A DNA stretch of 64,000 nt from Lepidodermella squamata (GCA_047495785.1 JBLDXI010000019.1:1302001-1366000), one strand, 5' to 3'; positions 1-64,000 are shown, counted from the first letter of the stretch. Notes: generated by a model not told the origin, from the letters alone. Program-made: numbers and translations.

Positions 1-566
1 TAGTTGTCGGCGATAGTCACGCCCCTGTCAAAAAGAATCAAAATAGAATGAGCAGTAGTAGTCATGATAATTGCTCAGCATTAGATGATTCCTTCAACCA
101 GTCGGAGGCTCCGCCTAACTCGTCCGGTGAAGCAGAAGCGATAAAGCGGCAGCAATCTGTCCATGATATTTTTAATAAGATAGATCAAACAGTATCCACA
201 GTCAAGGGGAACATCTCCACTCTGCAAAAAGACGGGTGAATATTGCGCTCTTAACAGCTTGCTTGACCTGCTCTTTCCAGCTTCTGTGCTTCTCAATGTT
301 CTTCTTCTAGTGAAGAGTTGTACGGTACGTCTACCTCAAGAGCCAGCGTTTACGCTGAAGACACAGCTTCCATTCGATCTAACGATTCGAGGTCTTCTAG
401 AAACCTGTCTCCGCGAATGATCAAGGTTTTTTATTGTTTGTTTTATTGTCATATCATTCCAATTGTCATTTTCCAGATCGATCCTCAAAATCGCCGAATA
501 TCGGGACTGGCACCGACTGCACTTCAGCTTGCCAATGATCACGATAACACCGATTTTCCGTTGTAA
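1..566 (+). CDS. 3' part of a spliced gene of unknown identity (Ser-rich; weak resemblance to the LysMD1/2 C-terminal helix)
   Basis: ORFs 48-239 and 318-566 join in frame across a GT-AG intron from 236; second intron ~426-475; stop at 564-566; AATAAA near 867. Confidence 0.5.
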
Positions 567-1034
567 ATGTATGCCACATCGATTTTCCGGTGACTCCGAT
601 ATTAGTGATTGATCCATCTGCGGCGATATGCGAGTTTATATGTTGCGTCCTCGTAATGGCATCACGAAAATGGCTCTTAGATTGGAAAACATGGTTCTAA
701 TTTTATTGCGCAAATTCCTCTTTGTATCATGACAAATCCTCGTACAATGCATTAGTCTTTGGTATTTTTGTGACGATTAGTGCTCGTTTTTACCTGTGTT
801 ACTTGTAATCATTGCTGGCAATCAGAATCGCGTTTGTACGAGTAATTTAAATGATGAGAAACGAGAATAAAAATAATTACATGACATGCTCTAATTGTTT
901 ATTAACTTCGCACTACACAAGCTTAAGCCGATAATTGCAATTATATCAACCAAATTGAGTGACAGGTGAAAACGAGATAAAATAACTCTAGTCGTCGAGC
1001 GACTGGCTGCTAGAGTCAATTTTGACGAACCATT

Positions 1035-4000
1035 TTATTCTGGTAATAATTCGTCAGTGTCTACGTTACCGAAGTCGTCGTCTGCTTGTTGCCCCCGTCT
1101 AACAGCAGCCGTTCTCGGTCTTTCTGGACCCAAAGGATCATTATAGGTCATGTTCTCCAGATTCGGAGGCGGTCTAGCCTGCGGTCTGTTGGCTGGATTG
1201 CCGCTGCTATCATCTGTAACAACAAACAAATCGAAAAGTAAGCAAGATCCACAGAGTTTTCCATCCGATACAGCAACAAGACACTCAACGGAAAATAGGA
1301 TAACATATCAAGTTAAGCAAAACAGTGGCACAATTTTCTAACCGTTGGCCAATGAGGATCCCCCATACATTGGTGGCTTAGTGCCATCATTAGATGGCTG
1401 ACGAGTCACGATTTTTTTAATATTCGAAGAGCTGGGAGGTGATACTTAACATACGTTGGCTTATCTGTCTATCTGAAATGCTTCAATAACAACATACCTT
1501 GCCCACTGCTCGAATGTCCACTTCCCTTGCGGCCAGCGCTCTCGGCACGCTACAAAAACAATGTCATTGCAGCATAATTGAATATTTGTTGCGATGCAAA
1601 CCTGATCTCGTAATTGCTTTGTTTTCTCGACTCGTTTCAAGCGGTTTGCGTATTCTTGGGCATCGCCTAATCCCATATCGGCGCATAATCGTACGAGAAA
1701 TTTCAAACATTCGGTGTCCTCGGGGAATTTCTTGTGAATATTTTTGTAAGTCTCCAACGCCTGTTGATAATTTCCGGATCGTCGATAGCAGCTTGCAACC
1801 ATCAACTGCCATTTTACTTGTTGCGGTCTAAATGATAATGACAACAACAATGTTGCAGTGTTATTGAGTAATGTAATATTATTCTTACTGCACTACTGAT
1901 GCTCGCTCGAAATATTTGATCGCTTTATCGCAAAACTGGGTGTCAATGTAATACGCGCCAAGCCATTCAATGACTTCGATATTAGAGGGATAATAGCGGT
2001 AGGACTGTAAAATATTCCCGTCAATGTCATATCATATTCAAATATAATCAGTCACTCATACGTCAAAATAGTGCTGAAACGCGCGTGACTTTTCGCCTTC
2101 GTTATCTGCGAGTTGTCCCAAGCGCTTGAGAATCGACGGGTCAGATGGTACAATACTGACAACTTGCAGATACCACTCCTGAGCTTGGGCAATGTCCCCT
2201 ATTCTGTCGTAAATGTCGGCGATATGATACAAGACTTGGGACGAGTGTCTCATGATGTATTGCAATTTGTTGAAACAATCAAGAGCTTCCGGGTAACGAT
2301 TCAATCGTTTTAGCGAAAGGCCTGACATAAAATAAAAGATAGAAATAATTTCTATCTGAAAAACTATAGTTCGTACCTAGATTGAACAGCGCCTCTACAC
2401 AAGCCGAGTCATTGCCAAGCGCTTCACGATAATAATCCGCAGCTTTGTCATACTCTTTAGCCGCGAAAAAGCAGTTTCCTCGATTCACCAAAGCTGAAAA
2501 TATTAGTAAATGTAACCAATCATTTTGCGATTGGAATCGACTCATTACCAGCAGGGTTGTACCGATCCGATTGAATCGAAAGCTCAGCATACCGTGTTGC
2601 ATAATTCAAGTCGTTCTCCTTAATGAAAAATAGCAAAGCATCAACTTAAGACAAAAAGCCGCTAATTTAACGAAGAATGCCGAAGAAGTACGCCAACAAT
2701 AATTTTGCAAAAAAACTCATCGGATTGATTCATTTTGGATTTCGGGAATCCGTAAGGGAAACAAGAATTTAGCACAATTTTCACGTGATAATAATGATTG
2801 AAATAAACAGTAACTAAAAACAAGTGAACACGCAACAAATTTCGCGCAAATAATGGATGCATCCAATTGAATCTTACCTCCTTTGCGCCCTAAATCATGC
2901 GCAATTAGAATTACGAGATGCGTAATTGATTCTCACTTGGCAATTTCAGCGCTTAAAAACTTACCAGGTAATATAAAAACGATAGATTCAGCGCAGCAGT
3001 TGCAGCAATCTTGCTCTCCTTTCGTTCGAACTTTTTCAGCAAGTCCACTGCCTATTCAATGAGATAAAGCGATGAAAATCTGGATTTCGAAATCAGGCAA
3101 ATTTAAAACTAAGCACCTGTTGGAATTCCTTTGCCTTCAAAAACATGATGGCTTTATCTATTTCGAGCTCGGCCGCGAGATCGGCATAGCGGGAGACTTT
3201 GACTTGATCGATACACCTTAATGGCGAGAGCGATAAAAGTAAACACGCATGGTTCAAAAAAATTACCAATCGTATCCTGCATCAAAGGTTTGTTCGATCA
3301 TCGGAGATACTAGCTTTGCAGCGGTTTTGATGCATTTATCACTCGAAAATCGCCTAAAATTAATAGTTTGACGTTTAACGCATGGCCACACGATAATTCG
3401 AGCCATTACTTCTCTTTCTCATATTGTCTCAAGGAATCATTTCGCACTGCCTCCAAAAGCAATGAACGATGCTTGTCTTCCTTTTAGAAAAAACTCATTT
3501 GTTGACAATTTGTTGAGATAAAAAAGTTGGACCCACTTTGTTCGGTAGATATCTATCTTCGTCAATTTTCAAATCTACCGTGAGCATCTTTTGAAAGGCA
3601 GCCTTCATGCCTTCTCTATTTCCCATTGCAAAATGGCAGATGATAAGGTTGAAGCCGGTCTGAAAACTGGGGGTTTCTGCCATAACGAATTCGAACGATT
3701 GTATTGCTTCTTGATATTGGCCAAGTTTGACAAAGGCTACTCCAATATTATGAGTGATGCGAATTCTGAAAACGTCACACAATATAAAATTTAAGCTGTT
3801 GTGGTTCAGCGGAGTTTCTCACCGCAAATAGCGATGCGCATTTTGTACTTGATCGAGCCCCATCCGATAATGCTTGAGAGCTTTACCGAAAATCCGCTGT
3901 TTCATATAAATATTTCCGATATTTACGTTAAGACGACCTATATGATATCATATTTGAGCCAGAAAAATCTCAAATAATATTCTTACCGATATTAGGAAAT

Positions 4001-4896
4001 TGTTTGCTTTTCACAATGCCTTGATACGTTGAGAGAGCGTCGCTATACATTTCATTCGCCTCCTGTTGAATTGCCAAATTGAGAGAAACCTGCGAGGAGA
4101 GTCAAGTAGTGAATAAGAAACGTTATTCGACTATCGAGCAACAAACCGAATAAGTCAGATCCAAGTTCAATGGTTGGTCAGCAGAAATCTGCTCCCGCTG
4201 TCTGATAAGCATCTTGTCATTTCTAGCTGCTTCTTTGGCTATTTCAAGAGCTTTTTTGTAGTTTCCTTGGGAGCTCGCTATAACACTCTCCTCGACCATA
4301 TCACTTATTTTCTTTTCAGCTTGTTTTAATTTATCTTCGGCATTCTCTTCGCTTCTAGCTTCTCCAGTTGACTTCTGAAGCAGCATATCTGGCTCTGAAA
4401 AATGCATACCAAAGACTCTAATAACGTTCGTTGTCTGAAATCAGATTATTACTCTTTGCCCCTGAAGTAAAGCCAGCAGCTCTCATTGCCGTCATCGGGC
4501 GAGCTGGGTCACCCATGCCACCCATTGAAGTTCCCAAGCGAGTTCCTGGCTTCTGGGAGGCCGTGGGAACCCTTCCAGTTGTAAGACGACCGCCGACAAA
4601 ACCAGCAGCACCAGATTGAAACTAGACAAAAAGAGATTCCGGGACTGTAATTTTCAAATTGTTTGCATGATAATTATTCAAACCGGGGGTTTTCGTCCAT
4701 GGCTGGTTCTTACAGCAGTTTGGAAAGCCAAATCGTTCTCCAATCCCTTAAATGGATAATCAAGGATTAACATATTCTCTCCATCGATTTATTCGTTTTC
4801 GCATTTCTTTTATTTCAGTTAACGCAAATTGAGACATACCTGCGTTTCCAGTGCGGGATTGTAATTCCCGAAATCGTACATGTCATTGCCAGGCAT
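1035..4896 (-). CDS. IFT88: Intraflagellar transport protein 88 (TPR protein), multi-exon
   Basis: N-terminus MPGNDMYDFGNYNPALETQ|GLENDLAFQTAVRTSHGRKPP, TPR exons (ALVNRGN..AKEYDKAADYYREAL; VKWQLMVASCYRRSGNYQQAL) and C-terminus YNDPLGPERPRTA..DELLPE* match IFT88. Confidence 0.97.
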
Positions 4897-5199
4897 CGAG
4901 AGAGTTCGGGTAAAAAATCAGTAAATATCTAAAGAGTTACAGCGATAATCTTTATCAGGTATAATTTTCATTTTCCCATAGTAAGTTGCCGATTTGCTCC
5001 TTCAGATTCAGCGATTCAGTTCTACATAAGGAACTGAGCTCCCCAGACTTGGCTCGCCATCAAGTCAGAGGCTACGTTTCTGTGACTTGAGTACTTAAGT
5101 ACTTGAATTAGATCTCTCAATTCTCTATCAATTGAGCATAGCTTTATCACCAAATAAGGGTATACATATAAATGCATAAAAAATAATAATGTAACTTTG

Positions 5200-5876
5200 C
5201 GCACTCAAATGATGACTACCCAATCTAGCAAATCTGTCAATGGACCCGAAGAAGCGCGTCGACACAAAATTCAGCTACACCCGCTTCAGATGTGGCAAGA
5301 GGAAGGAAGTCAGTTAAGAAGGATAAAAGAGGTAACGCAGCTGTTGAGATTGAGACCCTACTTGTCCACACGACAACTGGAGGCTGCCTCCAAAACATAC
5401 GCACTACCGTTCCTAGAATTTGGTATGGTGCCATATAAGTTCGCGGCTTCCGCGACTACTCTTGAAAATTGAAAAATTGGATGCCGTACAGGTTAGCTTC
5501 TACAAAATCACTGGAGCCACGCAACCCCTTGGGCAACGTCGTTTGTAGGAGTGATGACCTACTTGTACAAAATCATCGTTGTTAGATGTGGCACAGCTCA
5601 GGTTCGATCGAAATTCAAGCGAATTTTCAAACGGCGCAGTCCTACGCGAGAATGCACTGCCAATCACAATCATCAAATCAGCCTAGCTAAACCTGCGACC
5701 AAGCCCAGTAATATTGAGCTGTTTGAGCTGTTAAACTATATTGTACAAAAATGGAATAATCTTCCTACATTTTTGTTCCCATCAGTGATCAATGTCGAGC
5801 TCTTCAAAATAATTGTTAATGACCTAGCGCCATAGTCAACCATGCGGGCCAGACATTTTTTGATAAATAAAAAAAG
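5200..5876 (+). pseudogene. Decayed 3' fragment of a LINE (post-RT C-terminal region)
   Basis: Broken frames LRLRPYLSTRQL..LPFLEFG and NHNHQISL..VQKWNNLP resemble LINE ORF2 C-termini; stops and frameshifts; A-rich tail ataaataaaaaaa at ~5864. Confidence 0.65.
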
Positions 5877-6387
5877 CATGATGCGTGATAAGCTGCGGCT
5901 GAGGAAAGTAACCGTGTCAGCTGAAAATCGAACACCGCATCACATCAACCAATGAGCTTACAGATAGTGTCAGAGCCATAACAATTGATCGCGCTTCTAG
6001 GGAGTCTGACGAAGACCGGGCAAGACATTTAAATAGCCCGAGATATCTTATGGTCGTATCCACCGACGCATTTACTCACTAACCAAAATGTTTTTCACAC
6101 TAAAATTTAATGCCATATCTCTGTTTATGTTAAAATGACTTCAAGAGTGCTATAACATCAGGAGAAGAAAAATTAAAAAAATTATGTAATCGGGTGGTTG
6201 TTCGCTGCGTTGGGGAGAGAAGAGAGCCCTTTTCCTTTCTCCTCGTCCTGCTCTTGGGGACAGTTCTTAGCACTTAGCAATCCCAAGTCCCAGGGGACAT
6301 TTTGCGGTCAGCGGAAATTTTCCAAGTGCAAATTGTAACTGGCTATCTTTTAGACTTTTAGACCTTTCATTTCTAGTCCAAACCTCC

Positions 6388-6575
6388 TCCAATTTCGTTG
6401 GTAGAAGTGCCCTCGAAGATGACGTCGCTCTCAGAGGTCTCCCTCTCAGTTGCCTCACTCTTAGAGGGCAATCCACCCCAACTTAACCATAACCTTGTCC
6501 TTAACCTTGACCCTCCAAGAGCGAACCATCTGAGAACAGCGCCCTTTTAGAGGGCACTTCTATTAACAAAATTGG
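6388..6575. mobile_element. Palindromic MITE with telomere-like core
   Basis: Left tccaatttcgttggtagaagtgccctc vs right reverse complement tccaattttgttaatagaagtgccctc; ~70-85 bp imperfect arms with ctctNagag units around a taacc-rich core. Confidence 0.7.
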
Positions 6576-8117
6576 AAACGGCTATTTTGGAGTCAGCAGT
6601 CGGAAGTCGGAGCCAATAATGGTCAGCATAGCATCCGCATACCGCATAGCGCATCAAGTGAAAAGTAATCTTTGTAATTGTTAGTGTAACAGTTATTGTA
6701 GCAGACCCCGAGAAAGCGAACAATCGCACCGGAGCCTGCTAAAATTCTATAAGAGCCCAAGAGCCAATAGTCCGCATTTGGACAAAGCAGTCATAGGCCC
6801 ATGTTTGTTCTGTGTCATGCGTCCTGCGAAGCGAGTCAGGAGCTTGGGCTTTGGGTAGGTCAGGGGAAGGATTTTCGGCAAAGTAATTACATGAGTTACT
6901 TCTCTTTTTCATGCTTTGTGGCATCTTCCTATTCAATGTTTTTGCTCGTCGTTTTCGGTGTTTGCATCACGTTTGACGTACCTGGATCTAGCAGGCCAGT
7001 TCCACCCGACCAGTTCACCCGATTACCAATAGTGGAGAGCCAAATCGCACAATCTTAGAGGTAGTAATCAATTTTTGCGAGTGAAGATGGACTTCGCAAA
7101 AACGGTATTCGCTTAAATTCTGGATTCTGGAGCTTTGAAAATGTTACTGACACAAAAATGACTATATGTTCGCGAGAAAAAAAGCCGTCGCGAAATTGTT
7201 CACATTGCGAAGATATTGGAATCGCGAAAATTTTACGCAAAGCCAAGATGTCTGCAATCACAAATCATAAAGTTCCTCACGAGACCGATGAAACCATGTA
7301 GAGCAGTAGTCGCAACTCACCACGGCTTCTTTCCTGTATTTCCAACACATCGGCCAAAAGCTCTCTTCATGAGGTTAAGGAGCTACTTCAGCCCAACTCT
7401 ATATCATATGAATCACTAGGCTTTTCATTTAGAGAGTAATTGGCGGGTAGAAAACTTGGAGTGTGCGGAACAGCGCAAAAATTAAATACGAAGATGATGG
7501 CGTAATAATTGCTCAAATCCGATCGTGTGTAAAATAGGGGCACTACCAGCTAGTGGATAAAATTAAAACTTCAAAGGCGAATTTGTACCTTCTTTCGCCT
7601 AGCTGTTACATAAAGCTGTCGGTGGTTCAAATATAAATCTATATCAAGTGAAGGGCTTTCTATCGGTGCCGTTCATTTTCCTGAACCTGAATGTATCGTT
7701 TTTTTTAGAATTTTCAAATGAAAGTTGCGTTGGAAGAGGACACAATTTTACCTCTATTTGATAAGAAGTTTCATTATTTGAAAATGAATCACACGCGGGC
7801 ATGGAAGATGGGGTAGATGCCAACAATGTTAAAATTTTACTAGTGATGGTCAAGCAAGCACTGCTTAAACCCGCAAGGCGTCCATAGCAACAACCATTCG
7901 GAAGGATGAAGGGGCTAGAGTCTTGCTATAGAAACTTTGCAAGGAAACGCGACGTCTTTTCCTACCACTCTTAAGACGTTAAACTTGCTATTGTCAAGCA
8001 GTTCTCCTTCGAATTTTTTCAGTCGTTGATTCGCTGGCCAAAATTCAGCCCTGTTCTATTATTTTTTGCTCTGTCAATTGATAGAATTTTACAATCGTCC
8101 ATTTCCTGCGTCCCGTG

Positions 8118-8711
8118 ATGGCTTCCGGTTTCTTGAGATTCTTTGGATGTAAAACGCGGAAGGAGTTCACCGATTGGATTACCAGGTTATTTGGCCCATT
8201 GCTAATTCTGTGCGATGTAAAATAATTGTTTTTACTGTAGCACTCATTTCTGGGGTCCCGTGTGTAACTGGACACTGCCATTCGCTGCAATTTTAGTTTG
8301 TTTCTAATTTTCAATATGTTTATTTTGCATTAACTGTAATATTAACAGGACACTCAAAAATCTCCAGAAATCATCAGCCCACGTATGACCACTGCTATGG
8401 CTTTATATTCGGCCGTTTTCATGCGATTTGCTGTCAAGGTCCAGCCGAGGTAGAGTTGAATTGTGATATTTGTACTAAAAGATGAAGCTTTTCCAATTAT
8501 TCAGAAACATGCTGCTGTTCGCTGTTCATTGTGTTAACGAAGCTGCCCAGATTTCGCAACTGTGCCGTTATGTTAAATATACGTAAGTAGGGAATTTCAA
8601 ATAAAGTTTCGACGCTAATAGATTCATGATTTTAGGTATTTTTTGAACGAGAAAGAACGTGAGGAATACTTGAAATCATTCAAGCAAGTGCCTGCGATTA
8701 CCTCATCCTGA
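8118..8711 (+). CDS. MPC1: Mitochondrial pyruvate carrier 1, 5 exons
   Basis: Spliced [19 protein letters not shown]|[25 protein letters not shown]|[12 protein letters not shown]; missed by the ORF track. Confidence 0.95.
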
Positions 8712-8924
8712 AGATTTCTGCCGGTCGTTATTAGATTTGTGGATTTAGCGTATTGTTATTTTTGAAAATCCTGCAAACCGAGTGCAACATCTTATTTGTG
8801 CGGTGTTATTTTTGCTAGATAGTTCTCCTTTACATTACCTGATGATTTATCTTATGCACGGCTACTAATAAAAGACCCGGAAGACATCGTACAATTATTA
8901 TTGTTTATTGAGTATCGTATATTA

Positions 8925-11187
8925 TTATTGGTTGTTTTCATGATTTGGTGTTGAAGAAGCTCGCTTTGACGCTGCGCTGCCAGGCGTTGGCGTCGCCAAC
9001 ATAGAACTGGCTAAAATGCTGCCTCTGTTCTTGTGGCTGGAATCAAGTTTCTGACTGCCAGGTGAAGGCAAGCTGTCCACAGGAGAAAGCACCGATGGTT
9101 TTCCAAGACCCGCATTTTTCGGAGGTGCCTTGGCATTAAAATTAAGTTGCTTTTCAGTGAGACCAGGGGCCTTGGCCTGCGATAGTTTGGAGCCTTGAAG
9201 CTCTTCTGGCCAGTGGAAAAATCCCTGAGCATCTGAATCTTCCCCGTTGATCCCCAGAGCTTCAAGCTCAGCCCTCGTTCGTTTGACAAGTGGTAGCTTC
9301 TTGCCAGTGATAGCTAGTAGCTTTTCTTCTATAGGTCCAATTGTCACGAAGTCCTGCAATTAAAAGTTAGTGATCACTGGTTCAAGGGCCAGAAAAACTT
9401 GAAATGTACCAAGTATGGATCATCTCGGCCATATTCCGGCATAGTTTCCATAACAAATTTGTCATTGGTGTCCAGGCTTTCCAGGCCTTTCAGCTCCGCA
9501 TCTTTGTCTTCGATATAAGGTAAATCTGTAGACACACCCACACTCACAAAGTGAGAAACGTCAAGCAGCTTTCTTTGAACACTTTGGATTTTGGCGCTAA
9601 CTGGACGAGTTGAATCCACAGCAAATCTCGTGTTATCTAATTCAAATTTCGAGCCATTTCCTTTGGATTATTGACAACTATTTACCTGTGTCAGATTCTT
9701 CCTCCAACTCATTCGATGACGCAATGTCTTGCTGTCCTTCATCTTCGTAGTCTGACAGGCCCGAAAGATCTTCATCTCCATCAAAGCATTTGAACGCATC
9801 AGTGTCTGTTTGCATGAAGTAGTTATCCTCTTCATCCAAAAGCTCTTGTTCTTTGAATAGAGAATTGAAAATGCTCCTAAATTAAAGCATTTGATAAAAA
9901 AAAATAAGAAGGTGAAATTATTACTTTGAAAATTTGATGTCGTCCACTTTGCAATCAAATAAGAAGCTGAGAAGTTCCAAATTCTTATCTTCAAGAACGT
10001 TGACATCTTGCTGCAATTTGGTGTATTCCTCTCGATGTATAGCGAGCTGGAATTATGAACTAAATGGTGTTTATTCAGATAATTTGAAACTCACTTCACT
10101 GCGCAAAAATTTGCTGTCTTCCAGTTCAACTCTTCCTCCTAATTGGAGGACACTCATTGCTTTCTGTATTTTACAAACAAAAATTAGATTAGCATAACGA
10201 TTGTCTTAGTTCAGCGAAAAAGCAGCAAATTATGAAACAATTTCAAGCCAAGAATAAATCTGAGTCATACCCCATTTCGAATGAGCTAATCCACATTTAT
10301 ATTCCGTTACGAAGATTGGATAAATAAAAAGAAAATCTAACCTCCGCAGCTTTGATCTTCTCACTTTCCACACTTTCCTCCGCATTTTTCAACACACTGA
10401 CTTTTGTTAGCTCCAAATCTTGAATTAGGAAAGCTGTGATGAATATTAAAAATGATAATTTTGATTCTTCAAATGCTTTAGAATGCCACCTTTCTTCTCT
10501 TCGAAAATCTGAATATTTTCGAGCTTCTCTCGTTCCAGCAGGTCTATTTGTGATTGTTGAGCAGATTTTCCGTAATTCAGGTAATCTTTCCATTCGTTTA
10601 CATCTACTTGAAGTCTATTCGTTTCAACCTCCGCCGCTATGATGGATTCATGAATATCTTGAGAAAAATATAAGACATTTATCCTGCCAGATTAATTTTG
10701 ATAATCGTAACCTACTGCTTAATTCTTGCTCTTCCAAGTCACGAAGCTTCCACATTTCAAGCAAAACAGAAATAACCGAATCGTGTCCCAGACTTTCCGG
10801 TTTGTCGGTGCTGTTCCGCCATTCCCTCGCTTTATCGATGCATTGAGCCGTTAAGGCTGCCTGTTCATCCAGCAGGTGCTCATTCTTCGTGAAAACGGTG
10901 CAAGTTACACAATCGGGTACTATTTCATCAGCAACTTGTTTACCCTTGATGACATGTTATCGTTTCTTTGTTGCATTTTTCTGACCTCAAACTTCAGCTC
11001 GTCAACTTCTTGTTCTTTCATTGTGATCCTAAAAATTGAAAGATGAATACCCATCATATTATCCATACTTCCAGCATTCAGCGAACTTGTAAGCTAGAAG
11101 TACTTCTTGGAAAGACATCTGATTTTCGCCGCCCTTTCCTTTCTTTTTGCCGCTCTTCTTGCCTCCTTTCTTGGCTTTCGGTCCCAT
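8925..11187 (-). CDS. CCDC83: Coiled-coil domain-containing protein 83-like, multi-exon
   Basis: MGPKAKKGGKK..EVLLAYKITMKEQEVDELKFEV and LAIHREEYTKLQQDVNVLEDKNLELLSFLFDCKVDDIKF align from memory with CCDC83. Confidence 0.75.
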
Positions 11188-11849
11188 GGCTGCTCGGTCA
11201 AGCTATTTTCTGTCAATTCTAAACAGCAAATAATCAAAACTCATGTTAAATTTAGTTTTCCTGATATTATTAATTTTCTTCGACCTCTTCATGACTAAAG
11301 TGTTGTTACCAATTCCGGTTTTAAAAGGGTGAGGCAGACAAATACTTCACTATGTTTCACTCACTCCAACGATAATTTTCCCACACGGAGGAAGCAAGAC
11401 GCAAGACGCAAGATAAAAAGAAAAAATATCGCTTTTAATCAGCGCTGGTTGATTAACATGAGAGAATACGTCAAGTTGCCCATAACATACTAACTATTAA
11501 ATTAATGAGACTAAAACTAACATGAAGTTGATATTAGTAGTCAGCCCCTAGCGCTCGGGTTCAAATCCAAGTATACATCAAGAGATTAATCAATTACTAA
11601 TTACTAATCCATCCATCCATTAGTTAGGTATGTGAAGTGCTGACGTTCAAGTTTATAAAAACTGTCATAAGGAATGCAATGCTGATGCTAAAAAGCCTCA
11701 AACGGTTTCTAAGCAACAATAATAATAATAAATCATTATCAACTGCTGTGTTTATATTTTTTGTTTTCTAAAATTAATTTAAAATAAATGTCGAATTAAA
11801 AAAAGAAGCAACTTTTAGACATTTTTGATGCATTGTTTTGCCCTTCGTC

Positions 11850-12012
11850 ATTCCGGTGTGCGCGATTTGCTCTGAGAGCATGCCTAAAAGCGCGCGCACA
11901 TGGAGCATGCTCTGAGAGCTGTTGCTCTGAGGGTGCGTGCTCTTAGAGCATGCTCTCAGGGCACGACTAATTCCACGCATAAAGATGCTCTTAGAGCGCG
12001 CTCTAAGAGCAA
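11850..12012. repeat. Left TIR, array of GCTCTNAGAGC palindromes
   Basis: gctctgagagc, gctcttagagc and gctctaagagc repeated; inverted relative to 17450-17669. Confidence 0.85.
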
Positions 12013-12407
12013 GTAAGCCATTTTAACATTTACAGTGTCTGCGCGTCCCATTAATTTTCCATGTCAAACTGATTGCCTAATTATAATATGCTTATTTTAG
12101 GCCAAATTTTAGGAAGGGCTTTTTCATTTAACTTTGGCTCAAATTTGCGACAATGTACTATTGCGCCATCGACGTTTATTATAAGCATGCACTGAATAGT
12201 TACAATTCTAATAATCAAATTCCGCGCGAAAGGCGAGCGCGCCGTCACGTTAGTCACTTTCGCCGTCGCAACGAGGCAACAATCAGTTGTGTGGTTAAAG
12301 GAGCTCATAGCACATATTCCCACATTTTACTTGGAACTATACGTGCTGGACCTGGTCGTTTTTCCTAACGAATTACTTATTCCATATTTTCTAGACTTGT
12401 TAAAAGC

Positions 12408-15152
12408 ATGAGCAATAAACCAATGCCGACCGAGGAGAAGAAGCCGAATGTCAATCCACGTGTTATTCGAGAGGCCACCGAGGAGGCGAAGCGGCTGGTC
12501 TCGAAGCACGTGAAGAAAACGGAACGGCTTGTCGAGTGCCGCGTAGTCGACTCCGATCTAGAGACTTTCCACAAGTCTCATGAAGCCGAGACGGAGCAGA
12601 ATGCCGGATACACTATTAGCAAATTTGCAAAGCGCGATCTGAAATACGAGTCTGAAAAACTCATTCAGATAACCAAACGGTATTTAATGTTATATTTACT
12701 CCTTATAGCTCACTATTCTTGTCTATTTTAGTTGTATCGCTTCTGGCTATGAAGCCGGTGCGACCAATGTGCGAACTCAATATAAATGCCCTAAGTATAT
12801 CCGTTACCATCTCACGGTATACTGTGGAGTTAGGGTGGTTTCGATTGTTGAGTCGATCGCCGATCACAATGGTCATCCTCGTGCCGACGAGATGATGCGC
12901 TTTTACAAGCACTCTGGCGAATTGCAGAAGCAAATGGACGACATGCTTGCTTCAAGTAATGAGTTAACCTCGATGTCATATTTCAATAATCTGTTTCATT
13001 ATTATTAGACGATGCGAATTTGATCAAATCGCTGTCAACTAGAACGAAGCGCGCTGCAGTAGTGAAAGCTCCGGCTCCTTCGTTGGACAGCGATGCGGAT
13101 CCTATTTGCCGTGATCGCAGACATGTTGCAGACGCAAAAGATTTTGTCAATCGGCAGCGGATCATTCGCCTTCGTGACCGCATTATTTACCACAATTTTG
13201 ATCCCATCTCGGTTGGCAAAATGGTGGAAGAGTATCGGCACGAATTCGTCCTTTACGATGCTCCAACCTCGACCTCGCCTTTCAGATTGGTGCTGATGAC
13301 AGAATGGCAGCAAGCGCTCATCCGTACTGATGCAATTCATGACATTCTGTTTGTAGACTCCACTTACAGCAATGTCACCCACCTGGGGTACGGTTTCTAC
13401 ACCGTCATGGCGATCTCCTCTCGCTACGACAAAGCTGTCCCTATCGCCTTTTTCGCCATCCAAAAGGACGACGCTGAAAATTTGAAGAAGTGCTTCGAGG
13501 CCTTCAAGATGACGTGTGACCGCGTCTCCGAAAACCGGTTCCTTCCGCGGTAGATGAATTATAAAATCTCGCTATTTTGTTTACCTTTTTCCGATTTGTA
13601 GTTGTTTCATGATTGACAAAGATCGCAAATCAATCGATGCGATTGCAACGGTTTATGAAAACCTCGACCAGCCGAGCTTGCAACCAGCAATAATGATTTG
13701 CTGGTTCCATGTGCTCCAAGCGTTTCATCGGTACCTGAGTTCAGAAGAATCAGGGTGCCATGATTCGTCTGATGTGTCAACGGCTGTGCGAACCCGCGTG
13801 ATTGATCTTGTGAGGCAGTTGAAGGCGGCTAAAACTGTGAGTTCACTCGTTCATTCAATTCATTCAACATTGATCTCTTTTCAACATTGATTTTTAGGAA
13901 TCCGAGTTCCAGGCAATCTGGAACAAGAGGAAAGGGCAGTTCATGAAGCCGCTGCATGATTATCTGTGGACGTACTGGGTCAAACCCGAGATCGCAGTTA
14001 TGTGGGCTGATTACGACCAGAAAAATTACAGCTTTCATCAAAGAACAAACAACATCGCTGAAAACTTTTTCTGGTAATTTTCATTATTATTATTTTATTG
14101 TTATTTTATTATTTTTATAATATCGTAGGTTGTTAAAATGGTCCTATTTAAAAGGTAAGTCGAATCGTCGGGTTGACACCCTGTTCCACATCGTCCGAAC
14201 GGTAATCATGCCAGCCTATCGCCATCTATTTTGTCTCATGTTCGAAAATCGAAAAGTCGACCGGCTCAAAGTCACCGACTCTATGGCTGCTGATAAGCAG
14301 CTAAAAGTCCAAAACTTTTCGAAAGAATATGTGAAGTGGCTGGAATGCGGAATAGTCCATGTTGCCTCATTTACCGACCCCAAACATGTCTGGTATAAGG
14401 TATTTGAACAGTACAATTTTTTGGCCAATCTTTCATTTGATGTTTTCATTGCGTTATAGGTCAACGTCGTCGACAAAACTTGCCAATGCGAACGCAGCGG
14501 CAATGGCGTTGTCTGCAAGCATGTGCGTTACCTTGAAAAGGTAGATGGACAGAAAGTTGCGGAGCAGCAGCAACAACTCGCAGCACGTATTATTAATGAA
14601 AACTTGGCCGTGTTGTCATCTAATGCTGAGCGGCGCGTGCTCCAAGTCACGTCGCCTGTCTCTAATACGACAGGAAACGTCGATCTAGTGACATTTCGTT
14701 GCTCTTGCTTTGCGGCCAGCTACAAACGTCACGAATGCGTTTGTGTCTCCGTCGCCCGGCTGTTGTATCCAGAAAACGCACCCCCGGAGCCGGAGATTAC
14801 TGCCGTGTTCGTGTCAAATCGCGCGCCATGCACTGACCGCGCTATCAAACCGCTGCATAAATGGCGGCGGAAGAAGCCGACTCGTCAGCCTGAGTATACC
14901 TGTGGAGAAGTTTTCACGCACTTCAAATTGGCGGCTGGTAAACGCCGGGCCCAGCGTCATTCGATTTCTCAGAAACTTGCCAAATTGACCCGGCCTAATT
15001 TGACGATGGTGGTGGATGGCGAATCGGCCAAAATGGTTGAAACTGTTTTCGTCGCCCCGATTCTTTCAAAAGCTGTGAAAAGATCAGCAACCGCCGATGA
15101 CACCGATGACACCGATGCCCCCTCTACATCAAAGAGAGCGAAGAAAAACTAA
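12408..15152 (+). CDS. MULE-family DDE transposase with N-terminal C2H2 finger and SWIM fingers, 7 exons, ~803 aa
   Basis: Exons 12408-12679, 12732-12955, 13009-13549, 13602-13836, 13898-14073, 14129-14399, 14460-15152 join in frame; motifs LFVDSTY, FMIDKD, ICWFH, TNNIAE, CQC..CKH, CSC..CVC. Confidence 0.9.
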
Positions 15153-15765
15153 CTCGATTTTTTTATACAATTTGCTGAATTTTTTCGTTTCGCTCAAGAA
15201 TTGATTGATTGCTCAAGAATAAATATTATGGCTTATCTCTAGAACAAGCGTTGTCTTTTTCCTCTTATTTTTGCATTTTTTTACGAATTTTATTGCCGCT
15301 TCCTGTTTCCTGTTTTATTGCCAGCATCCGGTTATTATCTTCATCCTATTCATCCGTAGTTATATCCTACTTCCGGTCTCAGGTAGAAATGACACTTCCT
15401 GTATCCGGTCATCATCAAACAAATGAGGTAATGATTAGGTGGTGAGCCACTCATAGAGCTGTTATAAATGCTCGATGGGTTAACACACAAGCCGCACAAC
15501 TTTCCAGGGTCCGATCCAGGTACATCTAGGGTGCGCGCATCTTAGCTGACATGTGCGTGCACACGCGCGCGGCCGTCTTTATACGTGCTGTGCGCTCTCT
15601 TTAGGTGCGCACCGACAAGGCGGAAACCGCTATCGGTATTTTAGACAGGTGGTCTAACAGGTGTCGTGGATAGAATGAGACAGAAACGAGACAAACGTCA
15701 AAACTTCGATATTTACTTTGATAAAGCAACTAATTTTCGTTTAAAGTATCATCATCATCATCATC

Positions 15766-17210
15766 ATGGTTGTTGTTAAGCAATCAGATCGGCCGGATAT
15801 TTCTGAAGTGCTGCACCTGGTGAGGAAGAATCCTGGTTGGCGGAAGGTGACTAACTTCACTCGTCATGGCAACAGCGCTGCGGTCGCTACGGTGAAGAAG
15901 CGGGTAATCGACGACTACGCGGCAGATCCAAGATCTAGCTCTGTCCAGGTTGCTGAACTTCGTGACTTGCTAGATTCAGTGAAAGACAACGCTGAGCCGG
16001 CTCATCGCGAGCATGATTCTGCCATCGAACTGGCAAGCGTGCCAAAAGAACAACTCAGCCGGCTGTACTCGGCAGTCAAATATCAAATGTCCAACCATGG
16101 GACAAAGGTTCCGGCGTCACAGTTGGGCTGCGGTGATTTAAGCCAAGCTTGCATCGACGATTGGTTCGCCAGTTTGCACGTAGTCTGTGAAACGATGAAA
16201 CACATCTACAGCAGCGGTCGTCTGGCTGAAAACCTTCGCGATGGTTTGTCGCAGATTGTTGATGGGTTCGAGTCCCTCGTAACGAGTACTTTCGAAAACG
16301 TCACTATCGATTGGGCTAGGTGCGACCGGAGAATAGCGGCTGGCATTTCGGCGTTTGATGCCGCGACTGATGGCTTAAAAATCGGCGACCCGCAAGAAGA
16401 ATCGACGCGTGATAGCATCGTTTCAGTTAGTTCCGCGAAATCGTCTGTTAATCGATCTTCTTCGTCCGTCGATGAATCTTCGTCATCTGCGTCTGTGGAC
16501 CAATCGGTCGATTCTACCACGCTTTCTGTTACGGCATCGTCGAAAGTGGTGAAAGCTCGCAAACCAGCAGCTAGAAAAAGGGTAGGTATACAATCTGAGA
16601 CCAGTAAGATCATTTAATCACCCCTTACGTTTATTAGAAGCAACCTGTTGAATCGGCGTCAAGTGACACTGTCCAAGCTGCATCGCAGTTGGAACCCTCA
16701 AGCTCCAAGGTCTCGCGATCGATCAGCATCTCCCCGCCAAGTTCTCAATTGCTGAACCAAGCTGAACCGTCGCTTGCCTGTGATTCTTCATCTTCGACTG
16801 CATCTTCGTCTTCATCTTTGCCTTCGTCCGTAACTTTTCCTTCATCCGAATCTCTTCCAAGCTCATCTGCTCCGCAAACTAGCTTCTGTCCAATGTATAA
16901 TGACCACTTGAAGATTTTAGGAATTTCATTAGTTCCAACTCAACGCCTTCAACATTGTATAATTAAAGAGTTACCTGACGGTTTGTGGTCTTGTTTCTAC
17001 GATAGCGCCTCCCCTTCCCACAGCAGCATAATTTCGTTCATTCAGAGTGCGAGAATAATTGAAACTCCACTGCATTTGTTATCCGACTTCCTTCTGCAAA
17101 ATTCAGTAGCTCGATGTGACTTTATAATAGTGCGCAATAATTTGAATTCCTTCCATCAGCAGTCTCAAGGTTTTGTTAGCTCTAGCAGCGGAACATTAAT
17201 GTCCATGTAA
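15766..17210 (+). CDS. Second gene of the MULE element, Ser-rich, ~462 aa, unknown function
   Basis: Exons 15766-16581 and 16638-17210 join in phase 0 across a GT-AG intron; AATAAA at ~17219. Confidence 0.75.
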
Positions 17211-17449
17211 ATAATAGCAATAAAAGGATAATCATTGATAATCGTTCACGAGGCAAACTGACTGCTCACAATGAAAAAGGAATGAAAAAGGAACGCAGAG
17301 CTGAAAATAAGGGAGCATGAAGTTGCGATAAAAATATTTCAAGATATAATTACAGCAATTATTAAACATACTAAAAGGTGTATTTATAAATAATAATATA
17401 AATGCTGATCCGAGCTAATATAAATGCGAACCCAAGGACTCAGTGTTGA

Positions 17450-17669
17450 AGCTCTTGCTCTGAGAGCGCGGGTCCTGAGGGCACAATTTCACTCGGCTGG
17501 GCGCAGTGCTCTGAGAGCATGCTCTTAGAGCTAAATTTCATTCGTTCATGGGTAGTGCTCTGAGAGCATGCTCTGAGAGCTGGCGCTCTGAGGGCGCGCG
17601 CTCTAAGAGCAAGCTCTGTATGCGCGCACATTTCACCGTGCTCTCAGATCAAATCGTCCCCACCGGAAT
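17450..17669. repeat. Right TIR, array of GCTCTNAGAGC palindromes
   Basis: Reverse complement attccggtggggacgatttgatctgagagca aligns with left attccggtgtgcgcgatttgctctgagagca. Confidence 0.85.
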
Positions 17670-18321
17670 CTCGCACGGCATTGTTTTCACCTAGAGAGAA
17701 CCAAAACCTCGTTCTCATGTCTCCTCTCCTGTTCCGTCCTCCTTTTTGATGCTGGTCCATTGCTCCTAGCTCTTAGTACGTCGTTGATGGCAGTTACATG
17801 CTGAACGTGACGCTTTTGCACGAGGGCTACACTTGATGGAAAATTGAATTCGGAAAATCTGAAGGCTAGAAATATTTCGACAGATGAGCTCTTTTCTGCG
17901 CGAATCGCCTGTAGATTTTAGATCGATTATTAGCTGTGACGAATGAGCAAAATATTTCCGCTCATATCAATATTACTTTAAAATTTAGGCCAAGCTTCAA
18001 TTGCCATTAAAAAAATACTTATCCCTTATCCCCTTCTTTGAGAGCTCGCTGCTAACAGAACTTCGTGGTTCGTGGTGCAAAACTGTCATGAAATAGAAAA
18101 TGACACTATGAAAAAAACTAAGCTTGCAATCAATAATCAAGCAGCAACAGGCACAAGGCTTGTGAAATGTTACTGTGGAGCAGCGTAGGCCTCGCAGATC
18201 TCAAAAAGCGATGCTTTTATTCATGTAAGTATAGGGGGCAGCCAAAATTGAATTTAGCCGTTTAATCCCTTTATTTTTATCTATTTGAACTCTCCATTTT
18301 ATATAGGCCATTATATTGATA

Positions 18322-20236
18322 ATGAGCGATAACGAAGGTAACGACAACCGTCAAACGATTCAAGTTGGAACTAGCTCTTTTGATGACACACAGTCGAATC
18401 AAACAAGCGGAATAAAATCTGAACGGGACACAGATTCATCACGTATTCCCGCAAGTGAGGATATTATCGACCTCACACAATCGAGTGACGAAGAAAGCGT
18501 TGTTGAACAAGTCATTGATGGGTCAATTTCTGAGTCCCACGACTCTGACCTCGAAATTATCTCCCACAGAAGCGGAAGTCCTGCTGTAGTAATAACACTG
18601 CCGGAAAATGAAGCAGCTGCTGCATTTGTCGCTCCAAGGCAATCTGTTCAAGCATCCGGTGAAAACACTTTATCGGTAGGTTCAAATCGTTGTTTGTTTT
18701 AACGTTTGTTGAGTGATCCTTTCATTGCATCTAGCCTTCCAGACATCGCCTCTCTCAGCCAGTGACTCGCGAAGTTTCCCTAGATCGTCCACCAGTCGAG
18801 CCATGGGGTTTGTTAGGAACGGCGTCGAATTCTAGGATATTTCATCGACCTAGAGATGATGTTATTGATTGGCTCAATGGAATTGAGCCATTCATCCCGG
18901 TTGAATCTGCATCTCCTAGTTCTTCCTCTTCGAGCTTCGTCCAGCCTCATTTGATCTATCCTCCCATTTGGTCATCGGGCCTTCCGCCTCGACCGGTTCA
19001 TTGCGGGCATTGTGGACATTCAGTCAGACTATCGAGTTCCATAGATCCGTCTCAGCCATCCACGTCGTCATCGCTACCGACCGAGCCCCTCCCTCAAACC
19101 GGTATAGGAAACGGGCGAATGCAACAACGGCCGCTCAACAATGCTACAAATGATCCGAACAATAGTGTTCTCGAGCGGATGTTATCAACTCCTCCATCCC
19201 CTGTTGGTGAAGAAAGCAGTAATCGCTCTCGTCAGCCCGGTGCTAATATAAGATCGATGCCTTCAAACCCAGCTTACCACAATACGATTTCCCAATTCGA
19301 GCCGCAATTTCTTCACAACCCGATGAATTTTCCACCTCCACCGGCGCACTCTGGTGCATCCATATCCTTAGGGCCACCTTTACATCTCCCGGCAAACTTC
19401 GGGTTAGTCTGCTTCAATTAATAATGTAGCATATAAATTGTTTATTGGTATTCATAGGGTTGAGAATCCCTTTTCAAACGCGATGCAGCATGAACATGCA
19501 ACTACCAGTGACTTGAACCGCAATTTTCCTCACACCCATTCTAGCGGTATTTCCGGGCCGTTCATACCAAGCTTAAGGACAAATATCCTCTCTCAAATCT
19601 CGGCTGGTCAAATGTTATACAATCACAGACAGGCGCAAGCTCAGCAAGCCGATCCGTTCAGCAACCGTGTTGGATATCGTTTTTTGGACCAACCAACTTT
19701 AAACCAACCGCCCTATATTGGACATCCAATCGAATTGTTGCCTGCTTCGGTTCTCCTGCAAGGGGTAAATTTAAAATTCAGATAAAAAATGATCCTAATT
19801 TAATTTAAATTAACAGTTTTACCCTGATTTTCCTGGTTTTGGACTATCTTCAACTCAAATCGAAAAACATACGGTGAAATACGTTTTAGATAACTCATCC
19901 GCTAGCTCAGAACCGGATGAACCAGCAGCGAAAAGAGTCAAAGCATCTTTCACGGACGAGAAAGAAGCGTGCTGTTCTGTTTGCCTCGATGGCTTTGAGG
20001 GTGGCCAAACCCTTCGCCGGCTAACGTGTCAACATTTATTTCATTCCGACTGTGTCGACGAGTGGTTAAAACGGCGCCCAACGTGTCCTAATTGCCGAGT
20101 GGATGTGAGGAAACCTGTTGCTGGCGAGACAGCGCCATCTACTGCCAGTAGCAGCAATCCAACCTTCACCAACTTTCATCACTTCCGAGCTTCTCATCGG
20201 AATTCTAGAGCTTGGCCGTTCGCAAATAACCCGTAA
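18322..20236 (+). CDS. RING-H2 E3 ligase with SIM-like motifs (Arkadia/RNF111-RNF165-like), 4 coding exons
   Basis: CSVCLDGFEGGQTLRRLTCQHLFHSDCVDEWLKRRPTCPNCRVD; GLSSTQIEKHT pre-RING motif; N-terminal IIDLTQSSDEE. Confidence 0.8.
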
Positions 20237-20799
20237 AAATGTATGCTACTCTTTATCTTGTGCATTTATTGCTTTCTTGATTTTTTGTAAAAAGCGATAT
20301 ATTTATTTAAATTATTACCCACATTCAGTTTATTTAGAATTGTGAATAGCATTATTCAATTTTGAAGTTGAACATTTTCTCTATTAACCAAGCATGTTGT
20401 TGCGTTGTTTTGATAAAACTACGTTCGAATCGTATTTACGATGATTCGTGTTCTGTTGGTTCTTAAGCAACACTAAATGTTCTGTATCTTGTTCACTTGA
20501 AATAAATATTTGGAAATCTACTGACATTTTACGACTATTTACGACTTATTACTATTGCAAGTCGAGGAATTGTGTTTTTCATAGACTGCGCTGCATATGA
20601 TATTCTTATTTTGACCCCAAATCGATGTACCGGATTTGTACATTATAAGGACAGGACAGAGTGTTCATCTGAGAATAATGGAACGATTTTATCGATTTAG
20701 TCAACCGATGGACGCTGTCTGAGTGAAATAAAATTCCGATGATACAAAAATTTCGCGTTTTTATTGCAAAAGAAAACACGCATGCAAATGGGTTGAATG

Positions 20800-23071
20800 T
20801 CAGTGGTGATTGCTCTTCGTCTTGGCTTTACGTTCGGCTAAAACTTCGACGAGGCATTCTCGGAGAAACGGTTCGGATTGTACCATTAGATAGCCTTTCC
20901 TGAGGGTTTCATCCTCGCGCTTTTGCGCATCACGGATAAGTGTCAACGTTTTCAGCATTTGTACCTGAAAAACAACCGAATGTCTCATTCGAATATCAGA
21001 AATAGAGCTACAACTAACGATGACGGGCATGTAAGATTCTTTGACCGTGTTAGAGATATGGCACAAAACTTGCTCGTAATATTTTGCGCGATCAACAAGC
21101 ACCATGCTCTCGCTTTCTATCCTGAAAAAAAACGATCAGCATTCCAGAAAACATTAGTTACTCAGCTGTTACTCTTTGTCAATGGTAGCAATACGGTGAC
21201 GAATGTCTGAATTGCGCGCGTCGAGCTCCGTAATATGAGCACGCTTTTTGGCTGCTTGTTCTTCTGCCTGAGATTTCCATTCATACAAGCGCCTCTCCTC
21301 ACGCTGTAATTAAAATTAAAAGAGCTATTTACATGATAACAGGTAACATACCTCCATAAATTGCCGCTCTTCATCAATGAATCGTTTGCTTTGAGCTTCT
21401 TTAAACTGGATTTCTCGGTCGATGTGGTCGTGGTCGCATTCGAGCTGGGATTTGACGACTGAGAATTCACGTAACTTCTGCTTAGCCCTGACACTTTCTT
21501 CATTCAGAGTGTCGTTCAATTCGAGAGATGCAGGCTAAATTGGAGAGTATTATTATAAAATTAATCGCGATTAATAAAAATACCTTGATGACATTTTTGA
21601 AATAAGAAAGTTGTTCTGCTGGAAGACTGGGCAGTGTCATTCCCAGATTACTCGGATCGATGCTAATACTCAAACGACTCAGCTGACTCAGCAACTGATT
21701 CACGCCATGTCGGAAGCGATTGATGCTTTCATCGACTGGACCTTTGGCCTCAAGTATCTCCTTCTTCGTGTCCTCCGCATGAAGTCGATGGCTTTCGATG
21801 TCTTGCTCAATGTCACCGATTTCACAATTTAATTGTTGAATCAAGTCTCGAGTAGCTGTAATGACGTTTCGGTCGATAGACTGCTGTGAAATCGCGTCTT
21901 TCAGTTTATCCAAGGTCTGAGTGGCCTCGTTCCATTCAGCCTCTGAATTCTTAAAAGTTGAACGATTTATTCAACCAATCGGAAATAGCCGAACCTGTCA
22001 ATGCTAATAGTTTGGACGCTTGCTCCTCACGTTGTTCACTAGCGGCTAGCGCTGAACGCCTAGCCTCTATTTCTTGCCTTCGAATAGTTATTTCTGCATT
22101 GTCCTCGTTAATTTTCATTTGAAGTTCAGTTTGTTCATTCTACGCGTAAAGCATTGGTAAAAAATAGGTGATCTTAAAACTGAAAGATCCATTTACATCT
22201 TTCGATTCCAGTTCGGAGAGTTCAGCTTGCAAGGATTCGACTCTACTGGCAGCCTGCATTTCTTTGTTTTTCTTCGCTTTAGCATCATCCACTACAATAA
22301 ACTAGATGCAAAATACATGGACTCGGATAAAACAAACGAACTCAAAACACGCCGCATATCTTCCACAGCTTCAGAAGATATTGGTTTTTGATACAAGAAA
22401 CTCTCGTACAGCTTCCCATGATAATCACGCCAAGCTTTGCCTTCTCGCTGCTTAATATGGTCACTGACGTCGTCCTAAATAACAATTGTTATGTCTGCGA
22501 TGCATCACAGAATAGAACATACCAAGTTTTCGTATAACCAAAGCAGGGCGCCGAAAACGACCGGCCAGCCGCTCGGAGTGGTTGCAGACTGGACATGGGA
22601 TTTTTTGAGGGCGAAAGGGTAATGCAACTCTAGCATGACCTTCGGAAATTCTTCCTCGATTCGATTCTGTCCCATGTCATAATTGGCAGAGATCTTGCTC
22701 ATGAGAAACTTGAAAATCTGGGTGACCAATGCAGTCGTGGGCTGTTCGAGGGATTTTATAGTCAGCTGCTGCGAGAATGAGTTTTCGTCAAGATACTGTA
22801 CAGAAAAAAATTGCAGCGCAACGATTCAGGGTATCATTAGAACCTACAGCAAGCAATTGATTCGCAGCTTGGTTGAAAATGGCCTTGTCTTTGAAATTCC
22901 TCGATTCTTTGACGTTGCCAACCTCGAGGAATTGCAAAGGGCCCCCTTGGCGGCTGGTAAGATCGCATAAGTCACAATCGATTATTATTGGGCGTAAATT
23001 ACGACTTACGTTCTCATAGATGAAGCAGGCGCAACACTTTCTCTGCTCCCCGGTGCGACAGACTTCCGCAT
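20800..23071 (-). CDS. NDC80: Kinetochore protein NDC80/HEC1, multi-exon
   Basis: CH-domain motifs SRNFKDK, IFKFL..IEEEFPKVMLELHYPF..WPVVFGALLWL followed by a long coiled coil. Confidence 0.9.
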
Positions 23072-24584
23072 ATTGAGGTTTATAGTAAATTTTGTTAAAT
23101 TGATGGAAAATTTCAAGCGGCACAGGCACCTAATACGAAGAGGCAAAGGCAAAAAGTAAACAGTAATTTCTATCAATTTATAATAGCTTTGGTTTACCAC
23201 GGATTGACAGTTTCCTAGTTTCTAGTAAACTGATTACTAGATAAGAGTTGTATTACATAGATTGAAAACTTTTAACTCTTTGTCATCGCCATAAAAATGT
23301 ATAATACGCATTTGAAAAAAATTTGATCTGCCAATTTCATCAACGCCTGCATGTGCCATGTGCTCATCCCTCAAGGGTGAATGTGAACGGAACTCGACTG
23401 TAAACTTCACCATATCGAGCAACACAACATTTTAGCGAGGGAAGGGATGGCCAGTTACTGACTGGCTTTTAGCTGCAAGTCAAGTTTTAGCCCACTGATA
23501 TTTCATTTCTAGCCCACTGTTCAGAATAGCTGAGCCAAGAGCCAAAGATTTCAAAGAAGATTCCATTCATCGCTTGAGAATCTGACCCGATCCAACATCC
23601 GAAAAAAACGGAAAATCGGCTAATACAAATAGCCCGCCATATATTGTTAATCACATATGTTTTGAAATATACACTATTTTGAAGTAATTATATATAAAAA
23701 TATAATATGATCATATTTTTTATTGTTTGTTGGCATGGAAACGCCATCTTTGTCGGTTTTACTTGACGGCACGTGATTCAAATGCTTTGAAGGACCATTC
23801 GGTAAGTGAACTGCAAAAAATACAGGGGAATACGCCATGGAATATTAGACGATGACATGGATTTATCGAATCTATTGGACTGCTAAGTAGGAGGATAAGA
23901 AGAGACACTTGAGACTGATGATAGTGGACAGGGCGCGCATTTGGTCCCAGCTTCACATCCATGATACGAAAAAGATGTGTGGGCAGGAAAGCTTTGATGG
24001 GTAATAAGTGCGTTCACCTGTTTCAATTAATGCCATTGGACTTCACTTATACTTTTTGCAAGGCGGAAATAAACTGTTAACGCGTCTAATAAGACAATCA
24101 GCAGGTATCAATAAGTAGCTTTTCTTACGGAAGAGACCGCTTGAAAATTTGTGCGAAATATGTTAGTCCACAACTTATTCCGATTCTGTTAACTATTTAC
24201 ACTTTGCAGAACAACTTCTTGCAGAGGCGACCCTCAATCGTTATGAGGTGAAAGTCGCTTGTTTTGCCCCTTATGGTCTCTTGTCAAAGCAGAAGGCAGT
24301 AGAACATCAAAACATATGATTATAATACATTTCTGCGATCAGTTTTGAGTTTTGAAAACATCGGAATGTTGAGATCAATCTCCAGCAGTCAAATACTGCA
24401 CAACCAACGCCCGTAAAATACCTATGGGTGTGTTCACTTGGAATCTGCTGGCATATTGTTCACTGTGCATTTCATGTTGTATTTATTAAAGGACCTTCGT
24501 AAAAGGCGAAATGAATCAAAAACAAGCAATTTGATGAGAAATGATTGAAAATTCGGAAGAAACAGATCTCAGATATAAGCACTA

Positions 24585-25667
24585 CCGGGGAGCGGTACAA
24601 TGTTGACAACGCCCAATGCTCTTTTCTAAAACAAATTCTAAAAAATCAGGTTTTTTTAATCCGGTAAATCTGACGGCACCATTAGAAACCCCTTCACCTG
24701 GCGCTAATTTAGATGCCAAAAACCAGGTTTAATCCGTTTTTGGCTTGGAGCATTGATCAGGTAAAGAAAGGTACAACGTTGTCAAGCAAGGTACAATTTT
24801 GACAATCTCAGTTTTTTTTGTTTTTTTTTGTTTAAAATTCCAAAAGCATATGCAGATGAGGTCCTTGGTTTTGAATAATTTCTCTTCCGAACCCACACCC
24901 GAAGTAAATGTGATCTTAAAATATTTCTTGCCTGCTTCGTGATGCGGCATTTAGAAGCCACTCCAGCTGCCCACAGGGCCCAAGCTGTCTGGCAGAGGGG
25001 TTAGCCACCAGTCCGGTTCTATATTCGATATAAACTAAGTAAACCAAATCGATGAATCATATTTTTCGATGACATTCAATGACATTCAACACCGTTCAAC
25101 ATTTTCCTTAGGGTGGCCCAGAACTATCGAGGCATACTTTCTAGGCTAAAATACAACTTACAGGCCTCAACTTATCATCATAACGTCGAATTCATAGCCG
25201 TTATAAAAAAACATTAGCAAAATTTGAGAAATTCTTAACGCCATTTTGCCTTGTCAAAATTGTACCAGCTGTCAAACTTGTACCCAGAAGTTGACAACAT
25301 TGTACCTCAAAAAGTGCGTCTTTGCCGCTAATTTACCTGGAATAGGCTCTTTCAAAAAATGTCTTTTTACCTTGACAATTCCTGGAATATTGTTAGCTCC
25401 GTTTCCATATAAAAATAATTTTCAGAAACCACCTGGTTGAGGAGATGCGGAGGGGTCATTTTGCTATTTTCGTTGCTTCTCGTAGAATAAATCAATCGCC
25501 AATAATCGAATCGAAATCGGGAAAAATAACTGGATATCCTTAAACTAGAAGAGGTCAGGTATTTTTCGCTCATTTTTAAAGAATTTTAGGATGAAAGGCC
25601 CAGGTGGGCCAGCAGGTAGAAAAAATGTTGTCAAGGTTGTACCTGACAACATTGTACCCTTCCCCGG
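24585..25667. mobile_element. Non-autonomous TIR element (MITE), TA target duplication, Tc1/mariner-pogo type
   Basis: TA|CCGGGGAGCGGTACAATGTTGACA ... TGACAACATTGTACCCTTCCCCGG|TA; internal gtacaa..ttgaca motif repeats; no ORF. Confidence 0.85.
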
Positions 25668-26534
25668 TATCTCAAATCGATTTCAGGGGAAATGTAAGAT
25701 GAATCAAATAATCTTCGCAGGAACTAGTTTTCATCTTGACAAATGAGGGGGTGTGGAAAGTGCACATAATTTCATTAGCTATTCCAATGTATTTATGCCA
25801 TAAATGACCCAAAAATAGTAACGAGTATCGAATGTGATTGTCATAGAGCAATTGAAGCTCTATGATGAGTCACAAATATGCCGCTTTCATTGATTACTTT
25901 CTTATCAATGAAAGAGGATTCGAACGATATAGAAAGGCGTTAATACTCAACAGGGTGTTGAAGAGAAAGTGGGTGAAAATTTGCTAATCTCGAAAAAATG
26001 GGCGTTCAAAAAATTTAGTTTTTAATTGCATTAATTAATATTTGTTTGCGAAATAAATTCTGAAGTTATTTTCATACGCACAGTCGAGCTTTGGGGTAAT
26101 CTGAGATGAGGAATCTTGCTAGATATTCAAAAAATTTGATGGAATCAAGCTAGTGCTTCCACGAAAGTTGAATCGATAAGCCTTTTCGGCGACACTTCGG
26201 GGTCTCTCGTCTTTTGAGGTAGATGGGAGCCTCCTAGAGGTCTTTAAATTTTTAAATTCAATGTTCTAAAGAAAAATTGAGAAAGAGCATCATCTGAGAA
26301 TTCGAGAATCGTCCCTTTTCAAGTCATCACACTCTTAGCAATTTGCCGGAAATTACAGAAAATACGCCAAACCCCACTTTTCACTTGATAACCGTCAAAT
26401 ATTTTCCCTCATTTCGGATATCCATATAAGGAAAAAATTCAGGCGGAATGTGCGAACTTGTTGCGAGCCATGTTTGAACTCATTTTACAAAATAGGTCAC
26501 ATGGACGCAAAAAATAAAGCCCGCCACACCGGGT

Positions 26535-28406
26535 TTGAATCGGGTTCGCAAATCTGACATCAACCCATCACTATCGCGACGCGAACGAAAACGCTTGCGA
26601 AGAAAGATGCGGCGAGCCAAGTACCAGAAACAAGTCAAAGAGGCTGGACGAGACCCTCGCAAGCTGTGGCGGGTCATCAGTGACTTCAGGCCAAAGAAGA
26701 AAACTCAGGGATCATTTCAGGGATTGGACAAAGATAAGTCGCTGCTGAAGGCAAATGAGTTCAATTCATTCTTTGCGCAAGCCGGTTTTAAAGTTGCTCA
26801 AGCCCTATCGAAAAGCCTGAACTTCGTGAGACTGCGCACTGGCTACAACAAGTTTGATTTTCGATCGATATCGCGTGCTGAGGTTGAGGCAGCTATTGAC
26901 AAGCTGTCGTACAAATCGACAACTGGGTACGATGGAGTGCCGGAATGCGTCATCAAAATGGCCAAGTCTACTTTAACTCCTTGTTTGCTTAAACTTTTTA
27001 ACTTAGCGATTGCCGAACGAACCTTTATATCGGACTGGAAGGCATCAATTGTAACTCCGCTTCACAAATCCGGCAGCAGATTGGAGACAGCCAATTATCG
27101 GCCGATTTCAATCACGTCACCAGTTGCTCGGACGTTCGAACGGTGTCTGGCGTTTCAGCTTAAAGGTCACTTGGCTAACTTCTGGTCTTCTGCGCAACAC
27201 GGTTTCCGAGAGAAACACTCGACGGACACGTGCGTTGCCGAATTTACCGAAAACTGGCGGCGGTCCATGTACGAAGGCAAGGTTGTGGGCGCTGTCTCAA
27301 TCGATTTGTCAAAGGCCTTTGATACGCTGAATCACGACGCAATCATAGAGTCATTCAAAAGTGCTGGATTATCACCTGATGCCCTTCTATTACTTCGAAA
27401 CTACCTCTCAGATCGCCGTCAAGCAACCAGGATCAATAACGAATTGTCTTCGTTTGAGAGCGTTGGTCTGGGCGTACCTCAGGGGTCCGTTCTCGGACCG
27501 CTAATGTTCACCGTTTATGTGAATGAATTGTCGACGGTTGTAGAGCGATGTGGCTTGAAACAATATGCTGACGATATTACTATTTATTTTGCAAGTAGGA
27601 ATGTGAACGAACTTCGCGCTGTCTTGCAACTTGAGATGAATCGAGTTTGCCACTGGCTTCAAGGCAACTCGTTGGCTGTTAATGGCAAAAAGTCACAGTT
27701 TATGTTGCTGAAGTGCGCTAAGCCTGATGCTCCGAATTTCTCGATCACCATCGGCGACACTGTTGTTAGGCCTGCAAACGTCATGATAACTCTTGGGTTT
27801 ACAATCGACTGCAAGCTCACGTTCAATCGTCACATCAAAGGTGCAAAAAGCAAAGCAAGGAAAGGTTTGTTCGCCCTGAAACTCGCAGCTAAGTTCATCG
27901 ACCGAAAGACAGCAGTAATGATGGCCAACGGTCTCGTGTTCAGTCATCTCAACTACGGCGACTTGACTCTTGGACAAGCTGCGCCGACTACGTTGGATCG
28001 GCTTCAGACAACTCAAGACCGCGCTGTCCGAATTATCTGTGGCGCTCATCCTCTGGCCGACGCAGCGCCTCTTCGTCATCGCCTCGGCTGGGTCGACGTA
28101 AATCAAAAGCACGCTATTCATCTGGCTACCTTTCTATGGAACTGTCTACACCAACAAGCACCCACTGTCATGCAGTCATGGTTCCAGCTGAACGATCCCT
28201 CGAACTATGAAACTCGCCACTTTGAACCGATGTTTAAACCAACGTACTCAAAGGTTCGCGGCATGCTGAGCATGAGCTACCGAGGCCCTGATCTATGGAA
28301 CCAGCTCCCGGTCAATGTCCATCAATCTGAAACAGCTCAGACCTGCAGGGAAGCCACCTACTCGCACTTCTACGAAAAAAATGCTGCAAAATTGAAATTA
28401 AAATGA
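26535..28406 (+). CDS. LINE reverse transcriptase (N-truncated ORF2)
   Basis: NYRPIS, QHGFR, DLSKAFD, GVPQGSVLGP, YADD, LWNQLP. Confidence 0.92.
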   Translation: MNRVRKSDINPSLSRRERKRLRRKMRRAKYQKQVKEAGRDPRKLWRVISDFRPKKKTQGSFQGLDKDKSLLKANEFNSFFAQAGFKVAQALSKSLNFVRLRTGYNKFDFRSISRAEVEAAIDKLSYKSTTGYDGVPECVIKMAKSTLTPCLLKLFNLAIAERTFISDWKASIVTPLHKSGSRLETANYRPISITSPVARTFERCLAFQLKGHLANFWSSAQHGFREKHSTDTCVAEFTENWRRSMYEGKVVGAVSIDLSKAFDTLNHDAIIESFKSAGLSPDALLLLRNYLSDRRQATRINNELSSFESVGLGVPQGSVLGPLMFTVYVNELSTVVERCGLKQYADDITIYFASRNVNELRAVLQLEMNRVCHWLQGNSLAVNGKKSQFMLLKCAKPDAPNFSITIGDTVVRPANVMITLGFTIDCKLTFNRHIKGAKSKARKGLFALKLAAKFIDRKTAVMMANGLVFSHLNYGDLTLGQAAPTTLDRLQTTQDRAVRIICGAHPLADAAPLRHRLGWVDVNQKHAIHLATFLWNCLHQQAPTVMQSWFQLNDPSNYETRHFEPMFKPTYSKVRGMLSMSYRGPDLWNQLPVNVHQSETAQTCREATYSHFYEKNAAKLKLK

Positions 28407-28641
28407 AGCTCTATATATTCTATTTTTATATTTCCTTATCCACGGTAAAAAAAAAAACGGTGAGCTGCCGTTGTTGTAATATTGTTTCGTTTTACTTATC
28501 GTTGACTCAAATTTATGTCATCTCCAATTGTCCTATCCTTTTGTAACTGTCCTGCAATTATCTGTTTCCTTTCAAACTTAACTTTGTCGAGCTGCCCTCT
28601 CTGGGTGTCATAGCTTTGAAATAAATAAATAAATAAATAAA
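26535..28641 (+). mobile_element. 5'-truncated non-LTR retrotransposon (CR1/L2 group)
   Basis: RT ORF, 3' UTR and (AATA)n tail at 28619-28641; no endonuclease domain or ORF1; no TSD found. Confidence 0.9.
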
Positions 28642-28824
28642 TGATACGCTCGAACGACGAAAAAAAATAAAAAATGACTCAACGCAATAGAAAATTAACT
28701 TTTATTTGTAAAATCATTCTTCGATTGATAAAATTAACGATTGATAAAATTAGCACCAGAATCAATGAAATTTGGAAAATATGTTGATTGTCATTGAAAA
28801 ACGAAATTTCGAGATCAGGCAGAA

Positions 28825-31800
28825 TTAACCACGATGCTCGACGTGATCTTTCACATCAAAATCGACAACAAATTCAGGCAAAACCGCTTCAATCTCAAAG
28901 TCCAGATTCGCACCTGGAACGCCGGCACAAATCGGGGAAATCGGGCATAACTGCTCCCCAAGCGACTGAATACAATTCATCACAACCACTCGGTCTGCAA
29001 TTTCTCGCGGCAAACTCTTCAATTTCGCATAGGTCAAACTTAGCCGTGATTTCCAGTCGAGATGAAGCACATAGAGCGAGCTCAACTTTTCGAAATAACG
29101 CGGGTCGTTGTCGTTCAGCGCTTTCAACAGAGCAGTGACTTGCTCCTGTGTCAACCCGCGATCGCCGGCCAACGTGTGGAAATACGCGAAAATATAGCCG
29201 TTAGATGAGCTTGAAACAACAGGCTCAAGCACGCGGACAAAGTACAACAGCACTTGGTTGATGTCGAACTTTTGCAAATCAAGCTGGCGCGCCACCATCA
29301 ACACAACATGCCGGCCTAGCCGATCAGTTCCGACTACTGATAGGAACCCCGACGCAACAAGGGCCGTTAAATCTGTTTTAAGCGATTTATCCATCAGCGG
29401 CGAATTGGCCGTGGAGGAGTTTGAAGATCGAGATTTCGGGGTCGGCGGTGGGGTGCTGCTGCTGCTATTTTTCGGCGGGCTGCCAGCTGCTTGGCTGCTG
29501 CCGCCAAAAACGCCTAGCGCGAGTTTATTTCGAATTTTCTGTAGTCTTGAAATGTCTGAGGGTGGGGCTGAAAAATTGATCATAGCCATGGCTGATCGTT
29601 TCTGCGCTTCAGCGTCTTCATCTTCTGATCCTGATTCTTCGTTCTCAACGTTAGGAACTAACACTTTGATAGGAATGTTGCGGTCTTTGATGAGAGGACC
29701 GCCGAACCCATCATCTGCTGGTATGTTGCAAGACAGGGATAAATTTGCTTCGACGCTATTTCGTGGGAAGTAAACCGGAAGAACTTTTCTGGAAATTGAA
29801 AAAAAAATAAAAAATCTAAGATTAAATTTTGAAATTTTGAAAAACCTGTAAAGATCAACAGTGTCTTCATTCGGACAGGTCAAAACAATCAAATCGACGA
29901 AAGGTTCAGGCGCGAAATGGTCGAAATAACGGCGGAAAGTTCGAAGAACCAGGTGGCAAGCCGCCTCAGCCGGAAAATCGCCCGGACCAGTGAACATTGG
30001 CGGAATGACAATCGTTCGGAATTTCATTTCTCTAAATTTCAAAAATTGAATAACAAATTGAAATATGGTCTATAAATAATAACTGAGGTCTCAGAATTTG
30101 ATTTAAGCGCTATTCTACACCTTTTTTAATTTGCATTTTCAAACCAAATTTGAACGGTCCTGATCAGGAAGGCAATCGGAGCTCGAATCTAATAATACAA
30201 GCAGTGTTCCTCCCGCGGCGTAGCAGCAGTCTGTCGCTGCAATCTCTCCTAAAATCCACCAGTTCTTCAACGGCAGCTCACGCCTCAAGCAATGCAACCA
30301 ACAGGTCGCAGGCTAAAAAGTACAAGAACTACCTCGATGGTAAGGCTGCTAATATCGATGACTCCGATGACGCCTCTGGTTCTCTTTCGCCAAAAGCAAG
30401 TGGATCGAAAAACGGTCTGCATCCAAGTCGACGAAGTCAGCGGCAAAGGCTAAGCGGGCAAAGCCAGGAGACCTGGAGTTTGTGCGCCAAGGCGTGAAGG
30501 TCCTCCATTCTCTGTCATCAGCGAAACTGCACCAAGCGTTCTATGGTGGACAGGCTCTTCATCAAGAAGATCCCAAGGTGACGAAATCTGCCTTCATCGA
30601 CCAGCTCTACGAGAAACATGGATGGGGCAGTACGTGGTGTCACACCATGTACCTAATGTACCAGGCGTTCTGCGACCACAAGAAGTTCGTAAACGTGTCA
30701 TTCCCGTCAAGACGTTTTACAAACTTAAAAATCAGCTTATTGAAGATGCTGTTAAATATCCAGATTTCTACCAAGATACGGTGGGTAGCTCAATTTACTG
30801 AATATTAATCGGGGCTATCGAAGAAATACTCCCAGCTGACGCTGGAGGATCTCACGGTGAGACTGCTACAACATTTCAATGCAGAATTTTTTATCACGAC
30901 GATCCATAGAAAGGCGCCCTCCTTACGATGAAACGTGTTCACGAATCCCGCTGCTCGGCCGGGCAGCCGTTATTTAGGAACGAGCCGCATATGCGCTCTG
31001 GTTTTCCGAAATCCGCAATCGTCAAATGCATTACTATCAAGACGAATTTGGCGTTTCGATTTGGACTCGTCGCGGCCGTGAAAGAGTGCCAAAATACTGC
31101 CGACGGCTTCTCCCGGCAAAAATAAGTCTGTGGCGGTGGTAGTTTCCCCTGTTAGAGGGCTGGTCTATTACGAAATTTCGGAAACAGGAATGACTGCTGA
31201 TCGATTCGCAACGTTTATCAAGCAAACTAGCGAGCGAATTGGGCATCACAACAAAGCTGTCATAACACTGGACAATTTGAGAAGCCATAATCCTGATGCC
31301 GACTTTGGAGCTGTTGGAGCTGCTTCAGTTCAAATTTATCCCACCTTATTCGCCGTTTTTGAACCCTATCGAGAACGTTTTCTCAGCTGTAAAAGCTACA
31401 TAAAATCTGTAAAAGCGCACTAAATTTTTCCGATTATTTGCGAGTTCGACTTTGGAACTTCGATTGCTTACGAGACTGCTGATATCGGAAAAATCACTTA
31501 TTTGTATAATCGATAATTGAAATCGATATCGGCTCTGTAGGCTGAAGTTCGCAAACGAAATGTCTGTAGCTCAAAAAAGCGAAATTGTGGTCCCAATCTC
31601 TCGTTGTGCTAAATTTCAACCTCAAAAAGGAGTCTCAATGCGCTGTTGAGGATGCCTTTTATTTACAATTTCGCTACTCAGAAAATAATAATAAGAAAAT
31701 TGGCAAAAATTGATGCCGAGAACAAATATTGCTACGCTCTTTATTACTTTGTAATCTACTCTCGAAATCTCTCTCTCTCTCTCTCGACTCTCGACTCGTT

Positions 31801-32439
31801 TATCGCTTATTCTTCAATGCTAAAAAGTGAAGATCGAAAGGAAAACTAGAAACTCATAAAATCAAGTTTTTTGGGAAACTTAGTTCTGAAGCCTCAGATT
31901 TAGAGCTGTAAGTCTTAATCAAAAATTGAGTGAAATTACATTGCGGCGTTGAGAATGTTTTTGTAAACAGAATGAAGAGCTGAAAGCGAGGCGGTGTGAA
32001 AGCTGGATGAGTAGAGAGGCGGAACTGCGTGAATCACTCGGCGAGCGAATTGAAGGCCGTACGCGCCTGTAATTCGCACATCACCCGTCGGGCAGTCTCC
32101 CAATCCGTATAGCTCGTCTTGCAATTCGACCCCGGCTAGTTCGAGAAGATTTTTCGGCTCTTGAAACGTTGCCGTCAAATTTTCATCGGTAACGCGGACA
32201 AAAGCGTCGCAAGGAATCTGCAAACCGTCGCTTACACTGATAAATTTTCATATAAATTAAATCATTTATCTGGGCAAAAAAATCTACCTTAATGCAATTG
32301 CGCTATTCCATTTTTCACAAACAGCGAACATTGGCGCCAATTGGCGATTGGCGCTCCCTTCGACCTTCAAGCCATCAGACGAGTGATGGGCAAGATTTTC
32401 GGCGGCTTTCTCTGTATCGCTTTGATGCCATGTAATCAT
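28825..32439 (-). CDS. GDAP2: Ganglioside-induced differentiation-associated protein 2 (macro + CRAL-TRIO), 4 exons
   Basis: Macro domain (CPTGDVRITGAYGL..VIHAVPP..LHSVYKNIL; HLVLRTFRRYF; LPVYFPR) plus CRAL-TRIO (GTDRLGRHVV; YIFAYFHT; LYVLH); 1.9 kb intron 30032-31939. Confidence 0.92.
30083..31897 (+). mobile_element. Decayed Tc1/IS630-like DDE transposon inside GDAP2 intron 2
   Basis: Frameshifted YYQDEFG, VITLDNLRSH, FIPPYSPFLNPIENVF motifs; imperfect TIRs CTGAGGTCTCAGAA / CTGAGGCTTCAGAA (reverse complement). Confidence 0.8.
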
Positions 32440-32501
32440 TTTTAAAAACCTAATAGAACAAGTCGCGAAAATAGGAATAAATTATTTTTTCAAAAATAAT
32501 T

Positions 32502-33509
32502 TCAATTTTTAGGATATTTATAAAACCCTTCGCCGGTTTTTCGGCCCAGTTTGCCCTCGGCAACTAATTTTGTAAGCAAAGGCGAGAGGAGATTTTGTCC
32601 TGAATCGGCATCGAAGCGCCTTATCCATTCATCGATGATCAATTTAGCCGTGTCCAATCCGATCAAGTCGAGAAGTTCAAAAGGCCCAATCAAATAACCA
32701 GCTCCGAGTTTCATAGCTGTGTCAATGTCTTCCTTTGACGCATCCCCTCTTTCATACATTTGAATCGCCTGAAGAAATGTTCACCTTGTAAATGAATTTA
32801 GTTGGATATTCGGAATTACCTGGGTGATGTAAGGAATCAGCAATCGATTCACGATAAAACCAGGAGTATCTTTGCAGTGAACGGGTTTCTTGCCAAGAGC
32901 GGTTACAAAACTTGCCAATGATTGCTTTGTTTCTGGGCTCGTTTCTACCAAACCTACAACCTCAACCAGGGGCATGATAGGAACAGGGCAGAAAAAATGA
33001 AGACCGCCGCATCGTTCCTTTTTCAGTCCTTTCGTGATATCCCCAATCAACAAGGAAGAAGTATTGCTTGCTAGGATGCAATCAGTTTTCACGGTTTTGT
33101 CCAACATTTGAAATAATTCCTGTTTAATATCCATTTTCTCTGGAATGGCCTCAATAACCAGGTCAGCTGAAGAAATCGATTTTTTAGCGTTGCCAACGCC
33201 CTCAATGAATGTCAACTTAGCCAACGCATCATTTACAAATGAATCCGCCTTAACAGTCTCACCTTTGAACTGTTTCTTTGCGCTAGTTTTGAGCCCAACT
33301 TCAATTCCTGACCGGATTGATTTCAGGAGTTCATCATTTCGGTCAACAATAGCAACAGTGTGTCCGGTAGCTGCGGCAGTTTGAGCTATGCCAGCACCCA
33401 TGAATCCTCCTCCAATGACCACAATCCTCGAAATTTTGCTCGAGGAAACAAGTGATCGAGAGAACGGGCCAGCTATTTGCCTCCGAATCAATTTCCGGAA
33501 TAAACTCAT
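32502..33509 (-). CDS. HADH: Short-chain 3-hydroxyacyl-CoA dehydrogenase, divergent paralogue, 2 exons
   Basis: [57 protein letters not shown]. Confidence 0.93.
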
Positions 33510-33658
33510 TTCAGATCAACACTACTAAATTCATTGAAATTAAATTCATGTTTGACAATAAGTTTATTAATTTAGTCACTGGAATCGCAAACGAAGATAA
33601 GACAACCGAAAACGTCAAATCTCGCAGGTATTTGGGTTCACTTTGCACAACCGCTGTG

Positions 33659-34673
33659 TCACTTCTTGTATTTGTAAAATCCTTCGCCGCTCTTTTTGCC
33701 ATATTTCTTCTCGGTCACCAACTTGTTGAGCAGGGGCGAAGTTGCCGATAATACCGGGTCTGATTTGAAGCGCTTAGCCCAGCCGTCAGTGATGAATTTC
33801 GATGTATCGAGTCCAACGTAGTCGAGTAGTTCAAATGGACCCATAGGATATCCGGCGCCCAACTTCATCGCAGTGTCGATATCTTCCTTAGAGGCATCAC
33901 CTCGCTCGTGCATTTGGATCGCCTATCGATTCGATGAATTTAGCTAAATAATTGTGTGAATTGCATTTAATTACCTGGATCATATACGGAATCAACAGGC
34001 GGTTGACAATAAAGCCAGGAGTATCTTTGCATTGAACTGGGACTTTGCCGAGGGCTTTCACAAAATCGTTCAAAGCCATCGTTGTATCAGGGCTGGTCTC
34101 CTTCAGGCTAACGACTTCGACAAGCTTCATCATCGGTACAGGGTTGAAGAAGTGCAGACCACCACATCGGTCTTTCCGCTCCGGAATTTTCGCGAGAATT
34201 TCGGCGATGGGCAGCGATGAAGTATTGCTCACAAGAATCGCTTCTTTCTTAACTGTTTTGTTCAACTCTGCAAACAAAGGCTGTTTCACCTCAAGCTTTT
34301 CGGTGATGGCTTCGATAACCAAATCCGTGGTAGAAATGGCAGATTTAGCGTTGCTCAAGCCTTCGATAAACTGTAATTTCGATAGCACGCCCTTGACCAT
34401 CTTTTCAGCAGCGGCTTTATCTTCGGCGTGCTTTTTCTTAGCAACACGCTGCAGACTCGCTTCAATGCCGGCGCGGCTAGTTTTCAAGATATCACCACTC
34501 TGATCAACAACAGCGACGCCATGGCCGGTGGCAGCTGCTACCTGAGCAATGCCAGCCCCCATGAGGCCTCCTCCAATGACGACGATGTTTGAAATCTTAG
34601 CACTTGACGCTAGCGAGCGACTACATATTCCAGCAACGTTTGATGATGATGATTTCAAGATTGCCGATAGCAT
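33659..34673 (-). CDS. HADH: Short-chain 3-hydroxyacyl-CoA dehydrogenase, 2 exons
   Basis: [48 protein letters not shown]; mitochondrial-type presequence. Confidence 0.96.
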
Positions 34674-35980
34674 TGTTCGTTCTCAATAATAGTCACTATA
34701 AGCAGAGCAAAATGCAGCATAATTATTAGATTCACTCGATTCCAAAGATATTGATTTACAAACAGCTTTAAATTGAAATATAAGTTGCAAGCAAAAGGCT
34801 ATAAACTATGACTCTTCTTCTGGTTCAACAGTCACCTGACCAACTGGCCTTTAACGCCAAACAGATTTGACATTTTACTTGTTATCGGATAGAACTCCCT
34901 TCATCTCTTTCGATGACCATTTCCCGACATCGTCCAAGTTTGGGTTTTCAAAGTATGTTTTCCAATCTATTATCGCTGATGGGCTAGGGGTACAATAATC
35001 TACCGCATCAGAGATTCATAAAAGGTAAATAGGGCAAATTCAGTGATCATTAGGCAGCGAGAGCAGAGTGACAACGCGAGCGGTTTCCACTTTGCAGACT
35101 TTGCTATTCGCGACGATAATAATACTCGATAACGCTGATGAGCACAACCTTTTACCTTTTCCAGCGAAATCTTAAAAACCCACTAAGCTATGATTTAACC
35201 AAATACTGCCAATAGCAATCGCTCTAAACTAAAAATCGCTGAAGCCAACATCAGAAGTCAAAGAAGCAAGAGAGCGCTCCGAACTCAGTGTGTAGAAGCT
35301 GAAAATCTGGTCGCGCGGAACCGGTTTTTTCGCCGGGAAGCTTACATGTAGCGAACGTTTCCTTGGTGATTTCTATTTTTAAAGAAATCCCCTATTTGGC
35401 CTGCAATCAGTAACTCGGAGCCGGCTATTCGACTTGGCGAAAATCAGCTGATTTCGATAAAATCAGCAATCAGCTGATCAGATTTTTAGCATTCTGACAT
35501 GACACATATTTAAAAATAGTATTAAACTTGCTATAATTAATAATAATAAAAGTCTATCGATGTGTGCTGTTTTGCACTTTAGGAAAATAATGGAGGGTTA
35601 GTAGGATGGGTGTTGACTAAGGCGGCGCGCGCGAGGTTTCCACGCCTTGCAAAGTCGCGGTCGGCGACGTTAGCTGTTATAACCGCTAGGACCTTACTCT
35701 TCACATGAATCTTTCAAAACTTTGTCAACATTTTTTGTCTCTAACAATTTCTAACAGTCTCTTCGTGTTTGAAATATGGAGCAAGACAATTTGGTAGTTA
35801 CTTCTTGCTTGTTGCTTGAGTGATTGAGGAACATATCGCTTTTGATCCCCGCGTTGGTCATTGCACCATAGTTTCTTGGCAGCATCCGACATCTGACCGC
35901 AGAACTGGGATGTCTCTTTTGGAAAAGGTAAGAAGATGCATTCGATTCTGGTTCTTATTTGTTTACATTGTCCACTGTGA

Positions 35981-36133
35981 CAACCCAACACCAACCCAAC
36001 TTAGAAAACATAACAATTTCTACTGTTGGAGATAATCTTGGGTAATAGAAAGTATATGTCATCAGCTTACCGAATTTTAAGATAACCTCATGTTGGAATT
36101 TTTTCAATTCAAATTTATTCGATGACTACATAT
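35981..36133 (+). ncRNA. Box H/ACA snoRNA copy 1
   Basis: Hairpin acccaa/ttgggt with pocket CACCAAC/AGA, H box ATAGAA, second hairpin gtcatc/gatgac with pocket GCTTACC/AAAT, terminal ACA. Confidence 0.85.
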
Positions 36134-36247
36134 GTCTCTTTGTCTTTTGTAGCACGAGTCGAGGTTTCTGCCACCCACAGTCAACTGATATCAGGTCGGG
36201 AATCCAGGTGCGTTGAACTTTTTATATATGGAAGATTTTCTTCGTGA

Positions 36248-36389
36248 AGACCCGACACCAACCCTACTCTGAAATGTCAGACTATTTTAGTTGTGGGAGA
36301 AAAGCTTGGGTAATATAATATGCCGTCAGCTTACCGACCTCTTGGCTTTCTTTATGCCTTGAAGTTAAAAGAACTTGCCTGCTACAAAG
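36248..36389 (+). ncRNA. Box H/ACA snoRNA copy 2
   Basis: acccga/ttgggt and cctac/gtggg stems, CACCAAC/AGAA pocket, H box ATATAA 15 nt from the pocket, GCTTACC/AAA pocket, ACA. Confidence 0.85.
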
Positions 36390-36486
36390 TTTATTCATTT
36401 TTCAGGTTGGTGCAAAACAAGCTGTTGTCCGTGTGGGTGTCCATGCTTTTAGAGGTAATTTTTTTCGCTGCATAAGGAAATCTATA

Positions 36487-36630
36487 TTGTCCGACACCAA
36501 CCCTACTCAGAAATGTTAGACTATTTCAGTTGTAGGAGAAAAGTTCGGGCTATATTGAATGATGTCAGCTTACCGACGTCCCGGCTTTTATATAGTGCTG
36601 TGATGTTAAACAAACTTGTCAGCTACATTT
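36487..36630 (+). ncRNA. Box H/ACA snoRNA copy 3
   Basis: gtccga/tcgggc and cctac/gtagg stems (compensatory changes), same pockets, variant H box ATATTG, ACA. Confidence 0.8.
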
Positions 36631-36737
36631 ACCCGTCTTTTTCAGATTTCATTCGGCACTGTTAACGACAAACCTTCCAACGCCATCTGATGCTGGGAAC
36701 GCCTTTCTGATACATTCATTTCTGAACTTAGGTTTTT

Positions 36738-37140
36738 ATGGATCTTTCAAATTTGTCTTCGGGCAAGCTGGAGCCAGGCCAGCGCGAGCAGTTGATGGAG
36801 CAGGTGAAAACGCAAATCGCCGTCGCTAATGCTCAAGAGTTGTTACAGGTTTGCACTTTGCTGAAGTATGCGTCTCGCTCCTCATTTGCGTTGCACGTTA
36901 TTTCGCATGGTAGAAAATGACTGACAAATGCTTTAACAAGTGCATCACGAAGCCCGGCTCCTCTTTCGATAGCTCAGAACAAGTTTGTAGACTTGTTGAT
37001 CATGCTTATTGATGTTAATTTTTTCGGCTTGACAACAGAAATGTATATCCAATTGTATGGATCGGTACATGGATGCTTGGAATATCGTATCGAAAGCTTA
37101 CGCTAGTCGAATTCAACGCGAACGCGGAAAGATGTCCTAG
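36738..37140 (+). CDS. TIMM13: Mitochondrial import chaperone Tim13, 3 exons
   Basis: [16 protein letters not shown]|[28 protein letters not shown], twin CX3C. Confidence 0.96.
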
Positions 37141-37364
37141 TCTACCCGATGATTTCTAGCGGTGCTCAATTGCCTGTTTTGTTTTCTTTCGCGTAAAAGG
37201 GTGCTGGAAAAGACTTATCGAATGCCTTATTTGTATATCTATGAATCTAGTTGAAAATGATTAACCAGTAAATTCCAGCATTTTATTGATTTGACCCAAC
37301 AGTGAAACAAAGTTTCTAATTGCCTTGCTTTTGCAGCTATTTAGAGTAGCTTAATGAATCGATA

Positions 37365-38667
37365 ATGATCAAAACCAGTGCACGTAACAACAAGTCTTTC
37401 GTAGACTATGAAAGATCGGTCGAGGTACGTAGCTTATAGCTTTTCATCTATGTGAAATTGGTTGGATTGACGCAATTTATTGTTTTAGACTGCTGACTTT
37501 GAAGCCGGTCGCATATCTGGGGCTGCTGGCCATTTCCGTGAATTGAGCGATCGTCTAGTTGATACAACTGAGCAGCTGCGCCATGTTACCAATCAAACAT
37601 CGGAACTTGAGAACGAAATAGCATCACTCCGCTATCAGCTCCAACTCACAACTGACGATTTGCGCGAGGCTAACGAGACTATTGTCGAATGTAAACGTCA
37701 AGTAAGAAACTTAATAGCGTTCTTTTTCTATAATTAATTCCGGATTTAATAGGTAAAGCAAAAGACTAGTGAACTTCGCAATCGTGATCACACCATTGTC
37801 GAGCTACAGCACACGCTCGAAGCTGCCCGGGCAGATATTGCGGCGAAAGATTCGCTAATTCGAGAATCAGGATTATTGGCTCATCGATCCTCGCAGTCGT
37901 CTGAAAATGGGAAACCGTCCATGGCTCTTTCAACCGCTCTAATTCCCGAAGAGCTATTGTCTTATCTAGAAGACTTGATTCCAGGCAAATCAATCACTGA
38001 TCAGCTACGCACTTTCGTAGACCAGGTTCACATTCGTGACCTGGACTATCGCAGACTCGAAAACGATTTGATGGATACTCGCCGCAAGCTGGAAGAAGTG
38101 CAGTCGACCAGCTTGAAACTCTCCTCAGGTATCGGTTTTGACATTTGCGAAGCTTGCAAGTTATCATAAATACGAACCGCCTTTCTAAACTATCACTGCC
38201 TTTCTTTTCTCGCCTAATCTCATGCATGTATCTCATGAAGCTTGAATAAATAAACGGTTCTTTAATTTATTATAATAAAATTTTATTAAGGAGGATTTTT
38301 TAATTTTTGTGCTTTTTTAGAGTTGCAAAATGGTGATGGAGCCGATGGAAGTTTATTGTCGGCTCAACAACCCCTTTCAAATCGTCAGGCTCTCGAACTC
38401 CGGACTCGAATCCGTCAATTGGAGGAAGATACCGCCACCCTGCAAGCAAATAACGTGCGTCTAGAAGCCGCGTGTAAGCGATATCGCGAAGCTTCCGAAC
38501 GCGCCGAAGGATCGGAGACCGAGCTCAAAACCGAGAAGCGGAAACTGATGCGAGAAGTCCGCGAACTTCAGAGTCGAGTTGAAGAACTCGAGAAGAATAA
38601 CAGCCACTTGCAAACTCGCGTAGATAAGCTAATGAAAACCGTTCGAACGCCGACGATCGGCCAATAA
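37365..38667 (+). CDS. LRRFIP2: LRR flightless-interacting protein (LRRFIP2-like), 4 exons
   Basis: SELENEIASLRYQL coiled coil and C-terminal RLEAACKRYREASERAEGSETELKTEKRKLMREVR..NNSHLQTRVDKL. Confidence 0.8.
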
Positions 38668-39526
38668 TAATTGTAATGATCCGTGACTGTTGTTGCCGCC
38701 TTCGCTGCTCACATCATCTTAAATTTGCTGAAATTGCGCTTGTGAGATTTCGAGAATTCCACAAAATGATTTTACTGTAAGCCTTGCCGCGTGGTGCTTC
38801 GATTTTTTTCCAACTCTTAACTGGTAGTTTGACTAAGCTATTTAGAAACTTGCTTCCGAAGTATTCTGCAATTATCTCAGCTGTCTTTGCTAGTCTTTAA
38901 GTTGAAATTCGTGTAATGCTTCCGTCTCACTGCGAGCAATAATGTTGATCGTATTTTCGGCGTGTTCATCTCGTGTTCATCCCCTGATCGCAGCTTCTTT
39001 TTATCTTGTTTTTTTTGTTTCTGTGAGTGAGAGTTAAAATTCCGAAACCCGTTGCCTGCCTGCATGTGTTGTCACATCGAAAGAAACGAGACTATCTTTT
39101 TATACAATGATGATTATTCGCGTCTAAAGCTCTGTTATTGGACCAATAATCCACTCATATAATTATTAATAATTGTTTAGTATTGTATTTTGTTTCTCTT
39201 TTGTTTTGTATAACAACATCGCTTTGGAACGGCTTATTGTGGATTACCTTTCGTCCTTCTTGTGTTTTTCTACGCGTTTGAAGCGATCCGATCGTTGTTT
39301 GCTGTGCAACAAGGAAACGCTCACTTTTCTCTCTCACATGCCAATTTTCGACTGCTGGGAAACTGTTAACCTGAAATCTACTACCCGACCGGGACCAATT
39401 GTCTGAGCGTGTCTGTTACCGAAACAACAAAAACACCAAGAAAAGATGAATTAAAACTCAATAATGAAAAATCCTCCTTAATAATTTTAGGCTCGCTTAT
39501 TTATTAATTATTTTATTGGCGAAGTT

Positions 39527-40500
39527 ATGGAACAAAATGTCGTGCAGACCATAAATCAACTCGCTCACGGCGCTGAGCCGTTTGTTGTGAACACCGAGGC
39601 CCTGCCTACAGTGCCTCACAGTACGGTCGTGCGCCGAAACCGGCCTGGTTCGAAGTCGACTGACTGGTGCAAGTGGCCGGTGTTATCATTTGACGAGATG
39701 CGATCGCCCCTCGCTGTCCAGCAGCTTGTCCAGGAAGTTGTTCGTGTCAAAAATGACGATGCGGATGCGTTGTTGAATGCGCCCGATGAAAGCGGCATTG
39801 ACATGGAGGTCTGGAAGTACGAATGCCTTCGCCAATTCTGCCTGGAACTCAACATTCTCGCGGCTAAACTTCAGGTTTGTAATAGAAATTGATCTGTTTC
39901 ATCGATTTCGGACCCAACACCAACCCTGCTCTGGACGTGGCTTGCCATATTCCGGCTGTGGGAGATAATTTTGGGTGACATTGAATTTGCCATCGCAGAA
40001 ACCGCAGCAGCTTCCCTCTTTATGAGATGATGTTAAATGGTGCGATGGCTACATTGATTTTTTGCCATTTCAGACTGAATGCAATCCTCAATCATGCCCT
40101 CAAATGTCGGCTACCGAACAATGGCAGTTTTTATGCGCATCTCACAAGCAGCCCAAAGAGGTGAGATTTCGTTTTTTATTGAAATCCAGCTTAATATTTA
40201 TACATTTTCAACTCGCAGTGTTCTGCTATCGACTACATTCGTCACACCCTTGACGGCGCTGCGGCCATCATGAATAGCTCAAAGTACTTCCCAAGCCGAG
40301 TGAACGTTAAGGAGGCTAGCGTGGCGAAACTTGGCTCGATCTGCCGCCGAGTGTACCGCATTTTCTCGCACGCGTTTTTCAATCACCGGTTGCTGTTTGA
40401 CGAATTCGAAGCCGAGACCAGCTTGTGCCGCCGATTCACCCGGTTCGTCCTCCACCACAAGCTAGTCACCACCGATAGCATTATTATTCCTATCGAGTAA
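39527..40500 (+). CDS. MOB4: MOB-like protein phocein, 3 exons
   Basis: [71 protein letters not shown]. Confidence 0.96.
39910..40056 (+). ncRNA. Box H/ACA snoRNA copy 4, in MOB4 intron 1
   Basis: acccaa/ttgggt stem, CACCAAC/AGA pocket, gccatcgca/tgcgatggc stem, ACC/AAATGG pocket, ACA. Confidence 0.8.
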
Positions 40501-40936
40501 TGATTGTTTTTCTTTGATAACGAGCCGCCTTAATTAATTTTCGCCGCGAAAATCACGAGCGAGTTTTTATATCATTTTCTGTCAATCTAATTGAATAAAT
40601 GTTTCTGCATGCTCTCGATTTGTTTATTGTAAGAATGTCTACATCATTATTAAGGTGGCAACGTCCGACTTCTCCGCGTGTTTTTGTCTACTACAACTCG
40701 GCGCTTTTTCGTTTTTGTTTCTTTTTTTAATTAAAACACTCAGCGGCGTTACTTCTGGTGTTGTAAAAACGGCCAAGTGATGAATAATAATGATAATAAA
40801 TTATCGAAGAAAATGGCGACATGAAGCGTGTTTCGTTTGTTTGTTGTCTTATTTGCTTAGACGTCTAAGGCCGGGAAGACCTGTTGATGATACACAGATC
40901 CGCCTTAAAGTAATGCGATGCGCCTTTTATTTGGTA

Positions 40937-41559
40937 CCGTCAAATGGGGTGACTTTTCCAGTCGGGGTCACTTTGCCACGGAAAAATGGGGCGACTTTCG
41001 CATAGCCATATCTCAGAGGTATCAAGATAAAAACCCCTTGAGTGGGATACCATTGAAAAGCCCAAGCAAAGAACAACTGGAAGACCTTGAACATACTTCA
41101 GCCCGTCACAATACCTGGTGATTAAACACAGGTAAAGTTGAGCGAAAAAAATAGAGTTTTCGGCAGAATTTAGATGAATCTAAAGTCGACCAGGAGTGAT
41201 CAAAATGAAAAATTATTGTCATTATCGAGCAATCTCCGACACAAGCTATCCAGCGGTACCCCACTTGAGAGGTATCCGCCTTTCCACCTGCGGTTTGAGT
41301 TAGGGCAAAGTCACCCCATCTGCATCTAAACCGTATGCGGGGTGACTTTGCCAGCATCAAACGTCAGTTTGTAAATTGGATACTGTTCAAACAGCAACAC
41401 AACGTATATAATTGAATTCTCCATCATCAGGGCTTTCTATTGACGTGTCGTACTTGATATGTATCATGCCTGAGAAAATGGCATCGTGCGGGATCTAAAC
41501 TCAATCGCAAAAACCTATGGCAATGTCACCCCACTGGCTAAAGTCACCCCATTTGACGG
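40937..41559. mobile_element. MITE with TA target duplication (pogo/Tc1-mariner type)
   Basis: TA|CCGTCAAATGGGGTGACTTT ... AAAGTCACCCCATTTGACGG|TA, perfect 20 bp TIR. Confidence 0.92.
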
Positions 41560-42818
41560 TACGTGTTCGAATAAATTGAAAACGCATCGGATCCTTCGCA
41601 AAAATCGCAAAAATTTCAGGTTATGAATTATATCAATTAATTCCCCGCAAATGTCCTTATTGATACTAATTATGACATCACCCTTTTTCCGTGCTCACAC
41701 AAATGCGTCCCAATATAAACCTCCCATGTACCAACGTAGCAACAGCCGATAGTTACTTCAGGTATCGATTATCAAATAGTCGACATGGAAATAACCGAGT
41801 GCTTGTCATATTAACCACTTGAGCAGTTTTAGCAACGAATCGAATTATCGAAGTGAATGAATAACCCCTTCAGTTATTCTGGCTCAGTAATGCTTCACAA
41901 GTACATTAAATCGAGTCGAAATAACAATATTTTTCCTGGGTTCTATCCTACCTATAAGTATTATGTAAAAAAGCGACTGCAAATTCACGGCCCAACGGAA
42001 AGGCCGCGACTTAATGGCTTGGACTCATGGCGCAATCAATAATATTACACTGGCGCTATCCACAAATATGTAAATAATTTTTCTTCATAAATAATGCGTG
42101 CACAGCGTTTTTACGCAGCATATACTTGTCGTTTTTCGTATTCCCTTCCCTGAGAAAATATGCCGCAGTAAAAATGGAAATTAGCCTTCATAAGACTACA
42201 CATCAAATATGGGGTCACTGCAGTTTTTTTTAACTGATTCATCTGCAGACAGATTTATACTGCCATCAGCTATAAGAAACAAAGCCTTGAAAGTTGATTA
42301 CTACTTCCACAATAATCGCGATAGCCCGTTTAAAAAACATCGATCACTCTGAAATAAAACTGGTGATTTGCGGTGGGGACATTTTCATAAGACACTTACA
42401 CAAGCAACAAGCTAATGAGTATATCCGCTATTTTGATGTAGGTACAATATCCGATTTAATGCCCGGAAAGCGTTCATTGATTCCGACAAGCAATCCATTT
42501 CACCTGCTTTATTTAAAGCGCTTCAGCAATTAATAATGGTACCATCGCCCTAGGGCCATACTTACCCCGCGTTTTTTGCCTACCGTCTGTTGATAGCAAC
42601 TTGTATAGTTGCAGTCCTTGCTTATCTTGTTTTGTTGATAAGAAGCGAAGCGATTAGAAAGCGCACCCACTTTTTTAGGCGGCCCATTAAGACTTATTAA
42701 CCAAAAATGTTACTATACTAAAATTAATACTAATACTAAAAATGTTCATTCTTCGGTTGCAGACATTTGTAGACATTTTTGTTTGATTTGGATTCTTAGA
42801 AATTTAAATTTGAACTCC

Positions 42819-43684
42819 ATGGCCGATTCGGCAGTTCATGAGGTCGATAGGGAAACCTTACCAGAACCGTTACCAAGCAACACTGCCGATTACTATGCTA
42901 TTCTAGGGATACAACGAGACGCTAGCTCGGAAGAAATCAGGAAAGCTTACCGACAAAAAGCACTAACGTGGCATCCGGATAAAAACAGTTCTTGCCGTGC
43001 CGTGGCAGAGCGTCATTTCAAGCTCATCTGCGAAGCAAACAAGGTGCTGTCGGATCCCGTAAAGCGTTATGAGTACGACCAAAGTGAAGCTGTTGCAACT
43101 TATACCGAACAACTGCCCCAGAGCTTCATTTTTCAACCGGTCTTCACAGAAGTTCCGGTTCCAGCGTTCTCTTCGGGAACATTTTTCATCGATCCAAGCG
43201 AAATCCGGTGTCCGACAATGTCCCACCCAAGCTTCTATAGCCCTCATCGGTATGTAACGTAAATTTCGCAGTGGGCGCGTGCCATAATGTTTTATTCATC
43301 TGCAGGTATTTCTCGTCATCCCCAGGATGCTGCGAACCTATGCCGCAAGCAGCTAGCTATAATCAGCCGTACTCTAGGTGTTGCAACGCATGTCAATGTA
43401 GGCCAGTAACGTTTCAACGCCAGAGTTCATCAGGAAACAGAACGCACCCAATCTACAGCACTAATTCTCATTGCCCTGATTGCATTACGCCAAGATATCG
43501 GAACAGGTTTCGTAACGAAGGTATAATCTGCACTTACCAGGTAGCACTTATCGTCTGATGTTGCTTTCAGGTAATTGCCAAATCAATCGAAGCAATGTAT
43601 ATTACCCTAGCAGTCGGGCCACAGGTAATAAGAAGCGTCTACAATGTGTAGGCTAAATTGTCTTGCTATGTTGCAGAAATATGA
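42819..43684 (+). CDS. DnaJ/Hsp40 J-domain protein with Cys/Pro-rich tail
   Basis: DYYAILGI..IRKAYRQKALTWHPDKN..VLSDPVKRYEYD; downstream exons join in frame; 3' end less certain. Confidence 0.8.
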
Positions 43685-44277
43685 CTCTGGAATGTCACAT
43701 AATCTCGGGTCGAATTTCGGCTTCGCAGTTTGCGTTTTTGGTCAATCGAAATCAAAAGTCGTTCTTTGTGTGTTTACGTCCTTGTTTTATTAACGAAAAA
43801 GGCATCAGAACAACTCAGCGAAGAATAAAAAGAATAAAAACCACATTACCACCTTTTCTTAAATTGTGCAGCGTACGCAATAAGTAAGAACCAAATCAGG
43901 TTTGCTCAAAAAGACGTTCATCCGCAAGCCTTCACCTTTGCAACGCAGGAACATAAACTAAGAGCATAAAATTGAACTGTTTAATGTTAAAGCGCGAACA
44001 GTATTAGCTGAGGCGTCACTCAGTTTGACTGAATAAAACAGAATTGTAGTGAGTAGAAGCGTTATAAATAATAAGATAGGCGGAAGACTTGCCGGCGAAA
44101 CCGATTATTCATAGCAATATAATATAAATAGTTGAAAGTTTCAACTTTTGATTGTTTCCACATCAGCCATGATTACAATAAGAACTTGACTTTTATCGGC
44201 GAGTCAACAAGAAAAATGTTTCCATCGCAAACGAGAATATGCACATATGTCAACAACATTGCAGTCGATACAGAGTA

Positions 44278-47200
44278 TCAGAACCCAGTGAGAGCACCAG
44301 AACCGCCAGATGAGTCAAAATCAGGTGGCAAATAAGATCCGCCAACTGGGCCACCGGCAGCTCCTTGACTGCCATCACGATTGTATTGTCCCTTGTAAAT
44401 TTTAGCCAGCTTTCTTCGAGCTTCCTCCAACTCCCTTTGCTTTCTCATCACTTCTTCGTGCATGTTGATAATCTGAAAAATAGCAATATTACATTTAAGA
44501 TTTGGAGATAATTGCAGGAAAAATTAATAGAAAACGAAACACTCCACTTGAAAATCTATTGATCGGTTACAACTTTGACTTGATCATTCTCATGCTCTAG
44601 TGAAAAATCAGCGGATAAAACAATGACACGAATAGCCAATATGGCTTGAAAACGGGTTTTTTGTTGTTGTACAGTTTAAGGCATCGGACGAACATGCACT
44701 AGAGGGCACATTAAACGCTGAACTATGGGGTAATTGATTTTGTTCTCAATTAATTTTCGAACTTTAAAGGAACGATTAAAGCGTAACATGATTTGAATAA
44801 ATAAGATTCTGCCAGGCCACGATGATGAAAGCTAGCTTGTCACAACACGACAATAAAAATCGGGTGGCTACTGTAGGCACGCTCAACATCAAGTCGGTTC
44901 TCACTTATTCGTCATCGTCCCGAAAGACAGTGTTGCGCGAGCCGCCGTAAAAGTAATAGACGAGGTAATGAGGACAATCGACAAGCGTGCATAAAATCCA
45001 CGCATGCTCGGCTTCCTCCTCGACCGAAAGCGGTCGCGGCGGTAACATCGCCGCATTCGGCGCGGTTTGCCTCAAAACCACACTTTCGGCGGTGACCAGT
45101 TGCGAGACACTGGGCCTAGCTAGGAGAAGACTCTCGCGGTCGACCTGATGATACACGCGATGACGACGAAGGAAGGAGGAGGAGAAGTTGCATACAGATT
45201 ATGATAATTAATATCAACATTTTAAATAAAATTAGAAGCAAGCTCGGTTTTATTTCTGCAAATAATTCCAGCGCAATTTTCAGCCAATTTTTCGAAGGTA
45301 AAAATGAAACGATAGGTATATAAAAACGACTAGAACTGAATAATGACGTCGGTAAAAAACCAGCCACGAGGCTAGGCTGAAAATCAAAAGTTACATACCT
45401 GTGTCAAGCCACCCACTCGAGTTCTACCCAGCAGTTCTTCGGCGGTTGCATCATCTGCGTCGTTGCTGCCAGTAATCAATCTTTGAACAGTTGCTACCAA
45501 TACTTCGGTCGCGCCTTTCACAGCCTGACCAGCGGCTTGGAGCCTGTTATACGTGGTCGAGTTGGGATCTGCTTTTACACGGCAAGCCAGGACCAGCTGG
45601 GTTGTACACGATGCAACTTGGCGAGCAGCTGCAATCAACCTCTCCTCGGATCCGGTTCCACGTAAAAGTTGATCCGCAGATTCGAAAAGATTCTGAGTAG
45701 CCTCAGCGACCAATTTCGCCGCGGAAATAAGTCCTTGAGACCACTGACTGTCATCAGCTGCATACAACTGTTGCCGGCTTGACGGTATCATCTGAAGTTG
45801 ATAGGGAAAATCAATACTCATTCAATGAAAATAAAGCAAATACTTACCCGTCCCTGAGCCATCAATTCCCGCTGAGCTTCTGACGCTGACTTCACCAAAT
45901 CTTGAGTTGTGCCTGCTAATGTTCGACACGCCTCAATGATCTGCTCGTGGACGGTCAAAACGGCCACGGCACTGTCGTCTTGCCCACCGGATGCATCTGA
46001 ACCTCTTCGAGGTGGTTGCATTTCTGTGAGGCGGCGTTCGACGACCGAAATTTTCTTTGACGCGACCATCAGCTCTCGCTCAGCTGTCTGAACTAATTGC
46101 TCAGATCGCTCCTCATCAGTCTGAGGAGCGCTCGCACCGGTAACAGCAGCTACCATGGACGCCAAATTAGCCGGGCGGGGTGGCGGGGGAGGACGTTGCT
46201 GAAAGATCAAATAAATCAATTTGACGACTGCTGTTGAACATTTTTAGTGCGATCCAACTTATGAAAACGGGACGATTGCAATGAAACAAATTTTAAACCA
46301 AATTACATGCAGATGTGCGTTTTTTTAACGACAATAACATCACATTTAACCTTCAAATAACCGGTAAGATGTGGTGGATAAGGGTTCGAAAGTTGCTTGT
46401 TGTAATACCAGGAAGCAGTTGCCCCAACTGACGAGACTTTACCCTCGGGGAAAACCGGGTGAGAATTTGATTTCAACTTTGGTGGTGGCTTTCTTTTAAC
46501 CGTTTTGACTTTAAAGGAGCCGTAGCCCCAAATTTTGTACTGCCTCATTGGTCTATTTGCAGGACATCTTAGGCTAGCGTAGAATCGCATCTATACGCAC
46601 AATTCATTTTCACCAGAACATCAGAAGCTGTTCATCAAAGATCATTAAAGTAAACGAACCTGCTGAGAGGGGGAACTCTCGACCTTGTGAACCGGGGTAG
46701 AAGGCGCAGGGGACTGCACGTTGGAAGAAGAATGTTCGTAATTCTCAGACCGCAACGTTCCCAATACATTTTTGATACGCGACGATAGTTGCGAAGAGTG
46801 CGAAGAATAAGCCTGATACGCCGCAGTATCAGCCGGGTCCGATTGTGAGATGAGAGATTTAGCTGTTTCAAGCATACGACAACCCACGTCAAGCGTATTG
46901 ACTAAACTGATGACAAATTTCTGCTGTTTTAACTCAGGCGATGAGTTTTCCTGGCTCATCGCGACAGAGCGAACGAAATCTACCAAAGCGTCAACAGAGC
47001 CGAGAAGTGGAGCGGCTGCGTTGTGAAGAGTCACAATATCAGGCGGGCCGACTTCCGGTTGTTGGTCTTTGATGGCTTGAACGAGTTGGGTCGAGACAGT
47101 GGCAACGTCTTTAGCAAGCTCGACATAACGACGCCGCACGGAATCATCCGCGCTTCGGCCAACTGCTGTCTTGCAGATATCACAAATCGATTTAGTCTGG

Positions 47201-50200
47201 CGGGCCACCCGGCTAGCAATGTTGACCAGTTCATCCGGGGTTGGCACCTGACCGACATTTACGCTCAAAGGCGCACATGCGTCTTGCATGAGAGATCTGG
47301 CGCATAGAAGCGAGTCAATTGAGGCAGCAAGGGCGGCTGGGCCCGGGCCTGTAGGCGAGGCGATCGGGCTTTGCTGAGACGACAAAATCGCATAAGTCTG
47401 CAGTGAGTTGAGCGAGAGACCAGCGAGAGAACCGGAGAACTGTCGAACAGCGTCGATAAATTGAGGTACATTACTATCCTTAGCATGGACCGAGACTAGA
47501 GCGACAGCATCGCCCAGCAACCGGGCGTCGTTCATGGCGTGCTGAAGAGAGACCGATGCATCCTGGTTTGACTGCGGGATCGAGATTTGACCCTGAGACA
47601 ATTCGTTTCGCAACAAATTCAGCCGGGAAATTGCGACTCCACACTCGTCAATCGCAGGCCCAGTCGGCGGCTTGAACTCATGGACCCGTTGAGCCATCAC
47701 CACTTTCTCACCGCCTCGGTCAACGGCTTGAATTGGGCCGGTAGAAACGGCAATAGCTCGGATTTGCTCGGCGGTTTGTTTAACCGAGTCGTTCAAACTA
47801 ACGGCTTGCTGCGGAGATTGCGGTGCGACTGAGGCAGTTTCGATCATTTTGGCAGTAGCATCGGCCAACTGCTTCGCAGCAGCTAATAAGCGATTCTTCT
47901 GCCACTCATCGGTTTCAGCGCTTGCCTTGTCCTTAATCGCCATTATCAACATGCTAGTCATCTGGGCAAGGGTGTTTGCTTCAGCGGCAATTTCGTGAGA
48001 ATCATCGGCGTGGATTACTCGCTCAGTAGCAGCAATTACTGCACTAGTATGCGTTGGCTTCTTGGGCGGAGGTGGGGGCGGCTTCGGCTTAGCGACAGCA
48101 GGAGCTTCGCTTTGGCTGGTCGGCTTTTCCTTCTCAACTTTTGGCTTCGAATCATTATTATGACCGTTACCGTTACCGTTACCGTTCGACGAGCCGTTTG
48201 ACGCACCGTTATTTGTTTCATGCCCATTTTTATGCTCATCAGGTGAGTGCATGTGAGTTGTTATGTGACGGACCAAATCGGCAACAGCCTTACCAACTGA
48301 CCCGGCAGCTTCTTGAACATGAACTACAGCTTGTTCATTGCCACATTCACGCTCGGCGGTCGAGACTAGGCGGTCAGCTACGACTCCGACCGCTCCGCAG
48401 CTCCTTACGAGCTGCTCTCGGCACCTTTGATCAGTCATAAGCGACGACTGAACGACCTTGGTGACTGCAACTAGTTGAGAAACTGCGAGAGCGCATTGAG
48501 TTGCCGAGTGGATAATTCCGTTTTTCGACTCATCAGAGTCGCATTGGGCGGAAGCAGCTTTGGATGCTAAGACTAACTTGGCAGTTGCGGAAGATACCGC
48601 TCGAGCTAGGGCGAGAATCTGCTCCTGAAAAGCGCGCTCTTCGTCTAAAATAGGTCCATTCACCGTAACGACAAGATCGCCACTCGCTTTTCCGACTACG
48701 CTAGCCGCTGCCCATAGTTTCTGCCGTCTTTCATCCGGAGTTTGATCCGACGAGCCGTTGACTCCTAGCGGCCTAGCAGCGATGAAAAAGTCGTTGAACG
48801 AATTGGTCAACGTCCGGGTGGCAGAAATCACTGTGTCTCGATTATGCTCTGATTCTTGAACAGCTGCGAAATTCCTCGCATCCTCAGCCAGGGGTTGAGC
48901 GTGCATAGCGATGGCAACTACAGCGTCGGTGACAACAGCGCATTCAACCACAGCAGGGCTGGAAATATCGGCAACTCCGGCAATATTCGCATTCGCGACA
49001 GCTGTTGCAGAAACCGCCTGGGCAGCCGCGGCACTCATTGCGGAGACACGGCCTGTCAGCTGCACCAACGTAGCTGATTTCAATTCACTCCAGTATCGCT
49101 CATCCCTGTGCTCGATTTGCCGCATTAACGGCAGATTCTCACGCAAACGACGATCAGCCGCACCGAACTGGTCTAGGCCATCGGCAATGGCGTCGTCTAA
49201 CGCTTGTTCCTCAGGTGTAAGGTTAGATGTGGGTTGCGTCAGTGAAATCACCATTTCTCGAATTTGCCCGGCTTCATGAATGATTTTCTGTCTCGATTCT
49301 TCGTCATTCTGTCTTTCAGCGTATAATTTTGCCGATGCTACTAAACGAGTCGTAGCTTCAGCCAACTGACGAGCAGCTGAGAGCAAACGCTGTTTCTGTT
49401 GATCATCACTCTCCTCGGCTACAATTCCACGCAAGGCTACAATTAACTGACTAGCAGACTGGGCTAAACCTCCGGCGCAACGAGCGGTTTCACGACTGTT
49501 GTCACTCCTTTGACCGGGCTCGGCATGGGCCTGTTGAATAATACGCTCCGAGGCCATAACAACAGCCGATTGTAAATCCTGAAATTCGGGCATTTGTTTT
49601 TCCTGACTTTCCTCCTCACGCTTTCTAGCATTTCCGTGAACATGTCCGAGAAATTCCTGAAGGCACAGTGAAACTTGATTAGCAGCCTGCAACATTTCCG
49701 TAACCATCCGTTCATCGGCACAGTGCCGCGGCGCCATATCAGCCAGCTTTTCAACACTGGCCGAAACTTGGGCGCCAACATTTGATAACTGAGTTTGACA
49801 TCCTTGGCTATCCGCAGCCGACGCGATAACAACCTAGAAAATATTAAAACAAATTGTCAAGAAAATGTAACTTGACTTCTGGGTTATGTAACCTTTGTAA
49901 CAGCGACTAGTTGAGAGGTGGATAAAGCACATTGTGTAGCGGCTTGAATAACGGAGTTTTGGTTCGAAACCGTATCGCATCGGTTGGCAACCGCCTTGGC
50001 GCGTAACACCAGTTGAGCGGTAGCGTTTGCCACGGCTTTCGCGAGCGCAAGCAGATGTTCCTGAGATGAAAAACAAGCAGTGAAAACCCACAGAAATTGT
50101 GTATCTAGAATGAAATACCTGATATGACTTCTCGTCCGAAGACACGCCAACACCAGAAGCAGCTTTCAAAACGTCAGCAGCTTCGCCAACTTTCGTAGCA

Positions 50201-53170
50201 GCGGTGAGCAATTGTTGACGAGGCTGCAAAGAAATTGAAGAAACTTAACATCTTGCTCATAAAAAAAATTCAGTTTTTGAATTATTTTTCCATTTCAGAA
50301 TGTACGAAATCGTCAAAACTTTTCGGTCCGCCCGTACGAAAATCATCATTAAAATTTGATCAAAAATTTTCAAGGCGTTTTTAATTACCTCAACATTAGC
50401 GGGATGAGCGGCGCGAAACATGTCGTTGAACGCAGAAGCGAGCCGACGAGCCGCGGTGAGCAAATTGCCCCGCGTATCACCGTTGCCGTTGTTGCCATCT
50501 TCAACAGAGTCATTCGAGAATAGCAGCAGGCCGCGAACATCGTCGCACAAAGGCGGCATCTCGCGCGAAATAGCACTGACCGCCTGCGCGACATTAACGC
50601 AGTGATGCTCATCGGGCGCCTGGCCATCACTGGCAGCCGTAAACGTCGTCGTCATTATCGATGCCGTGGCCGCGCTCATCTCCGACAGCCGGCCTGAAAC
50701 GTTCTGGCGGTGGACTGAAATGATGGCCTGGCGGCGCGCGTAGTCAGCCTGTATGAAACAATAGAAAAGGACAACATTAATCTCAATTCATCAGGAACCA
50801 TCAAACACGCATTGAAAATGGTTAATTATTACAAAATTAATTCCAAGCAGATTTATTTCAATAAGGCAATAAACAGTTGTAGCACTTGAAATGAAATAAT
50901 GAGCGCAATTTTAAGCCGAATGAAAATAACTGAATTTTGAAGCGGGTTGTGTCATCTTATTTTCGAGTTCACTTAGACGAATAGCCCTAAACAGATAAAC
51001 CAGCCCCTCAACGTATCAATAATTTGCCACGCTAATTAAATTAAGGAGGAACGTACCGCGTCAGTAGCCGGCGGATGAGGACGGATGTTTTCGGCGTCGA
51101 CCAGGAAGCGCTGAGCATCGTCCATGATCGAAATGCCGTTGTTGAAAGTTGTAGCTAGGGCTTGATGAGCAGGCGAGCTCGGTGTAGGCTGTGGCGGTTC
51201 GATATCAACTGAGGCGGGCGTGTTCGGGACAGCCGATTGATCACCAGCCTGGGCTCCGTCAGTCGTATCAGTTGTTGCCGGTTGACCTTCAGTGGCCGGG
51301 GATGGCTTCAATCGCCGCAAGGTAGCCGCTAATTCTTTCGGCGTTAGAATAGTCGCACGATGCGGTTGGATCGTATCAACCCTCGGGGCGTGGGGTTCGC
51401 GGCTCAAAGTCGACGTCGGCGAATATTCAACACCTTGCTTCTTCTTCGAGATGATCTCAGCGTAGCCAGCAAGCAGCCGAGCGATTTGTTCACCTTCTTG
51501 CGTTTGAACCGAATAAGGCCGACCGTATTCGCCAAAGTCGAGAGTGAAGTAGTTGGTGCGAACTTCCCATTGCTTGATCTTGGTTAGCGGCCATTCTTGA
51601 AGAACTTCGCGATTCGAAGGCTTGATACGAACAACAGCGTCGCGGGTAATACCGAGCAAAATAGGCTGAAGCTTTCGCTTTTCTTCGTTCTTTTCCTGAA
51701 CACAAGAGAAAGAACGAAAATTAATGATTGAAAGTGGTCATAAAAATTGGGCTTATAAATCCCGAGCGGCCACGTGGCGACGGCGTGGTCGCAAAAAATC
51801 ACGCTAATTGTGTTGCTAAAAATAAAAATCGCGTGCAATAAGGTTATGTTGGCAATAAAAACTGATGCACGCAAAAAATAGCCTCAGCAGACCGCCCAAG
51901 AAAAAAAGGACGGAATACAAATGATTTATCAGCCTAGACATTTAAGGTCGCCCGAAAATGAGCGAGGGAATATACAATTCAAGCCAATATTTCACGTAAT
52001 AGTTTCTGATTTAACAGACAGCAGGATATCTCCCGAGTTTTCTATTAAAACGACGCGATTTTTTTCGTGATTTTCCTTCTCAACATCAGTATTAATTCCC
52101 ATTGCGATAATCATTAATTCGTATTCGCTTCGTGTAAAATTGATATGTGATGTGAAACAAACCCTGGCCAGAAATATAGCGATGCCATAGGTGCGTAACT
52201 GACGGCATGTTTGGACGTATTTGAGGCGCGCGTCCACTTGAACGATCTCGCCCAGCTCTTTGTATCGTTCGTAAATCTCACGTTCCAGACCCTTGCCTCT
52301 GAACTCCTTCGGCAAATACTCGTCCCAGTTCACTTGCTCGAGCACGTCGCCTTTGACGTCAAAGCCGCGATCAATGTAAAGCTGAAGACCGGCTAGCATC
52401 GTCGCCTCCTTTTGCGTAACAGGGTAGCGACCGCTTGTAATGCCATCGACGCATTGCGCGTATAGCAAAGTCAACTGAACAGGGTCGCGTGTATCAACAT
52501 TTCTGTCTGATAAGAAAAATTTTCGCCGCAAGACAAGTGGCTGTAAGTCCAAGTCTTTGTAAAGCCCTTGTTCGCGCAGCGTTTGAGCATGATTCAGCCA
52601 ACAAATCGTGTCATCAGTTTTCAATTTATTCCGCAGCTTCTCCATTTTCGAATCTTTCGATAAAGTTGCGGTAGACCCGGCGGCGGAGTCAGGCCTGTCA
52701 TAGCTAGACATTCCACCGCGTGACATGGTGCCAGTTTTCATGAGAGTACCGGTCTTATCCTCGTAGCTCGGCGAATCGCGAACTAGCGAGTATTCCTCAA
52801 AATTAACAATGCCCATTTTTGAGCAAATTTCCAGCATCAACTCGCCGACAGTTTTGCTCTCGTCGAGTTCCATTTTCTTCCTAGTTCCATCGAGAGTTTT
52901 GATCGAGATCACAAGAAATTTCTTCTTATAAATTAAGGTAGTGTCCTGGCCGATCATTTGATAATAGCCGACCGTCCTCGAAGGCTCGAGCCATAAACCT
53001 TTCGAGGGATCGGATTTGTCCGGTAGAAATAAGCCGTATTTCCTGGCGTCATTTTCGGGAATATTTTCACTCGCGATGGCGCAAATATCTCGAACAAGGT
53101 CTGTGTCTTTGATGTTAAATGTTTTCTGAAGACGATGGTCTTCGTAATTGACGTTGAGGCGAAATAACAT
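44278..53170 (-). CDS. TLN: Talin-family protein with rearranged rod, 9 exons, ~2130 aa
   Basis: Exons 53170-52163, 51695-51057, 50748-50389, 50223-50119, 50060-49893, 49833-46660, 46198-45848, 45791-45399, 44472-44278, all phase 0; FERM head (LRRKFFLSDRNVDTRDPVQL), I/LWEQ region (QWSQGLISAA), dimerisation helix (RKQRELEEARRKL). Confidence 0.95.
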
Positions 53171-56100
53171 GATTAAAACATTAAAATTCTTCCATATAAA
53201 TACACTAGAAAGAACAAATAGGGAATATATTTCAAATCACTGGGTGCAGGCAAGTGGCGAGCAGCGGCGCAAAAATAATATGCACTTTTAGCCTCACACT
53301 TTTTATACACAATAATCGTAAAATGTGCTTCCGCTTGTGGTCATTATAAAACGATAGAAAAATAGCGGGTCCCCTTTTTCTTTTCCGGGGGTGCTGATAT
53401 CTAGAAAGAAATGATTTGCAAACACATAGTATAGATTAGACGTATACAGCATAATCAGCAAAAAGATATTATCTCGCTTTGGCGCCGGCGTGTAGGCTAC
53501 GATAGCTTGAGCGCGTTGTAGATCGTAGCCAGATAGTTTGAGCATGACGCGTATAATGAAAAAGCGAGGAAAAAACTCTGGTGAGTATTCCCCAAACGTA
53601 AAAAAGTATTAGCGTAATAGAAATAACAATTACACAGAAGAAGTAGTAATCCGTGCCCATAAAACCGACGCAAAATAATAAACATTTAAGGTAATATAAC
53701 TGCCGCGAGGAAAACATGACTCCTGGCTTACTGAGGAAAATAGCGACCGAAAACAAAGTAGTTGAATGCACCTAAATGTTTAGCGAATCAATCACACAAA
53801 CAGCTCGAATATTGGTAAATCTAAGGTTCATGAAAGCGATGTAGCGCGGCGGGGAGTAAAAGGAAAGATAGCAGAAGTGAACGCCCAGGTAAAAATGTAA
53901 ACAATTCCCATCATAAAACGGCGGTAATAAGACAGAACAGCCGGCATTTGGTCAAGCGCTGTGTGGCTGCCGAGTCGCTGTGATATAAACAAACAAATAC
54001 AGGAGTCATCACGACAGGGTCCAGAACAGCACCCACCAGGGATACAGCACGGCCGCGCGCGCACACGAAAGGTGAGGGTAAACACCAAACGCGCGTATAG
54101 GGTGAGGCACCGTATGTAACACGGTGTTGTTGCCGCCCCGGAGAAGCCAACTCGGACACGTAACCGCGATAGCAAGGCGCATACTTGTACGCAGTATAAT
54201 GCCGTTCTACTAACGGTAAAATAGGTTTTAAGAGGGGTGTGCGTGTGTATGGAACGAGCGGCATATTAATAATCGTCAGAGGCCCGATTCCTATTATTAT
54301 TTGCCTCCGATTACGGTTTCAAACGTAAACGGTCGAGAGGGGTGGGCTGCGATCAACACATGCAAACAAAAGCATACCATACCAACCACCATCAATGGAG
54401 AATCATAAAAACCGCATAAATGCAACTATAATACAAACATTGTAAGGCCATAAAGCAACAAGCGGCGAGCAAAGAACAAAGCGCAAAGTTATGCGTGGGG
54501 TAATATTAATATTATCAGCGTTATTGCCGTAATGCAATGAATTCGCTTGTCGGAACTTTGGCAATTAGGTACAGCAAGGTTTAAATGAGAACGGTGCCTG
54601 CAATAACCGGAGTAGAGGCGCCCTGCTCGCTTACAAGGTATCACGTATTTATAAGTCAAAAACAATAATCATAACGATTTGCAGGCCGATCAGAAGAAGA
54701 GCAAAGTGAAAACAACGACTGAGCATAGATAACTGACTCGGTAATAATAATCAACCCAAAAACAGTCGTCCGCATGTTTCCGGTATTAGCAATTACAAGC
54801 AGCATGGCATTAGAATCGATTTTAGAATAGGTCCACCGACTTCCGGAAAACAATTATTATTTAGAGAGGAATACAAATATAAACAAATTTACTTAGCTGA
54901 ATTTCTTCTACATATTACCAGATACGAATGTGAGAGATACGATGAGCTCGAACACGCGCCAATCATCACTTGTGCGCGTGGCCAGAGCTATAAAATTATA
55001 CTGCGAGAAAGTTTACCATAAACAACGGTTATCGCAAACATAATTTTCTTCTTAACATTCCCCCTGGGCATAGGATGACGCCACATACCGCTGCTAGCAA
55101 TAACTATGTAAGGAGACAAGCGACTGAGTTAATGCTGCTTAAAAACACACCATGAATATGATACAGTGTGGAGAGGACTTCATAACAACAAGGGCACATA
55201 AAAAATCACAAGATGCAAGAATTCGAAATAATTTATGCACGGCGAAAAAAGAGTAATGGGAATAAAATCAATGCATAATACATCAACTTTTAATGACAGC
55301 CGAGTATTCCGCGGTTGATTTATCAACAAATCCTTCTGCTCATTCCAACATAACAAGCGATGCTAGACATATGCCAAAGTTATTTACAGCATTAAACATC
55401 CAGTGCGACATGTGACATGTCAGCAAAAAACTTCTGTATTAAACACGATTAATCATTCTCTTTTATACGAAATTAGAACTATAACGAAATTATTGAAACA
55501 TAAAAAGGAATGTTGACATTTTAAATTGAACTTAAATTTGGCTTTCGTCCGCTTATCTAAACCCTAATCACCTAACTAGGTATATCCTATAGCCCACCAC
55601 AATGCTGCCAACGTTTCTTTGGCCTCTTGCATAATGGGCCGCGGCCTCTAAGTCTTAGCTCCGTGATAAACCATCATCTTTTGACTTCCTGAAAAAAATG
55701 GTGACAGCGATTACTCGAGGAAAGGTGACCTCCTGGAAGTTCATTCCGAAAAATGCACATGGAAATGAAGCGAATAAAACACAACATTCATAATCCCTAA
55801 TGATTCAAAGTCCGCTTTCCAACTTTCTGTTATGGATAAATTTACAGTGCTCTTCACTGGAATGTGGATAAATAGACGCGGAATGAGTCTTAAATACGGG
55901 TTGACGATGTGACTTTCCACCTTGCGCCAGGGGGTGTTTTCATCCCTTGACACTCGGTTGTGGGCTACGCTGCGGAAATATCTGGTCCGATCTATGGTCT
56001 ATGGCACATTATTAGAGCGTATCGGTTATGCTAATCACTAATAACGTACGTTGGACGAGTCAACGGAGACTTACAAATTTCAAACAAGCAAACATTGTAT

Positions 56101-57080
56101 CGTATAGCATATAACGCTTTCTTATTTCTTATTTTCATTCTCAGACTAAAGCTTTGCTGCCACATAAATAGCAAATCGCAAATCGAAAATGTGGACTGGC
56201 TATACTTATTTATATAATGCGAATAGCTAAACAGCTCAACCTGAACATACTGCAAGCGATCGAATATATTTCAAATCTCCAAATCTTGGTCATTCAAATG
56301 GCGCCAGGACGCACAATTGGCAAAAGATGCATCGAATTGCGCAGGAAAAATGTTCGCTTCACAAAAATTCCTTCCAGGAGGCGTCAGAGGCCAGAATAAA
56401 CCTGAATCGTACCCCAACAACAACGAAATCGATCATGCCAAAATAGTGTCTCCTTTTTGCGTTAGACGCTCTTGTGCGGGCTAAAACCTAAAACGACAAG
56501 ATGGTCACAGTTGGCATAACCGCAGTCAGCAGAAATGCTTGCTTTACTTTGCTATTTACTTGAGCGTTTTCAAAACCAGCTAATTCGCAGTTTAAACGCA
56601 GGGGCGCATATCGATCGAGTCACATTCACATATCGTTTACACGTTACAAACGGCAGTGAGTGGGTAGGTTGTGTGGTTGTGGATGTGGGTTGTGGAAGAT
56701 GGAAGATGGAAGTCGATAACAGGAAAGCCGAGATTTGTTCGTCGAGATTTGGGATTTTGAATTTCGCCAAAACCCAAAGTCAAGGACGTTTAAACAATTT
56801 TCTGAAAAACAGTCATAAATTGAATTTTAATTATATTTTCAATTTACGATGTGTTTAATTGCCATGGAAACTCATATAACGCGGAACTTTTGAAATTGAC
56901 GGGCTCCACGTCACGCGGTGTCACTGCCACGCTATTTTGCCAGCATTTGCCTGCGTGTTTGTTACCGCATAGTACCCTTTATATAGCTTTCCTTAACGCC
57001 AGCATGATGTCAACCTTCAAATTTACTGGTACTGAATTCTATTTGAACGTACAAACTTTCGATCTCCAATCCAAAAAAGC

Positions 57081-57824
57081 ATGGGTCTCTGGATTAGCCG
57101 CGCTCTTAGTGCATTTTCCGAACTGGTCAACGGCAATGAAACGATGAGAGTTTTGATGCTCGGTCTCGACAATGCTGGTAAGCATTATTTCTATCTGCTA
57201 AATCTATTATGAAATGATTGTTTCTAGGGAAAACCACTGTGCTCTATAAAGTAAAACTTAACGAAGCTGTATGCACAATTCCCACTATCGGCTTCAATGT
57301 TGAAACTGTGTCGCCAGTCAAGGGACTAACTTTCACTGGTAAGCATCTGATTTCTTTTAATGTAGGATGAATTGCTCATTCCATGGAAATTTTTTAAACA
57401 GTTTGGGACGTTGGAGGTCAGAAAACTATTCGCAAATTGTGGCACCACTATTACAATGGCTCCAAGGGATTGATATATGTTGTCGATAGCCTTGATGCGG
57501 AACGAATGGCCGAGTCTAAAGAGGAGTTATTTGACATACTCAACGCCGACGAAATGCGAAATGTTCCCGTCGTTGTATTCGCAAATAAGCAGGATTTACC
57601 AAGTTTGTGCTGCGACACAGTTTCGAAAATACTCTAATTTTATGTTTCATTGTGTAGATTCGTTAAATCCCGCACAAGTAGCAGAGAAAATCGGTCTGAC
57701 TTCTCTGCGCGATCACCCCTGGACTATTCAAGGAACATGCGCAACTAATGGTGATGGGCTGTTCGAAGGCTTTCATCAGCTTGTGGATATGATTAAAAAA
57801 CAAAAGCGTGAAGGTCGCCTATAA
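57081..57824 (+). CDS. ADP-ribosylation factor family GTPase, 4 exons
   Basis: MG myristoylation start, [31 protein letters not shown]. Confidence 0.93.
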
Positions 57825-58578
57825 ATGCAATGCTATGATTACGTTTTGGTCCATATACACGACCTGACGTTTGTCACGTATATCTAAATATATATTCGTC
57901 ATACTGATTTTTCAAAAATAAAGTAACGCATTTTCTTTGAATCATCTTTCATTCGGAATGAAGAAGATATCATAAACTGATGTGACTTGAAGCAATCGGG
58001 TCACTTTGACTTTGACTGGCAGCATGTTTGACATTTACTGATCGAAGAAATGCACTTGCGCATGATCACCTGGAACGTTACTGAGTGTGACCACGACTAT
58101 CAAATCAAATTTATACTGTTGAGGAATATTAGTAACAATATCTTGATTGCAAAAGTAGGATTATTAGAATTTAGAAACTTCCAATAAAATTCTATCGTCG
58201 GCATAGCTTGATTTATTTTTGGAAAACACAAGAGCGAAACCTCAAATATTTAGAGGAAGCAGCGGTCATTTTAAAGATGACGATTCAAAAATATGTTAAC
58301 ACCAATTAATTAATTTACTCGAAAAAACGGGAAAAGAAGCAACCGGAAGGAATATTGACAATCGCACAATTAGAAGGCACCTTTTTGAGGCAATACATCT
58401 TTTTAACTTGGCTGACCTGGAAACACAATAACGGAAAAATATCTGACTTCGCTTAAGAGCAGGGTACATATTTCGGCTTTCATAGCACAACAAAATCAGA
58501 TGCTTGATTTCGAAACAGATCATATTTCTTCACACATAATGTTTACACAGAAAGTTTTCATAAGTTTGCTTCATAAGC

Positions 58579-61500
58579 TCATTCGATTTCTACCAACAGA
58601 TCGTCGCCGGCAATTTTCTGACCACTTGAGACAGCGACGTTTTTAATCTTGCCGTCGATGGGGCTAGAAACCACCATTTCCATTTTCATGGCAGAAATAA
58701 CGGCAATAGCTTGACCTTTCTTAACCTGATCGCCAACTTTGACCTGAAGATACAACATGTCCAGTTAACTGACCAGAAATATGTTATGAGAAAAAGCTAA
58801 ATTACCTTAACAGCCAAGACGTTGCCAGGCATGGGAGAGCCAACGCTGCCGGGATGTCCTTTGGTCGCTTTTGGATGAATTTTCACATCTCCGGTAACAG
58901 CCTTGTCCTTCATTAAGATTGAACGCAGCTGCCCGTTGAGCTCAAAGAAAACTTCTCGCTCGCCAGTGCGTTTGTCAAGCTCAGAAATAGCGAGTGGCTT
59001 GATGTACAAGGTCTTGCCCTTTTCGATATCAACTAACAAATCTTCGGCAATTTTCGGGCCAACAAAGAATACACGGGTGTCCAAGCAATCAACCGGGCCA
59101 TATTTATTGCGGAAAGCGAGGAATTCCTCCGTTTCCTTCGGGTATAGCGCAGCGCTAATCACATCGACAGGACGGACGTGGCCATACTTCTCGACGAGAT
59201 TATCCTTTAGTTTATCAAAATCGATTGGTTTCAGGGATTTGAATGCATCAGCGTCGTCATATTTCGGCTTGCCACGTAGAATCTTAGTACGCAGCGGTTC
59301 GGGATATCCGAATGGTGGGGGGCCGATCAGACCTTGCATGAATTCAACCACGCTAGACGGGAAGTTAAGCTCATCGGCACGAGCCATGACGTCAGCTGCA
59401 GACAATTTGTTTTGAACCATGAATTGAGCCATATCACCGACAATTTTCGAGGACGGTGTGACCTTGATCAGATCTCCAAGGAGCTGGTTAGCGTCAATAT
59501 ATTTTTGTTTGACTTCTTCGAAACGATCACCGAGGCCCAGTGAGAAAGCCTGGAAGTGAAGGTTGGTATATTGACCACCGGGGATTTCGTTCAAATAGAC
59601 GTCAGCATTGCCGGTCTTCATCGTGACAGTGCACTCGAATGGAGCATAAAGCTGACGGGTGTTTTCCCAGTACGCGGAATAGCTGATGACCTTATTCAAG
59701 TCCAGTTTCGTGTCCAGAGGGGTGTTTTTCATGGCAGCAACCACGGCGCCCATGCTCGGTTGAGAAGTCATACCAGACATGCTGTCAACTGCAACATCGA
59801 CGACATCAGCGCCAGCCTCGGCAGCGGCAAGTATGGTAGCGACTCCAGCACCGGCAGTGTCATGAGTATGCCTAAACAAAGTGTCACGCGATACTTAACA
59901 TTAGGTAATAATTAGAAAGCTTACAAATGAAGGGGCATATCAGGGAAGCGATTGCGAAGCTGAGTGAACAGAATTTTCGCAGCTGCTGGCTTGAGCAGGC
60001 CAGCCATATCCTTAACAGCCAGAATGTGGGTGCCAGCTTTCACCAACTCATCGGCGACTTTCATGTAATAATCCAATGTGTATTTGGTGCGGGTTGGATC
60101 AGCAACATCGCCCGAGTAGCAGATAGCTGCCTCAACGACTCCGCCAGCCTGACCAACAGCCTCAATACCAGTGAGAATCGATGGGATATAGTTCATCGAA
60201 TCGAAAATGCGGAAAATGTCCATGCCAGACTTGACTGATTGCTCGCAAAACTTGGTGACAACGTTCAGCGGGTAGTTGGTATAACCGACGGCGTTGGCAC
60301 CTCGAAGAAGCATTTGAAATGGAACGTTGGGGACTTGTTCACGAAGCTTTTCAAGCCTAAAATAAATCGTTTGGGATTTGAGCAAGAAATTCGAAATGTA
60401 TGGACTTCTCACCTTTCCCACGGGCATTCATGCAGGAATCGCAGCGCAACGTCAAAAGTAGCACCGCCCCAGCATTCAAGAGACAACAAGTCGTTGAAGT
60501 TATGAGCGACGAATGGCGCAACATTCAATAAATCATGGGTGCGAACGCGAGTTGCAAGCAAGCTCTGAAAAATAATTGTATCAGCTAAATTGGGCTTGAG
60601 AATCTGAAGTTTACCTGGTGAGCATCACGCATTGTTGTGTCGGTGATGAGAAGACCGCGGTTTTTACGAATGGCCTTCGCAAATTCAGCAGGTCCACGTT
60701 CTAAAATCAGCCAAATGTGGTAAATCCTGTGGTAAATTAAGATTAATCTCTCAAACCTTTCAGGATCTTTCGCCAGCCCGAAGGAACGATAGCATTCGGT
60801 TCGTGTTTCGGAGCTTCAATTTTGATGTTGGCGGGTTTCAGCGGAGTGGCAAGAGGCGTTTGCGGTCCGTTGACCATGACTTCGGCCAAGTAGTTCAGAA
60901 GCTTCTGGGCACGATTCTGGCTCGCTTCGAAAACGAAAAGCTGAGGATTCTCGTCGATAAAGTAAGTGTCGACACTATCTTTGCGGAATTTTTCATTTCG
61001 GAACACGTTCAATAAGAACGGGATGTTGGTTTTGACGCCTCGAATACGAAATTCCCGAAGGGCTCGAACCATCTTAGCACAGGCACCTTCGAAAGTCTTC
61101 TCTCGCGCAATGATTTTGCACAGCAAGGAGTCATAAAAAGGCGAAATCACAGCTCCGGCAAAGGCAGAAGCACCTAAAGTTACAGAATTATAGATCGAAA
61201 AAAGCTACGAGCAGGGAGAAACTTACTGTCAATACGGATGCCCATGCCCTCACCGCTTCGGAATACTTCAATTCTTCCAGAATCGGGTTGGAAACCCCTC
61301 GCAGGATCTTCAGTGGTCATTCGGCACTACAAGATGCGTTTAACGTAAAAATATTTCCACGGTTTCATGGCTTACTTGAATGGCGAAACCGGTTGTCTTG
61401 ATGTTGTCTTGCACCAAACCCAAATCGCGCAACGACTGACCCTCGGCAACACGGATTTGAGATTGAACAAGGTCAACACTGAAGAATAGGCGTAATTGAA

Positions 61501-62603
61501 AAAAAATGACAATTTATAGAAAATTACCCTGTAACCTCCTCAGTACAAGTGTGCTCAACCTGCAAGCGCGCGTTCACTTCGATAAAGTAATGATTTCCTT
61601 CTTGATCAAGGAGGAACTCGCAAGTTCCAGCATTTTCATAGCCGACATGACGGGCCAGCTTGACCGCATCAGCAGTCAACCGATCACGAATCTTCGAGTC
61701 CAAGCGCGGGGCTGGAGCGATTTCGACAACTTTCTGGTGACGCCGCTGAACCGAGCAGTCACGTTCGTACAAGTGAACAACATCGCCAGTACGATCACCG
61801 AGAAGTTGAACTTCAATGTGGCGCGGGCGTTCGACGAATTTCTCGACAAACATTGCACCATTTCCGAAAGCAGCCTTCGCCTCGGAAGTAGCTCGGTTGA
61901 AGTTTTCTTCCAACTCATCCATTTTACGAACAACACGCATGCCTCGACCACCGCCTCCATAAGCTGCCTTGAGGATGATCGGAAACTTGTGTTTATCAAC
62001 AAAGGCCTTGACTTCATCGACAGTGGTGACGGGGGTGGCAGTTCCAGGAACGCACAAAACTCCAGCTTCAATCGCGGATTTCCTAGCCTCGATCTTATCA
62101 CCCATACGGTGCAAAACAAGAGGAGGCGGTCCGATGAAAATAATTCCGGCTTGATTGCACGCTTTGGCAAATGCAGCCTGTTCAGACAAGAAGCCATAAC
62201 CCGGATGAATAGCGTCAACATTATTTTCAAGGGCAACACGAATCATTTCAGGGATTGATAAGTAAGCGGCGACTGGGGCCAGGTTTTTGCCGACCAAGTA
62301 AGCTTCATCAGCTTTGAATCGATGCATGTGCTGAATATCTTGCTCACTGTAAACAGCAACAGTTCGGATTCCCATCTCGGTAGCGGCGCGGAAAACTCGA
62401 ATTGCGATTTCGCCGCGATTAGCCACCATGATTTTCTTGATCGGTTTGTAAATCGGCTTGAAGTGTTCATATTCGGCGAGCGGATTCAGCGTAACGCCGC
62501 TGTTGAACGCCGGTGAACGAGAGGCGAATAGGCGCCGAGAAATAGTTGACGCCAACACCGTGTAATCATGGCACAGCGACGCTGGCTTCCTCAAAATTCT
62601 CAT
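58579..62603 (-). CDS. PC: Pyruvate carboxylase, mitochondrial, multi-exon
   Basis: [33 protein letters not shown] and biotin-attachment SAMKME. Confidence 0.98.
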
Positions 62604-63331
62604 TTTGTGTTAGCAATCACTACTCGATCATAACCAACTAAAATATCGAAAGCAGAAAGCAACACAGCTAAAGGGAAAAGTTACTGCTCCTATTTGGCTA
62701 AAGCATAAAAAACACATGGTTCGAAGGTCGTATTTACTTAGGCTGTTAGTTGCTGCATTACGACACGCGATTTTTTCATTGAGGCGCATGTGCAGTTTGA
62801 ACTACAAAAAGCATGCTGCTAGTTTCAATACGTTTGGCCGAAACGCGGGCAAAAAAAACAAGCTGGCCATGCAGGGGTCGGTAAAACACTAAACACGCGC
62901 ATAAAATACCTACGACATATGAAAATAAACCGCAATTGAACCTCAAATAAGTCATGTCGTCGTCATTTTATTCTCGGCATTCTTCCTGAGTGATAGCGAG
63001 GATAATAAATAGTACAATGTTCAATTTCCTTCTAATCAATACTTGTCGCGACTGACAGCCTCTGATTAGACAAATATAATATAGAAAAAACGGCGGTTGT
63101 AAATCATTAATACCACACACTGGAAATTTGGAATCGGCATACATTAAGACGAATAAATGACAAGCAAAATTTATCGACTCTTCACCATCCCTGTTTGACT
63201 ATAACAACCATAAGCAAGACCGCCAAAATCAAATTTTAAAGAGATAAAATGACAAGTAGTTTCTCCGAGATAAATGAGAGCGAAAATAGTAAAACAACAT
63301 TAGCAACGATTGTAGCATTTAGTTCGTTTTT

Positions 63332-63463
63332 TCATATTCCAGGAAGCTTCAGATTGGTTAGCGCTTGTGGTAGTTCAGGTAGCTTGAAGTCGCGAATTTT
63401 CTGGCCAATGTTGAGGTCTTTCACGGCGCCGATGGCTTTCGCAGGTGCAGCGGAGATACCAGC
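63332..63463 (-). CDS. Probable terminal exon of an unidentified gene extending upstream
   Basis: Acceptor tttttag followed by open AGISAAPAKAIGAVKDLNIGQKIRDFKLPELPQALTNLKLPGI*. Confidence 0.5.
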   Translation of the reverse strand, partial: AGISAAPAKAIGAVKDLNIGQKIRDFKLPELPQALTNLKLPGI

Positions 63464-64000
63464 CTAAAAAGTACGTGCAAGGTGATTTTAGTTGTTAAAA
63501 GCAATCGAAGGCATGTTAGTGCAGTGGTTAGCTCTCACTACAAGCAAATTAATTTTTAGATTAAAGGGTTATGATGCCGTAAAATTTGACAACCAGAGAC
63601 ACTAATCCTTTCCATTTATTTTCCTCATCAAAGTCGCAAAAATAAAAAACATTCGTGCGAAAGATGAAAGGAAGCACGCCATATTTTCGTTAAGGGAATT
63701 CGTTATGGATAACAGCCTATGTATATCATTTGTGTACTAACGCATGCCTCAAGTTGCTAAAGCAACGAATGAGCAGTTAACGTGAGATAATGTTGTTTTC
63801 AGCAGCAGCGGCATCAGCAGGTTAACAAACAAAACAAGTTAAAACGGAGCTTTTTCTGCCCTTGCGTTGGGCATTACTCGCGACCACCGTTACGCTATAA
63901 AACCAGTGACTCGAGCGGATCGGCTCAATGAAAGCATTGCAGCTTGTAGAGGGCTCTAAAACGATACATGAGACAGACTCGTACATAAAATTTTGCATCC

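What the first reader, a model, noticed from the sequence alone, without database searches (positions are those of the whole stretch)
44278..53170. Talin with a duplicated R1-R2-R3 mechanosensor module and seven rod domains missing
Seen: the rod has two homologous runs. Copy 1 (~51180-49240): PAHQALATTF, EHLLALAKAVANATAQLVLRAK..ATQCALSTSQLVAVTKVV, QRLLSAARQLAEATTRLV. Copy 2 (~49225-47740): TPEEQALDDAI, EQILALARAVSSATAKLVLASK..ATQCALAVSQLVAVTKVV, NRLLAAAKQLADATAKMI. Within the same exon it passes straight to R7/R8-like sequence (DECGVAISRL; RRRYVELAKDVA), then via a Pro linker to R13 and the dimerisation helix. The intervening 461-nt intron cannot hold R9-R12. Known: canonical talin has 13 rod bundles (~2540 aa); R1-R3 carry force-exposed vinculin sites, R9 autoinhibits F3, R11 is part of the second integrin site. 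Inference: FERM-R1-R2-R3-R1'-R2'-R3'-R7/R8-R13-DD would be a shorter talin, perhaps without autoinhibition, with a doubled low-force switch, i.e. a novel adhesion mechanosensor.
Basis: partly seen in the sequence, partly recalled or inferred. Interest (0 to 1): 0.85.

Follow-up and report, generated by a model that had tools for sequence, protein, structure and literature searches.

The report
Rewired short talin, R1-R3 doubled
An unidentified short-intron animal has a transcribed, conserved talin gene (the protein linking integrins to actin) whose rod has nine helical bundles instead of thirteen, with the first three present twice and seven absent, which contradicts the published view that talin's domain order never varies.

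Summary
A nine-exon gene on the minus strand (53170-44278, all introns phase 0) encodes a 2130-aa talin. Its order is F0-F3 head, R1-R2-R3, a second R1'-R2'-R3', R7 with R8 inserted, a proline linker, R13 and the dimerisation helix.

- **Duplication:** the two R1-R3 modules align colinearly (32% identity, E 2e-50). Each domain scores best against its own canonical counterpart, except copy-1 R3, which scores almost as well against R10.
- **Missing domains:** nothing resembling R4-R6 or R9-R12 exists anywhere in the 64-kb window.
- **Transcripts:** RNA-like contigs of one public run skip the predicted introns exactly, including the 461-nt intron that joins R7 to R13.
- **Conservation:** a relative about 52% identical, on two independent metagenome contigs, has the same order.
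- **Age of the duplication:** a tree places it inside this lineage, before the two species split.
- **Selection:** a 98%-identical strain differs mostly at synonymous sites (25 to 4).

Function is inferred, not shown. It is probably a working integrin-actin mechanosensor that cannot use the known R9/R12 autoinhibition and has two copies of the R3 low-force switch.

The species is unidentified, and I could not test whether a canonical talin also exists elsewhere in the genome. I rate it a new variant of a known kind. The scan's only other note on this is the same stretch read again.

The parts
44278..53170 (-). Whole talin coding region. Exons: 53170-52163, 51695-51057, 50748-50389, 50223-50119, 50060-49893, 49833-46660, 46198-45848, 45791-45399, 44472-44278. 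All introns are phase 0. Product is 2130 aa.
   Evidence: model, GT/AG sites. (the RNA-like run X1 shows joints for the introns at 50388-50224, 49892-49834, 46659-46199 and 45847-45792, and a loose end that matches the 51057/50748 join).
51438..53158 (-). FERM head F0-F1-F2-F3 (aa 5-422), followed by an unstructured linker (aa 423-507, 51437-51183)
   Evidence: Pfam FERM_f0, FERM_N, FERM_M and IRS-type PTB. Domain HMMs F0F1 145 bits, F2F3 220 bits.
50170..51182 (-). R1, copy 1 (aa 508-687; spans two introns)
   Evidence: R1 HMM 78 bits, E 6e-25. Pfam Talin_middle. PDB 5nl1/1sj7.
49636..50136 (-). R2, copy 1 (aa 699-826; spans two introns)
   Evidence: R2 HMM 100 bits, E 7e-32. Aligns to talin-1 from residue 722.
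49240..49614 (-). R3, copy 1 (aa 834-958), four helices
   Evidence: R3 HMM 45 bits, but R10 scores 42 bits. PDB best hit is 2l7a (R3), E 2.5e-7, with no R10 hit. The relative's copy scores R3 41 against R10 22 bits. AF2 predicts 4 helices.
48670..49233 (-). R1' (aa 961-1148), five helices, no intron
   Evidence: R1 HMM 52 bits, E 5e-17. Pfam Talin_middle, E 1.7e-15. AF2 predicts 5 helices.
48256..48642 (-). R2' (aa 1158-1286), four helices
   Evidence: R2 HMM 87 bits, E 1e-27. PDB 1sj8 alignment reaches chain residue 307. Foldseek 1sj8 TM 0.69.
48049..48255 (-). Disordered Asn/Gly- and Pro-rich insert between R2' and R3' (aa 1287-1355), containing a run of seven prolines followed by KKP. A poly-Pro run is also present in the relative.
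   Evidence: (pLDDT below 30). X2 has an in-frame 6-nt insertion here.
47743..48048 (-). R3' (aa 1356-1457), four helices
   Evidence: R3 HMM 60 bits, E 2e-19. Pfam Talin_VBS2 51 bits. PDB 2l7a E 1.4e-10. Foldseek 2l7a TM 0.76, rmsd 1.8.
46744..47658 (-). R7 with R8 inserted (aa 1486-1790)
   Evidence: Aligns to talin-1 residues 1358-1653 and to 2x0c, E 1e-20. R7R8 HMM 99 bits.
46199..46659 (-). 461-nt intron at the place where R9-R12 would be
   Evidence: Skipped in an X1 contig (depth 23.6, 119 nt on the shorter side). X1 depth is zero in the bin that lies wholly inside the intron (46344-46532), while the DNA run X2 covers it. No talin-like ORF. No conservation with L001.
45480..46087 (-). 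R13 / I-LWEQ actin-binding domain (aa 1856-2039), preceded by a Pro-rich linker (aa 1791-1855)
   Evidence: R13 HMM 166 bits, E 7.5e-52. Pfam I_LWEQ E 5e-36. Alignment.
44365..45419 (-). Dimerisation helix (aa 2060-2102), split by the 926-nt intron 8
   Evidence: DD HMM 46 bits, E 2.6e-15. Alignment.
44905..45144 (-). Conserved coding-like segment inside intron 8, a possible alternative last exon (79 codons plus stop). Not shown to be transcribed.
   Evidence: 82% nucleotide identity to L001. A 19-residue core is identical in both and all 7 nucleotide differences in it are synonymous. Both have a phase-0 acceptor.

Best explanation
This is a real, expressed talin gene of a poorly sampled animal lineage, under purifying selection, with a remodelled rod.

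Shown here:
- The head (F0-F3) and the C-terminal actin-binding and dimerising end (R13, DD) are canonical.
- Between them lie R1-R2-R3, a diverged second copy R1'-R2'-R3', and R7 with R8 inserted.
- R4-R6 and R9-R12 are absent.
- The duplication arose inside this lineage, before two species now about 52% identical split.
- Copy 2 has evolved faster than copy 1.

Inferred mechanism:
- The protein still links the integrin tail and membrane (F3, F2) to actin (R13-DD dimer) and carries force through a shorter chain of nine bundles.
- Under load the two four-helix R3-type bundles should open first and expose vinculin-binding helices. The sequences matching the known vinculin-binding helices of R1, R2 and R3 are kept in both copies. 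By my count from memory, potential sites stay near or above the canonical number despite the shorter rod.
- R9 and R12, which shield the FERM head in closed talin-1, are missing. The known autoinhibited form therefore cannot exist, and control must come from elsewhere or be absent.
- Also lost are the second integrin site (R11-R12), the R4 part of the central actin site, and the R10 and R11 ligand sites.
- R7/R8, the hub that binds KANK and LD motifs, is kept.
For: - Gene model with consensus splice sites and 2130 aa.
- Pfam: FERM_f0, FERM_M, IRS-PTB, Talin_middle twice, Talin_VBS2 twice, I_LWEQ.
- PDB mapping: R1R2, R3, R7R8 and nothing else at E < 0.001.
- Best hit per segment with domain HMMs from 8 canonical talins, sliced on boundaries mapped through PDB chains.
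- Internal repeat E 2e-50.
- AF2 helix counts for R3, R1', R2' and R3' are 4, 5, 4 and 4, followed by about 9 to 10 helices for R7R8. Foldseek finds 1sj8, 2l7a and R7R8.
- RNA-like contigs skip the predicted introns, including the 461-nt one.
- Relative contigs L001 and L002 are colinear, with the same domain order.
- Tree: the c1 pair and the c2 pair each have 100/100 support, and all four form one clade at 99/98.
- 25 synonymous against 4 non-synonymous differences to strain X2. X2's single-base indels fall only in introns, and its one exonic indel is 6 nt.
- F3, R13 and DD alignments are conserved.
- Vinculin-binding-type helices are conserved in both copies.
- Engineered talin-1 lacking R4-R12 still supports polarisation and migration in talin-null cells (PMC5472591). 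R9 and R12 shield the FERM head (PMC6856716).
Against: - No binding, force or localisation data exist.
- X1 is only presumed to be RNA (its record does not say), and contigs cannot exclude rare isoforms.
- Copy-1 R3 scores almost as well against R10 (45 against 42 bits).
- The AF2 model is low confidence overall (mean pLDDT 57) because the alignment has 3 rows.
- The clade uniting the two copies could be helped by long-branch attraction.
- I could not search the rest of the genome, so a canonical talin may coexist and do the classical job.
Confidence: 0.8

Rival explanations
1. The architecture is real, but this is a lineage-specific second talin (a sub- or neo-functionalised paralogue). A canonical 13-bundle talin elsewhere in the genome would do the classical job.
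For: The talin is unusually diverged: R1-R3 is 38% identical to amphioxus, while scallop against amphioxus is 61%. A housekeeping enzyme in the same window is only ordinarily diverged, at 55-58% to fish, echinoderms and molluscs. Talin duplications are known in vertebrates and Dictyostelium (PMC6032930). Nothing here tests the rest of the genome.
Against: Most invertebrates have one talin gene (PMC6032930). None of the 150 best library hits is sister to this clade as a canonical paralogue would be. No other talin note exists for this genome in the scan. These last two are weak, because neither the lineage nor ordinary genes are well covered.
Confidence: 0.3
2. It is a gene-model or assembly artefact. 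The rod exons for R4-R6 and R9-R12 exist but are missing or collapsed in this assembly, or are used in other transcripts.
For: Only one RNA-like data set was available, held as contigs, and contigs drop rare variants.
Against: The R3 to R1' and R3' to R7 transitions lie inside one open 3174-nt exon. The R7 to R13 joint is seen in an RNA-like contig. A DNA run of a second strain is colinear. Two independent metagenome assemblies of a distant relative have the same order. No such ORF exists within 64 kb.
Confidence: 0.03
3. The second module is not a duplicate of R1-R3 but a strongly diverged R4-R6 (or another set of rod bundles) that resembles R1-R3 by convergence among helical bundles.
For: Talin rod Pfam models cross-hit heavily. 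Talin_IBS2B matches nearly every segment.
Against: Domain-specific scores for the three segments are R1 52, R2 87 and R3 60 bits, against at most 15 bits for R4, R5 or R6. The helix counts of 5, 4 and 4 fit R1-R3, not the 4, 5 and 5 I recall for R4-R6. The copy 1 to copy 2 alignment is colinear at E 2e-50. The tree joins the copies at 99/98.
Confidence: 0.03
4. It is a decaying gene copy that no longer functions.
For: None specific. Copy 2 evolves faster than copy 1 (56% against 69% identity to the relative).
Against: The 2130-codon frame is intact. Synonymous to non-synonymous differences are 25 to 4. Single-base indels fall only in introns. The frame is kept over about 50% divergence in the relative. 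Spliced transcripts are present.
Confidence: 0.02

Closest known systems
Canonical talin (vertebrate talin-1/2, Drosophila rhea, C. elegans TLN-1; represented here by Branchiostoma talin, P0004)
   Same: F0-F3 FERM head, unstructured linker, R1-R3, R7 with R8 inserted, R13/I-LWEQ and the C-terminal dimerisation helix. The helices matching the vinculin-binding helices of R1-R3 are conserved.
   Different: It has nine rod bundles instead of thirteen. R1-R3 is present twice. R4-R6 and R9-R12 are absent. There are two conserved proline-rich linkers, one between R2' and R3' and one between R7 and R13. R9 and R12 are missing, so the published autoinhibited form (PMC6856716) cannot form. The review PMC6032930 describes the arrangement as unvarying in all available talin sequences.
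Engineered truncated talin-1 deltaR4-12 (residues 1-913 fused to 2296-2541; PMC5472591)
   Same: The head plus R1-R3 is joined to R13-DD without R9. That construct still let talin-null fibroblasts polarise and migrate, which shows a rod of this kind can work.
   Different: This one is natural, keeps R7/R8 and carries a second R1-R3 module. The engineered form accumulated only weakly in adhesions.
Dictyostelium TalA/TalB
   Same: This is a precedent for lineage-specific talin variants. TalB has an added villin-headpiece-like C-terminal domain (PMC6032930).
   Different: According to that review, those variants add residues beyond the universal arrangement. They do not delete or duplicate rod bundles.
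TLNRD1 (talin rod domain-containing protein 1)
   Same: It is a protein built from R7R8-like bundles. Foldseek lists it among the weaker matches.
   Different: TLNRD1 has no FERM head, no R1-R3 and no I/LWEQ domain, so this gene is not a member.

Membership tests
Talin | N-terminal atypical FERM head with F0 plus F1-F2-F3 (F3 is an IRS-type PTB) | tested here: met
   Pfam FERM_f0 E 7e-16, FERM_N, FERM_M E 6e-18, IRS E 7.5e-22. F0F1 and F2F3 HMMs 145 and 220 bits.
Talin | Rod of 4- and 5-helix bundles containing vinculin-binding helices | tested here: met
   Talin_middle twice, Talin_VBS2 twice. Bundle-wise helix counts. Aligned helices. Actual vinculin binding was not tested.
Talin | R8 inserted into R7 | tested here: met
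   A single 305-residue alignment to 2x0c and to talin-1 residues 1358-1653. R7R8 HMM positions 2-298 of 300.
Talin | C-terminal I/LWEQ (THATCH, R13) domain plus dimerisation helix | tested here: met
   I_LWEQ E 5e-36. R13 166 bits, DD 46 bits. Alignment.
Talin | Thirteen rod bundles R1-R13 in the canonical order (called unvarying in PMC6032930) | tested here: not met
   No segment has R4, R5, R6, R9, R11 or R12 as best hit. R10 is only a near-tie for copy-1 R3. R1-R3 occur twice. The same holds in the relative.
Talin | Autoinhibition by R9 and R12 docking on the FERM head | tested here: not met
   R9 and R12 are absent from the gene and from the transcript-like contigs. Whether another bundle substitutes was not tested.
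Talin | Binds integrin beta tails, actin and vinculin | not testable with these tools
   Only sequence conservation of F3, R13 and the vinculin-binding-type helices was seen.
TLNRD1 | Stand-alone R7R8-like protein without FERM or I/LWEQ | tested here: not met
   The FERM head and I/LWEQ domain are present in the same spliced gene.

The most novel reading that the evidence does not exclude
This rewired nine-bundle protein is the only talin of a whole, little-sampled animal lineage. If so, the 13-bundle order, R9/R12 autoinhibition, the second integrin site and the R4 part of the central actin site are dispensable for animal integrin adhesion. Evolution would then have compensated by doubling the R1-R3 force-switch and vinculin-recruiting module. 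A further possibility is a second isoform that swaps the dimerisation helix for a conserved hydrophobic tail.
Probability: 0.4. Interest if true: 0.8.

Novelty: new variant of a known kind. Interest (0 to 1): 0.62.

Why it matters
Talin is treated as a fixed ruler and code of 13 force-operated switches. A major review states that the arrangement does not vary in any available talin, and argues from this that every domain is universally needed (PMC6032930). A natural, conserved and expressed talin that drops seven bundles and doubles three is a counter-example.

It offers a test of several questions that have so far been approached only with engineered truncations such as deltaR4-12:
- which rod domains are truly essential;
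- whether R9/R12 autoinhibition is dispensable;
- how rod length sets adhesion architecture;
- what a doubled low-force R3 switch does to force sensing and vinculin recruitment.

Tried and rejected
- **Self-BLAST of the whole model** printed nothing, twice. I replaced it with piecewise BLAST.
- **Pfam rod models** cross-hit too much to assign domains; Talin_IBS2B hits almost everything. I replaced them with domain HMMs built from 8 canonical talins.
- **Species identification** failed. The HADH neighbour gene's closest named hits are fish, echinoderms and molluscs at 55-58%, roughly equally distant. Rfam found nothing in the window.
- **Search for more relatives** found little. The word-indexed library gave only the one metagenome protein. 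The JGI metagenome scan by alignment and a back-translated lineage-specific peptide pattern both gave nothing.
- **Search with the head exon** for a second talin of the lineage gave only distant hits of 43% identity or less.
- **Scan notes for another talin in this genome:** none. This is uninformative.
- **Hidden exons:** none in introns 1, 2 and 6. Intron 8 holds a conserved coding-like segment, reported separately.
- **The intron-8 peptide:** no Pfam family and no usable Atlas hit.
- **RNA support for the intron-8 segment** could not be obtained. My single read-laying run started at 45399, just beside it.
Full report
**Observation.** The region holds a eukaryotic gene on the minus strand. 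Reading the three minus frames and the junctions gives nine exons with GT..AG introns, all in phase 0. Introns are short (56-59 nt for three of them; the longest is 926 nt).

**What the parts are.** Pfam finds the talin head (FERM_f0, FERM_N, FERM_M, IRS-type PTB), Talin_middle twice, Talin_VBS2 twice and I_LWEQ. Against solved structures the 1058-aa exon matches only three talin pieces at E < 0.001:
- R1R2 (1sj8, exon residues 263-527);
- R3 (2l7a, residues 591-693);
- R7R8 (2x0c and talin-1 1358-1653, residues 725-1029).

The upstream exons match R1. The start of the large exon matches talin-1 722-896, which is the end of R2 plus R3.

Pfam's rod models cross-hit too much to assign domains. 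I therefore took eight full-length canonical talins from the library search (named ones include Branchiostoma, Schistocephalus, Rhabditophanes and the fungus Blyttiomyces). I mapped domain limits on the Branchiostoma protein through single-domain PDB chains, aligned the eight and built one HMM per domain. Best hits along the model are:

| Domain | Model aa | Bits |
|---|---|---|
| F0F1 | 5-204 | 145 |
| F2F3 | 216-422 | 220 |
| R1 | 508-687 | 78 |
| R2 | 699-826 | 100 |
| R3 | 834-958 | 45 |
| R1' | 961-1148 | 52 |
| R2' | 1158-1286 | 87 |
| R3' | 1356-1457 | 60 |
| R7R8 | 1486-1790 | 99 |
| R13 | 1856-2039 | 166 |
| DD | 2060-2102 | 46 |

No segment has R4, R5, R6, R9, R11 or R12 as its best hit. 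The one ambiguity is copy-1 R3, where R10 scores 42 bits. Three things favour R3. The PDB search prefers R3 and finds no R10. The relative's copy scores R3 41 against R10 22 bits. The predicted structure has four helices there, as R3 does by my recollection, while R10 has five.

The AlphaFold model of the large exon is low confidence overall (mean pLDDT 57, three-row alignment). Its helix counts per segment still fit: 4 for R3, 5 for R1', 4 for R2', a disordered insert, 4 for R3', then about 9 to 10 for R7R8. Foldseek returns R1R2 (TM 0.69), R3 (TM 0.76, rmsd 1.8) and R7R8 structures.

**The duplication.** Copy 1 against copy 2 gives one colinear alignment: 32% identity over 428 columns, E 2e-50. 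Other pairings of rod segments give E about 0.02. A six-frame scan of all 64 kb with the domain HMMs finds talin-like ORFs only in the nine exons.

**Is the model what is transcribed?**
- Two public runs hold the stretch.
- X1 behaves as RNA. Its contigs skip 45847-45792, 46659-46199 (the 461-nt intron; depth 23.6, 119 nt on the shorter side), 49892-49834 and 50388-50224.
- A loose end at 50749 carries the end of exon 2.
- X1 depth is zero in the bin wholly inside the 461-nt intron. No skip lies inside the large exon.
- X2 behaves as DNA of a strain about 98% identical. It is colinear through introns.
- X2's two single-base deletions fall in introns. Its one exonic indel is 6 nt, in the Asn/Gly repeat.
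- Of the 40 listed X2 differences, 11 are intronic, 25 synonymous and 4 non-synonymous.
- Caveats: the X1 record does not say it is RNA, and contigs cannot exclude rare isoforms.

**Relatives.** The exhaustive library search gave one close hit: a 1102-aa ORF that is 53% identical and matches exon residues 1-1047 in a single stretch. Everything else is distant, with no high-scoring hit above about 35% identity. That ORF lies on two independent ENA metagenome contigs. tblastn of the model on the 7.6-kb contig L001 is colinear: F3 and linker, R1, then one ORF covering model aa 668-1807, then R13 about 325 nt later, then the dimerisation helix. Its domain order is R2, R3, R1', R2', a proline-rich insert, R3', R7R8. 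No R4-R6 or R9-R12 is found anywhere on the contig. The architecture, including the direct step from R7 to R13, is therefore conserved across about 50% protein divergence.

**Age of the duplication.** I concatenated R1, R2 and R3 match columns from 24 other talins and from the two copies of each of the two species (27 modules extracted; the window's copy 2 added by hand). The tree was built with IQ-TREE under LG+C20+F+G4 PMSF.
- Window copy 1 pairs with relative copy 1 (100/100).
- Copy 2 pairs with copy 2 (100/100).
- The four form one clade (99/98) among bilaterian talins.

The duplication is therefore lineage-specific and older than the split of the two species. Copy 2 evolves faster (56% against 69% identity between species). 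Long-branch attraction could inflate the support for the four-way clade.

Copy 1 carries four introns and copy 2 none. This could fit an origin of copy 2 from a processed copy, or later intron loss. I did not test either.

**How it probably works (inference).**
- F3, R13 and the dimerisation helix align well with canonical talins.
- The helices matching the vinculin-binding helices of R1, R2 and R3 are well kept in both copies.
- The protein can therefore plausibly bind integrin and membrane at one end and actin at the other, dimerise, and expose vinculin sites under force.
- Two R3-type four-helix bundles lie in series. R3' is uncoupled from R2' by a disordered insert of about 70 residues.
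- From memory, R3 is the lowest-force switch and contains a threonine belt. Polar residues at two of those positions are visible in both copies. I did not verify the numbering.
- R9 and R12 shield the FERM head in closed talin-1 (PMC6856716). Both are absent here, so that form of autoinhibition cannot occur.
- An engineered talin-1 lacking R4-R12 still allowed talin-null fibroblasts to polarise and migrate (PMC5472591). A rod like this can therefore be functional.

**Comparison with what is known.** The review PMC6032930 states that the domain arrangement is unvarying in all available talin sequences, and infers that each domain is universally required. The only exceptions it mentions are extra C-terminal residues in Dictyostelium and Drosophila. 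My paper searches found no report of a natural talin with duplicated or deleted rod bundles. The library searched is limited to open-access papers and preprints.

**Open points.**
- The species is unidentified. The neighbouring HADH gene is 55-58% identical to fish, echinoderm and mollusc enzymes alike, and its closest hit is another unnamed metagenome protein. The lineage therefore lacks annotated proteomes in the library.
- I could not search the rest of the genome. A canonical talin paralogue may exist, which would make this a specialised second talin rather than the only one.
- The head-exon search, two metagenome scans and the scan's notes gave nothing either way.

**Verdict.** Function is inferred. 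This is a new variant of a known kind, of clear interest to the adhesion field, tempered by the unknown species and the untested question of a paralogue.

Noticed in passing
window 45144-44905 (minus strand), inside talin intron 8; L001:5722-6024: A conserved coding-like segment on the talin strand. A 19-residue hydrophobic core (AWILCTLVDCPHYLVYYFY) is identical in the relative, and all 7 nucleotide differences within it are synonymous. Both species have a phase-0 CAG acceptor in frame and a stop soon after. The relative's ORF has no ATG, so it must be spliced. It may be an alternative last exon giving a talin without the dimerisation helix, or an exon of a nested gene. No Pfam family and no usable Atlas hit. 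RNA support was not obtained.
   Followed up: partly
window 48255-48049 and 46743-46088 (minus strand): There are two proline-rich linkers, one between R2' and R3' and one between R7 and R13. Both have poly-Pro runs that are also present in the relative. Canonical talin rods have none that I know of. They are candidate profilin, EVH1 or SH3 docking sites or flexible spacers. The first also has an Asn/Gly repeat that varies by 6 nt between strains.
   Followed up: partly
window 51057-49833 compared with 49233-47743: Copy 1 of R1-R3 is interrupted by four phase-0 introns, and copy 2 by none. The relative keeps the two introns around R1. Its ORFs run uninterrupted across the positions of the window's introns 4, 5 and 7, so it appears to lack them. 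All eight introns of the gene are phase 0.
   Followed up: partly
window 32781-33509 and 33897-34673 (minus strand): Two adjacent ORFs each encode a 3-hydroxyacyl-CoA dehydrogenase NAD-binding domain, apparently a tandem duplication.
   Followed up: no
window 26535-28406 (plus strand): A 623-aa ORF with a reverse-transcriptase domain (RVT_1, E 2e-31), probably a retroelement.
   Followed up: no
window 58797-59879 and 61524-62603 (minus strand): Large exons of a pyruvate-carboxylase-type gene: biotin carboxylase N-terminal and ATP-grasp domains, and the conserved carboxylase domain.
   Followed up: no
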